Positions 1 to 27,972 of a stretch of 27,972 nt of DNA are shown here, one piece after another; position 1 is the stretch's first letter; each line of letters begins with the position of its first letter. The stretch comes from an uncultured archaeon (GTDB taxonomy: Archaea > Asgardarchaeota > Thorarchaeia > Thorarchaeales > Thorarchaeaceae). The stretch covers positions 1-27,972 of the forward strand of contig CAZSWP010000046.1 of NCBI GenBank assembly GCA_964610875.1. Reading direction: 5' to 3'. The position numbers were made by a program, and so were the translations under genes. The notes beneath the pieces are model-generated. The model was not told the origin of the DNA. It ran no database searches and saw only the letters and a list, made by a program, of their open reading frames with translations.

Positions 1-91
1 CGAAGGGTTATGGAATGGAACGTATGTGAAACGAGATCTGCATCTTCATCCTCTGCAGGCTATTTTCATTAATTCATTTGGAGGGGAACGT

Positions 92-304
92 GTGAAATTA
101 CAACAAGTATTGATTTGGATCTTAGTCTTGGCCAGTCTATTTCTAGCAATCTTTGCAATTGGTAATGCCTATGGTGCATACGGCAATGCTGACATCATGG
201 CTGGTACTGCTGTCATCATTCAAGCAGCTGCTGTCCTCGTATTGATTGCTCTAGTACTACAACTTGGAAGAATAGTTGAAGCAATAGAGAGTAATAACAA
301 GTAA
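92..304 (+). CDS. small 2-TM membrane protein, hypothetical
   Basis: Two hydrophobic segments (VLIWILVLASLFLAIFAIG; TAVIIQAAAVLVLIALVL). GTG at 92 follows an SD-like GGAGGGG, so it is preferred to the track start at 26. Confidence 0.6.
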   Translation: MKLQQVLIWILVLASLFLAIFAIGNAYGAYGNADIMAGTAVIIQAAAVLVLIALVLQLGRIVEAIESNNK

Positions 305-594
305 ATAGAATCCAAGAAATTCATCCTCTGTGGACTATTTCTTTTATTTGCAATAGATAGTGTTTGACCATTGTCCTGTCAAGAATGGAACACTTCTGCT
401 AGTGTTTTTGTTGATGCCCTAGCTAGAGAGCATATGTATACAGCGTACTGTAGTCAAACATAGTTAACTCAAGTTGAAATGCAATCGTATTTAGCGGTCA
501 GTCCTTGTGACCATGCTATCAGATGACAGTTACTCAACAAATCACCCCTCTACATGTCTCTAGGAGTTTATATGCCTCAGTCCTTAGACTATCC

Positions 595-705
595 CTTGAG
601 ACACGTCAACATTACCTGAATCGCTATGTTGACACGACCTGACCATCGTCTCAAGCAAGCAGTATATCCTGTTGGTTTTACTGTGGTCTGTCATAGGGTC
701 AGGTC
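595..705 (+). ncRNA. candidate structured RNA (pseudoknot-like), unassigned
   Basis: Three perfect complementary pairs: 595-602/648-655, 605-612/626-633, 636-644/697-705. TATA-like TTTATAT at 567-573, about 25 nt upstream. Confidence 0.25.
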
Positions 706-1243
706 ATTCTATAATCCTGTGACTAATACTTCTATAGCTAACTTGATAGAGGAAGACCCGGTCTATCGGGCTCGTCCAGCAGTAGCTTGCAATCAGGAGT
801 GTGATATTTTTTATATTGGCAGGAATGATGGTTTGTTCATCTATTCTCTTGAAGAAGGAGATTTTTCACAAATTGGCTACTTCACGAAACACCAAGGATT
901 ACCTGATAATTCGATTACATCCCTATGGTTGGATGAACAAAGTCGAAGACTCTACATTGGTACAGCAGAGGGGCTTGTTGCATTTGACACAGACGAGAAC
1001 TCTGTAATCCAGCGTCCATTATCTACTTCTGAGATATCCGCAATCTACTCAAAGGATGATTCAGTATATGCTTCAACTAGAGATGGAGTGTATATCATCC
1101 CCATCTCTGAATTGGAGCCACAGACTGGATACTGGGAGTCAACATCATCTTTCTGGATCAATGTATACCCATCTCTCCTTACATTCCCAATTGCATGGAT
1201 ATCTCTGGTATTACATGTTTTCAAAAGGAGAGAGGAGGAATAG
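626..1243 (+). CDS. beta-propeller (Reg_prop-like) surface protein with C-terminal TM anchor; probably a 5'-truncated fragment
   Basis: Blades such as FYIGRNDGLFIY, GLPDNSITSLWLDEQSRRLYIGTAEGLVAFD and VYASTRDGVYII. C-terminal hydrophobic helix followed by KRR. The first ~55 aa show no signal peptide or blade pattern. Confidence 0.55.
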   Translation: MLTRPDHRLKQAVYPVGFTVVCHRVRSFYNPVTNTSIANLIEEDPVYRARPAVACNQECDIFYIGRNDGLFIYSLEEGDFSQIGYFTKHQGLPDNSITSLWLDEQSRRLYIGTAEGLVAFDTDENSVIQRPLSTSEISAIYSKDDSVYASTRDGVYIIPISELEPQTGYWESTSSFWINVYPSLLTFPIAWISLVLHVFKRREEE

Positions 1244-1272
1244 AATCGCTAATTATCGTATTTTGAATTGAC

Positions 1273-1360
1273 GTCAGGAGTAAGCAAGGGATGCAATCTC
1301 CTACCAAGGACTAAAGGTGTGGCCCTGTTACGCCAGGAACACCAGAATCTTACTCCTAAC
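1273..1360. repeat. 88-bp element bounded by 12-bp imperfect inverted repeats, with internal hairpins
   Basis: GTCAGGAGTAAG (1273-1284) / CTTACTCCTAAC (1349-1360); internal GGTGT/ACACC and CCTG/CAGG stems. Confidence 0.45.
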
Positions 1361-1708
1361 CAATAATGTTTAGCTAAGTGGTAGTAGAAAAGAGTTCTGG
1401 TCAGCGAAATGTTAACTGACTGCACTCACTCTGTCGTAGATTTATTCATGTAACGATGTATGACCTTATGTTCAACGTATCTGACTGTGGTATAGGGGGG
1501 TTGTAATGGTTTCAATGGCATTCTTTCATTTCGGAATTCAGGTATTATGTCAGGGAGTGTTCTTTGTGTTTTTGTTTCTGCTGACTGTGTGGTCTGTGTT
1601 GTCATCGATGGTGAATATGTCAGATAATCAGGGAGAACACACTGGCTGGTTCTATTTCGGTGATGATTTGTATTGAAACATGTTAACACGTATAGTGTAC
1701 CCGTTTCA

Positions 1709-2203
1709 CTACTCATCTAATCTTGGTCTGATTAACGTGTGGTAGTTGTCACATTCTCTACGCCATCCATATTTCATTTGAACCATCTCTTTTATGCTGT
1801 CACTTATTGCAACGCCCATTTGAATAGGCTCAAGAAATGAATCAAATTGATTTTCCAACTTTAATAAACCTGAATCAATTGATGTCAGGAAATACTCTCT
1901 TAGAATAGCAAGTGCCTTAATTCCATCTTTTATTGTTTGAATCTCAGCTCTAGTGATAATTTTGCGACGATGGACAACATCGTTCCGAAGGGTCCACATC
2001 TCCGATAAAGATTGACAGACATGTTTTGATACTGGTGGATATAGTGTTTCTACCCATCTTGCCATTCCCTTTGACTTCTTGATTGTATTCCTTGGAAGCT
2101 TAACTGCTTCAACATAATGATATGCAAGTGACTCCAGAGTGAAACAAGCACTCAATAATGCCTCTTGATACCTCTTCTCTCGATTATGATTTAGTGCCAT
2201 CAC
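1709..2203 (-). CDS. HEPN-domain protein (Apea-like HEPN type), probably N-terminally truncated
   Basis: N-terminal helix YQEALLSACFTLE and Rx4H motif LRNDVVH (~1970-1987). The frame is open only to a TAA at 2261-2263. Confidence 0.6.
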   Translation of the reverse strand: MMALNHNREKRYQEALLSACFTLESLAYHYVEAVKLPRNTIKKSKGMARWVETLYPPVSKHVCQSLSEMWTLRNDVVHRRKIITRAEIQTIKDGIKALAILREYFLTSIDSGLLKLENQFDSFLEPIQMGVAISDSIKEMVQMKYGWRRECDNYHTLIRPRLDE

Positions 2204-2392
2204 CCATTGTAGCTGATGAAATGCGGATTCTTCACAAGTTTTTAGATAATATAGATGAATTTAAAATTTCTATAAAATGTGAATTACACAAGCAGTATTG
2301 TACTGAAATCAGAGGGTATGCTAGAACCAATAAGACCATCTAGTCTGAGAACAATCAATCATTTCATATGAGATTATGTCTTCCATTCTCAT

Positions 2393-3382
2393 GTGAGTGG
2401 AATGGAGCTAGGTGTTTGGAATGAAACAGATGTATCATTCCCAGAAAACGAATGGATGGTCTGGACCTTAGATATGATGGTACGGGCTTCACAGGCTCGT
2501 TCAAAATATTATCAGTATCAGGATGCACAACTAGGAACTCTTGATTCGTATGATCCAGCAGCAATTGAGAACAGAGAAATCTGTAGGTTGATTGCAGTTG
2601 ACTTGATATTCACATTGCTACGCTCGATTGAAGCTTTCATTGGTGCTCTCTCAGTCTGCTGGAAAATAAGTACAGAACCAAAAAAAGTGAACACAACAAA
2701 GAAACTACACCAACGATTACTCAAATCTGATACAAATACAGACAGGAAAATACGAGAGATGTTCAGTGCAGACGAGATAGAAGACCAAACCCTATGTCAG
2801 TTGTGTGGATTTCCACTACCTGACGGACTACCATTGGATATGCGGTCAAAAAGGGTCCTTTGGGAAGTCTATGATCAGACTCTGAAACGTGTGAAACTCT
2901 ATGGGAAATATGCAGTCAGGTATCGAACCGAGTTCATGGAACTCAGGAATGCGTACTCTCATAATATGCGACTCCTCTTTCTAGAGGTATTTGATACCGA
3001 TGAAAAGAATCCTGAGAAGGGTGATGTGACAGGTGTTCTGGACAAGAAGAAATGCAGACCAAGTAACCTTACTTTACTCTGCAAGACACAACGTGAAGCC
3101 ACTGGTGAATTGACCTTCAGACTCTGTCAGGTGGAACAGATACTCTATGAGAACCTCAAGTTCTATGTCTGGAATGACTGTGTGCCAGTTCCACCAGTCG
3201 CAGCACTTCAAGTTCCCAGTAGGTTTCAAGAGGACTTGCGAAGAATCAAGCTCGAACTTGGATTCAACTGGATGATTCCTGCATTCAGAGTAGAGATGCA
3301 CGACAACAAAGGATTTGATGAGCAATATGATATCCACAGAAGTTTTCTCAAACGAGTGAAGAAACTGGGAAGTCGCGAATGA
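2393..3382 (+). CDS. hypothetical helical protein with HEPN-like RNxxxH motif (putative RNase)
   Basis: LRNAYSHN at 2945-2962 preceded by an amphipathic helix; upstream LLRSIEAF helix. Likely start ATG 2402. Confidence 0.5.
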   Translation: MSGMELGVWNETDVSFPENEWMVWTLDMMVRASQARSKYYQYQDAQLGTLDSYDPAAIENREICRLIAVDLIFTLLRSIEAFIGALSVCWKISTEPKKVNTTKKLHQRLLKSDTNTDRKIREMFSADEIEDQTLCQLCGFPLPDGLPLDMRSKRVLWEVYDQTLKRVKLYGKYAVRYRTEFMELRNAYSHNMRLLFLEVFDTDEKNPEKGDVTGVLDKKKCRPSNLTLLCKTQREATGELTFRLCQVEQILYENLKFYVWNDCVPVPPVAALQVPSRFQEDLRRIKLELGFNWMIPAFRVEMHDNKGFDEQYDIHRSFLKRVKKLGSRE

Positions 3383-3443
3383 CTAGAAGAAGAGAAAAGA
3401 AAGAAAGGATCTATCGAAAAGATAGACCCGGTGATTCTTGAGG

Positions 3444-5360
3444 TTATGAATCGAATCCAATAGATGTATCCAGTACTATGAGTCGGATATAGGACACATA
3501 CCATGTATCACGAGATAAATCACGAGAGTCTGTGACACCTCGCAATCGTATTTTGAAGGTTGAACTTGTCAACTTACCTGATACATCAAACTGATTGAGT
3601 CCCTCATCAAGATCAGTATCAAGAGTCTGCCATCCGTTGCTATAGTATTCAAGAATCAAGTTCTCAGAACCTGAGTGGTCATAGATATAGACCTGTAGTG
3701 TAGAATCATCGTATGCATTATAGTCCAGGCTTGTGAATTGGAATTCATACCTAAACCTGTACGTGTCCTGATCGTATCTCATCTTGACCTTGTGTGTGTC
3801 CACACCAACCCACTGTGACCCACTTATAGAAGCATAGTATCTCACCTTGAAATTACTATGCTGGTACTCGCTGTTTGTTGATGACCATGTCTTTTTCGTC
3901 CAAGCGTAATCATAGTTATAGGTGCCAACAGTGTCCCAGTATCCGTATTTGTCATAGACCTTTACTGTGAGAGTTCCACCATAGAAACCACAACACCAGT
4001 AGTAAGAGAGTTCCACTCTGTCTGCATCACTGGTGTCATATGTACGACTCTGAAGATACCCTGAACCTTCAGATGAAAGCTCTAGGTCCCTGCATTGGGC
4101 GTAGGACCCTGACTGTCCACCCCGGTTCTTCTTTATCCAACCTGCTCCTGATTGGACAGACCAACCAGAAGGTGGCACTGAGGTGAATGCTTCAGTCCAT
4201 GTATAGTATTCATCGTATGACGTTTCTTGGAGAGTTGCTGTATTGCTGCTTGACTGCATATTATTGAAATTCGTCACGGTTCCATAGACCTGTGAATAGG
4301 TATCGATATAGTCATACCAGTTCACCATTGATGGTTTTCCACGAATAGTGCCATCCCCAACATCATCTGCTGACTGACTGAATCTATCCGCATTGGCTTT
4401 GAGTCGTGATTCAATATTATTTGGAGTGATATCGAATATCTGACTTGAAGGTACATTATTGTATTGCTCTATCAGACACGCAGTCACACCAGCAGCTACA
4501 GGTGTGGCAATACTGGTACCTGTAACACTTGAATAAGAATCATAGCTATCATAGGTTGATGTATATACATCTACTCCAACTGCACAGAGTTCCAAATCGT
4601 TTCCGTGGCAGGATTCTGTATACCTCTGCCCAGCAGTTTTACCAATGTAGTCGTCTGCAGCTTCTGAATCATATACATTTCCTATACTCATGATTCCTCC
4701 ATAGTCTGGAGCTATCCATGCAGGCCACACTACATCTTCATTGCCTTCTTCTGTATTTCCTGCCGCGAGGAATATCGTGATTCCATCATCTCGGATGTTT
4801 TCAAGTGAAGTTTCCATACTGTTCTGTATTCCACTTGGTAGTCCTCCAGGATTGGATGTTCCTAGACTCATTGTCATTATATCCACTCCCTGATTGTTAT
4901 CGTCAAGATGTGACAAGGCGTAATCGACTGCCTGTGATTTCGAGTAAGAACCAACCGCATTTGCTTCATAGATGACGAATTTAACATCTGGAGCCATACG
5001 TCTTACTGCACCGACCATAGCTGTACCATGACCAGTCGAATCTGATACAATATTTGTATCATCCCATTTTGTATCACCACCTAGTGGTACTACTGCTGCT
5101 TGACAATATAGCTCGTTTTGTGCATTGACTTTTACTTCCCAATAATTAACGAGCTCATTGCTAGAATAGAGTTGATGTTTTATTGCACCTGAATCAATTA
5201 CTGCAACAACTACATCTGTTCCATCATAGCCCAAATCATCCATATAGTCAGCGCCCATCCACTCTGGTTCATTATTTCCACCTGCTTTCACAAGAACAGG
5301 TGTGTATAGAATAGTTATGCAGAGGGAAAGAACGACCAACAAGACATAGAGTCTTCTCAT
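3444..5360 (-). CDS. secreted S8 (subtilisin-like) serine peptidase with C-terminal beta-sandwich domains
   Basis: Signal peptide MRRLYVLLVVLSLCITIL...VKA. Triad motifs AVIDSG (D), GHGTAMVG (H) and GTSIATP (S); oxyanion AAGN. Aromatic/Thr/Ser-rich C-terminal domains. Confidence 0.92.
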   Translation of the reverse strand: MRRLYVLLVVLSLCITILYTPVLVKAGGNNEPEWMGADYMDDLGYDGTDVVVAVIDSGAIKHQLYSSNELVNYWEVKVNAQNELYCQAAVVPLGGDTKWDDTNIVSDSTGHGTAMVGAVRRMAPDVKFVIYEANAVGSYSKSQAVDYALSHLDDNNQGVDIMTMSLGTSNPGGLPSGIQNSMETSLENIRDDGITIFLAAGNTEEGNEDVVWPAWIAPDYGGIMSIGNVYDSEAADDYIGKTAGQRYTESCHGNDLELCAVGVDVYTSTYDSYDSYSSVTGTSIATPVAAGVTACLIEQYNNVPSSQIFDITPNNIESRLKANADRFSQSADDVGDGTIRGKPSMVNWYDYIDTYSQVYGTVTNFNNMQSSSNTATLQETSYDEYYTWTEAFTSVPPSGWSVQSGAGWIKKNRGGQSGSYAQCRDLELSSEGSGYLQSRTYDTSDADRVELSYYWCCGFYGGTLTVKVYDKYGYWDTVGTYNYDYAWTKKTWSSTNSEYQHSNFKVRYYASISGSQWVGVDTHKVKMRYDQDTYRFRYEFQFTSLDYNAYDDSTLQVYIYDHSGSENLILEYYSNGWQTLDTDLDEGLNQFDVSGKLTSSTFKIRLRGVTDSRDLSRDTWYVSYIRLIVLDTSIGFDS

Positions 5361-5392
5361 TTGTGTTTCTTTCAAATTCGTTTCACGTCCTC

Positions 5393-5462
5393 AATTTCAG
5401 AATTACGAGAAAACTGGCGGCTTTGTCTAGTCCCAATTAGTGAGATCTCGTAATTTCAGAAT
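5393..5462. promoter_or_regulatory. overlapping direct and inverted repeats in a divergent intergenic region
   Basis: Direct repeat AATTTCAGAAT at 5393-5403 and 5452-5462. Inverted repeat AATTACGAGA (5401-5410) / TCTCGTAATT (5446-5455). Confidence 0.35.
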
Positions 5463-5573
5463 ATACTACTATTTTCATCCAATATAAACATCTTCCATTA
5501 TTGGAATGTCTATCTCCTCTCTCAGAATGGAATGCCAAAAAACATAAAACAATCATCGAAACAATAGGAAACC

Positions 5574-6137
5574 GTGGACACAATGGCGGGGGATAACAGT
5601 CCCACAGAAACAACCATTGGGACTTTCCTACTTGATGAGTTTCGTAGAGAGATTAAGGCCGAGATTGACCGCTGGAACACTATTGAGGACAAGGCAAACC
5701 GCACCTTCTCCTTCAGCTCCTCAGTCACAGCAATCCTCGTAGGGATATTCTCACTCGGGGAATCACTGGTGGAGCAAGGCATGCCGTCTTCACTCCTCTT
5801 GCCCTTTATCACCTCATACTGTATTGGCGTCCTCCTCTTTGCAGTATCAGCCGTCTTTGCCTTGAGAGCACTAGCAGTCGCACGGTACAAGAAGCCCTAT
5901 CTGAAACACTCACAGTCTGCCCTCACACTATACCTGTCAAGGACTGCAAAGGATGTAGAAGAAGAGCTGGTATCTATCTACGTAGGCTCACTGGAGTCCC
6001 TAATTGATAAGATTGAGACAAAGGCTGAGTCCGTGAAGTGGGCGCAATACATTGTCCTGCTTGCTGTCGCTTCCATCATTGTGTCGATGATATTCATTGT
6101 CGTAACCATGCTGGGATGGGTACCAACGGGAGTCTGA
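5574..6137 (+). CDS. 3-TM membrane protein resembling the Pycsar transmembrane effector family (PycTM/DUF5706-like)
   Basis: Pattern of N-terminal helix ending IEDKA, TM1, TM2 ending in ARYKKP, soluble helix, then ETKAESVKWA and TM3. The D-x-K-A and second K motifs match my recollection of PycTM-like proteins. Confidence 0.5.
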   Translation: MDTMAGDNSPTETTIGTFLLDEFRREIKAEIDRWNTIEDKANRTFSFSSSVTAILVGIFSLGESLVEQGMPSSLLLPFITSYCIGVLLFAVSAVFALRALAVARYKKPYLKHSQSALTLYLSRTAKDVEEELVSIYVGSLESLIDKIETKAESVKWAQYIVLLAVASIIVSMIFIVVTMLGWVPTGV

Positions 6138-6140
6138 TGG

Positions 6141-6737
6141 ATGATGAATGACAAAAAGAAGAGATACGTTGCTGACAGATATTCAAAGAGAACACAGAAG
6201 ACACTAGAAGAAGTGTGTAGAAGGTTAGCCAAGATAGAGACCTTAGTTTCAGATAAGGATAAGAAGCACAAAATCAAGCCATCAGAACACATCTACCTTG
6301 ACAGAGATGGAATAGTCCCTGAGGGTGAACATGACAAGACAGAATCCGTCTATCTTGGTACCTTTGATAACTTTCGAGAGTGGTGTCATGTACGCAGAGG
6401 CGTAGACATGGCCTCCGGAAGAGATGATGAGGACTCGGCTGGTCCACTCCCACAGTCTGACTTCAGAAGAGTTATTCGCGATTCAACGGTTGCAAAGATA
6501 GACCGCAGTAGGATAGCGAGACCAATCAGGCATTTTCCAAGACCTCGACCAACTTTTCCACGGTCACTAGGATTCATAATGAAACGTGCCATACAAGACT
6601 TTGCAAAATCAAACAACCTACAGGTAGGTAGCGACCTCTATGATGCACTCAACTATGAGATTCTCCATCTCATGGAACATGCCGCTTCCCGTGCAAAGGC
6701 AAACAAACGGAAGACGATCAAAGCATATGATTTCTAA
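6141..6737 (+). CDS. histone-fold protein (alpha3 / face-to-face-type fold at C-terminus) with long N-terminal extension
   Basis: Residues 145-198 FIMKRAIQDFAKSNNLQVGSDLYDALNYEILHLMEHAASRAKANKRKTIKAYDF carry the histone L2-alpha3 signature A..RA..N.RKTI...D and the short alpha1/alpha2 layout. Starts 3 nt after the upstream stop. Confidence 0.8.
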   Translation: MMNDKKKRYVADRYSKRTQKTLEEVCRRLAKIETLVSDKDKKHKIKPSEHIYLDRDGIVPEGEHDKTESVYLGTFDNFREWCHVRRGVDMASGRDDEDSAGPLPQSDFRRVIRDSTVAKIDRSRIARPIRHFPRPRPTFPRSLGFIMKRAIQDFAKSNNLQVGSDLYDALNYEILHLMEHAASRAKANKRKTIKAYDF

Positions 6738-6769
6738 AATGGTCATCACTGACGTTCTTCCATTGATTC

Positions 6770-7810
6770 CTACTTTGTCACCTTAAAGAGGCCTGCTGGA
6801 GTTGCTGTCTTGACTTGCTTTGCTCCGGCTTCCTTCGCCCATTGAATGAAGTGTTCCTTCTCAATTGCACCGTATGCACCTTCATTCAGAAGGATGTAGA
6901 GTTCGATATACGGGTCAAGCATAGGGATGAACGCTTCAGTACCAAAGAACAATCCATCGGGTTTCAGAACACGAATCATCTCTTTTGTGGCTCGTTCTGC
7001 ATCACACCAGTGAATCACCTGCGAGGTGTAGACGATATCAAAGAAATCATCCTCGAACGGTAAGTTATCTGCAGAGCCTTGCAGGTACTCTGGATGGAAA
7101 TCGCCCAGTTCCTCAATGACTTGTTTATCAACACCAAGATGACGTGCTGCGTACTGGACAAACTCGTCTTCAGCGATCTGCAACAGACCGGCGTCGTACT
7201 CCAAGGCGTAGAGATTGACGGGTCGGTCCGAATCAAATGCTCCTTCCTTGTAATAATAGCTCCAGATTGCAGCAGTCCCGATTCCACTTCCACAACCCAC
7301 ATCGAAAAAGGAACCTCTGTGTTTCAATGCGGAAGCATACTTGAACGCAGCCCGGCGTATCTGTTCATACATCTTCAGCTGCAGTGAGTCGTCCCAGTTG
7401 AAGAGATTCATATCATCTGAGAATGTTATGTAATGACCTCGCAGACGACTGGGAATTGCCTCAGCCGAGTCGGCTACAATCTCAGCCATTCCCTGTCCGA
7501 ACACTTCTGGGGGTTCAGCTGAGAACTCAGGCACAACCCCGTTCACCTTGTAAGCATATTCATGCTGTATCAGGATATCATCTTCGGCGAACACATCCAA
7601 CACTTTTGAGAGGTACTTCAGGTCCTCATAGCCAAAGTGGTCAGAGATATCTTGAAGAGTTCTTGGTTTTGTCAGGTAATCGAACAGTCCCTCTCGTCTG
7701 AGTATATTGACTGAGTTTGCACGATAGAAGTTCTTCAGTTCCGTCTTATGTCTACGGATATTTCCACCCAGTTTTAGTAGTTGTAACCATGCACCAATTA
7801 ATGAAGCCAT
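6770..7810 (-). CDS. class I SAM-dependent methyltransferase with N-terminal winged-helix/dimerisation domain
   Basis: Motif I FFDVGCGSG, ALEYD, GSADNLPFEDDFFDIV, EMIRVLKPDG. N-terminal GLFDYLTKPRTLQDISDHFG helix-turn-helix. SD GAGGTGA upstream. Confidence 0.88.
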   Translation of the reverse strand: MASLIGAWLQLLKLGGNIRRHKTELKNFYRANSVNILRREGLFDYLTKPRTLQDISDHFGYEDLKYLSKVLDVFAEDDILIQHEYAYKVNGVVPEFSAEPPEVFGQGMAEIVADSAEAIPSRLRGHYITFSDDMNLFNWDDSLQLKMYEQIRRAAFKYASALKHRGSFFDVGCGSGIGTAAIWSYYYKEGAFDSDRPVNLYALEYDAGLLQIAEDEFVQYAARHLGVDKQVIEELGDFHPEYLQGSADNLPFEDDFFDIVYTSQVIHWCDAERATKEMIRVLKPDGLFFGTEAFIPMLDPYIELYILLNEGAYGAIEKEHFIQWAKEAGAKQVKTATPAGLFKVTK

Positions 7811-7826
7811 GTTATCACCTCATAGG

Positions 7827-8753
7827 TTATCCTAAAATATTCCTTCGATTTACAAAATCCACCAGCTCAAAGACCTCTTTGTACCGAGAACAATATTTGT
7901 CTTCTAACACCTCAATGAGTGTAGTGTAGCCCCTCAGAAGAGGTCCAAGGATGTCTTTAGCGATAGGAAATCTTCTTGCAGTACGTTCGACAATACTAGG
8001 TATCCGTTCTTCAAAGGGAGTCTGAAACTTGGCAAAGAGCATATCCGCATTCAGGATCTGTTCGAGAATTGATGAGGAAACCTCGTCATCTAACTCTAGA
8101 ATGCGAAAGACAAGATTCAGAATCCTACTTCTGGGGACAATACTATCCTCGGACTCTTCGACAATGAGCGGAGCGACTGACTGAAATTTCTCAATCATTA
8201 CACCATCTATAAAACTCAGACACAGAACGCGAGTGTCAGAACTCCAGCAGTAGATGTCAAGGTCAGCAAACTGAACCTTCAGTGGTTGCGGTAGTTCTGT
8301 ATAGATACAAGCTGCCTCCTCAAGACGGTTCAAGACATGATAAGACATCTCTGTAGCATTCAGATTCTTCGGGCTTACGATATCCACAACCCATCTGTGT
8401 TTCCTGCTTATCAGGAAGGCGAATTGCAGGTGTTCCAGTTGTTTAGTTATGGGTGTGTCTTCATGATAGACCCAATAATCAGGTGTACTCTCTGTAACTG
8501 TGTCAAGCTTCTCAAGTGGTTCTATGTATGCATCTCTATGCCCACGGAAGAACCCCATCTGGTCAACAATCACTGAATTGTAGTGACGTTCATGATCAGT
8601 ATCATGATAGACACGAAAGGTCGTCAATTTCATCCCGAAAAAGTCATCGTGATCGCTCTGCGAGATGAAGGTTTCTGAATCTTTTAGGTCGAGGGCGATC
8701 TCCGCACCACATACTCTACATGCAAACTTGGTAACAGTTCGTGTTAGTGTCAT
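7827..8753 (-). CDS. hypothetical protein with N-terminal CxxC...H...H Zn-binding module and possible longin-like central domain
   Basis: FACRVCG...RVYH...ERHYNSVIVDQMGFFRGH. Central beta/alpha pattern. SD AGGAG upstream; 19-bp gap to the GTPase gene. Confidence 0.6.
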   Translation of the reverse strand: MTLTRTVTKFACRVCGAEIALDLKDSETFISQSDHDDFFGMKLTTFRVYHDTDHERHYNSVIVDQMGFFRGHRDAYIEPLEKLDTVTESTPDYWVYHEDTPITKQLEHLQFAFLISRKHRWVVDIVSPKNLNATEMSYHVLNRLEEAACIYTELPQPLKVQFADLDIYCWSSDTRVLCLSFIDGVMIEKFQSVAPLIVEESEDSIVPRSRILNLVFRILELDDEVSSSILEQILNADMLFAKFQTPFEERIPSIVERTARRFPIAKDILGPLLRGYTTLIEVLEDKYCSRYKEVFELVDFVNRRNILG

Positions 8754-8772
8754 TCTTTTGGATTCTCCTTGG

Positions 8773-9396
8773 TCATTTAGTAGCTATGTATTCAACAAGC
8801 CAGTCCTTCAGGTTATTCACACCTTGACCATCCAGGCAGCTGATCTCAAAATATGCCTCAGCAAGAGGTTCCGACTTCATGAATTGCTCAACCAGACCCG
8901 GGTCAATACTGCGGTCTAAGTCACTCTTGTTCATAATGAGGACGAAGCGTAGTGATTTACTAGGGTTCTCTACATATTGTGATTTGACGATTGACGCCCA
9001 GTCTCGCAAGTCCAGTAGTGATTGTAGATTATCTGCTGCAAAGAGAAGTAGAACAAGGTCTACACCTTTGATAGCAATATCACTGAGGTCTCTCAGTGCA
9101 TGAATAGGTGCATCGAGCTGTCCTGCAACATCCACCATCAAAAATACTCCTTTAGAACCTGTTCCCCCAATTCGCTCGACACCAATGGTCTCTAGATTAA
9201 TGAACGGAGTTCGATGATACGCAGAAACAGAATCTGACTCGGCTAATGGTTCACCCTTTTGTAGGGTTCTAACAAGTGTGGTCTTACCCACAGCTCCAGA
9301 ACCAGCTACTAAGACTTTGATAACACCTAGCTTCCTCTCGTTAGTACTCACTGATAGTTCACTCTCTTGCGATGAGGTTCTTGTTGTGTTAGCCAT
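8773..9396 (-). CDS. Ras/Rab-like small GTPase
   Basis: G1 GSGAVGKTT, G2 YHRT, G3 DVAGQ, G4 NKSD, G5 EISC. No C-terminal prenylation motif. Confidence 0.92.
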   Translation of the reverse strand: MANTTRTSSQESELSVSTNERKLGVIKVLVAGSGAVGKTTLVRTLQKGEPLAESDSVSAYHRTPFINLETIGVERIGGTGSKGVFLMVDVAGQLDAPIHALRDLSDIAIKGVDLVLLLFAADNLQSLLDLRDWASIVKSQYVENPSKSLRFVLIMNKSDLDRSIDPGLVEQFMKSEPLAEAYFEISCLDGQGVNNLKDWLVEYIATK

Positions 9397-9802
9397 TTTT
9401 ACATCACTAAGGTCAGCACGGTGGGTATTGAACTATTATCTCTCATTAGAGTATATTAGTATTCGATTAACACAGAGAGGCTTGAAACTGAGCAGAAATG
9501 CAATCTAAGACCGTCTTATCGGGAGGGTCTACGATTTGAGAATGAGATGATATCTTGTAACATCAGTGGTGTTGAAATGCTTAACAAACGGACATAAACA
9601 TCATAATAGGACAACTATCCGGAATAGCCATCATTCTGGGTGCTGCTGTATTTGTATTGAGTACTCTAGTATTGCTACTTGGAAGAAAATCTGACTCAAT
9701 AAGGTAAGGGGATAACATTCAGTAGAGTTTATTCAAATGGAATCTATTTGCTGCAAACTGTTTTTGTTTGTATTTTAAAAGAGAATTTTTCTAGTTCTGT
9801 TT

Positions 9803-9819
9803 AGCTTACAATGAATGGT
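9803..9819 (-). mobile_element. isolated IS-like terminal sequence (inverted copy)
   Basis: AGCTTACAATGAATGGT is the reverse complement of ACCGTTCATTGTAAGCT (12649-12665, 27903-27919) with 1 mismatch. Confidence 0.45.
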
Positions 9820-9886
9820 TTGGTTTCTTTTGCTGATGCTGGTTTTCGAGGTAGCAAGAGTCACACTTCGATTTCAATCCATATTC

Positions 9887-11386
9887 TCATTGTATCTCTT
9901 GTAGATGATTTAGAGCCCATCTACCTTTCTCAGTAATGGTAAAGAATTTCCGAACAGTCTTCCTTATTGTTTGTTCTGTTCGCGAACTGGTAATGAGTCC
10001 GTCTTCTACTAGTTCATTGAGATGTTGGTAGACTGTAGGAATAGAAACTTCGCATTCATAATCATCTCTCAGCGTCTTCCATATCTTGTAACCGTAGGAA
10101 TCACTTGTTGAGAGAATCTGAAGAATGATGGCCTTTGTGGCTCCCAATCGTTTCATCTGATGTCTGCCTTCTCTTCTACTCAAGAAACTTGCCAATTCCT
10201 TTCTATCCTGTACTAGTGTTCTTGTGAATTCCGGATACTTCAGACCCATTCCTGTTATTACACATATGACAGTGTCAGACCTGTCTATGATTCGGTTATC
10301 AACGAGTTTTTTCAAAGCAGCTATTGTTGTAGCTGATGCAGGTTCTGCAAACACTCCTTCGTATTTAGCCAAATCAGCTATTGCATCAAGAATCTCCTCA
10401 TCTGAAACCCCTATTGCAGTACCTTCTGACTCTTTGATTGCTTGTATTGCCATGTGACCACAGGTCGGCTGTCTAATGGCGATATCTTTTGCGATTGTTT
10501 CAGATTCTCTAGTCAGTTGAGGCATAGTGGATGCTGCCTGAAATCCTTCGACGATTGGCGCACAATTATATGCCTGAGTACCAATCAAGCCGATTCTTGA
10601 ATCGTCAATGAATCCAATCTCTCGAAATTCTCCAATTGCCTTCCATATCATTGCAAGGTGACATCCACTTCCCATAGGTGCCACAATCCAGTCTGGGTAG
10701 GATCCTTGAAGCTGATCCAAAATCTCATACGCCGTTGTTTTGACGCCTTCAAGGAACCATGGATTTGATGGTGACACAATATGACTATTGCGTTTCCTTT
10801 TTGCTGACCTGTGGCTTGTTTCTCTCGCATCCTTGACAATTTGTACATCTGTACCATAAGCGAGTATCTGATAGAGCTTTCCGATATCTATTCGACTGTC
10901 TTTTGAGATATAGATCTCACTCTTCAGACTTGCTCGTGCGGCATATGCTACCAATGATGCGGCAAGATTTCCAGTAGTTCCCGATAACACTGTTGATATT
11001 CCAAATTCCTTGGCTTTTGATATCTCTACAGATGTCCCTCTGTCAATAAATGCCCCTGTAGGATTATGGGTTTCATCCTTTAGATAAAGCTCAGACAAAC
11101 CAATCCGTTCTGCATATCTCCGCCCTTTGAGCAGAGGTGTACCCCCCTCTCCAAGTGTGACGATATAGCTTGGATTGGTAATTGGCAACAGTTCAGAATA
11201 TTTCCAGAGTCCTGGTGGTCTGGATGTGAACGTGTTTCGGTCAATTCTCTCAGATATCTTAGACAATTCATAACGGATCCCAATAATGCCTCCACATACT
11301 GGGCAGGTTCTTTGAAGAGTATCTTCTTCCAGAACGTTTCTACATTCTCCACAAAATGAAGTGTAAGTCCTAATATGACGGCTCAT
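9887..11386 (-). CDS. threonine-synthase-like (fold-type II PLP) protein lacking the catalytic Lys, fused to a C-terminal PadR-like wHTH; probable transcription regulator
   Basis: N-terminal CxxC..CxxC, LGEGGTPL, KDETHNPTGAFIDRG (canonical SFKDRG), TTGNLA, PMGSGC, EPASA, VITGMGLK. C-terminal ILQIL...SYGYKIWKTL...SIPTVYQHLNELVEDGLI...RKFFTITEKG. Likely start ATG 11386. Confidence 0.85.
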   Translation of the reverse strand: MSRHIRTYTSFCGECRNVLEEDTLQRTCPVCGGIIGIRYELSKISERIDRNTFTSRPPGLWKYSELLPITNPSYIVTLGEGGTPLLKGRRYAERIGLSELYLKDETHNPTGAFIDRGTSVEISKAKEFGISTVLSGTTGNLAASLVAYAARASLKSEIYISKDSRIDIGKLYQILAYGTDVQIVKDARETSHRSAKRKRNSHIVSPSNPWFLEGVKTTAYEILDQLQGSYPDWIVAPMGSGCHLAMIWKAIGEFREIGFIDDSRIGLIGTQAYNCAPIVEGFQAASTMPQLTRESETIAKDIAIRQPTCGHMAIQAIKESEGTAIGVSDEEILDAIADLAKYEGVFAEPASATTIAALKKLVDNRIIDRSDTVICVITGMGLKYPEFTRTLVQDRKELASFLSRREGRHQMKRLGATKAIILQILSTSDSYGYKIWKTLRDDYECEVSIPTVYQHLNELVEDGLITSSRTEQTIRKTVRKFFTITEKGRWALNHLQEIQ

Positions 11387-11387
11387 A

Positions 11388-11416
11388 CCTATATATAGGC
11401 TTTTACTTATATATAA
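11388..11416. promoter_or_regulatory. TATA box and adjacent palindrome in a divergent promoter
   Basis: Perfect palindrome CCTATATATAGG at 11388-11399. TTATATATAA at 11407-11416, about 25 nt upstream of ATG 11386 on the - strand. Confidence 0.5.
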
Positions 11417-11464
11417 TTTGAGTGGGGAGTTAATCAAAGCAAGTAATCTCTACAAAGGAAGTAT

Positions 11465-12046
11465 GTGGGATGTGGCCAATTGCAGATACATGATACAACT
11501 TCTAATCCATCAAGCATCAAAATTGGCGATGCAACAAGAGAGGATAATCAATGCATTTACAGAGTTCTTGAATTAGCGTTCCATGAAATGACAGATCGCA
11601 ACTATTCAAAAATAGCAATCAATGCAGCAATAAAAGATACAGCTGAGATTGAACATCGAATCCTATCTGACCATATAGTGTTAGTAGCAAAAGTAGCTGA
11701 AAGAATTGTGGGAACTGTCAGTGGCTGTGTGGAACATATGGCTATGCATATGAAATCACTTGCAGTTATTCCATCCTATCGGAATAAAGGAATTGCATCC
11801 CAACTCATTCGTGAACTTGAATCTAGAGCAATCACATGTGGTTGTAACAAAGTATTCGTACAGACTGCCTTGGTCATGTTCGAAGCTATTCGTCTATACA
11901 TAAAGTTGGGATACAGAGTAGAGGGTCATCTGAATAATCACTACTATGGAGAGGACTTGCTTTTTTTTGGAAAATCATTCAAAGAGGATGATGAAAATTG
12001 GAATCTGGAGTTTCATATCGGAGCAATAAGACATTTCATATTATAA
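11465..12046 (+). CDS. GNAT family N-acetyltransferase
   Basis: LAVIPSYRNKGIASQLI (acetyl-CoA motif A) and AIRLYIKLGY (motif B). Confidence 0.88.
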   Translation: MGCGQLQIHDTTSNPSSIKIGDATREDNQCIYRVLELAFHEMTDRNYSKIAINAAIKDTAEIEHRILSDHIVLVAKVAERIVGTVSGCVEHMAMHMKSLAVIPSYRNKGIASQLIRELESRAITCGCNKVFVQTALVMFEAIRLYIKLGYRVEGHLNNHYYGEDLLFFGKSFKEDDENWNLEFHIGAIRHFIL

Positions 12047-12525
12047 TGATAGCAATTATGACAGCATTGACTACTGTAGTCACAGTAAGTGTCGCCATAC
12101 CGTTCCCTACAAGTACAGGGTATTTGAATTTTGGTGATGCACTAGTAATGATTAGCGGGATGATACTTGGACCCTTTGGTGGTTTCTTTACTGGTGGTGT
12201 AGGTTCTGCATTTGGCGATATTCTACTAGGATATTACCATTTCGTGCCAATCACATTCATGGTGAAAGGAATCGAAGGTCTAATTGTCGGACGGGCTTCA
12301 CAACTCTCTAGGAATAAAGAACGACTGGGTGTCTGGGATATAATTGGATTGGTACTAGGTTCACTCGCAATGTTAGTAGGGTATCTTATTGCGGAGATTC
12401 CTCTTGTAGGATTAGAGGCAGCTTTGGCTGAACTAATCACTGTGAACTCAATACAAGTGATAGTTGGTTCCATAATTGCGGCGATAGTAGGTCCAAGGAT
12501 ACGGCACTTCATGCAGTTTCAATGA
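11998..12525 (+). CDS. ECF transporter S component (HmpT/PdxU2-like subfamily)
   Basis: IAIMTAL motif, IPFPTSTGYLNFGD, GPFGGFFTGGVGSAFGDILLGY, KGIEGLIVG, NSIQ. Six hydrophobic helices. TTG start after GAGGATGA. Confidence 0.88.
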   Translation: MESGVSYRSNKTFHIIMIAIMTALTTVVTVSVAIPFPTSTGYLNFGDALVMISGMILGPFGGFFTGGVGSAFGDILLGYYHFVPITFMVKGIEGLIVGRASQLSRNKERLGVWDIIGLVLGSLAMLVGYLIAEIPLVGLEAALAELITVNSIQVIVGSIIAAIVGPRIRHFMQFQ

Positions 12526-12648
12526 ATTAGAGAGCTTTTGTTGGTCAATAGAAGTACATATTGATCTGGCATACCGAATTATATCAACAATATTCATCTA
12601 CTAACAAATAGATGTTTTGTAAAGTGAATAGACGTGGATGTTAGATCC

Positions 12649-12779
12649 ACCGTTCATTGTAAGCTGGATAGGTCAGGGCGACCGGAGTCTTGTCCGTCCA
12701 GGGACGGCACTGGAACGTCACTCCGTGGGGTCAGTACAGTGGTGTCAGTCAACCCAGGTACTTGTTCCTTCCTGAGTTA
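12649..12779 (-). mobile_element. IS-like right end with remnant 3' end of a coding sequence (putative transposase)
   Basis: Homologous to 27903-27972. The - strand frame 12776->12654 reads ...PVPSLDGQDSGRPDLSSLQ*, with TGA inside the conserved 17-nt terminus. Confidence 0.55.
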
Positions 12780-13024
12780 TCCAAGCTCCCACCCAAAAAT
12801 GTCCAGGTGTGTCTAGAATTTTCGCAGCTGTAAGCAACCCTATCACTTTTCTCTCAATCCTATTAGTGGATCACAGTGACTTGCGATACAATTCTCCAAG
12901 AAAATGTCACCATTGTTATAAAAAAAACATGGGTATCGAAGATGATACCTATGTAAATTGACATTGACCTATCAATATGTTTCATGATATTCTATTTGGA
13001 GTCTATTTAGTACAATACTTTCTT

Positions 13025-14533
13025 TCAAGGTCCAAGGATTGTCAAAGCCCATGCAAGCTGTCCGTCCCAATTGATCTTGAGGTCCAATGCGAAACTGTCC
13101 ACACCATCATCAGGGGGATATTCCTCAGCTAACATAGGTTTCTGATAATCCTGTTTCTGATCAAGTTTGAGTTCATAACACGACTGGTCATATGCAGTAT
13201 AGAAGTTGGCACCGGCAGCAAGCTGGGTGTACAACACATATGAAAATGGGCATCTCCATTCACCGTCGGTGTAGGTGAACTCAGCATCATGCTCGTCATC
13301 GGATGACGTGATTACCAGACGGTCTTCATCTTCAAGAAATTGGACTAACTTTCCAGAATAACATGATTCAATCACGATCACCATCTTGCCGTATTCAGCT
13401 ATTTCATTGATGGTGTTACCTATTGCAGTACCAGAAATTGTGTCTGTACCATCACCTCTATCCAATACCAGTCCTTGATAAGCGCCAATATCATCAACAC
13501 GACCATGACCAACTAGATAGATGAATACAAGGTCATCAGAATCACATCTTTCCCAATCTTGTGTATAGTCTTTATCATCGTCTTCAGTCCAGTATGGCCA
13601 GCTAAGATATCCTGGATTTTGACTGCTTGGAAGATTAGTAAAATCCTCAACAGATTCATCAGTCACTTCAATATCTTTGATGAAATCGAATCCCTTGGAA
13701 TTGACAAGATTGATCATCCTTAGATATTCGTTATGATGTGCATCATAGTCCCCATTTGATTCTGTATCACCATTGAGGTTGATTATCAATGCATACCTCT
13801 TGTCTACTGTGAATGAATCAGTAGTGAAAGTACTCTCAGAGGTAGCAGAAAGAGTAATGGAGTCAATGACGTGAGTGACATAGACATTGTACCTGTAGAC
13901 TGAACGCAGAGCGAAACCTTGTATTGTATCACTACCAGAGTCTCCTGAGGGAACACTCTGAGTACTCCGAACAACATCCCACTCTATATCTCCATCATCG
14001 TGACGGTACTTGATGGTAATCTGAGGTGAGCTTCCCTTTCCTTCTCTACCCCAACTGGTCACCGCCCAGTTAAGTACCGCATACTTTTCTGAAGCATCCA
14101 CTGACACAGAGAGAGAGGGCTTGCAACTTGTAATGGTGTAGTAACCTGTTGTCGTTGTAAGGGTTTCTTCCGGAAAGATTGTTTCCGATGCTTTGATCTT
14201 GTAGGAATATGATGATGTGGGACTCAATCCAGTTATTTGTCGTTCATATCTCCATTTGTAGCTTGTATACTCATGTACTTTATACATGAGATACCAACCC
14301 TTTCCAGACACATACACATGTACCTGACGAGTCGATTCTGCATGACGCCAACATACGGTAACTCCAATGGTCACTTCAGTAGTGGAGTCTGAGGTATAGC
14401 TTGGAGTGTATACTATTGGCTTCTCCTGCGGCGGTGGTGGCGGTGGTAGTACACCAATGGCACCAACTGCCTGAGTCACTAAAAGCACTGTCAAGAACAC
14501 AGTATATACATAAAGGAACTTCTTTTTGTTCAT
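13025..14533 (-). CDS. secreted clan CD cysteine peptidase (C13 legumain/caspase-like) with N-terminal FN3-like domains
   Basis: Signal peptide, poly-Pro linker and FN3-like ITGLSPTSSYSYKIKA. Dyad LVFIYLVGHG (His 13505-13507) and VIVIESCYSG (Cys 13361-13363); LVITSS. SD GGAGG. Confidence 0.82.
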   Translation of the reverse strand: MNKKKFLYVYTVFLTVLLVTQAVGAIGVLPPPPPPQEKPIVYTPSYTSDSTTEVTIGVTVCWRHAESTRQVHVYVSGKGWYLMYKVHEYTSYKWRYERQITGLSPTSSYSYKIKASETIFPEETLTTTTGYYTITSCKPSLSVSVDASEKYAVLNWAVTSWGREGKGSSPQITIKYRHDDGDIEWDVVRSTQSVPSGDSGSDTIQGFALRSVYRYNVYVTHVIDSITLSATSESTFTTDSFTVDKRYALIINLNGDTESNGDYDAHHNEYLRMINLVNSKGFDFIKDIEVTDESVEDFTNLPSSQNPGYLSWPYWTEDDDKDYTQDWERCDSDDLVFIYLVGHGRVDDIGAYQGLVLDRGDGTDTISGTAIGNTINEIAEYGKMVIVIESCYSGKLVQFLEDEDRLVITSSDDEHDAEFTYTDGEWRCPFSYVLYTQLAAGANFYTAYDQSCYELKLDQKQDYQKPMLAEEYPPDDGVDSFALDLKINWDGQLAWALTILGP

Positions 14534-14841
14534 TTCTTCATTTCCTCCATTCCACGAGGTGTTGAGAAGGGATTTGACGAAAGTGGTTGAAATGATATGA
14601 CTCTACGTGCTACATTTTGGCAAACATAATGCTCTTTAGTAATCACTGGGTTACATCCTTTTCTCCAAGATCCATTCCACAACAAAGGCATTCACCTACA
14701 TCATTACTGATAAAAATTCCGTCAGATATGTTATAGCAAGGATCAATTGGTGATGGCATACGTACTGGTCAGTGGGTGTATGTAAAAATGTAGAGCAACA
14801 AGATTCGTACTTTTTCCATTGCCTGACGTTCAAATTGGAAC

Positions 14842-15036
14842 TTGGCTTATTCATTCATTGATATTAGTTTCAAAAACAGGGGGGATTTAATGCCGGAGTT
14901 AGTTGTATATCCCTTCAGCGGAATTCTCCTTGTGAGTTTCCTAATTCCATTATATTGGATTGTTTCATCCTATCTAAAAATTATACGACTGAATAAAAAA
15001 CCAATTGCTGAAATCTTCTCGATCTTTCATGATTGA
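14842..15036 (+). pseudogene. possible C-terminal fragment of a membrane protein (ABC-permease-like end)
   Basis: One TM segment followed by KIIRLNKKPIAEIF; no convincing start context. Confidence 0.2.
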
Positions 15037-15102
15037 AATTGGTGATACAGTAGCTAAAAACGAGGTTATGAAATGTGTGTGAATGCCTCTCTTCTACGCT
15101 AA

Positions 15103-15459
15103 CTAATGAGATTCAATGAATTCATGAATGATGTTGACATACAAGTCGATGTCTTTGAGGTTATGCTTTAATATCATAAAGAGCATCTCATTATCAAACT
15201 CACCATAGAGATGTACAATTCGATCTCTGAACCGAGCCATCTGAGCAAGAGTTTCACCAAATTGTTATGAGAGCACTTCATTTTCAGCGAGAGTTGTAAA
15301 TACAGAGGCATAGTCGCTAGGTTTTTCCCATCCCATGATACCAATGAGGTGGTTGCCGATATCAAGGCAGATTTGTATTGCTTCTAGAAGGTAATATTTC
15401 CCAGCACCAAGTTTCAGTTTATCTTTTATACTATAGGATGAACAAATCCTAAACTCCAT
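15103..15459 (-). pseudogene. HepT/DUF86 HEPN toxin pseudogene
   Basis: AIQICLDIGNHLI...PSDYASVFTTLAENEVLS*QFGETLAQMARFRDRIVHLYGEFD...IES-H*. In-frame TAA at 15265-15267; true stop at 15103-15105. RNxxxHxY motif degraded to RDRIVHLY; 5' end appears lost. Confidence 0.8.
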
Positions 15460-15768
15460 GTGCTAATATTCATTGAATTTCTGGTTATGCTGGGTCAGAG
15501 TAATGGTTTGATAAATAGAAGACATCTTTGGAGTGGAGCTTTGTATCACACAGGAAATAAGCGGAAGCAAGCCATAGTTCCTCCAACACCATTTTTCGAT
15601 ATCGTTAATCAAAGCTGAAAAAAAGGTTCTAATTGTCAAAAACGTGAGGGACTAGGGAATGCTCCGTTTGACAATCCAATCATTCTTACACGGACTAGTT
15701 TTAACAAAGCAATCTCTCTGGTAGTTAGTACTTATTCATATCATGTTGCTCTGAAATATAGTACTTTA

Positions 15769-16270
15769 ATGAAAGAAACGGGTGGTATCCTGTTGAAAAT
15801 GAAGGTACTCGCTTTTAATGCAAGCCCGCGCAGAAATAACAGCACAACTAACATGCTTGTTCACCGATTTCTCGAAGATGCCAAAGATGGAGGGGCTGAG
15901 GTCACAAAACATCATGTTGTTGATTTGAAGATTTATGGCTGTAAGAGTTGTTTCACCTGCTGGTGGAAGACACCCGGTCGCTGTGTTCATCGTGATGATA
16001 TGGATTGGCTTCTTCCAGAGATTGCGGATGCAGATATTCTTGTGATGGGAACTCCCATCTATGGAAGAAATGTGACTCTTTCAGATATCGGACCATGAAG
16101 ATGACCGTGAAATACTAAATGAGTTCCTTGCAGCAGTCAAGAAAGCTGGTACTCTAATGGTGAGTGGTGAAGAGATCCCTGAAAATATCCGAAAAGGTCT
16201 TGAAGTGAAGTTCTCAGATGAGATGGAGATAATCAAGAAACATAACGTGTATAGTACTTCTAGACGTTAG
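15769..16270 (+). pseudogene. iron-sulfur flavoprotein / NADPH-dependent FMN reductase family, internally deleted
   Basis: ASPRRNNSTT, CKSCFTCWWKTPGRCVHRDDM and GTPIY, then an abrupt end. The C-terminal part (ILNEFLAAVKKAGTLMVSGEEIPE...) continues in another frame at 16082-16270. Confidence 0.75.
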
Positions 16271-16361
16271 AAATGGGACATGACTAACTAATAGGTTTTT
16301 TATGTTCGCTGAAAGGTCTTCTATCATGTGGCTTCTTTTATCTACCCCTGATCATGAGCAC

Positions 16362-16646
16362 CTATTTTTTGCCTGTGGTACGTCGAAGTTCATCCTGTCT
16401 GATATGAACTCTTCCTGCATGTACAGCACAACTAACACAATAGTATGCAGTCATACGTTTCTTCTGAATGTATGAACCCTGTTGCTGCAGTTCTCGTGCA
16501 ATCTGTGGCTCTACGACTGAAACCCATTTTGTGTATTTCTTTACTTTATCCGCTGGTACTAAACGTCCACATCTCGAGCATTGTACAGAGCCCTTATTTC
16601 CAGAACCCCCTTTTGCTCGACCACCTGATTTTCTTTTCTTTGCCAA
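16362..16646 (-). CDS. rps26e: 30S ribosomal protein S26e (eS26)
   Basis: MAKKRKSGGRAKG, VQCSRCGRLVPADK, YCVSCAVH, VHIR: eS26 Zn-finger signature. Confidence 0.96.
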   Translation of the reverse strand: MAKKRKSGGRAKGGSGNKGSVQCSRCGRLVPADKVKKYTKWVSVVEPQIARELQQQGSYIQKKRMTAYYCVSCAVHAGRVHIRQDELRRTTGKK

Positions 16647-16757
16647 TTCTAGCTATCACCATATATTGATGGCCCCTTCTGCTGAAGTGAGAGCTTAAAT
16701 GTTTGTGGTTTTGTTTCACTTTTTTCTAATTCTAAACGTGATCTGTGTAACTTTGAT

Positions 16758-17141
16758 ATGTATATGAAAGTAAAAGATGTTGAGTTGAAATCTATTATGA
16801 AAGAGGGAAGAATCTATGACATTGATGAAAAGGAATTTGTGCGTATCCGAAGCGATGTAACAAAAGGAGTCTTTGGGAAACAGCTCATTCCTCCTAGCTT
16901 GTCGAATGTCCGTCTATCGATGACCTATGTAAAACCCGACGGTGAGTTCCCCCTTCATATTGATGATTATCACCACGTATTATACTTCCTCCAAGGTCGT
17001 GGTATTGGTTGGATTAATGAAAAGGAGTACGAAATCGTACCCGGACGTGTTGTAGAAATTCCTGCTGGTACCAAACATGGGTATAAAAACACATCACCGA
17101 AGGACTTGTTACTGATTACCGTGAATATTCTTACATTGTGA
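16758..17141 (+). CDS. cupin domain protein
   Basis: PLHIDDYHHVLYFLQGRG...IPAGTKHGYKN cupin motifs. Confidence 0.85.
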   Translation: MYMKVKDVELKSIMKEGRIYDIDEKEFVRIRSDVTKGVFGKQLIPPSLSNVRLSMTYVKPDGEFPLHIDDYHHVLYFLQGRGIGWINEKEYEIVPGRVVEIPAGTKHGYKNTSPKDLLLITVNILTL

Positions 17142-17296
17142 GTAATGAAGAAAAACCTGAGAAAGACTTGGGTGATGATGAAACCGATTCGTTATCTGAT
17201 GAAACAGATGAAATGACTTTAGGTAGCAAAAGAAGTGGCAGAAGAACCATTTTGCAGAGGGCTCGAAGTGATGATGAAGATGAATCCTCAGACTAG
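17138..17296 (+). CDS. small acidic protein (52 aa), not in ORF track
   Basis: GTG start overlaps the cupin TGA (GTGA); TAG overlaps the convergent gene's stop (CTAG). Sequence MSNEEKPEKDLGDDETDSLSDETDEMTLGSKRSGRRTILQRARSDDEDESSD. Confidence 0.45.
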   Translation: MSNEEKPEKDLGDDETDSLSDETDEMTLGSKRSGRRTILQRARSDDEDESSD

Positions 17297-17604
17297 GTCA
17301 TTTTCTCTACCTTGAATATCACTGGTCGTAGTCCATCACCACATGCACAATATGTTACATTCTTTTCAGGCCAATCCATGTCCTCAACAATATCAAATTT
17401 CGTCAATCTGTTGGTTAGATCTCTCCATGCTGTACCGCAAAACGCTTCTGGTTTTGTATAGATGTCCTTTGCGATGATTTCTTGTCCTTCCCTGAAAACG
17501 GGACAAATTGGTACTTTCTTTCCTGATGCTCTGATGACTTCATGACCAAGAACTTCTTTGGTAGAAAATACCTTGACAACTGTAAACTTGATTTTTTGAT
17601 GCAT
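17293..17604 (-). CDS. TIGR04076-family protein
   Basis: KFTVVKV...CPVFREGQE...PEAFCGTAWRDL...CACGDGLRPVIFKVE pattern. Confidence 0.8.
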   Translation of the reverse strand: MHQKIKFTVVKVFSTKEVLGHEVIRASGKKVPICPVFREGQEIIAKDIYTKPEAFCGTAWRDLTNRLTKFDIVEDMDWPEKNVTYCACGDGLRPVIFKVEKMT

Positions 17605-17750
17605 ATCACTGCCTCACTGATTTGTTAGAATGGTGATGCTTACAAAAAGAAGTCGTACGACGCAAAGCGTGTAGTCATATTGCGTTTATGTATGTCTTAA
17701 TTGAGTCCTCCCGGATTGATTTGAATTATTCTTAATCCGGAGATTCGCTC

Positions 17751-18359
17751 ATGACAAAAATTAAACTAAGTCCACATGAAGTCACCTTTTCTAAACCGAT
17801 TGTGCTTGTTGGTGCCAATATTGATGAACATGCTAACTTCATGAATGTCGCTTGGTTCAATAGACTAAACAGGACACGCAATCTATGGGGAGCGTGTATT
17901 GGGAAGACAAAACTGACATTGGAGGGAATAATTCAAAACAACACATTTAGCGTCAATTTACCTGATGTATCACAAGCTCAAATTGTAGATTATTGTGATC
18001 TACATTCAGGAAGAGATGTTGATAAAGCTGCACTTTTTGATGTATTTTATGGCAATCTCAAGACTGCTCCAATGATTCGTGAGTGTCCAGTTAATGCAGA
18101 GCTGAGTGTGTACAAAACATTAGAACTTCCAACACATACACTTGTAATTGGTGAAGTAAAGCACATCTATACTGAAGAACAGTCCGTGACGGAAGGAGAG
18201 GTAGATCAGAAGAAACTGAACCCGTTTGTCTTCACCCGCCCTCAACTGAAACCACGACTAGCTCGACTCAAACAGAAACTAGTAGTTCAACTAGCACCAC
18301 AGTTTCCACAACTACGGATGTTTCCATCACATTTCCAGATGCTTCTCAGTCGACTGTGA
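17751..18359 (+). CDS. flavin reductase / flavoredoxin family protein; native C-terminus replaced after ~18238
   Basis: PIVLVGA, NFMNVAW, FSVNLP, DYCDLHSGRDVDK, APMIRECPVNAE, HTLVIGEV. After LNPFVFT the sequence is out-of-frame read-through into an unrelated fragment. Confidence 0.8.
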   Translation: MTKIKLSPHEVTFSKPIVLVGANIDEHANFMNVAWFNRLNRTRNLWGACIGKTKLTLEGIIQNNTFSVNLPDVSQAQIVDYCDLHSGRDVDKAALFDVFYGNLKTAPMIRECPVNAELSVYKTLELPTHTLVIGEVKHIYTEEQSVTEGEVDQKKLNPFVFTRPQLKPRLARLKQKLVVQLAPQFPQLRMFPSHFQMLLSRL

Positions 18360-18460
18360 CAACTCAAGATGGCTATTCTATTGTTACTGTCATCATTCCA
18401 ATTGCTGGTGTAGTAGATCTGACCTTTCTTATTCTTACATGGTACTTCCGATTCAAATGA
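18239..18460 (+). pseudogene. orphan 3' end of a cell-surface protein (Thr/Ser-rich linker and TM anchor)
   Basis: Frame 18239-18460 reads PSTETTTSSTQTETSSSTSTTVSTTT...SIVTVIIPIAGVVDLTFLILTWYFRFK*. Confidence 0.7.
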
Positions 18461-18475
18461 CGTAGTTGATATGGT

Positions 18476-19219
18476 TCATAATCTGTCAAATGTAAACTTA
18501 AGCTTCTCACCATTTCGTCCAATGAATATAACAAAATCAGAATTATTTCTTTTAATTCCTAGCCCCCCAAGATAGGGCTCTCTATGACCAATCTCAAGAG
18601 GTTCTTCATAGATGGTCCGTTTCAAACACATCATTGCTAGGTCGTGTGTGATGTGGAGATGTATTTGAGGTTCGGCTGTTTCCTTCAATCTACCAAATAT
18701 ATCATTTAACAAACGTGGTATATATTCTTCAAAGGGTTCCATCTTCTCTCCAAACATGTTCTTTGCCCAATTATTCACAAAATCAGTTACATTCTCGCCA
18801 TTCGGATGAAGATTGTTCCATACCTCTCTATCTACAACCTGAGGTCCAACAAGGGACGGCAATGGGTCAATATCGATGACTTCTCCATCGTTATCTGTGA
18901 TACCCTCGCAGATTGCCTCTGCTGTCTGAAAACATCTTGGGACGAAGCTTGTATACACACTGTACGGTCTATCGGTTGGTAATCGAGAACCCATTTCTCT
19001 TGATGTTTTCTTTCCTAAGTCTGTCAGTCCTCCACTTACCATTTCATCAATATCATTGATGACTTTTCTGTGAGAGTGTCGTATAATCAGCATAGCGGAA
19101 TCAGAAGGGTTGGTCTTATTGGTCCACTCAACGAGTCTTCTTCCGCTATGTAACCAATCAATCTGTTTCCAATCCAACATCGCACATACTCCAATAGAAA
19201 TATCCACAACTTGTGACAT
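18476..19219 (-). CDS. histidine phosphatase family protein
   Basis: LIIRHSHR, LTDLG, SFVPRCFQTA and HITHD motifs. The start may be the downstream MLDW. Confidence 0.85.
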   Translation of the reverse strand: MSQVVDISIGVCAMLDWKQIDWLHSGRRLVEWTNKTNPSDSAMLIIRHSHRKVINDIDEMVSGGLTDLGKKTSREMGSRLPTDRPYSVYTSFVPRCFQTAEAICEGITDNDGEVIDIDPLPSLVGPQVVDREVWNNLHPNGENVTDFVNNWAKNMFGEKMEPFEEYIPRLLNDIFGRLKETAEPQIHLHITHDLAMMCLKRTIYEEPLEIGHREPYLGGLGIKRNNSDFVIFIGRNGEKLKFTFDRL

Positions 19220-19309
19220 GAATAAATATACCTACAGGGATGCCAAATAGAACCTTATTTCCAATCAAAGTAAGATTGTTTATATCTAAATCTTCTATTA
19301 TTGCCAGTT

Positions 19310-19429
19310 GTGGGTGGTTATTTCAACACTATTGAAGACTCACTATCTACAATTGAGAATGCTGTTGTCTTAATTTCAGTTCTTTTAATCATAATTATTC
19401 TCCTCGCCTTTGGAGGTTGGTTTAGATAA
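19310..19429 (+). CDS. candidate small single-pass membrane protein (39 aa), not in ORF track
   Basis: GTG-start MGGYFNTIEDSLSTIENAVVLISVLLIIIILLAFGGWFR*; TATA-like TTTATAT about 25-30 nt upstream. Confidence 0.4.
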   Translation: MGGYFNTIEDSLSTIENAVVLISVLLIIIILLAFGGWFR

Positions 19430-19944
19430 TGTCTACTAAATAGTGTATAACTGAACAGAAAATTGATAGATTTCTCTACTATAACGAGTAGGAATTCAAT
19501 GCAGGCTTGCGCTAAAGATTTCCCTTTTCAACCACCAAAATGAATTTGATATCATGCTGGAATCTCTTAGATCCTATACATTGTGGGCAGATTCAATGAT
19601 TTGGAACACAGTTCAAACTCTATCTGATAATGGGTTTCGTGCCAATTTTGGTGAGAATTTAGGGCGCATAGAGAAGCGGTATGTCCACATGCAGCTGGAT
19701 TAAATAGGATGGCCAAAAAGTCTGTAAAGACTGAGGAAGGAATCAATGCATTGCATGCAATGCTCCGGGTATCCAGAAAAACCAAGACCATCCAAAAGCA
19801 ATCAAATAGAATAACAATAGATTTCTACTCTCAATATTCTCTGTCCTAATCATTGAATAATCACCACACGAATACAGGATAACTTGAAGGGAATACTTGA
19901 AAAAACTATTCCTGAAAACAAGAAATATCTCCGAGGTCTATCTC

Positions 19945-20634
19945 ATGAAACAGATCGATTTTCAATCCGTCTATTCAGAAATCGTTCATGTGTATGAAAA
20001 AGTGAACAAGCTCCTTACCTTGGGATTAGATACTGTTTGGAGGTATCAATTGAAAAGAATTATCCGCGAAACACCAGCTGATACTGTTTTGGATCTTTGT
20101 TGTGGCACTGGAATCACCACAAGGACTCTAAACAACATTCAGAATGATAGTAGAACAATCGGTCTAGATATGAATCAACCAGTATTGAAAGAAGCTAAAG
20201 CAAAGGATGGAAGCCAGACGATAGCCTTCATTCAATCATCTGCATCTGATTTACCTATGGTATCAGACTCAGTTGACCTTATCACCATTACATTTGCTTT
20301 GCGAAATCTGGATACTTGTCGAGTGCTTGAAGCGACGTTAAATGAGAGTAAGAGAGTATTGAAACCAGGTGGGGTTCTTGTTACTCTTGAAACAAGCAGG
20401 CCTCAAAATCAAATCCTCTACCAGTTATTACATAGCTATAGTCGACTTTCAGCAGGGTTTCTTGGTATGATATTCTCAAAGGAGTCCAATGCGTATTCCT
20501 ATCTTGGATCAAGTGTGGGCGCTTTTCATGATTGCCTCTCTCTTGCAAGAATGATTAAGGAATCTGGGTTCTGCAAAGTTGAACTCCTAGAACTCATGGG
20601 GGGCGTCGTTGCTATTCACCGAGCTATCGCATAA
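19945..20634 (+). CDS. UbiE/MenG-family quinone C-methyltransferase-like protein
   Basis: YEKVNKLLTLGLDTVWR, LDLCCGTG, ITFALRNL, RVLKPGG..LE, AYSYLGSSV, GGVVAIH. ATG 19945 after SD GAGGT. Confidence 0.85.
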   Translation: MKQIDFQSVYSEIVHVYEKVNKLLTLGLDTVWRYQLKRIIRETPADTVLDLCCGTGITTRTLNNIQNDSRTIGLDMNQPVLKEAKAKDGSQTIAFIQSSASDLPMVSDSVDLITITFALRNLDTCRVLEATLNESKRVLKPGGVLVTLETSRPQNQILYQLLHSYSRLSAGFLGMIFSKESNAYSYLGSSVGAFHDCLSLARMIKESGFCKVELLELMGGVVAIHRAIA

Positions 20635-20695
20635 CCTTTCATCGTCAACGCAATAGATTTATAAAATATTAACTATAGTTTATTACGTGATTTGA

Positions 20696-20989
20696 ATGTC
20701 TTTAGTGATGTTTTATCAGACAAAAGTAAAACCTGACTCGGTTGATAGACTCTCAGAGCTTAGAAGGAAGTTTGCCAAACTCTATGAGAAGTATGGTGTG
20801 GAAATCATTGGACACTGGCGTTCTGCAAATGACCCAGCAGAAAATTTCTATATGGCCAGGTATGAGAATGAGGAGGACTATACAAAGAAGGTCCTTAGGA
20901 TGCATGAGGACCAAGAATATAGAAAACTGTCAGCTCAGTTGAATGAGATCCGAATTGATTTTCAAGCAAAGAGATTGACTCCTGAATAG
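20696..20989 (+). CDS. NIPSNAP-family (dimeric alpha+beta barrel) protein
   Basis: YQTKVKP...LYEKYGVEIIGHW...FYMARYENEE...RLTP pattern; TATA-like TTTATAAA upstream. Confidence 0.7.
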   Translation: MSLVMFYQTKVKPDSVDRLSELRRKFAKLYEKYGVEIIGHWRSANDPAENFYMARYENEEDYTKKVLRMHEDQEYRKLSAQLNEIRIDFQAKRLTPE

Positions 20990-21091
20990 AATCTCTTACA
21001 AAATACAATCTCTATGGCGCAAGTACATTTCTTCATCATCGGAAAATGTCATAAGTGCTTGAATATCGTTGAAGAATGGGGAGCTTGGAAG

Positions 21092-21685
21092 ATGAATGAA
21101 CAAACCCGAAGAGCTAATCGATTCTCACACTCAGCAAGAAATAGTATTCTAGCATTGATTGGGTTTCTAACACCGATTGTGGCATTAGGAGCAATTGGTG
21201 AATGGGCTTACATACAAATCATGGGGTCATTTTGGTATTATTCTATTTGGGATATGAATTATGACCCCCAAGTAAATTTCATGATAAATCCTCTAATACT
21301 TCTTTCTTCGATTCCTTTCTGGCTTCCACGATTAGCTGGAGTCCTCATGTCAAATAGACTCTATAAAGGCAAGACAACTTCCAGAAGGGCGTTCACTTTC
21401 AGCATCATTGGAGAGTGTTGGATACTAGGATTGATGATTTTGTATTTGATAACAATGCTATTGTTTCCTTCTCCATACCAAATGATGTCTTTTCCAATTG
21501 CAGTTCCTTTTCCATTTGTCACGGTGACTGCAAGGGTCTTCACTAAGATCGATCCTCCTCAAGAAGGTAAAATGTGGATTGAGGATGAAGTTGAGTCCGA
21601 AGAATCTGGATATTGGTGGGAAGAGGAAGAGAAGAAAGAGGAAGAGGATACTATCCGTGTACCACGTCGAGAGAAATTGTGGTAG
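21092..21685 (+). CDS. multi-pass membrane protein with acidic Trp-containing C-tail, hypothetical
   Basis: About four hydrophobic segments and tail WIEDEVESEESGYWWEEEE. ATG 21092 chosen over 21014. Confidence 0.7.
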   Translation: MNEQTRRANRFSHSARNSILALIGFLTPIVALGAIGEWAYIQIMGSFWYYSIWDMNYDPQVNFMINPLILLSSIPFWLPRLAGVLMSNRLYKGKTTSRRAFTFSIIGECWILGLMILYLITMLLFPSPYQMMSFPIAVPFPFVTVTARVFTKIDPPQEGKMWIEDEVESEESGYWWEEEEKKEEEDTIRVPRREKLW

Positions 21686-21736
21686 AGTATCATTGTCATG
21701 AAACACTCATATCCTAGTACTATCTTTTCAGGAATT

Positions 21737-22543
21737 ATGTGTGACCTACTTGGTATGTCCTTTGAGAGAAGAATTAGTGCTAAGATAACACTTGATGTAT
21801 TCCAACTTAGAGGTGAACCAAATCCTGATGGCTGGGGCTTAGCTTTCTATGATAATGGACAACTACAAGTGATCAAAGAAGCTTGTCCTGCGACCAATAG
21901 TCCATTGTTTGATTTCATTGAACGTTACTCCGAATCTGAACTCTTTCTGTCTCATGTACGGCGTTCAACAATGGGAAATCGAAGTTACCTAAATACACAT
22001 CCCTTCTACAGAGCATTAGTGATTGGTAGAAGGTGTAGAGAGTGGGTATTTGCGCATAATGGAACCGTGTCTGACTTTAGAGACCTTCCTCTCACTGAGT
22101 ATCAACCGATTGGTGACACCGATTCCGAACACATATTCTGTCATATCTTGGGTGGAATTGCTCAATTATCTGATGATTTTTATACTGAAGATGGGTTCAA
22201 ATGCCTCCATAACCAAATCAAAGAGATAAATACAGCTGAAAGTACTATGAATCTCTTGTTTTCTGATGGTGAGTATCTTTTCTGCTACTCTGATGAGAAC
22301 GACCATAATGATGGACTTCGTGTTCTCAACCGTGCCACTGTATCTGAATTTATACGGCTTGGTGATGATAAACGCCAGTTGGGTTTAATTGATTTGAAAG
22401 GTGTAGATACCTCCGAACCATCAATATCTGGTTATATCGTTACAACGCGTCCCCAGACGAATTATGACTGGATTGATATTGATCCTGGTGAACTCTTGAT
22501 ATTTCGAAAAGGTAGTGTAGCATATTCTTCAGTGAAACACTGA
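21737..22543 (+). CDS. class II glutamine amidotransferase (YafJ/EgtC-like Ntn hydrolase)
   Basis: Start MCDLLG gives the N-terminal Cys nucleophile; NPDGWGLAFY, SHVRRST, NTHPF, FAHNG, GDTDSEH, NLLFSDG. Confidence 0.92.
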   Translation: MCDLLGMSFERRISAKITLDVFQLRGEPNPDGWGLAFYDNGQLQVIKEACPATNSPLFDFIERYSESELFLSHVRRSTMGNRSYLNTHPFYRALVIGRRCREWVFAHNGTVSDFRDLPLTEYQPIGDTDSEHIFCHILGGIAQLSDDFYTEDGFKCLHNQIKEINTAESTMNLLFSDGEYLFCYSDENDHNDGLRVLNRATVSEFIRLGDDKRQLGLIDLKGVDTSEPSISGYIVTTRPQTNYDWIDIDPGELLIFRKGSVAYSSVKH

Positions 22544-22558
22544 AAACAAAAGAAATCA

Positions 22559-22593
22559 TTTTGCAGAGAATTTTGGAAAACGCCTCTGCAAAA
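22559..22593. terminator. inverted repeat after the amidotransferase gene
   Basis: TTTTGCAGAG (22559-22568) / CTCTGCAAAA (22584-22593) between convergent reading frames. Confidence 0.45.
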
Positions 22594-22694
22594 ACTCTAT
22601 CTAAGTAAAGTTATTGTTAGCTAAAATATAGATGATGAGGAATATTATCAGAAAAACAAACCCTATCACAACTTGAATCAGTTTTCGTCGCAAT

Positions 22695-22975
22695 CTAATC
22701 CTCTACCTTTGTTCTATCTCCTTTCAAGATGTCACGTATCTCTCTTAACGTGATTAGGATTCCATCATCCAAGGAGTCAGGCATCATTGGTACTGGCTCT
22801 TCAACTCCTGGTATAATCTCGGTTGCTGTACCATAGGGGTGTCTGAGCACAAAATCCCGTATTTCTTCGTAGAATAGTATGCCTTCCAGTTTCTCTTCGG
22901 ATCCCTGTTGATTTGGACCAGGGAAACCAGCGGTTTCAATCTCTACATTTCCAATGCCAAATATTCTGTCAAGTG
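22695..22975 (-). pseudogene. C-terminal fragment of a bacterial-PH-domain (bPH_2/YdbS-like) membrane protein
   Basis: LDRIFGIGNVEIETAG...KLEGI..YEEIRDFVL and terminal ILITLREIRDILK. The TM N-terminus is absent. Confidence 0.65.
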
Positions 22976-23079
22976 TGAAATCTAATAATCTTCCAATACT
23001 ATCGTTAGACCCCGGTAATCTGGAGCCCTTCTTTTCTACAAACGGTAAGTTCTTCAAGACGTTGAATGCATCTTATGCT

Positions 23080-23544
23080 ATGCCTAACAATACTCCTCTC
23101 TCGGAATGGTTGTTTCTAGTAGGGAAATGGAAAGGCAGTTCCATTGACCATTCTAGAGAAAAGGTTGAAACCGTAAGTACAGTTTCATTTTCTACAGAAC
23201 TAGGTTCGAAATACATCATGGGGAAACACGATTTTTACAAAGAAGGAAAATTGGATAGAGCTGTTATCAGTGTGATGTTTTTTGATTCAAGAAATGAACG
23301 ATTTATTCGAAAGACATTTTCATCCCTTGGATATGTACATAATGAAGTAGAACATAATCGTACTAACAATGAGATATATTTTGATGTAAAACCAGAACCA
23401 ATCCCTCAACATTTTGAAGAACTACGCTTACGATCATATATACGTAAAGCTTCAGATGTTGAAATCTCTCTTGGACTATTAGCTGCAACAGAAGGGGAAG
23501 ATTTTGAAGTCTATTATGAAACAATCCTCGCGAAACAAACATAG
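23080..23544 (+). CDS. calycin-like beta-barrel protein (DUF1579/nitrobindin-like)
   Basis: LSEWLFLVGKWKG motif, GSKYI, FFDSRNERFIRKTFSSLG. Likely start ATG 23080. Confidence 0.6.
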   Translation: MPNNTPLSEWLFLVGKWKGSSIDHSREKVETVSTVSFSTELGSKYIMGKHDFYKEGKLDRAVISVMFFDSRNERFIRKTFSSLGYVHNEVEHNRTNNEIYFDVKPEPIPQHFEELRLRSYIRKASDVEISLGLLAATEGEDFEVYYETILAKQT

Positions 23545-23549
23545 TATGC

Positions 23550-24503
23550 TTATCTGAAGTAATCTTCTTGGTGTACTGGAACATACCATTCTTCTAGAGA
23601 AATCTGGGACTGTGTGTCTTCCACATCTTCATTTTCATATAGTCGACGAATGAACCTGTTGTATGATTCCACATCACAAGTCCTGACGGTGGCAAAGAGA
23701 CCGTAGTCCTCCCCAACTCTATGGAGGTCCCATACCTCATCCATCAGACTCATAGTCTTTGCAGCTTCAGCTACTCTTCCTGGTTTTGCTTTGACCTGTA
23801 AGAAGAACTTGATTGGTAAATTGATATGTTTGAAGTCAATGTCTATTGAGTAGCCTATCACAGTCTGATTTTCTTCGAGTCTTCTCATTGCTTTTGATAC
23901 AGCAGGCTGGCTCAGACTGGGTTGCATCCTTTCGCCAATCTCTCTCTGAGTTAAAGGCAATGGCCTCTCTGGGGTTGGTTGGTATCTTGCTAATACACCA
24001 ATCAGATTCCAATCTGTGTTAGATAGGTTACCCTCTCGTATCCCTCTTCGTTCAATCTCAAAACCCGCTGTTTTGTATGTGGTTAATACTTGCACAAGGT
24101 TGTATATTCGCGCACCTGAACCTGCAACTATTTTGTCAATCCTATCAAGAAATAGCTCAAATGCTCTTGAACTTCTAAATCTCAGAAGACCAAGTAATGA
24201 GTAGTTACCTGACACACCATCAAGCGACTCCAGCTCTGGCATATCAAGAAGTGATTCACTCACACCAAGTTCTCTGGGATTAGTCTTCAACAGGAGTATT
24301 GTATTTCTTTCTACATATACTTGGGATGGGTCAAGTATTGATGTATATGACCTGATTATACGCTTTTTCACGAGAGATTTGATAGTCCGGGCGACCCAGT
24401 TTCTACTCTTTCCTATCCTTTCTGCCAGTGTTACAATGCTGGTTCTTGCATCATGTTGTAACAATTTCAGTAGTTTCTTTTCAGATTCTCGAATCATTTG
24501 CAC
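23550..24503 (-). CDS. tandem (double) Lrp/AsnC-family transcriptional regulator
   Basis: Two HTH+RAM units: LLQHDARTSIVTLAERIGKSRNWVARTIKSL...VSGNYSL and LTQREIGERMQPSLSQPAVSKAMRRLEE...VGEDYGL. Confidence 0.88.
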   Translation of the reverse strand: MQMIRESEKKLLKLLQHDARTSIVTLAERIGKSRNWVARTIKSLVKKRIIRSYTSILDPSQVYVERNTILLLKTNPRELGVSESLLDMPELESLDGVSGNYSLLGLLRFRSSRAFELFLDRIDKIVAGSGARIYNLVQVLTTYKTAGFEIERRGIREGNLSNTDWNLIGVLARYQPTPERPLPLTQREIGERMQPSLSQPAVSKAMRRLEENQTVIGYSIDIDFKHINLPIKFFLQVKAKPGRVAEAAKTMSLMDEVWDLHRVGEDYGLFATVRTCDVESYNRFIRRLYENEDVEDTQSQISLEEWYVPVHQEDYFR

Positions 24504-24590
24504 TCACAGGGGAAAGAATTACGCATTATATTCTCAGATGCTATGTAGGATTCATATACTTTCCTCTTGTGACCAGATGTAGTGGTCAAA

Positions 24591-25850
24591 ATGACTGATT
24601 ATAAGATAAAAGACATTGGACTTGCTGAAGAAGGCAGGATGCTTATTGATTATGCAGAGAAGCACATGCCTGTTCTGATGCATCTTCGTGAGAAGTATTC
24701 AGAGAGCAAGCCATTGAAAGGAATGAGGATTGCGGGATGTCTTCACGTCACGAAAGAAACTGCTGTTCTTGTAGAAACCCTCCGTGCTGTTGGTGCTGAA
24801 GTTGCATGGTCTGGCTGCAACCCTCTCTCAACTAATGACAAGGTTGCCGCAGGACTTGCTGCAAATGATGTTCCCGTATTTGCCTGGCACGGTCTCAACA
24901 CTGAGGAGTATTACTGGTGTATAGAGCAGACCCTTAAAACCGAACCAACACTTACTCTTGATGATGGTGCAGATCTGATATTTACTCTTCATAACAAGCA
25001 TCAAGAATTGATACCAAATCTCTATGGAGGTTCTGAGGAAACTACTACTGGTGTTATTCGGGTTCGCGCGATGGCTGAAGATGGGGCTCTAAAGTATCCC
25101 ATCATGGCTGTGAATGATGCTGATACAAAACACATGTTCGACAATGTATATGGAACTGGGCAAAGTGTATTTGACGGTGTGATGCGCGCATCGGCTATCC
25201 TTATTGCAGGAAAGACGGTTGTCATAGGAGGATATGGATACTGTGGCCGAGGAATGGCTGAGCGTGCTCGAGGCCTAGGTGCAAATGTTATAGTCACAGA
25301 GGTTGAGCCAGTGCGAGGTCTCCAAGCCAGGATGGATGGATTTAGGGTCATGCCAATGGATGATGCAGCTCCTGAAGGCGATTTATTCCTTACCGCTACT
25401 GGTATGAAGGATGTCATCAGGGGCAAGCACTTCGATGTTATGAAAGATGGTGCTATGTTCGGGAATGCTGGTCATTACAATGTTGAGATTAATGAGCCTG
25501 AACTCATTGAGCGCACGAAAGGTGAGAAGAAAAGAGTCCGACCAGCTCTTGATGAATATCTTCAGAAGGATGGTCGTCGTTTGTACATGCTTGGTGAGGG
25601 TCGCCTTGTGAACCTTACAGCTGCTGAAGGGCACCCCTCTGAAGTTATGGACTTGTCATTTGCCGGACAGCTTAATGCTATGATATGGATGGCAAAGCAT
25701 GGAAAAGATATCAAACCAGCAGTCTATGAGTTCCCTGAAGAACTCGATAAACAGACTGCATTAGCAAAGCTTGAAACCATGGGCATCAAGATTGACAAGT
25801 GGACTCCTGAACAGGAAGCTTATGCCCGAGCTTATGCTGAAGGTACATAG
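24591..25850 (+). CDS. ahcY: adenosylhomocysteinase (SAH hydrolase)
   Basis: GCLHVT, SGCNPLST, DDGADL, EETTTG, NDADTKHMFDNVYGTGQS, GYGYCGRG, GRLVNL..AEGHP..VMD.SF. Short form without insertion. Confidence 0.98.
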   Translation: MTDYKIKDIGLAEEGRMLIDYAEKHMPVLMHLREKYSESKPLKGMRIAGCLHVTKETAVLVETLRAVGAEVAWSGCNPLSTNDKVAAGLAANDVPVFAWHGLNTEEYYWCIEQTLKTEPTLTLDDGADLIFTLHNKHQELIPNLYGGSEETTTGVIRVRAMAEDGALKYPIMAVNDADTKHMFDNVYGTGQSVFDGVMRASAILIAGKTVVIGGYGYCGRGMAERARGLGANVIVTEVEPVRGLQARMDGFRVMPMDDAAPEGDLFLTATGMKDVIRGKHFDVMKDGAMFGNAGHYNVEINEPELIERTKGEKKRVRPALDEYLQKDGRRLYMLGEGRLVNLTAAEGHPSEVMDLSFAGQLNAMIWMAKHGKDIKPAVYEFPEELDKQTALAKLETMGIKIDKWTPEQEAYARAYAEGT

Positions 25851-25864
25851 AAAGTCTATAGAAT

Positions 25865-25894
25865 GAAGGGTTCCTTCAGGGGAAGGAACCCTTC
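25865..25894 (+). terminator. hairpin downstream of ahcY
   Basis: Perfect 13-bp stem GAAGGGTTCCTTC / GAAGGAACCCTTC with 4-nt loop, followed by pyrimidine run. Confidence 0.7.
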
Positions 25895-25989
25895 TTCTTC
25901 ATTCTAAATCCAAGAAATAGAAGAGAAATCATCTTTTGAAGGCTGATACTAACATAGCATCTTCCAGTTATTCTGAAAACAAAAGAGTG

Positions 25990-26015
25990 TGAGTGAGTCC
26001 GGCAAGACTCACTCA
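25990..26015 (-). terminator. hairpin downstream of the 26038-27360 gene
   Basis: 10-bp stem TGAGTGAGTC / GACTCACTCA; T-rich tract follows on the - strand. Confidence 0.65.
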
Positions 26016-26037
26016 TCTTTAGCTTTTTCTGGTTATT

Positions 26038-27360
26038 TTAGACTGTGAATCTATTACCGCAGTTTTGACACTCGGCCGTTTCACCAAAACTGATTTGTCT
26101 TGGATATGGTGCACCGCAGTTGGGACATCGTGGTAGTTCTCTAACACCATCATAGCCTTCTCTGAGTTCACGACTCACAGATGCTGCTGATGCTGAAACG
26201 AATTCATCTGACGACCTATCGAATGTACCTGATACTGAACCGGATGCGATCAACTGAAGTGTCATCTTTCGTACATCATCTTCTGATTTTTTCACAAGAT
26301 TGCTTAGCTCAGTCATACTTATTCTAGGATACGATTTCAGAGCACCTAGGACTACTTCTCTGGTGTCTGTATCATCAATAGGTGCCGCAGTGGAAACATC
26401 AGGGGGTGGTCCAGTTGGAGTATAAGGCACAGTGTCTGCGTCTCCGCTCTTTTTCTTCAAACATACAATGCAGACAATCAGTACCACTGCCAGCAATGCT
26501 GCAACTCCCAGTAAGATGACAGCTGCTCCTCCAAGTCCAGTGTCCCTATCTGCTGTATCAGTAGGTCCGGTATCGGTATCACCAGGGCCTGTTGCTCCAG
26601 AAGTGTCAATATCAACACCCACAGATAGTGTTACAGTGTCTGCTTGTTGTAGTGCTGAAAAGACTAGGTACCATGTCCCATCTTCTGGAATGGTAAATGA
26701 ATCAATATTGGCTTGATGATAATTCTCTTTGATATTATATCCGGTAGCATCATCCCCATCTTCCCATAGATCGAAGTTATCTGCATCACAGATGAAGAAA
26801 TCTACACCATCCGTTTCGAACCATGTTGAGAAATGACCTGATATCTCAGTGCCTGCATCAAAATCATCCCAGATATAGTAATACTCTTCATTTTCAATGA
26901 CTTCACCATTTGCTGTGAAGGTATACTCTGCGTCTGAATAGAATGGTGCATTATCATCATCAACATCGACGCCAAAATCGAAGGTCACACTGGTTGAGCC
27001 GTCATTGTTACTGACAACTACATACCAAGTGTCATCATATGGTACTGAAAATGTAAATCTGAGGATATGCATGCTTGTCCTCTCATAACTAAATGTTGGT
27101 GATCCACCATTATACCAGTCGTCATAATCTGTATCGTCACAGATGAACACATCTAGCCCTTGTGTATCAGAATGTGTTTCAAGATATCCATTAATCTCTG
27201 TACCTGAAGTGAGTTCACCTGACATAGGGATATGATATCCCGCATCGAGTGTTTCATCATTATATTCAGTCTCATAAGTATCTGCCTTTACAGGTGTTGG
27301 CGCAAATACTATCATCATTGTCAAGGTGACAATGATTAGTAAAATCGGTAACCTTGCCAT
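26038..27360 (-). CDS. type I membrane protein: signal peptide, two GOLD-like beta-sandwich repeats, TM, PCI-like winged helix, Zn ribbon
   Basis: Repeats GTEINGYLET..GLDVFICD..YDDW..FSVPYDDTWYVV and GTEISGHFST..GVDFFICD..FDLW..FTIPEDGTWYLV. TM followed by KKK; YPRISMTELSNLV..SEDDVRKMTLQLIASGSVSGTFD; CPNCG..CQNCG. Confidence 0.75.
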   Translation of the reverse strand: MARLPILLIIVTLTMMIVFAPTPVKADTYETEYNDETLDAGYHIPMSGELTSGTEINGYLETHSDTQGLDVFICDDTDYDDWYNGGSPTFSYERTSMHILRFTFSVPYDDTWYVVVSNNDGSTSVTFDFGVDVDDDNAPFYSDAEYTFTANGEVIENEEYYYIWDDFDAGTEISGHFSTWFETDGVDFFICDADNFDLWEDGDDATGYNIKENYHQANIDSFTIPEDGTWYLVFSALQQADTVTLSVGVDIDTSGATGPGDTDTGPTDTADRDTGLGGAAVILLGVAALLAVVLIVCIVCLKKKSGDADTVPYTPTGPPPDVSTAAPIDDTDTREVVLGALKSYPRISMTELSNLVKKSEDDVRKMTLQLIASGSVSGTFDRSSDEFVSASAASVSRELREGYDGVRELPRCPNCGAPYPRQISFGETAECQNCGNRFTV

Positions 27361-27442
27361 TTTCACAGTACTAACCACCAGAACGGTATAATATCTAATA
27401 GTAAACCTCCAAAAAACACTTTCGTGACTGCTTCAAGTGATG

Positions 27443-27812
27443 CTAAATCGAGTTATCAACAAATTGTTTTAGATTCAAACTCTTTCCACAATTTCTACAG
27501 TGTCCATTTTTTGTGATTCCTATGCCTATTACTGACCACCCTACTCTCTTGATACATAAATGACCACAATCAGGACACATCGTGTTCTCAAAATCGGGAT
27601 GTCCAACATTTCCAATATAGATATAGTTCAATCCATGTTCGAGTCCGATCTCCCTTGCTCTTAACAGTCTGTCTAATTTTGTCATTGGTTTTCTGTACCG
27701 GTAATTTGGAAAATATCTGTTTACATGCCAAGGAGTATCTGGGCCTGTGATATCTCTAATTCTGGAAGCAATACTTCTTAGACAATCGCTAGAATCACTA
27801 ATCTCGGGTATC
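27443..27812 (-). pseudogene. 3' fragment of AmmeMemoRadiSam-system radical SAM enzyme (AmrS-like)
   Basis: IPEISDS..LRSIA..I....GPDTPWHVNRYFPNY...GLNYIYIGNV...NTMCPDCG..CRNCG. The CxxxCxxC core is absent and upstream sequence is unrelated. Confidence 0.8.
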
Positions 27813-27902
27813 GAGTTGTACGAGGCAAAAGCGAAAGACATGGAAGCAGATTTCGTTGTGGAGTAAGCGCTTAATTCACTTGACAAACATACTCTTGCCT
27901 TA

Positions 27903-27972
27903 ACCGTTCATTGTAAGCTAGACAATTCTGGACACCAGAGCATTGTCCTCCCAAGAACGGTACTGGGAATGG
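27903..27972 (-). mobile_element. IS-like right end with degraded coding remnant; runs off the window edge
   Basis: Diverged copy of 12649-12718 with identical 17-nt terminus; reads PVPFLGGQCSG[-1]PELSSLQ*. Confidence 0.55.

Follow-up and report, generated by a model that had tools for sequence, protein, structure and literature searches.

A PycTM-like membrane protein gene coupled to a gene for a domain-histone fusion protein in an Asgard archaeon

Two co-oriented genes in a stretch of 27,972 nucleotides from an uncultured archaeon of the Thorarchaeales (the window) form a module of about 1.2 kb, in which a membrane protein distantly related to the Pycsar effector PycTM is followed by a partner protein with an N-terminal domain and a C-terminal histone fold. 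The membrane and partner genes are co-inherited, coupled by their layout, sporadic in occurrence and located at variable sites. The parts have known relatives, and the pair, the domain and the histone fusion class are undescribed in the literature searched, which comprised papers outside subscription journals; within that scope no described system of this kind was found, and the first-pass annotation likewise knew of no such pairing. The module brings an undescribed domain family and a new class of alpha3-histone fusion to Asgard archaea, together with a lineage of PycTM-like effectors that is passed on with adaptor proteins in place of cyclases across the Thor-, Hel- and another Asgard family.

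Layout of the module

Re-reading of both frames agreed with the coordinates, spacing and co-orientation given by the first-pass annotation, with the TGA of ORF1 at 6135-6137, 3 nt, and then the ATG of ORF2 at 6141. The opposite-strand flanks were also as annotated, namely an S8 peptidase gene (3444-5375, minus strand) and a class I methyltransferase gene (6770-7810, minus strand). The start of ORF1 may be GTG 5574 or ATG 5583, and the database call is 184 aa. The features of the module are as follows.

5574-6137, plus strand: ORF1, membrane protein (184-187 aa) of the PycTM-like sister lineage with the motif "ExxR...ExKA" (profile searches, Atlas features, alignment, model, tree)
6129-6143, plus strand: coupling junction, with SD-like GGGAG in the last ORF1 codons, the stop, 3 nt and ATG (sequence)
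6141-6737, plus strand: ORF2, partner protein, comprising the next three features
6165-6509, plus strand: constant N-terminal partner domain, aa ~9-123 (family alignment, model)
6510-6560, plus strand: Arg/Pro-rich low-confidence linker, aa ~118-140 (pLDDT <50 at 118-134)
6561-6737, plus strand: face-to-face (alpha3-truncated) histone fold, aa 141-198 (sequence and structure matches)

In the homologues, the terminal Gly-Gly codons of the membrane gene often read GGAGG, and the stop and start overlapped in L030, L031 and L041 and were otherwise 3-11 nt apart. ORF1 and ORF2 had GC contents of 49.6% and 44.1%, compared with a genome value of 40.7% and a window value of 41.1%. ORF1 had been described as GC-richer than the housekeeping genes, and the excess is real but modest, since ahcY and the methyltransferase gene reached 46.0% and 46.9%, respectively.

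The window is contig C46 of a genome that is 95% complete. In one study, two metagenome runs, one of which may be the source sample, yielded contigs that bridge the junction between ORF1 and ORF2 without differences, and one of them also spans the junction between domain and histone. The fusion in ORF2 is therefore no assembly error, and an assembly chimera was rejected.

ORF1 is related to PycTM and lies outside the PycTM family

The model of ORF1 was all helical, with a long N-terminal helix leading into a moderately hydrophobic segment and two strong TM helices at about residues 81-99 and 157-175 (184-aa form), giving two to three helices in the membrane overall. The PADLOC model of PycTM matched ORF1 at E 0.04 over most of its length, one homologue was graded "weak" for PycTM, and the membrane proteins of a sister clade matched at E 2.5e-4 and 1.6e-3. 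ORF1 aligned full-length with true PycTMs and retrieved the true PycTM of the same genome at E 0.006, its Atlas look-alikes included a cluster with 10% PycTM, and the profile of its lineage, with one PycTM added, picked up cyclase-linked PycTMs. The profile scan of ORF1 with PF18967 gave no match, and the fold searches with its model gave generic helical bundles only, with no PycTM among the matches listed. The control PycTM from the same genome reached a PADLOC E of 1e-24.

In the tree, which included Asgard PycTMs, eight of them adjoining real PycC cyclases, ORF1 grouped with another set of membrane proteins as a clade separate from the ADxKA-type PycTMs (support 100/99), and its nesting inside the cyclase-linked true PycTMs was rejected (AU p=0.0009), the branches being long. 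The lineages also differed in the N-terminal motif, which is ExxR...(I/L)ExKA in that of ORF1 and (L/I)ADxKA in PycTM, while the KA of the N-terminal helix and, towards the C terminus, the basic residue that precedes the final TM helix are common to both. Judged from these sequences, ORF1 is a distantly related sister lineage of PycTM and not a member of its family. The PycTM-type protein of the first-pass annotation thus held as a likeness and failed as a family assignment.

Pycsar PycC-PycTM (PF18967; PMC11224242) and the CBASS 2TM effectors resemble ORF1 in length and helical layout and can be aligned with it end to end. PycTM is a membrane-disrupting abortive-infection effector (PMC11224242), but the function of ORF1 need not be that of PycTM, since ORF1 lies outside the PycTM clade; it would work like PycTM at best, and the module does not appear to be a member of Pycsar. 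Both systems consist of two genes, but the module is without a cyclase and its partner is a protein adaptor. No cyclase or CD-NTase was recognisable among the ORF translations of the window, nine ORFs near the locus being Pfam-scanned, as the first-pass annotation had reported, and no class III cyclase or PycC (PF00211, PDLC02367) was found in the genome. No adjacent PycC was found at any examined locus of the ORF1 lineage, whereas eight true-PycTM loci have one.

Two further members of these lineages were observed. In a bacterial (Phycisphaerales) member of the ORF1 membrane lineage (L089:2842-4570), the partner is again different: the gene overlaps one for an ATP-grasp ligase, next to a transposase-like ORF. 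In the genome of the window, a true PycTM on the minus strand (G000:C4:236-775, L050), over the Pfam cut-off and with a PADLOC E of 1e-24, is without an adjacent cyclase; it lies 236 bp from the contig end, and close relatives carry PycC at that spot.

The N-terminal domain is the constant part of the partner

The N-terminal part of ORF2, which the first-pass annotation had taken as an extension of the histone, is a real domain and no mere tail. Its ~110 residues were modelled as a helix, a beta-knuckle or hairpin, a short helix, a strand and a helix, with pLDDT of about 85-94 over residues 11-80, and two cysteines, C26 and C82, are invariant in the family. Word-index protein searches with either ORF returned the query alone, and the family emerged only when 1.84 billion proteins were scanned in full by HMMER, which gave three full-length histone-bearing relatives, P0003 (two histones), P0004 and P0008, and six proteins with the domain but without a histone. 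After locus reading and one further search, the family comprised 15 proteins at 10 loci. Comparison of the domain with Pfam and PDB profiles gave nothing significant, the matches listed in the structure searches with ORF2 were filled by histones, pattern scans of genome and metagenome contigs gave no new members, and neither gene was found in viral contigs, phage records, or plasmids. Both genes are under purifying selection, with dN/dS of close pairs of 0.21-0.25 for the domain and 0.17-0.25 for both genes.

An ORF1 homologue (30-42% identity) lay directly upstream of the partner at 8 of the 10 loci, namely the window, L029, L030, L031, L032, L035, L037 and L041; L031/L035 and L037/L041 are close kin, which leaves about six independent lineages, and a number of the loci sit on short contigs that derive from related samples. 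At the other two loci, an overlapping 154-aa gene of unread sequence (P0003) was present or the membrane gene was not directly upstream (L028). Conversely, a full-length membrane gene in L083 had no downstream partner, and one further membrane gene was truncated. The pair proposed in the first-pass annotation thus recurs in other genomes without a cyclase, but the histone does not qualify as the substitute for the cyclase, as it was present in only 4 of the 15 family members (4 of the 10 loci). The other tails were acidic, Lys/Arg-rich, helical, beta-rich (a domain judged by eye to resemble Ig) or almost absent (P0005, P0026), and tandem arrays stood behind one membrane gene, with three partner genes in L031 and four in L035. 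Since the tails differ and the confirmed loci with both membrane gene and histone are only two (the window and L029), the unit must be redrawn around the N-terminal domain as a constant effector, a constant adaptor and a variable tail. Complex prediction with two effectors and two partner domains scored 0.00 and was evidence neither way.

A sister clade is paired with a B-box-like finger

Sister membrane genes were found at five loci in four other Asgard genomes (Helarchaeota, Hermodarchaeota, and an uncultured archaeon), and at all five the membrane gene adjoined a small protein with a CxxC...YxC...LC...C...HxGH finger. This finger matched B-box and UBR-box models weakly, with zf-B_box below the cut-off (E 0.002-0.009), its tails were again variable (Pro-rich, basic, or membrane helices), and among 400 Asgard genomes the family occurred in those five places only. 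Alignment of the ORF2 domain with the first half of the finger by hhalign covered 24 columns (E 4e-4, probability 35%), with a score of 27.2 against a mean of 10.1 and a maximum of 18.5 in 150 shuffles, and the B-box partner ranked second of 23,178 ORFs (E 0.03). The order of elements predicted for the domain was compatible with the finger. On the basis of these comparisons and the shared gene context, the N-terminal domain of ORF2 probably descends from a B-box/treble-clef finger and is degenerate, with most zinc ligands lost. At L045:786-1451, downstream of a PycTM-like gene, a B-box-like finger was fused to several membrane helices.

The C-terminal part is a face-to-face histone

The C-terminal part of ORF2 is an intact face-to-face (alpha3) histone fold, as the first-pass annotation had proposed. 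The best structural matches of residues 141-198 were 9QT0, 9F2C and 8CMP, with a phmmer E of 3.5e-4 for 9F2C, and the nearest named histones by sequence and structure were HTkC (9F2C), HLp (9QT0) and HBb. Tetramerization and DNA binding of face-to-face histones, which tetramerise on DNA, involve R41/N45, the RxTxxxxD motif and alpha1 lysines (Schwab et al. 2024, PMC11390915). The ORF2 histone keeps R184, N188, the RxTxxxxD motif (R190, T192, D197) and a free C-terminal residue, F198, with K147 and K157 as alpha1 lysines. Two stand-alone paralogues in the same genome were 49-52% identical to it, and the stand-alone histones of relatives up to 61%. Because of these identities and the presence of all tetramer and DNA residues, the ORF2 histone appears by sequence to have been captured from the host lineage's own stand-alone histones. 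One capture and several were not told apart by trees (p-AU 0.29), the histone tree being poorly resolved. Frames of 129-139 aa around the relatives' histones were rejected as extensions, having an internal Met and unrelated upstream sequence.

In contrast to HTkC and HLp, the ORF2 histone is fused behind a 140-aa region, and its gene shares an operon with one for a membrane protein. The ZZ histones (PMC11390915) share the plan of ORF2, an N-terminal accessory domain followed by a C-terminal alpha3 histone. However, their accessory domain is a treble-clef zinc finger, while the ORF2 domain is without C4/C2H2 ligands, with only C26 and C82 invariant, no CxxC pairs, and Ser in place of the knuckle Cys; their histone is of the bacterial-dimer type lacking the tetramer R/N, while that of ORF2 is archaeal face-to-face with R184 and N188; and no link to a membrane effector has been described for them. 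The likeness is therefore probably convergent. In the Rab histones of Asgard archaea (PMC11390915), a face-to-face-like histone has been captured in the same way.

Genomic context

The module was present in 2 of 400 Asgard genomes. In the window it adjoins an operon (6770-9396, minus strand) that encodes a small Ras-like GTPase, an unknown protein of 308 aa whose N-terminal part has a CxxC, and a class I methyltransferase with a winged helix. The operon is conserved in seven or more related genomes of Thorarchaeia, but its downstream site is occupied by other genes in the eight related loci listed; the module therefore lies at a variable site. Defence-type neighbours were found at some loci, namely a NucC-like nuclease directly upstream, a TIR_2 protein, and the genes for Schlafen AlbA_2 and HEPN_AbiV, between which lies P0003 (JGI 3300042731 contig), whose domain is followed by two tandem face-to-face histone folds. 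Most loci had no recognised defence gene nearby. One module copy had a tRNA gene 35 nt downstream, and the loci showed neither integrase nor plasmid genes.

Other genes of the window were also observed. A HEPN-like ORF (weak, E 0.007) is divergent from an unannotated 329-aa ORF at 1709-3382, a region possibly part of the same variable island as the module. The S8 subtilase (3444-5375), divergent from the module, is secreted and has a long beta-rich C-terminal region, and a threonine-synthase-like protein (9887-11437, minus strand) seemingly ends in a PadR-like winged helix, judged by eye from the translation.

Possible mechanism and alternatives

Toxin-antitoxin and guard systems, as well as integrated-decoy NLR pairs, combine a constant effector with a partner carrying exchangeable accessory domains copied from the host. 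The module resembles them in plan, with no sequence relationship, and we infer a likeness of mechanism. Tentatively, at a chance somewhat short of even, the module would be a cyclase-free guard or toxin-antitoxin-like defence module, an adaptor with exchangeable sensor or decoy tails. This reading is favoured because the effector comes first, the partner is coupled, the tails are exchangeable, and arrays and rarity are seen; it is supported by the co-occurrence at 8 of 10 loci, the pairing at all five sister loci, dN/dS of 0.17-0.25, the variable site and the defence neighbours. Against it stand L028 without an upstream membrane gene, L083 without a partner, the link to the B-box on 24 columns (probability 35%), the majority of loci without a recognised defence neighbour, and the several short contigs from related samples.

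In such a guard module, the membrane protein would oligomerise and breach the membrane on release, as its PycTM/CBASS-2TM relatives do. The constant B-box-derived domain would bind the cytoplasmic helices of the membrane protein and hold the effector inactive, a control that would replace the input by a cyclic nucleotide, and the tail would serve as sensor or decoy. The captured face-to-face histone would co-assemble with host histones on DNA, so that the effector would be set free when a virus degrades chromatin, when histones are displaced or when the partner is lost, and the different tails in an array of 3-4 partners would let the module respond to more triggers. If the guard model is true, the histone would act as bait in immunity, and fingers of the B-box type would take part in immunity in those prokaryotes that are the closest relatives of eukaryotes. 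A more far-reaching version, to which we give only a minor chance, is a second-messenger-free, Asgard-specific immunity with a PycTM-like pore under B-box-derived adaptors with integrated decoys, one of them the host histone, by which the state of chromatin would be monitored, in parallel to the TRIM/B-box and integrated-decoy immunity of eukaryotes.

It is unlikely that the module is instead a membrane anchor without a role in defence, in which the membrane protein would be the docking site and the partner would tether chromatin by the histone and other ligands by the other tails, for signalling or anchoring of the nucleoid. The histone keeps all the residues for the face-to-face tetramer and for DNA binding, operons of RdgC histones with membrane proteins and a fusion of Rab-GTPase with histone have been described (PMC11390915), and known defence neighbours are absent at most loci. 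However, a module that is found in 2 of 400 genomes, sits at variable sites, exchanges its tails rapidly and forms tandem arrays is more in keeping with conflict genes than with housekeeping, and the histone is missing from most members.

Closest to the idea of the first-pass annotation, and rather improbable, is an activator instead of a guard, in which binding of foreign DNA or a viral protein to the tail would cluster the partner, four adaptor domains being gathered by the histone tetramer, and switch the membrane protein on. In TRIM proteins, B-box domains bring about higher-order assembly, and face-to-face histones tetramerise on DNA (PMC11390915) through residues that are intact in ORF2, but a host-like histone would bind host DNA constantly, with no obvious contrast between self and non-self, and several partners are nearly tailless (P0005, P0026).

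A selfish toxin-antitoxin cassette without a function in immunity, in which the histone or basic tail would only add DNA binding for autoregulation or be carried along neutrally, is improbable. Antitoxins commonly carry DNA-binding domains, and the toxin-first coupled layout of two genes, the sporadic spread and the copy beside a tRNA gene would suit such addiction, but addiction does not require diverged partners, as many as four in an array, whose tails are acidic or beta-rich, and no integrase or plasmid gene was seen.

Very improbable is an orphan Pycsar-type receptor with an incidental neighbour and a cyclic nucleotide made elsewhere in the genome, since, although a true PycTM besides ORF1 lies in this 95% complete assembly with no cyclase next to it, searches of the assembly for PF00211 and PycC found no match, none of the lineage loci examined has the adjacent cyclase of the eight true-PycTM loci, and the association with the partner is tight. 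Apparently complete loci of PycTM with PycC occur in several Asgard families, with the cyclase confirmed by PADLOC in L063 and by translation in L065, L066, L067, L070, L072, L076 and L081, and the two genes are convergent in L066 and L081.

Follow-up and report, generated by a model that had tools for sequence, protein, structure and literature searches.

A predicted face-to-face histone fused to a previously unannotated domain and encoded beside a three-TM membrane protein in an uncultured Thorarchaeaceae archaeon

The two genes and the start of the fusion gene

The window, i.e. the whole stretch of 27,972 nucleotides analysed here from an uncultured archaeon of the Thorarchaeaceae, carries two adjacent genes on its forward strand. 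The first (5583-6137; ATG at 5583, GTG at 5574 in the ORF list) codes for a probably PycTM-like membrane protein of about 184 amino acids with three hydrophobic segments (TM protein). The second (6141-6737; 198 codons plus the stop), read directly, codes for a fusion of three parts: an N-terminal domain (N-domain; residues 1-124, 6141-6512, conserved core from about residue 10 to 124), delimited by a 14-member alignment and an AF2 model; a basic, Arg/Pro-rich linker (residues 125-143, 6513-6569), whose sequence is not conserved among fusions; and a histone fold of the face-to-face (FtF) type (residues 144-198 plus the stop, 6570-6737). Direct reading of the junction gives TGA-TGG-ATG-ATG (6135-6146, forward strand), with the stop of the TM gene 3 nt before the ATG of the fusion gene and in the same frame. 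The region between a divergent subtilase gene and the TM gene (5376-5582), with an ATATAAA at about 5483, is the presumed promoter of the two-gene unit. The membrane-protein partner is absent from the initial annotation of this ORF.

The common frame across one TGA raised the candidate of a read-through fusion of the TM and histone genes, which was ruled out. At other loci the TM and N-domain genes overlap by 4-17 nt or stand 8 nt apart, in different frames, which indicates separate, translationally coupled genes and no read-through product.

The ORF 6141-6737 is real and its translation is predicted to start from the first ATG. Its whole architecture is conserved in three proteins from independent metagenomes, P0003 (207 aa), P0007 (213 aa) and P0002 (260 aa, with two histone folds), and conservation of the full N-terminal extension as protein sequence extends to at least 13 further proteins, 3 of which are the same fusion. 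The 144 stop-free codons upstream of the histone fold would occur by chance with p ~3e-4, about 5.5% stops being expected at this base composition. The internal Met, M147 (6579), lies inside the conserved beginning of alpha1 (GFIMKRAIQDF, compared with SFIVKKAIQ or YVVKKAVQ in free-standing relatives), and no ATG, GTG or TTG was seen on direct reading just upstream of the fold in this ORF. A further ATG at 6408 corresponds to M90. Initiation at M90 would split the conserved N-domain, and initiation at M147 the conserved alpha1; therefore, the first ATG pair (6141/6144) is taken as the start. These data make it scarcely credible that the ORF is a calling artefact, with a histone of only ~52 aa (from M147) or a product of 109 aa (from M90) behind a frame kept open by chance or as a dead remnant, even if the GAGGCG six bases before ATG 6408, the finding of short histones only in all 35 related genomes with a match, and the loss of a near-invariant Cys (position 37) in the window copy would suit such an explanation.

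Much of what the initial annotation had proposed for this ORF is borne out. It had placed the fold at 6573-6737, with its first motif beginning before the internal Met; the histone-like part does start from G144/F145 (6570/6573), GFIMKRAIQDF runs from residue 144 with its Met at M147, and the coordinates and quoted strings are correct. Its view that the extension is likely translated, and is not an artefact of ORF calling, agrees with the full-length homologues P0002, P0003 and P0007 and with a frame open beyond chance; indeed, the homologues are not confined to the ~55-aa fold, and a histone fold is predicted. The basic tail reported directly upstream of the fold is also present, as an Arg/Pro stretch at residues 122-142. 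As for the alternative start at ATG 6408, the GAGGCG motif is indeed found six bases upstream, but initiation at M90 would split the N-domain.

Domains of the fusion protein

From the AF2 model, the Foldseek comparisons, the PDB sequence match and the signature residues, residues 144-198 are assigned to a histone fold of the FtF (alpha3-truncated) class. This class is defined by an alpha3 of 3-4 residues, an alpha2 shorter than in nucleosomal histones and an RxTxxxxD motif (PMC11390915). In the full-length AF2 model, alpha1 spans residues 148-157, alpha2 164-187 and alpha3 195-197 (pLDDT 88-96); alpha3 consists of 3 residues and alpha2 of 24, and both the truncation of the former and the shortening of the latter are found. 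The five signature residues are present (R184, N188, R190, T192 and D197, followed by the C-terminal F198), and their spacing, R-x3-N-x-R-x-T-x4-D-x-COOH, is identical to that of the published signature, which in the reference D4GZE0 comprises the conserved R41, N45, R47, T49 and D54, with the chain ending at residue 55 (PMC11390915). The R and N of this signature are residues of the dimer-dimer (tetramer) interface (PMC11390915). A torus-shaped tetramer built from two dimers is a further mark of the class. The best PDB sequence match of the fusion protein is HTkC (9F2C_A, E 3.5e-4), followed by HLp (9QT0_A). Structure prediction, which the initial annotation had proposed as a check, gave a histone fold in the AF2 monomer, and this overlays HLp (9QT0, TM 0.89) and HTkC (9F2C, TM 0.86), both at an rmsd of 1.1 Å, with a Foldseek probability of 1.00 against 9QT0, 9F2C and HBb. 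Histone profiles of Pfam and NCBIfam were matched below threshold (CBFD_NFYB_HMF, E 0.026; Histone, 0.03; DUF1931, 0.02; archaea_histone, 0.027). The fold is 49-64% identical to free-standing histones of 56-68 aa and has conserved basic residues at K148, R149, K155, R190 and K191. Tetramers of HLp wrap about 60 bp of DNA (PMC12701072); by analogy with HTkC and HLp, the histone part is expected to form dimers or tetramers and to bind DNA, or wrap it, without sequence specificity.

Free-standing FtF histones occur in the same genome, which contains two such paralogues, one of 65 aa with a MAKKK tail and an untailed one of 56 aa (L002:1498-1692 and L003:1501-1668), besides one histone of the nucleosomal type. 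The free-standing Thorarchaeota FtF paralogues are 49-52% identical to residues ~140-198 of the fusion protein, and short free-standing versions, matching these residues only, were found in 23 of the 24 other genomes of the family that were searched. They begin at alpha1 or a few residues before it and are near-universal in the family, whereas the fusion is rare. The closest relatives of the paralogous histones are in Candidatus Thorarchaeota MAGs, in agreement with the Asgard setting assumed in the initial annotation. In a tree of the histone folds (56 columns), the fused fold is placed with the tailed 'MMVGSD.YDA.N' type, with weak support (80/88); the tree is not resolved as to the fused folds, which were not recovered as a single clade, and it leaves room for a single origin.

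The part preceding the linker is of a different kind. Residues ~10-124 are, on the basis of modelling and alignment, an autonomous and previously unannotated alpha/beta domain of about 115 aa, folded and distinct from a histone. Its AF2 model (pLDDT 80.6, pTM 0.67; pLDDT ~90 over residues 10-90) has, in order, a helix, four short strands, a helix, a G-S-I-x-P motif and a long helix (105-124). Four residues, C26, L29, Y52 and C82, are invariant in the 14-member alignment, and the G-S-I-x-P motif with its amphipathic helix is common to members with and without a histone. A third Cys, at position 37, is found in all 14 aligned members except the window protein, which has Ser; therefore, the latter could be a functionally drifted copy.

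An exhaustive phmmer search against 1.84 billion representatives retrieved three full-length homologues of the fusion protein, P0002 (E 7e-31, two histone folds), P0003 (E 9e-19) and P0007 (E 8e-11), together with six proteins matching residues ~6-129 only and having no histone fold (P0004, P0016, P0021, P0025, P0029 and P0038); four more N-domain members were found on the contigs of the phmmer homologues. The extension is thus conserved in the alignment of homologues that the initial annotation had also suggested, among 14 members with and without histone. No Pfam, NCBIfam or PADLOC family matched the N-domain; Ras, Roc and ZZ profiles gave no match in P0001 and nine homologues, even at E up to 1, and no histone profile of Pfam or NCBIfam matched residues 1-143 of the fusion protein. 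Searches for the fold of the N-domain gave nothing above noise in the PDB by Foldseek (best E 1.6), a noise-level best Z of 3.2 by VIA-align over 48,161 chains, and a best TM of 0.34 in the ESM Atlas, where the feature search had no usable match. A word-index homology search with the whole protein, the N-domain profile and the TM protein returned only the query or known members. Pattern scans found no relative, either with P0001 in genome contigs or with a tighter N-domain alignment in metagenome contigs and IMG/VR; these scans rely on one or two short peptide patterns and are weak evidence of absence.

What follows the N-domain is variable. It is an FtF histone in the window protein, P0003 and P0007, an FtF histone doublet in P0002, a Lys-rich tail in P0021 and P0029, an acidic tail in P0038, L030:1225-1599 and L032:836-1183, a CFI-box-CTERM in P0016 (NF041770, E 1e-11) and a beta-rich domain of about 100 aa in L032:1196-1855. 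At L030 and L032, three or four N-domain paralogues are found in tandem. The N-domain being constant in front of different C-termini, the histone is one of several exchangeable modules. With at least 14 members and five kinds of C-terminal module, the family is small and tractable for structural and interaction work. A mere lead comes from hhalign of the N-domain against B-box-like partners of distant TM homologues, which aligned 24 columns only (E 0.0016, probability 16%).

The membrane protein and the distribution of the pair

A homologous TM gene stands immediately upstream of the N-domain gene at six of the seven loci with readable upstream DNA (the window, L024, L027, L030, L032 and L033). 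The exception is the fusion P0003, with no TM gene within the 236 nt of upstream sequence held by its contig; pairing of the TM and N-domain genes is therefore not universal. P0002 and P0007, whose adjacent upstream genes code for 154 and 175 aa in sequence that is not readable, stand outside this count. The window TM protein is 42% identical over 186 aa to the product of the equivalent gene in the genome G368 (E 5e-52), and C-terminal halves of TM proteins are encoded upstream of the N-domain genes in L024, L030, L032 and L033. Prediction of a complex between the TM protein and the N-domain did not yield an answer (its score of 0.00 compares with a mark of 0.32) and counts neither way.

The TM protein probably belongs to a PycTM-like group, an assignment drawn from transitive profile matches, the direct match being below threshold. 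The latter, to the PycTM model of PADLOC, is weak (E 0.044) and nearly full length; PF18967 of Pfam is not matched by the window TM protein, and weak matches to holin families are seen (E 0.07-0.1). A bona fide PycTM protein is encoded in the same genome (PADLOC PycTM, 1.4e-24; PF18967 above the cut-off), and it was the only other match (E 0.002) of the TM-family profile in all six frames of the genome; hhalign of the two proteins is weak (E 5e-4, probability 31%). Across 400 genomes of the phylum, the TM profile retrieved more distant homologues (E 1e-9 to 5e-17), which match the PADLOC PycTM model over its full length, down to E 1.3e-7. Moreover, the feature neighbours of the TM protein in the ESM Atlas include a cluster with PF18967 in 10% of its members. 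Activated by cyclic pyrimidines, PycTM effectors kill through disruption of the membrane in abortive infection (PMC11224242). In the window, no class III cyclase lies beside the pair, which is flanked by genes for a subtilase and a methyltransferase, and the genome, which is 95% complete, gave no match to PF00211; thus, the window pair is not a Pycsar system.

The two-gene module is rare and accessory, and lies in a variable region. The N-domain is clearly present in only two of the 400 genomes of the phylum, the window's own and G368. In the window the pair is flanked by a subtilase gene and a methyltransferase operon; in G007 the conserved operon for a GTPase, a 308-aa protein and a methyltransferase is kept without the pair, and is followed by other small ORFs. 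The patchy distribution, together with the neighbouring genes, is suggestive of an accessory module of the conflict type. SLFN_AlbA_2 and HEPN_AbiV genes are found on the contig of P0002 and a TIR_2 gene at L031, and a weak HEPN match is present in the window itself (1709-2200, E 0.007). A context resembling a defence island is seen at about three loci only.

Proposed role, alternatives and relation to known systems

On balance, the preferred reading is that the N-domain-histone fusion and the PycTM-like protein form a rare accessory two-gene unit, likely a conflict system without a cyclase. Architecture, conservation, fold class, gene linkage and patchy distribution are directly supported, and from them we infer an interaction between N-domain and TM protein, DNA binding and a part in defence. 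The N-domain would be the invariable part, acting together with the membrane protein by docking on it or regulating it, and the variable C-terminal module, here the histone, would supply the input or the cargo, namely DNA binding, to which the basic linker may add further contacts, as would the MAKKK tails on the free-standing paralogues; a membrane effector would in this way be linked to DNA or to the state of chromatin. The pair would most likely operate in a conflict system of the defence or abortive-infection type, with no cyclase. Among the possible roles, defence or abortive infection is ranked highest, followed by a simple membrane tether and then by a function in a mobile element. If the two proteins cooperate, the histone fold would have been recruited into an accessory and possibly antiviral system, as its exchangeable module for DNA binding, and not as a building block of chromatin, and the pair would represent a cyclase-less wiring of PycTM-like effectors.

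A more specific and only tentative version is that of a new Asgard conflict system in which the histone fold acts as sensor or bait. The N-domain protein would restrain the PycTM-like pore former, and engagement of the C-terminal module would free or activate the pore, leading to abortive infection; such engagement could be binding of the histone to invading DNA, or the action of viral anti-chromatin factors that target the histone or the basic or acidic tails. If true, this would be a histone-based immune sensor, for which no precedent was found in the literature searched, and a domain with a new fold would control PycTM-type effectors independently of a cyclase.

A housekeeping tether between chromatin and membrane would be compatible with these linkage and architecture data too; here the N-domain protein would be anchored by the TM protein, with the histone fastening chromosomal DNA to the membrane, for segregation or nucleoid organisation. 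A DNA-binding module beside a membrane protein fits tethering, and RdgC-type histones invariably occur in operons that include an unknown TM protein (PMC11390915); nevertheless, a housekeeping function appears rather unlikely for a pair found in just two of the 400 genomes surveyed in the phylum and missing at the syntenic site in G007. Moreover, in other members the C-terminal place is taken by acidic tails, a CFI-box or a beta-rich domain, which would not bind DNA, and the TM protein groups with pore-forming effectors.

It is less probable still that the pair belongs to a virus or mobile element, with a holin- or PycTM-like protein and a histone condensing DNA, serving the element's own genome or lysis. 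The patchy distribution in a variable region, the weak holin-family matches of the TM protein (E 0.07-0.1), the many small ORFs for TM and Zn-ribbon proteins at L030 and L031 and the existence of alpha3 histones in phages are all compatible with this origin. However, the IMG/VR pattern scan gave no relative, capsid, terminase and integrase genes were not seen around the pair in the window, and the linker DNA occurs only once in the genome. A borderline match to the repeat protein P0049 had suggested that the linker derives from repeated or mobile DNA, a candidate that was rejected, the linker DNA being unique in the genome. P0049 itself is encoded on a contig of 1 kb that offers no context.

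The fusion protein was regarded in the initial annotation as a tailed or degenerate-doublet histone variant, relevant to the origin of histone tails in Asgard archaea. The tail-like part of the extension is predicted to be limited to residues ~120-140, which are Arg/Pro-rich and the only ones with pLDDT below 50 in the full-length model, where they are predicted disordered; the linkers of P0002, P0003 and P0007 differ in length and sequence, yet are Pro/basic-rich. The term 'tailed' thus holds for some 20 disordered basic residues directly before alpha1, a feature with a parallel in the free-standing Thorarchaeota paralogues and their short MAKKK tails, but it does not describe about 115 of the 143 extra residues, which form an autonomous folded domain also occurring without a histone. 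The stretch PLPQSDFRRVIRDSTVAKID (residues 102-121), interpreted as a second alpha1-like motif, aligns instead to the conserved G-S-I-x-P motif and helix of histone-less proteins and is modelled as the last helix (105-124) of the alpha/beta domain, with no histone profile match. The notion of a degenerate doublet likewise fails, the N-terminal part being an alpha/beta domain in the model, with no match to a histone profile over residues 1-143; a true doublet is found in the N-domain family in P0002, which has two histone folds, while the window protein has one.

The Asgard histone tails that are discussed for eukaryogenesis are Lys-rich and belong to nucleosomal histones of the HLoB/HMpB type, whose alpha3 is full-length and whose N-terminal tail is disordered and rich in Lys, whereas the fusion protein has a truncated alpha3 and about 20 Arg/Pro-rich residues. 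Since the fold is FtF and not nucleosomal, and the extension is mostly a folded domain, the bearing on the origin of histone tails is weak, and the tailed or degenerate-doublet reading, in spite of the basic segment and of the doublet P0002, is very improbable. The fusion protein is a new histone fusion type and no ancestor of eukaryotic histone tails, which corrects a tempting but unsupported link.

The preferred reading, a conflict unit without a cyclase, can be set beside several known systems. With Pycsar the pair shares the size and three-TM layout of the upstream protein and its transitive profile similarity to PycTM effectors; conversely, the N-domain protein stands here in the place of the cyclase PycC of Pycsar, and PycTM itself is matched directly only below threshold. 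The histone part resembles HTkC of Thermococcus kodakarensis (9F2C) and HLp of Leptospira perolatii (9QT0-2) in fold, in the 3-residue alpha3 and shortened alpha2, in the RxTxxxxD motif and the R/N interface residues, and in a chain that ends one residue past the Asp. However, FtF histones are stand-alone proteins of 55-70 aa with short tails at most, the archaeal ones being generally without tails (PMC11390915), whereas the fusion adds a 143-residue extension with a folded domain and, unlike them, is linked to the gene of a membrane protein. The sole trait in common with RdgC histones is the operon habit, their gene always sharing its operon with that of an unknown TM protein (PMC11390915); they differ in having a C-terminal coiled coil and an RdgC-like protein in the operon.

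Seventeen categories of prokaryotic histones have been published (Schwab et al. 2024, PMC11390915); none of them describes this fusion architecture, and no description of the N-domain or of its pairing with the TM protein was found in the literature searched. The nearest categories are the Rab GTPase histones of Lokiarchaeota, which are also Asgard-specific, and the ZZ histones of bacteria, both alpha3 histones with a globular N-terminal domain, as here (PMC11390915); the N-domain, by contrast, is neither a GTPase nor a ZZ finger and matches no family or fold. Thus, beside the 17 categories the window protein would stand as an eighteenth architecture, an Asgard alpha3 histone fused to a domain of no recognisable family or fold and genetically tied to a membrane protein probably of the PycTM-effector type.

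Junction and linker of the fusion gene

One TGA and a Trp codon (6135-6146 of the window) lie between the ORF of the membrane protein and that of the fusion, and both are read in the same frame. This shared frame looks coincidental, since at other loci the TM gene and the N-domain gene are found in different frames.

The linker DNA is unique, no second copy being found in the genome. P0049 (L127:281-874), a 197-aa ORF from a metagenome contig 1 kb long, contains three repeats of about 45 aa with AKLDRSRLTEPILH(F/Y)S; its repeat string resembles AKIDRSRIARPIRHFP of the window linker (E 9e-4, three stretches; window residues 115-136), a likeness that may be due to chance.

Other genes of the same genome and the adjacent operon

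The window's genome (G000) also encodes a bona fide PycTM / 2TM effector of 179 aa (C4:239-775, minus strand; locus L035), recognized by PADLOC as PycTM (E 1.4e-24) and by PF18967 above its cut-off. The gene lies at a contig end, its downstream partner being lost beyond it; a search of this genome for a class III cyclase found none. The sole clear nucleosomal-type histone of G000 is located at C14:24110-24292 (plus strand; PF00808, 51.7 bits); the surrounding open frame spans 119 codons, suggesting that this histone may have an N-terminal tail of its own.

Next to the fusion gene, an operon on the minus strand (6770-9396) codes for a small GTPase, a 308-aa protein and a SAM-methyltransferase, and the same three genes are found in another genome, G007 (L117:8625-11171, minus strand), with identities of 52%, 45% and 58%, respectively. 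Downstream of the methyltransferase the DNA of the two genomes is wholly unlike, and this complete difference marks a variable region.

Alternative partners of the membrane protein and of the N-domain

Four other Asgard genomes, with five loci between them, carry more remote homologues of the membrane protein (L121:1459-2001, L122:54-578, L126:314-820 and, on the minus strand, L123:1498-2004 and L124:1495-2025); next to each, a small Cys/His-rich protein is encoded in place of the N-domain protein (L121:997-1449, L122:604-1092, L126:847-1173, L123:795-1457 and L124:1026-1466, the last two on the minus strand). This small protein has the motif CxxC...Y.Y.C..C....C....C...H.GH and matches zf-B_box weakly (E 0.0017). 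Its first CxxCG knuckle aligns with the stretch of the N-domain around C37 (hhalign, 24 columns, E 0.0016, probability 16%); from this short match, the N-domain may be a zinc-less derivative.

In P0002, from a metagenome contig (JGI 3300042731), an N-domain is fused to two complete FtF folds, which form a true alpha3-histone doublet; SLFN_AlbA_2 and HEPN_AbiV genes flank the P0002 gene. At two further loci (L030:223-1948 and L032:203-1858), one TM gene is followed by three or four N-domain paralogues in tandem, which differ in their C-terminus (CFI-box-CTERM, acidic tail, beta-rich domain or Lys-rich tail), an arrangement that is polymorphic-cassette-like.

Follow-up and report, generated by a model that had tools for sequence, protein, structure and literature searches.

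A threonine synthase-like protein without the catalytic lysine, fused to a PadR winged helix: a candidate vitamin B6-responsive regulator in Archaea

Known regulators of vitamin supply and the architecture of the fusion protein

In Bacteria, PdxR governs pdxST and B6 transport genes (PMC5320631, PMC9997740). It belongs to the MocR/GabR subfamily of one-component regulators, in which an N-terminal GntR-type winged helix (wHTH) is combined with a fold-type I aminotransferase-like sensor domain. This domain retains the PLP lysine. Among archaeal regulators, ThiR (thiamine) and RbkR (riboflavin) join an enzyme or enzyme-like domain of pathway chemistry to a DNA-binding domain, and control genes of vitamin synthesis and uptake. 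Typical PadR regulators have a length of about 110-180 aa and sense their ligands by the wHTH or the dimerisation region.

The window, which is the whole stretch of DNA that was analysed (27,972 nucleotides of contig CAZSWP010000046.1, from a Thorarchaeaceae assembly), encodes a protein in which a threonine synthase (ThrC)-like domain lacking the lysine is fused to a PadR wHTH. The gene is located at 9887..11386 of the minus strand (499 aa, stop codon included). We estimate at roughly 0.7 the probability that it encodes a one-component transcription regulator responsive to vitamin B6. MocR likewise works as one component with a PLP-enzyme-like sensor domain, but in the present case the wHTH is C-terminal and of the PadR type, the sensor is of fold-type II and has lost its lysine, and the hosts are Archaea, whereas MocR hosts are bacterial. 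By Pfam the protein contains no GntR or aminotransferase domain and falls outside MocR/PdxR. The ThrC-PadR protein is an analogue of MocR made of unrelated parts, not a member of it. With ThiR and RbkR the design logic is shared; the domains and the vitamin differ, and the sensor comes here from a cofactor-using enzyme instead of a B6-pathway enzyme. We know of no earlier case of a fold-type II PLP enzyme fold serving as the sensor of a regulator. No description of a ThrC-PadR regulator was found in the literature searched, nor in a survey of archaeal fusions (PMC11237513).

Inspection of the open reading frame indicated ATG 11386 as the likely start, the protein beginning with MSRHIRT. The alternative start TTG 11437 was rejected, since its reading frame would cross the conserved operator described below. 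An N-terminal Zn ribbon (C12, C15, C28 and C31; 11294..11353, minus strand) was recognised by sequence conservation. In the alignment C12, C15 and C31 were invariant across the fusions and canonical Asgard ThrC, and C28 and C31 were close to invariant in A1. The fold-type II PLP domain comprises residues 76-379 (10250..11161, minus strand; Pfam PF00291 PALP, E 2.5e-62), and the PadR-type winged helix residues 421-492 (9911..10126, minus strand; Pfam PF03551, E 3.1e-15). The latter scored 56.4 bits, above the PadR family gathering score of 27, and matched the PadR structure 5DYM (E 2.7e-12), in agreement with the C-terminal PadR-like wHTH proposed by the first-pass annotation.

The AF2 model of the protein had a pLDDT of 87.7, and its best fold match by Foldseek was the ThrC 2ZSJ (target-normalised TM 0.87, rmsd 2.2 Å). 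The model places a probable recognition helix at residues 449-461, in which Y453-Q454-H455 are invariant in the alignment, and a C-terminal helix after the winged helix. The winged helix, the C-terminal helix and a promoter-overlapping palindromic operator (predicted here) are features in common with PadR regulators, from which the protein differs by a 400-aa enzyme-derived sensor ahead of the wHTH. With Zn-ribbon ThrC (NF006050/PRK08197; 2ZSJ, 1UIM) it has in common the fold, the Zn ribbon, the cofactor motifs and the predicted dimer-interface domain. It differs from these enzymes in the positions K61 (here Ile), T88, N154, S155 and R160 (Thermus numbering, all replaced), in the addition of a 115-aa linker plus wHTH, and in its context, which is B6 supply and not threonine synthesis. 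A homodimer model through the ThrC-like domain reached an ipSAE of 0.85 (best control 0.00), a score which may stem from the predictor's memory of solved ThrC dimers. Of 30 proteins solved as pairs, 20 attained the ipSAE mark applied here, as did 1 of 23 solved as single chains; among the runs, contact agreement was at least 83% and partner pLDDT at least 82. From this model, the regulator is predicted to dimerise through its ThrC-like domain.

Loss of the Schiff-base lysine and composition of the pocket

The position of the Schiff-base lysine, K61 in the ThrC of T. thermophilus (1UIM), aligns with Ile114, encoded by ATT at 11045..11047 of the minus strand. The strand reads there CCT ACA GGG GCA TTT ATT GAC AGA GGG, within the motif NPTGAFIDRG. 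The Lys to Ile replacement noted in the first-pass annotation was thus found at 11047-11045, as was its remark that ATT stands two substitutions away from AAA or AAG. Lysine occurred in none of the 120 closest homologues, which carry Ile (104) or Leu (16), so that Ile114 is not due to chance or error; a retained lysine in the orthologues, the outcome that the annotation had set against itself, was not observed. The loss of the lysine is a trait of the family and not a sign of decay. In an Asgard-wide sample, the position was occupied by I, L, T, N, R or S in 53 of 57 loci and by K in the other four. A decaying pseudogene was rejected on the basis of the strong conservation of the protein (57% mean column identity). 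In a quick tree the fusions formed three clades, with the Lys-bearing members nested in the R/S clade; the basal support of this tree was weak (85 SH-aLRT), and for one outgroup row, L003, the wrong ORF had been chosen.

The remaining motifs of PLP contact, described as retained in the first reading of the DNA, were all located in the protein: TTGN at 137-140, PMGSGCH at 237-243, EPASA at 348-352 and ITGMGLK at 377-383. Clade A conserves N140, the G239-x-G241-G242 loop and T378-G-x-G-L-K383. As the cofactor-binding motifs are kept, the protein may bind PLP or a phosphorylated B6 vitamer in a non-covalent manner. The site for the phosphate of the substrate showed a different picture. T88, N154, S155 and R160 of Thermus ThrC, which we take to be the substrate-phosphate contacts and for which the numbering alone was checked by alignment, correspond to L141, S205, P206 and F211. 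The aligned positions hold hydrophobic or variable residues: those of N154 and S155 vary in clade A, and F211 is invariant in 40/40 clade A proteins. Since the residues of this site are replaced, threonine and O-phosphohomoserine, proposed initially among the possible ligands, are unlikely to be bound. Residues E121, F211, H243 and Y384 are invariant in a clade-specific manner.

Predicted operator and linkage to B6 supply genes

A GNAT acetyltransferase gene, the first of the divergent operon, was found on the plus strand at 11465..12046 (Pfam PF00583, E 5.9e-15; start GTG 11465 or TTG 11480). It is followed at 12046..12525, plus strand, by a gene for an ECF S-component of the PdxU/HmpT type (Pfam PF07155, 117 bits against 26.7). 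Its likely start is ATG 12046, the longest ORF beginning at TTG 11998, and overlaps the GNAT stop in TAATG (12044-12048). The distance from the regulator start to the GNAT start at GTG 11465 was 78 bp, which matches the shared divergent promoter of about 80 bp described in the first-pass annotation.

The predicted operator, ATATATAA-N7-CCTATATATAGG (11388..11414), lies directly upstream of the start codon of the regulator, within 11380-11470, and overlaps both core promoters. Box 2 is the 12-bp palindrome CCTATATATAGG at 11388-11399; after a 7-bp spacer, box 1, which reads ATATATAA on the minus strand, occupies 11407-11414. The operator was conserved across 36 close-clade loci. The exact 12-mer was found once in the 3.75-Mb genome, where 0.38 occurrences were expected, and a genome-wide PWM scan gave this one match and no second operator. 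Copies of the 12-mer with one mismatch are present at C25:8536 and C69:3301. A degenerate form of the box was detected upstream of the regulator in 53 of 78 named loci; elsewhere in those loci there were 7 matches in 524,651 nt. The perfect 12-bp palindrome, its CC/GG flanks and its fixed distance to the start codon are maintained among regulators of 37-52% identity (best tblastn segment), and the architecture is the same 5' of ECF-S genes and of pdxST genes. In the pdxST-linked loci of Bathyarchaeia the palindrome is CCCATATATGG, and box 1 has likewise changed, to CATATATGA, in three of them. As the element is rich in AT and resembles a TATA box, promoter function, as opposed to regulator binding, could account for part of its conservation.

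The PF07155 S-component adjoins the regulator in 49 of 57 Asgard loci. Among 80 named genomes of Asgard archaea and Thermoproteota it was adjacent in 61, which bears out the conserved ECF-S linkage expected at the outset, and in six others its place is taken by pdxS-pdxT. These six genomes are the firmest support of the B6 assignment. At one such locus (L046) the neighbouring pdxS and pdxT were confirmed by Pfam, and at another (G007) pdxS is immediately 3' of the regulator. In 8 of the 80 loci a GNAT gene separates the regulator from the S-component. In many loci a conserved protein of about 426 aa is encoded 3' of the S-component, for which no relative was found in Pfam, PDB or Atlas.

The sole relative of the S-component in the PDB was chain S of 4HZU (E 1.2e-11), which is HmpT/PdxU2, as the earlier assignment to this type had it; the present host is archaeal. 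The ligand co-purified with HmpT/PdxU2 was pyridoxamine (PMC4860826), and PF07155/COG4720, a family named after riboflavin in Pfam, includes the B6 importers PdxU and PdxU2 (PMC9997740). Residues E41 and Q143 of HmpT have D47 and Q153 as their aligned counterparts in the S-component. In addition to the membership in PF07155, three EcfT genes (PF02361) were found in the genome, the ECF T/A module being encoded away from the locus. The pdxST linkage of the regulator family, together with D47 and Q153, points indirectly to the S-component as a putative importer of a B6 vitamer.

Searches of this genome, which is 95% complete, recovered neither pdxS nor pdxJ, and pdxS was not found in 81 genomes of the same family. 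Some observations count against the B6 reading. HmpT/PdxU2 is a distant relative of the S-component, as its E value indicates; a second, similar S-component gene in the same genome (C35) has neither the regulator nor the operator beside it; of 77 genomes sampled from the same family, 40 carry the fusion; and the search of the genome for a PdxK-type kinase (PF08543), which could turn an imported unphosphorylated vitamer into PLP, gave no match, the kinases found being of the generic PfkB type only.

Proposed mechanism, rival explanations and significance

Every check proposed in the first reading that could be run in silico (loss of the lysine, gene linkage, relative of the S-component, operator within 11380-11470) was favourable to the regulation of vitamin uptake which it suggested. 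The proposed regulator of the B6 supply genes is probably a repressor, repression being preferred to activation by inference. The ThrC-derived sensor would bind PLP or another phosphorylated B6 vitamer reversibly and non-covalently, and the C-terminal PadR winged helices of the dimer would recognise the operator at 11388-11414. This element would lie past the TATA region of the regulator gene and ahead of the point where the regulator's transcript, probably leaderless, begins; the TATA region that serves the divergent GNAT-ECF-S operon would be overlapped as well. When B6 is abundant, the liganded regulator would occupy the operator and block both promoters; when B6 is short, it would leave the operator, and the PdxU/HmpT-type importer would be produced.

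The protein could instead be an enzyme still, either a threonine synthase or a PLP enzyme that needs no internal aldimine, with an accessory or moonlighting wHTH, and the label in the databases would then be correct. In favour of it, the curated cut-offs of two threonine synthase profiles are exceeded (309 against 303 bits for NF006050, 198 against 167.1 bits for TIGR00260). The sources that name members of the family always call them "threonine synthase". The NCBIfam profile NF004170 (PRK05638), which bears the same name, extends across the wHTH, and its cut-off was passed by no control genome. The fold-type II fold and the HMM score of a ThrC are present, but the Schiff-base lysine, missing from all close homologues, and the substrate-phosphate pocket are not. 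Two canonical Lys-bearing ThrC paralogues are encoded in the same genome, so the role of threonine synthase is covered elsewhere, and threonine-pathway neighbourhoods were not seen among the regulator loci examined. Judged from its sequence, the ThrC-like domain appears incapable of catalysis, and an enzymatic role is highly improbable. The possibility that the AT-rich element is just a bidirectional archaeal promoter with two TATA boxes, the linkage reflecting co-expression and the fusion acting elsewhere or having no target here, deserves somewhat more weight and is still improbable. Both boxes are TATA-like, the genome has no second site, and box 1 precedes the predicted start of the transcript by about 26 nt, the expected TATA position of the regulator gene in an archaeal promoter. 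On the other hand, the conservation of the flanked palindrome between such divergent regulators is far above what a TATA box needs, both boxes have changed in the same way in three pdxST-linked loci of Bathyarchaeia, and Y453-Q454-H455 in the predicted recognition helix is invariant.

The most serious competitor, although unlikely, is a one-component regulator that responds to something other than a free B6 vitamer. The ligand might be threonine, serine, homoserine or a similar amino acid or metabolite, or else an external aldimine of PLP with an amino acid, trapped in the Lys-less pocket, and the S-component might take up a different micronutrient, for example a precursor of thiamine. In fold-type II enzymes, mutants that lack the lysine are known to retain PLP as an external aldimine with an amino acid. 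The invariant E121, F211, H243 and Y384 suggest a pocket that was remodelled and not merely disabled. Moreover, the substrate has been verified for a single member of PF07155, HmpT/PdxU2 (PMC9997740), and HmpT was assigned initially to hydroxymethylpyrimidine (PMC4860826). A thiamine or amino-acid regulon leaves unexplained, however, the six genomes with the same regulator and operator beside pdxS-pdxT; O-phosphohomoserine is opposed by the loss of the phosphate-site positions; and with an aldimine as ligand the sensor would still depend on B6.

Returning to the B6-responsive regulator, we lean, with some reserve, towards a broader reading, in which the protein is the missing archaeal master regulator of B6: a Lys-less ThrC paralogue acting as a non-covalent, reversible PLP sensor joined to PadR, distributed in Asgard archaea and Thermoproteota, and placed always on an ECF importer or PdxST. 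If true, Archaea would gain their first proposed B6-responsive transcription factor, as far as the literature searched goes, and the bacterial PdxR a convergent counterpart. The clades with Lys, Arg, Ser, Thr, Asn and Ile/Leu would then represent a natural series that records how an enzyme became a sensor. The label "threonine synthase" on this family can skew metabolic reconstructions of Asgard archaea. The neighbours of the regulator flag B6 uptake genes in lineages for which the searches gave no pdxS and no PdxK-type kinase. This pattern suggests B6 auxotrophy and a dependence on partners in Thorarchaeota-like organisms, as well as a putative salvage kinase.

Architecture of the proposed regulator and loss of the catalytic lysine

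The putative regulator is a 499-aa product of a minus-strand ORF running from 11386 down to 9887. ATG 11386 was preferred as the predicted start over TTG 11437, since translation from the latter would pass through a conserved stretch of non-coding DNA, and since a similar N-terminus is shared by the orthologues (MS..S...C..C). Pfam recognized a PALP domain (residues 76-379, E 2.5e-62) and a PadR domain (421-492, E 3.1e-15), which bears out the C-terminal PadR-like winged helix proposed in the first-pass annotation. The PLP motif reads NPTGAFIDRG. The proposed replacement of the Schiff-base lysine by Ile was read directly in the sequence (ATT, 11047-11045), and the other PLP-contact motifs listed as retained were all seen in the translated ORF. 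The AlphaFold model, obtained with 120 homologues in the alignment, was confident (pLDDT 87.7, pTM 0.79), and its closest structures were threonine synthases (2ZSJ, target-normalised TM 0.87, rmsd 2.2 Å). The protein is a true PadR-domain protein bearing an unusual, predicted N-terminal sensor.

When two copies were modelled with PLP included, a score of 0.85 was obtained, versus 0.00 for the best control, which may show only likeness to ThrC dimers, as these have already been solved; among proteins of solved structure, 20 of 30 pairs reached the mark used, as did 1 of 23 single chains. At least 83% of the contacts agreed between runs, with a partner pLDDT of at least 82. The modelled interface comprises the ThrC-like domain and a linker helix (residues 385-407), and does not involve the winged helix.

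The 120 best database homologues (45-55% identity) all combined PALP and PadR, and nearly all that carried a source name were called "threonine synthase". Had the orthologues all kept Lys, lineage-specific decay would have been the reading under the first-pass annotation. The position was occupied by Ile in 104 of these homologues, Leu in 16 and Lys in none; mean column identity was 57%, with many residues invariant. On the sequences compared, the loss is a family trait rather than decay. An Asgard-wide genome search, made without selection on the PLP motif, returned 57 fusion loci. The window's clade showed Ile or Leu, a second clade Leu, Thr, Asn or Ile, and a third Arg or Ser, with Lys in four loci. 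A quick maximum-likelihood tree separated the fusions from canonical ThrC (SH-aLRT 85) and resolved three fusion clades (support 90, 97 and 100), the Lys-bearing fusions forming a single subclade within the Arg/Ser clade.

The pocket compared with threonine synthase

Alignment to Thermus thermophilus ThrC placed I114 at K61. T88, N154, S155 and R160 of the Thermus enzyme, which we take to be the substrate-phosphate contacts, correspond to L141 (Leu in 39/40 members of clade A, the window protein's own), S205 and P206 (both variable) and F211 (Phe in 40/40). The Lys-bearing fusions likewise lack the Arg of the R160 position. The pocket retains the S-x-G-N asparagine (N140), the Gly-rich phosphate loop (G239, G241, G242), T378-G-x-G-L-K383 and E348-P349; E121, H243 and Y384 are invariant residues new to the clade. 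The same genome also carries two ordinary, Lys-bearing ThrC-like genes (NPSGSFKDRP, NPTLSFKDRG). With the lysine and phosphate contacts changed, the cofactor motifs kept and ordinary genes present, the domain resembles a module that still binds cofactor but no longer binds substrate or catalyses a reaction. The protein clears threonine-synthase HMM cut-offs but fails the catalytic tests. NCBIfam NF004170 (PRK05638), an equivalog profile curated as 'threonine synthase' and 442 positions long, matches the fusion end to end (positions 4-441), winged helix included; therefore, part of the misannotation may sit in the naming models themselves.

A predicted operator

The element ATATATAA-N7-CCTATATATAGG was found upstream of 36 close-clade genes, usually ending 12 nt ahead of the start codon. 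In the window it lies at 11388-11414 and ends 2 nt ahead of the ATG; with the TATA-to-start distance usual in Archaea, the transcript would be leaderless. The 3.75-Mb genome contains the exact 12-mer a single time (0.38 expected), and a genome scan with a PWM of the 37-nt element returned the window site only (32.5 bits; nothing else above 12). Of 78 named loci, 53 have a degenerate 12-mer in the 80 nt upstream, and the remaining 524,651 nt of these loci contain only seven. The architecture extends to Thermoproteota and to pdxST-linked loci, in which the palindrome is CCCATATATGG; box 1 is altered likewise in three. Within the putative recognition helix (449-461 in the AlphaFold model), Y453-Q454-H455 is invariant. 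Because the element is genome-unique, enriched upstream and kept in architecture across lineages, and the helix is invariant, it is read as more than a promoter. It overlaps the regions where the TATA boxes of the two divergent promoters are expected, which would favour a repressor.

More distant ThrC-PadR fusions of other Asgard families (L062-L065, L055-L061; Lys in 4 loci, otherwise Arg or Ser) have no TATATA palindrome upstream, and place the S-component downstream, in a convergent or operon arrangement, instead of divergent upstream.

Linkage to predicted vitamin B6 supply genes

The spacer separating the regulator from the GNAT gene (11465-12046) measured 78 bp, close to the first estimate of about 80 bp. 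The GNAT stop overlaps the ATG of the next gene (TAATG, 12044-12048), an ECF S-component of PF07155 (12046-12525, plus strand). Across 11465-12048 the GNAT gene is inserted between operator and S-component and translationally coupled to the latter, an insertion seen in 8/80 named loci. The sole relative of the S-component among solved structures was 4HZU chain S (L. brevis HmpT/PdxU2, E 1.2e-11). Pyridoxamine co-purified with HmpT, whose E41 and Q143 touch it in simulations (PMC4860826); these residues align with D47 and Q153 of the window's S-component. The B6 importers PdxU and PdxU2 belong to PF07155/COG4720 (PMC9997740).

Elsewhere in the window, 7827-9396 (minus strand) encodes a small Ras/Arf/Roc-like GTPase (207 aa) and then a 308-aa ORF that matched no Pfam family; a class I methyltransferase (6770-7810) comes next, in an arrangement typical of small-GTPase loci in Asgard genomes. 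The 502-aa product of 13025-14533 (minus strand) has a hydrophobic N-terminal segment and matches peptidase C13 (legumain-like) weakly (E 1.4e-7).

The suggested tie to a B6-type transporter held when neighbours were tabulated: the S-component was linked in 49/57 Asgard fusion loci, 61/80 named species genomes and 6/7 database contigs (Sif-, Hod-, Loki-, Thor- and Bathyarchaeia-labelled assemblies). The named genomes span Thor-, Prometh-, Hermod-, Njord- and Sifarchaeota, Bathyarchaeia, Nitrososphaeria/Caldarchaeales, Methanomethylicia and Thermoprotei. This set was gathered partly by an I/L-requiring pattern, which biases the tally of residues at the lysine position (I 47, L 28, V 2, T 1, A 1, 1 unread) and leaves gene contexts unbiased. 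The fusion was carried by 40 of 77 sampled genomes of the window's family.

A second PF07155 S-component (195 aa) is found on another contig of the same genome (L067, C35:23611-27069). The order there, an uncharacterized 426-aa protein, the S-component, then a divergent desulfoferrodoxin and a 202-aa protein, recurs at Loki and Thor loci beside the regulator; regulator gene and operator are both absent from this locus. In many loci (L067:62-1342, minus strand; L009, L011, L013, L014) the gene immediately 3' of the S-component encodes a conserved protein of about 425-434 aa. It had no relative in Pfam, PDB or Atlas, and may belong to the same B6 uptake/salvage unit.

In 6/80 named genomes pdxS-pdxT adjoin the regulator in place of the S-component; the arrangement is divergent in five (one Borrarchaeum, four Bathyarchaeota) and codirectional in the sixth, a Baldrarchaeum. 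At one such locus, L046 (pdxS E 2e-97, pdxT E 3.5e-50 by Pfam), the 95-bp spacer carries boxes of the same kind as the operator. In one compared genome, G007, pdxS lies directly 3' of the regulator. No pdxS was found in four other genomes with the S-component beside the regulator, nor in any of 81 genomes of the window's family, to which, by matching coordinates, records titled Candidatus Thorarchaeota also belong. The window's own genome (95% complete) yielded no pdxS, pdxJ or PdxK-type kinase; EcfT genes are present, and the kinase candidates are generic PfkB kinases only. These absences point to likely B6 auxotrophy in the organism and its family, with a presumed salvage kinase.

The functionally nearest known system is bacterial PdxR/MocR, but its defining parts are all absent from the window protein (Pfam). 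No description of a ThrC-PadR regulator was found in the searchable literature. Judged from gene neighbourhoods and the pdxS absences, the regulator goes with whichever B6 supply route the genome possesses, and we rate it as a putative member of the enzyme-derived one-component vitamin regulators.
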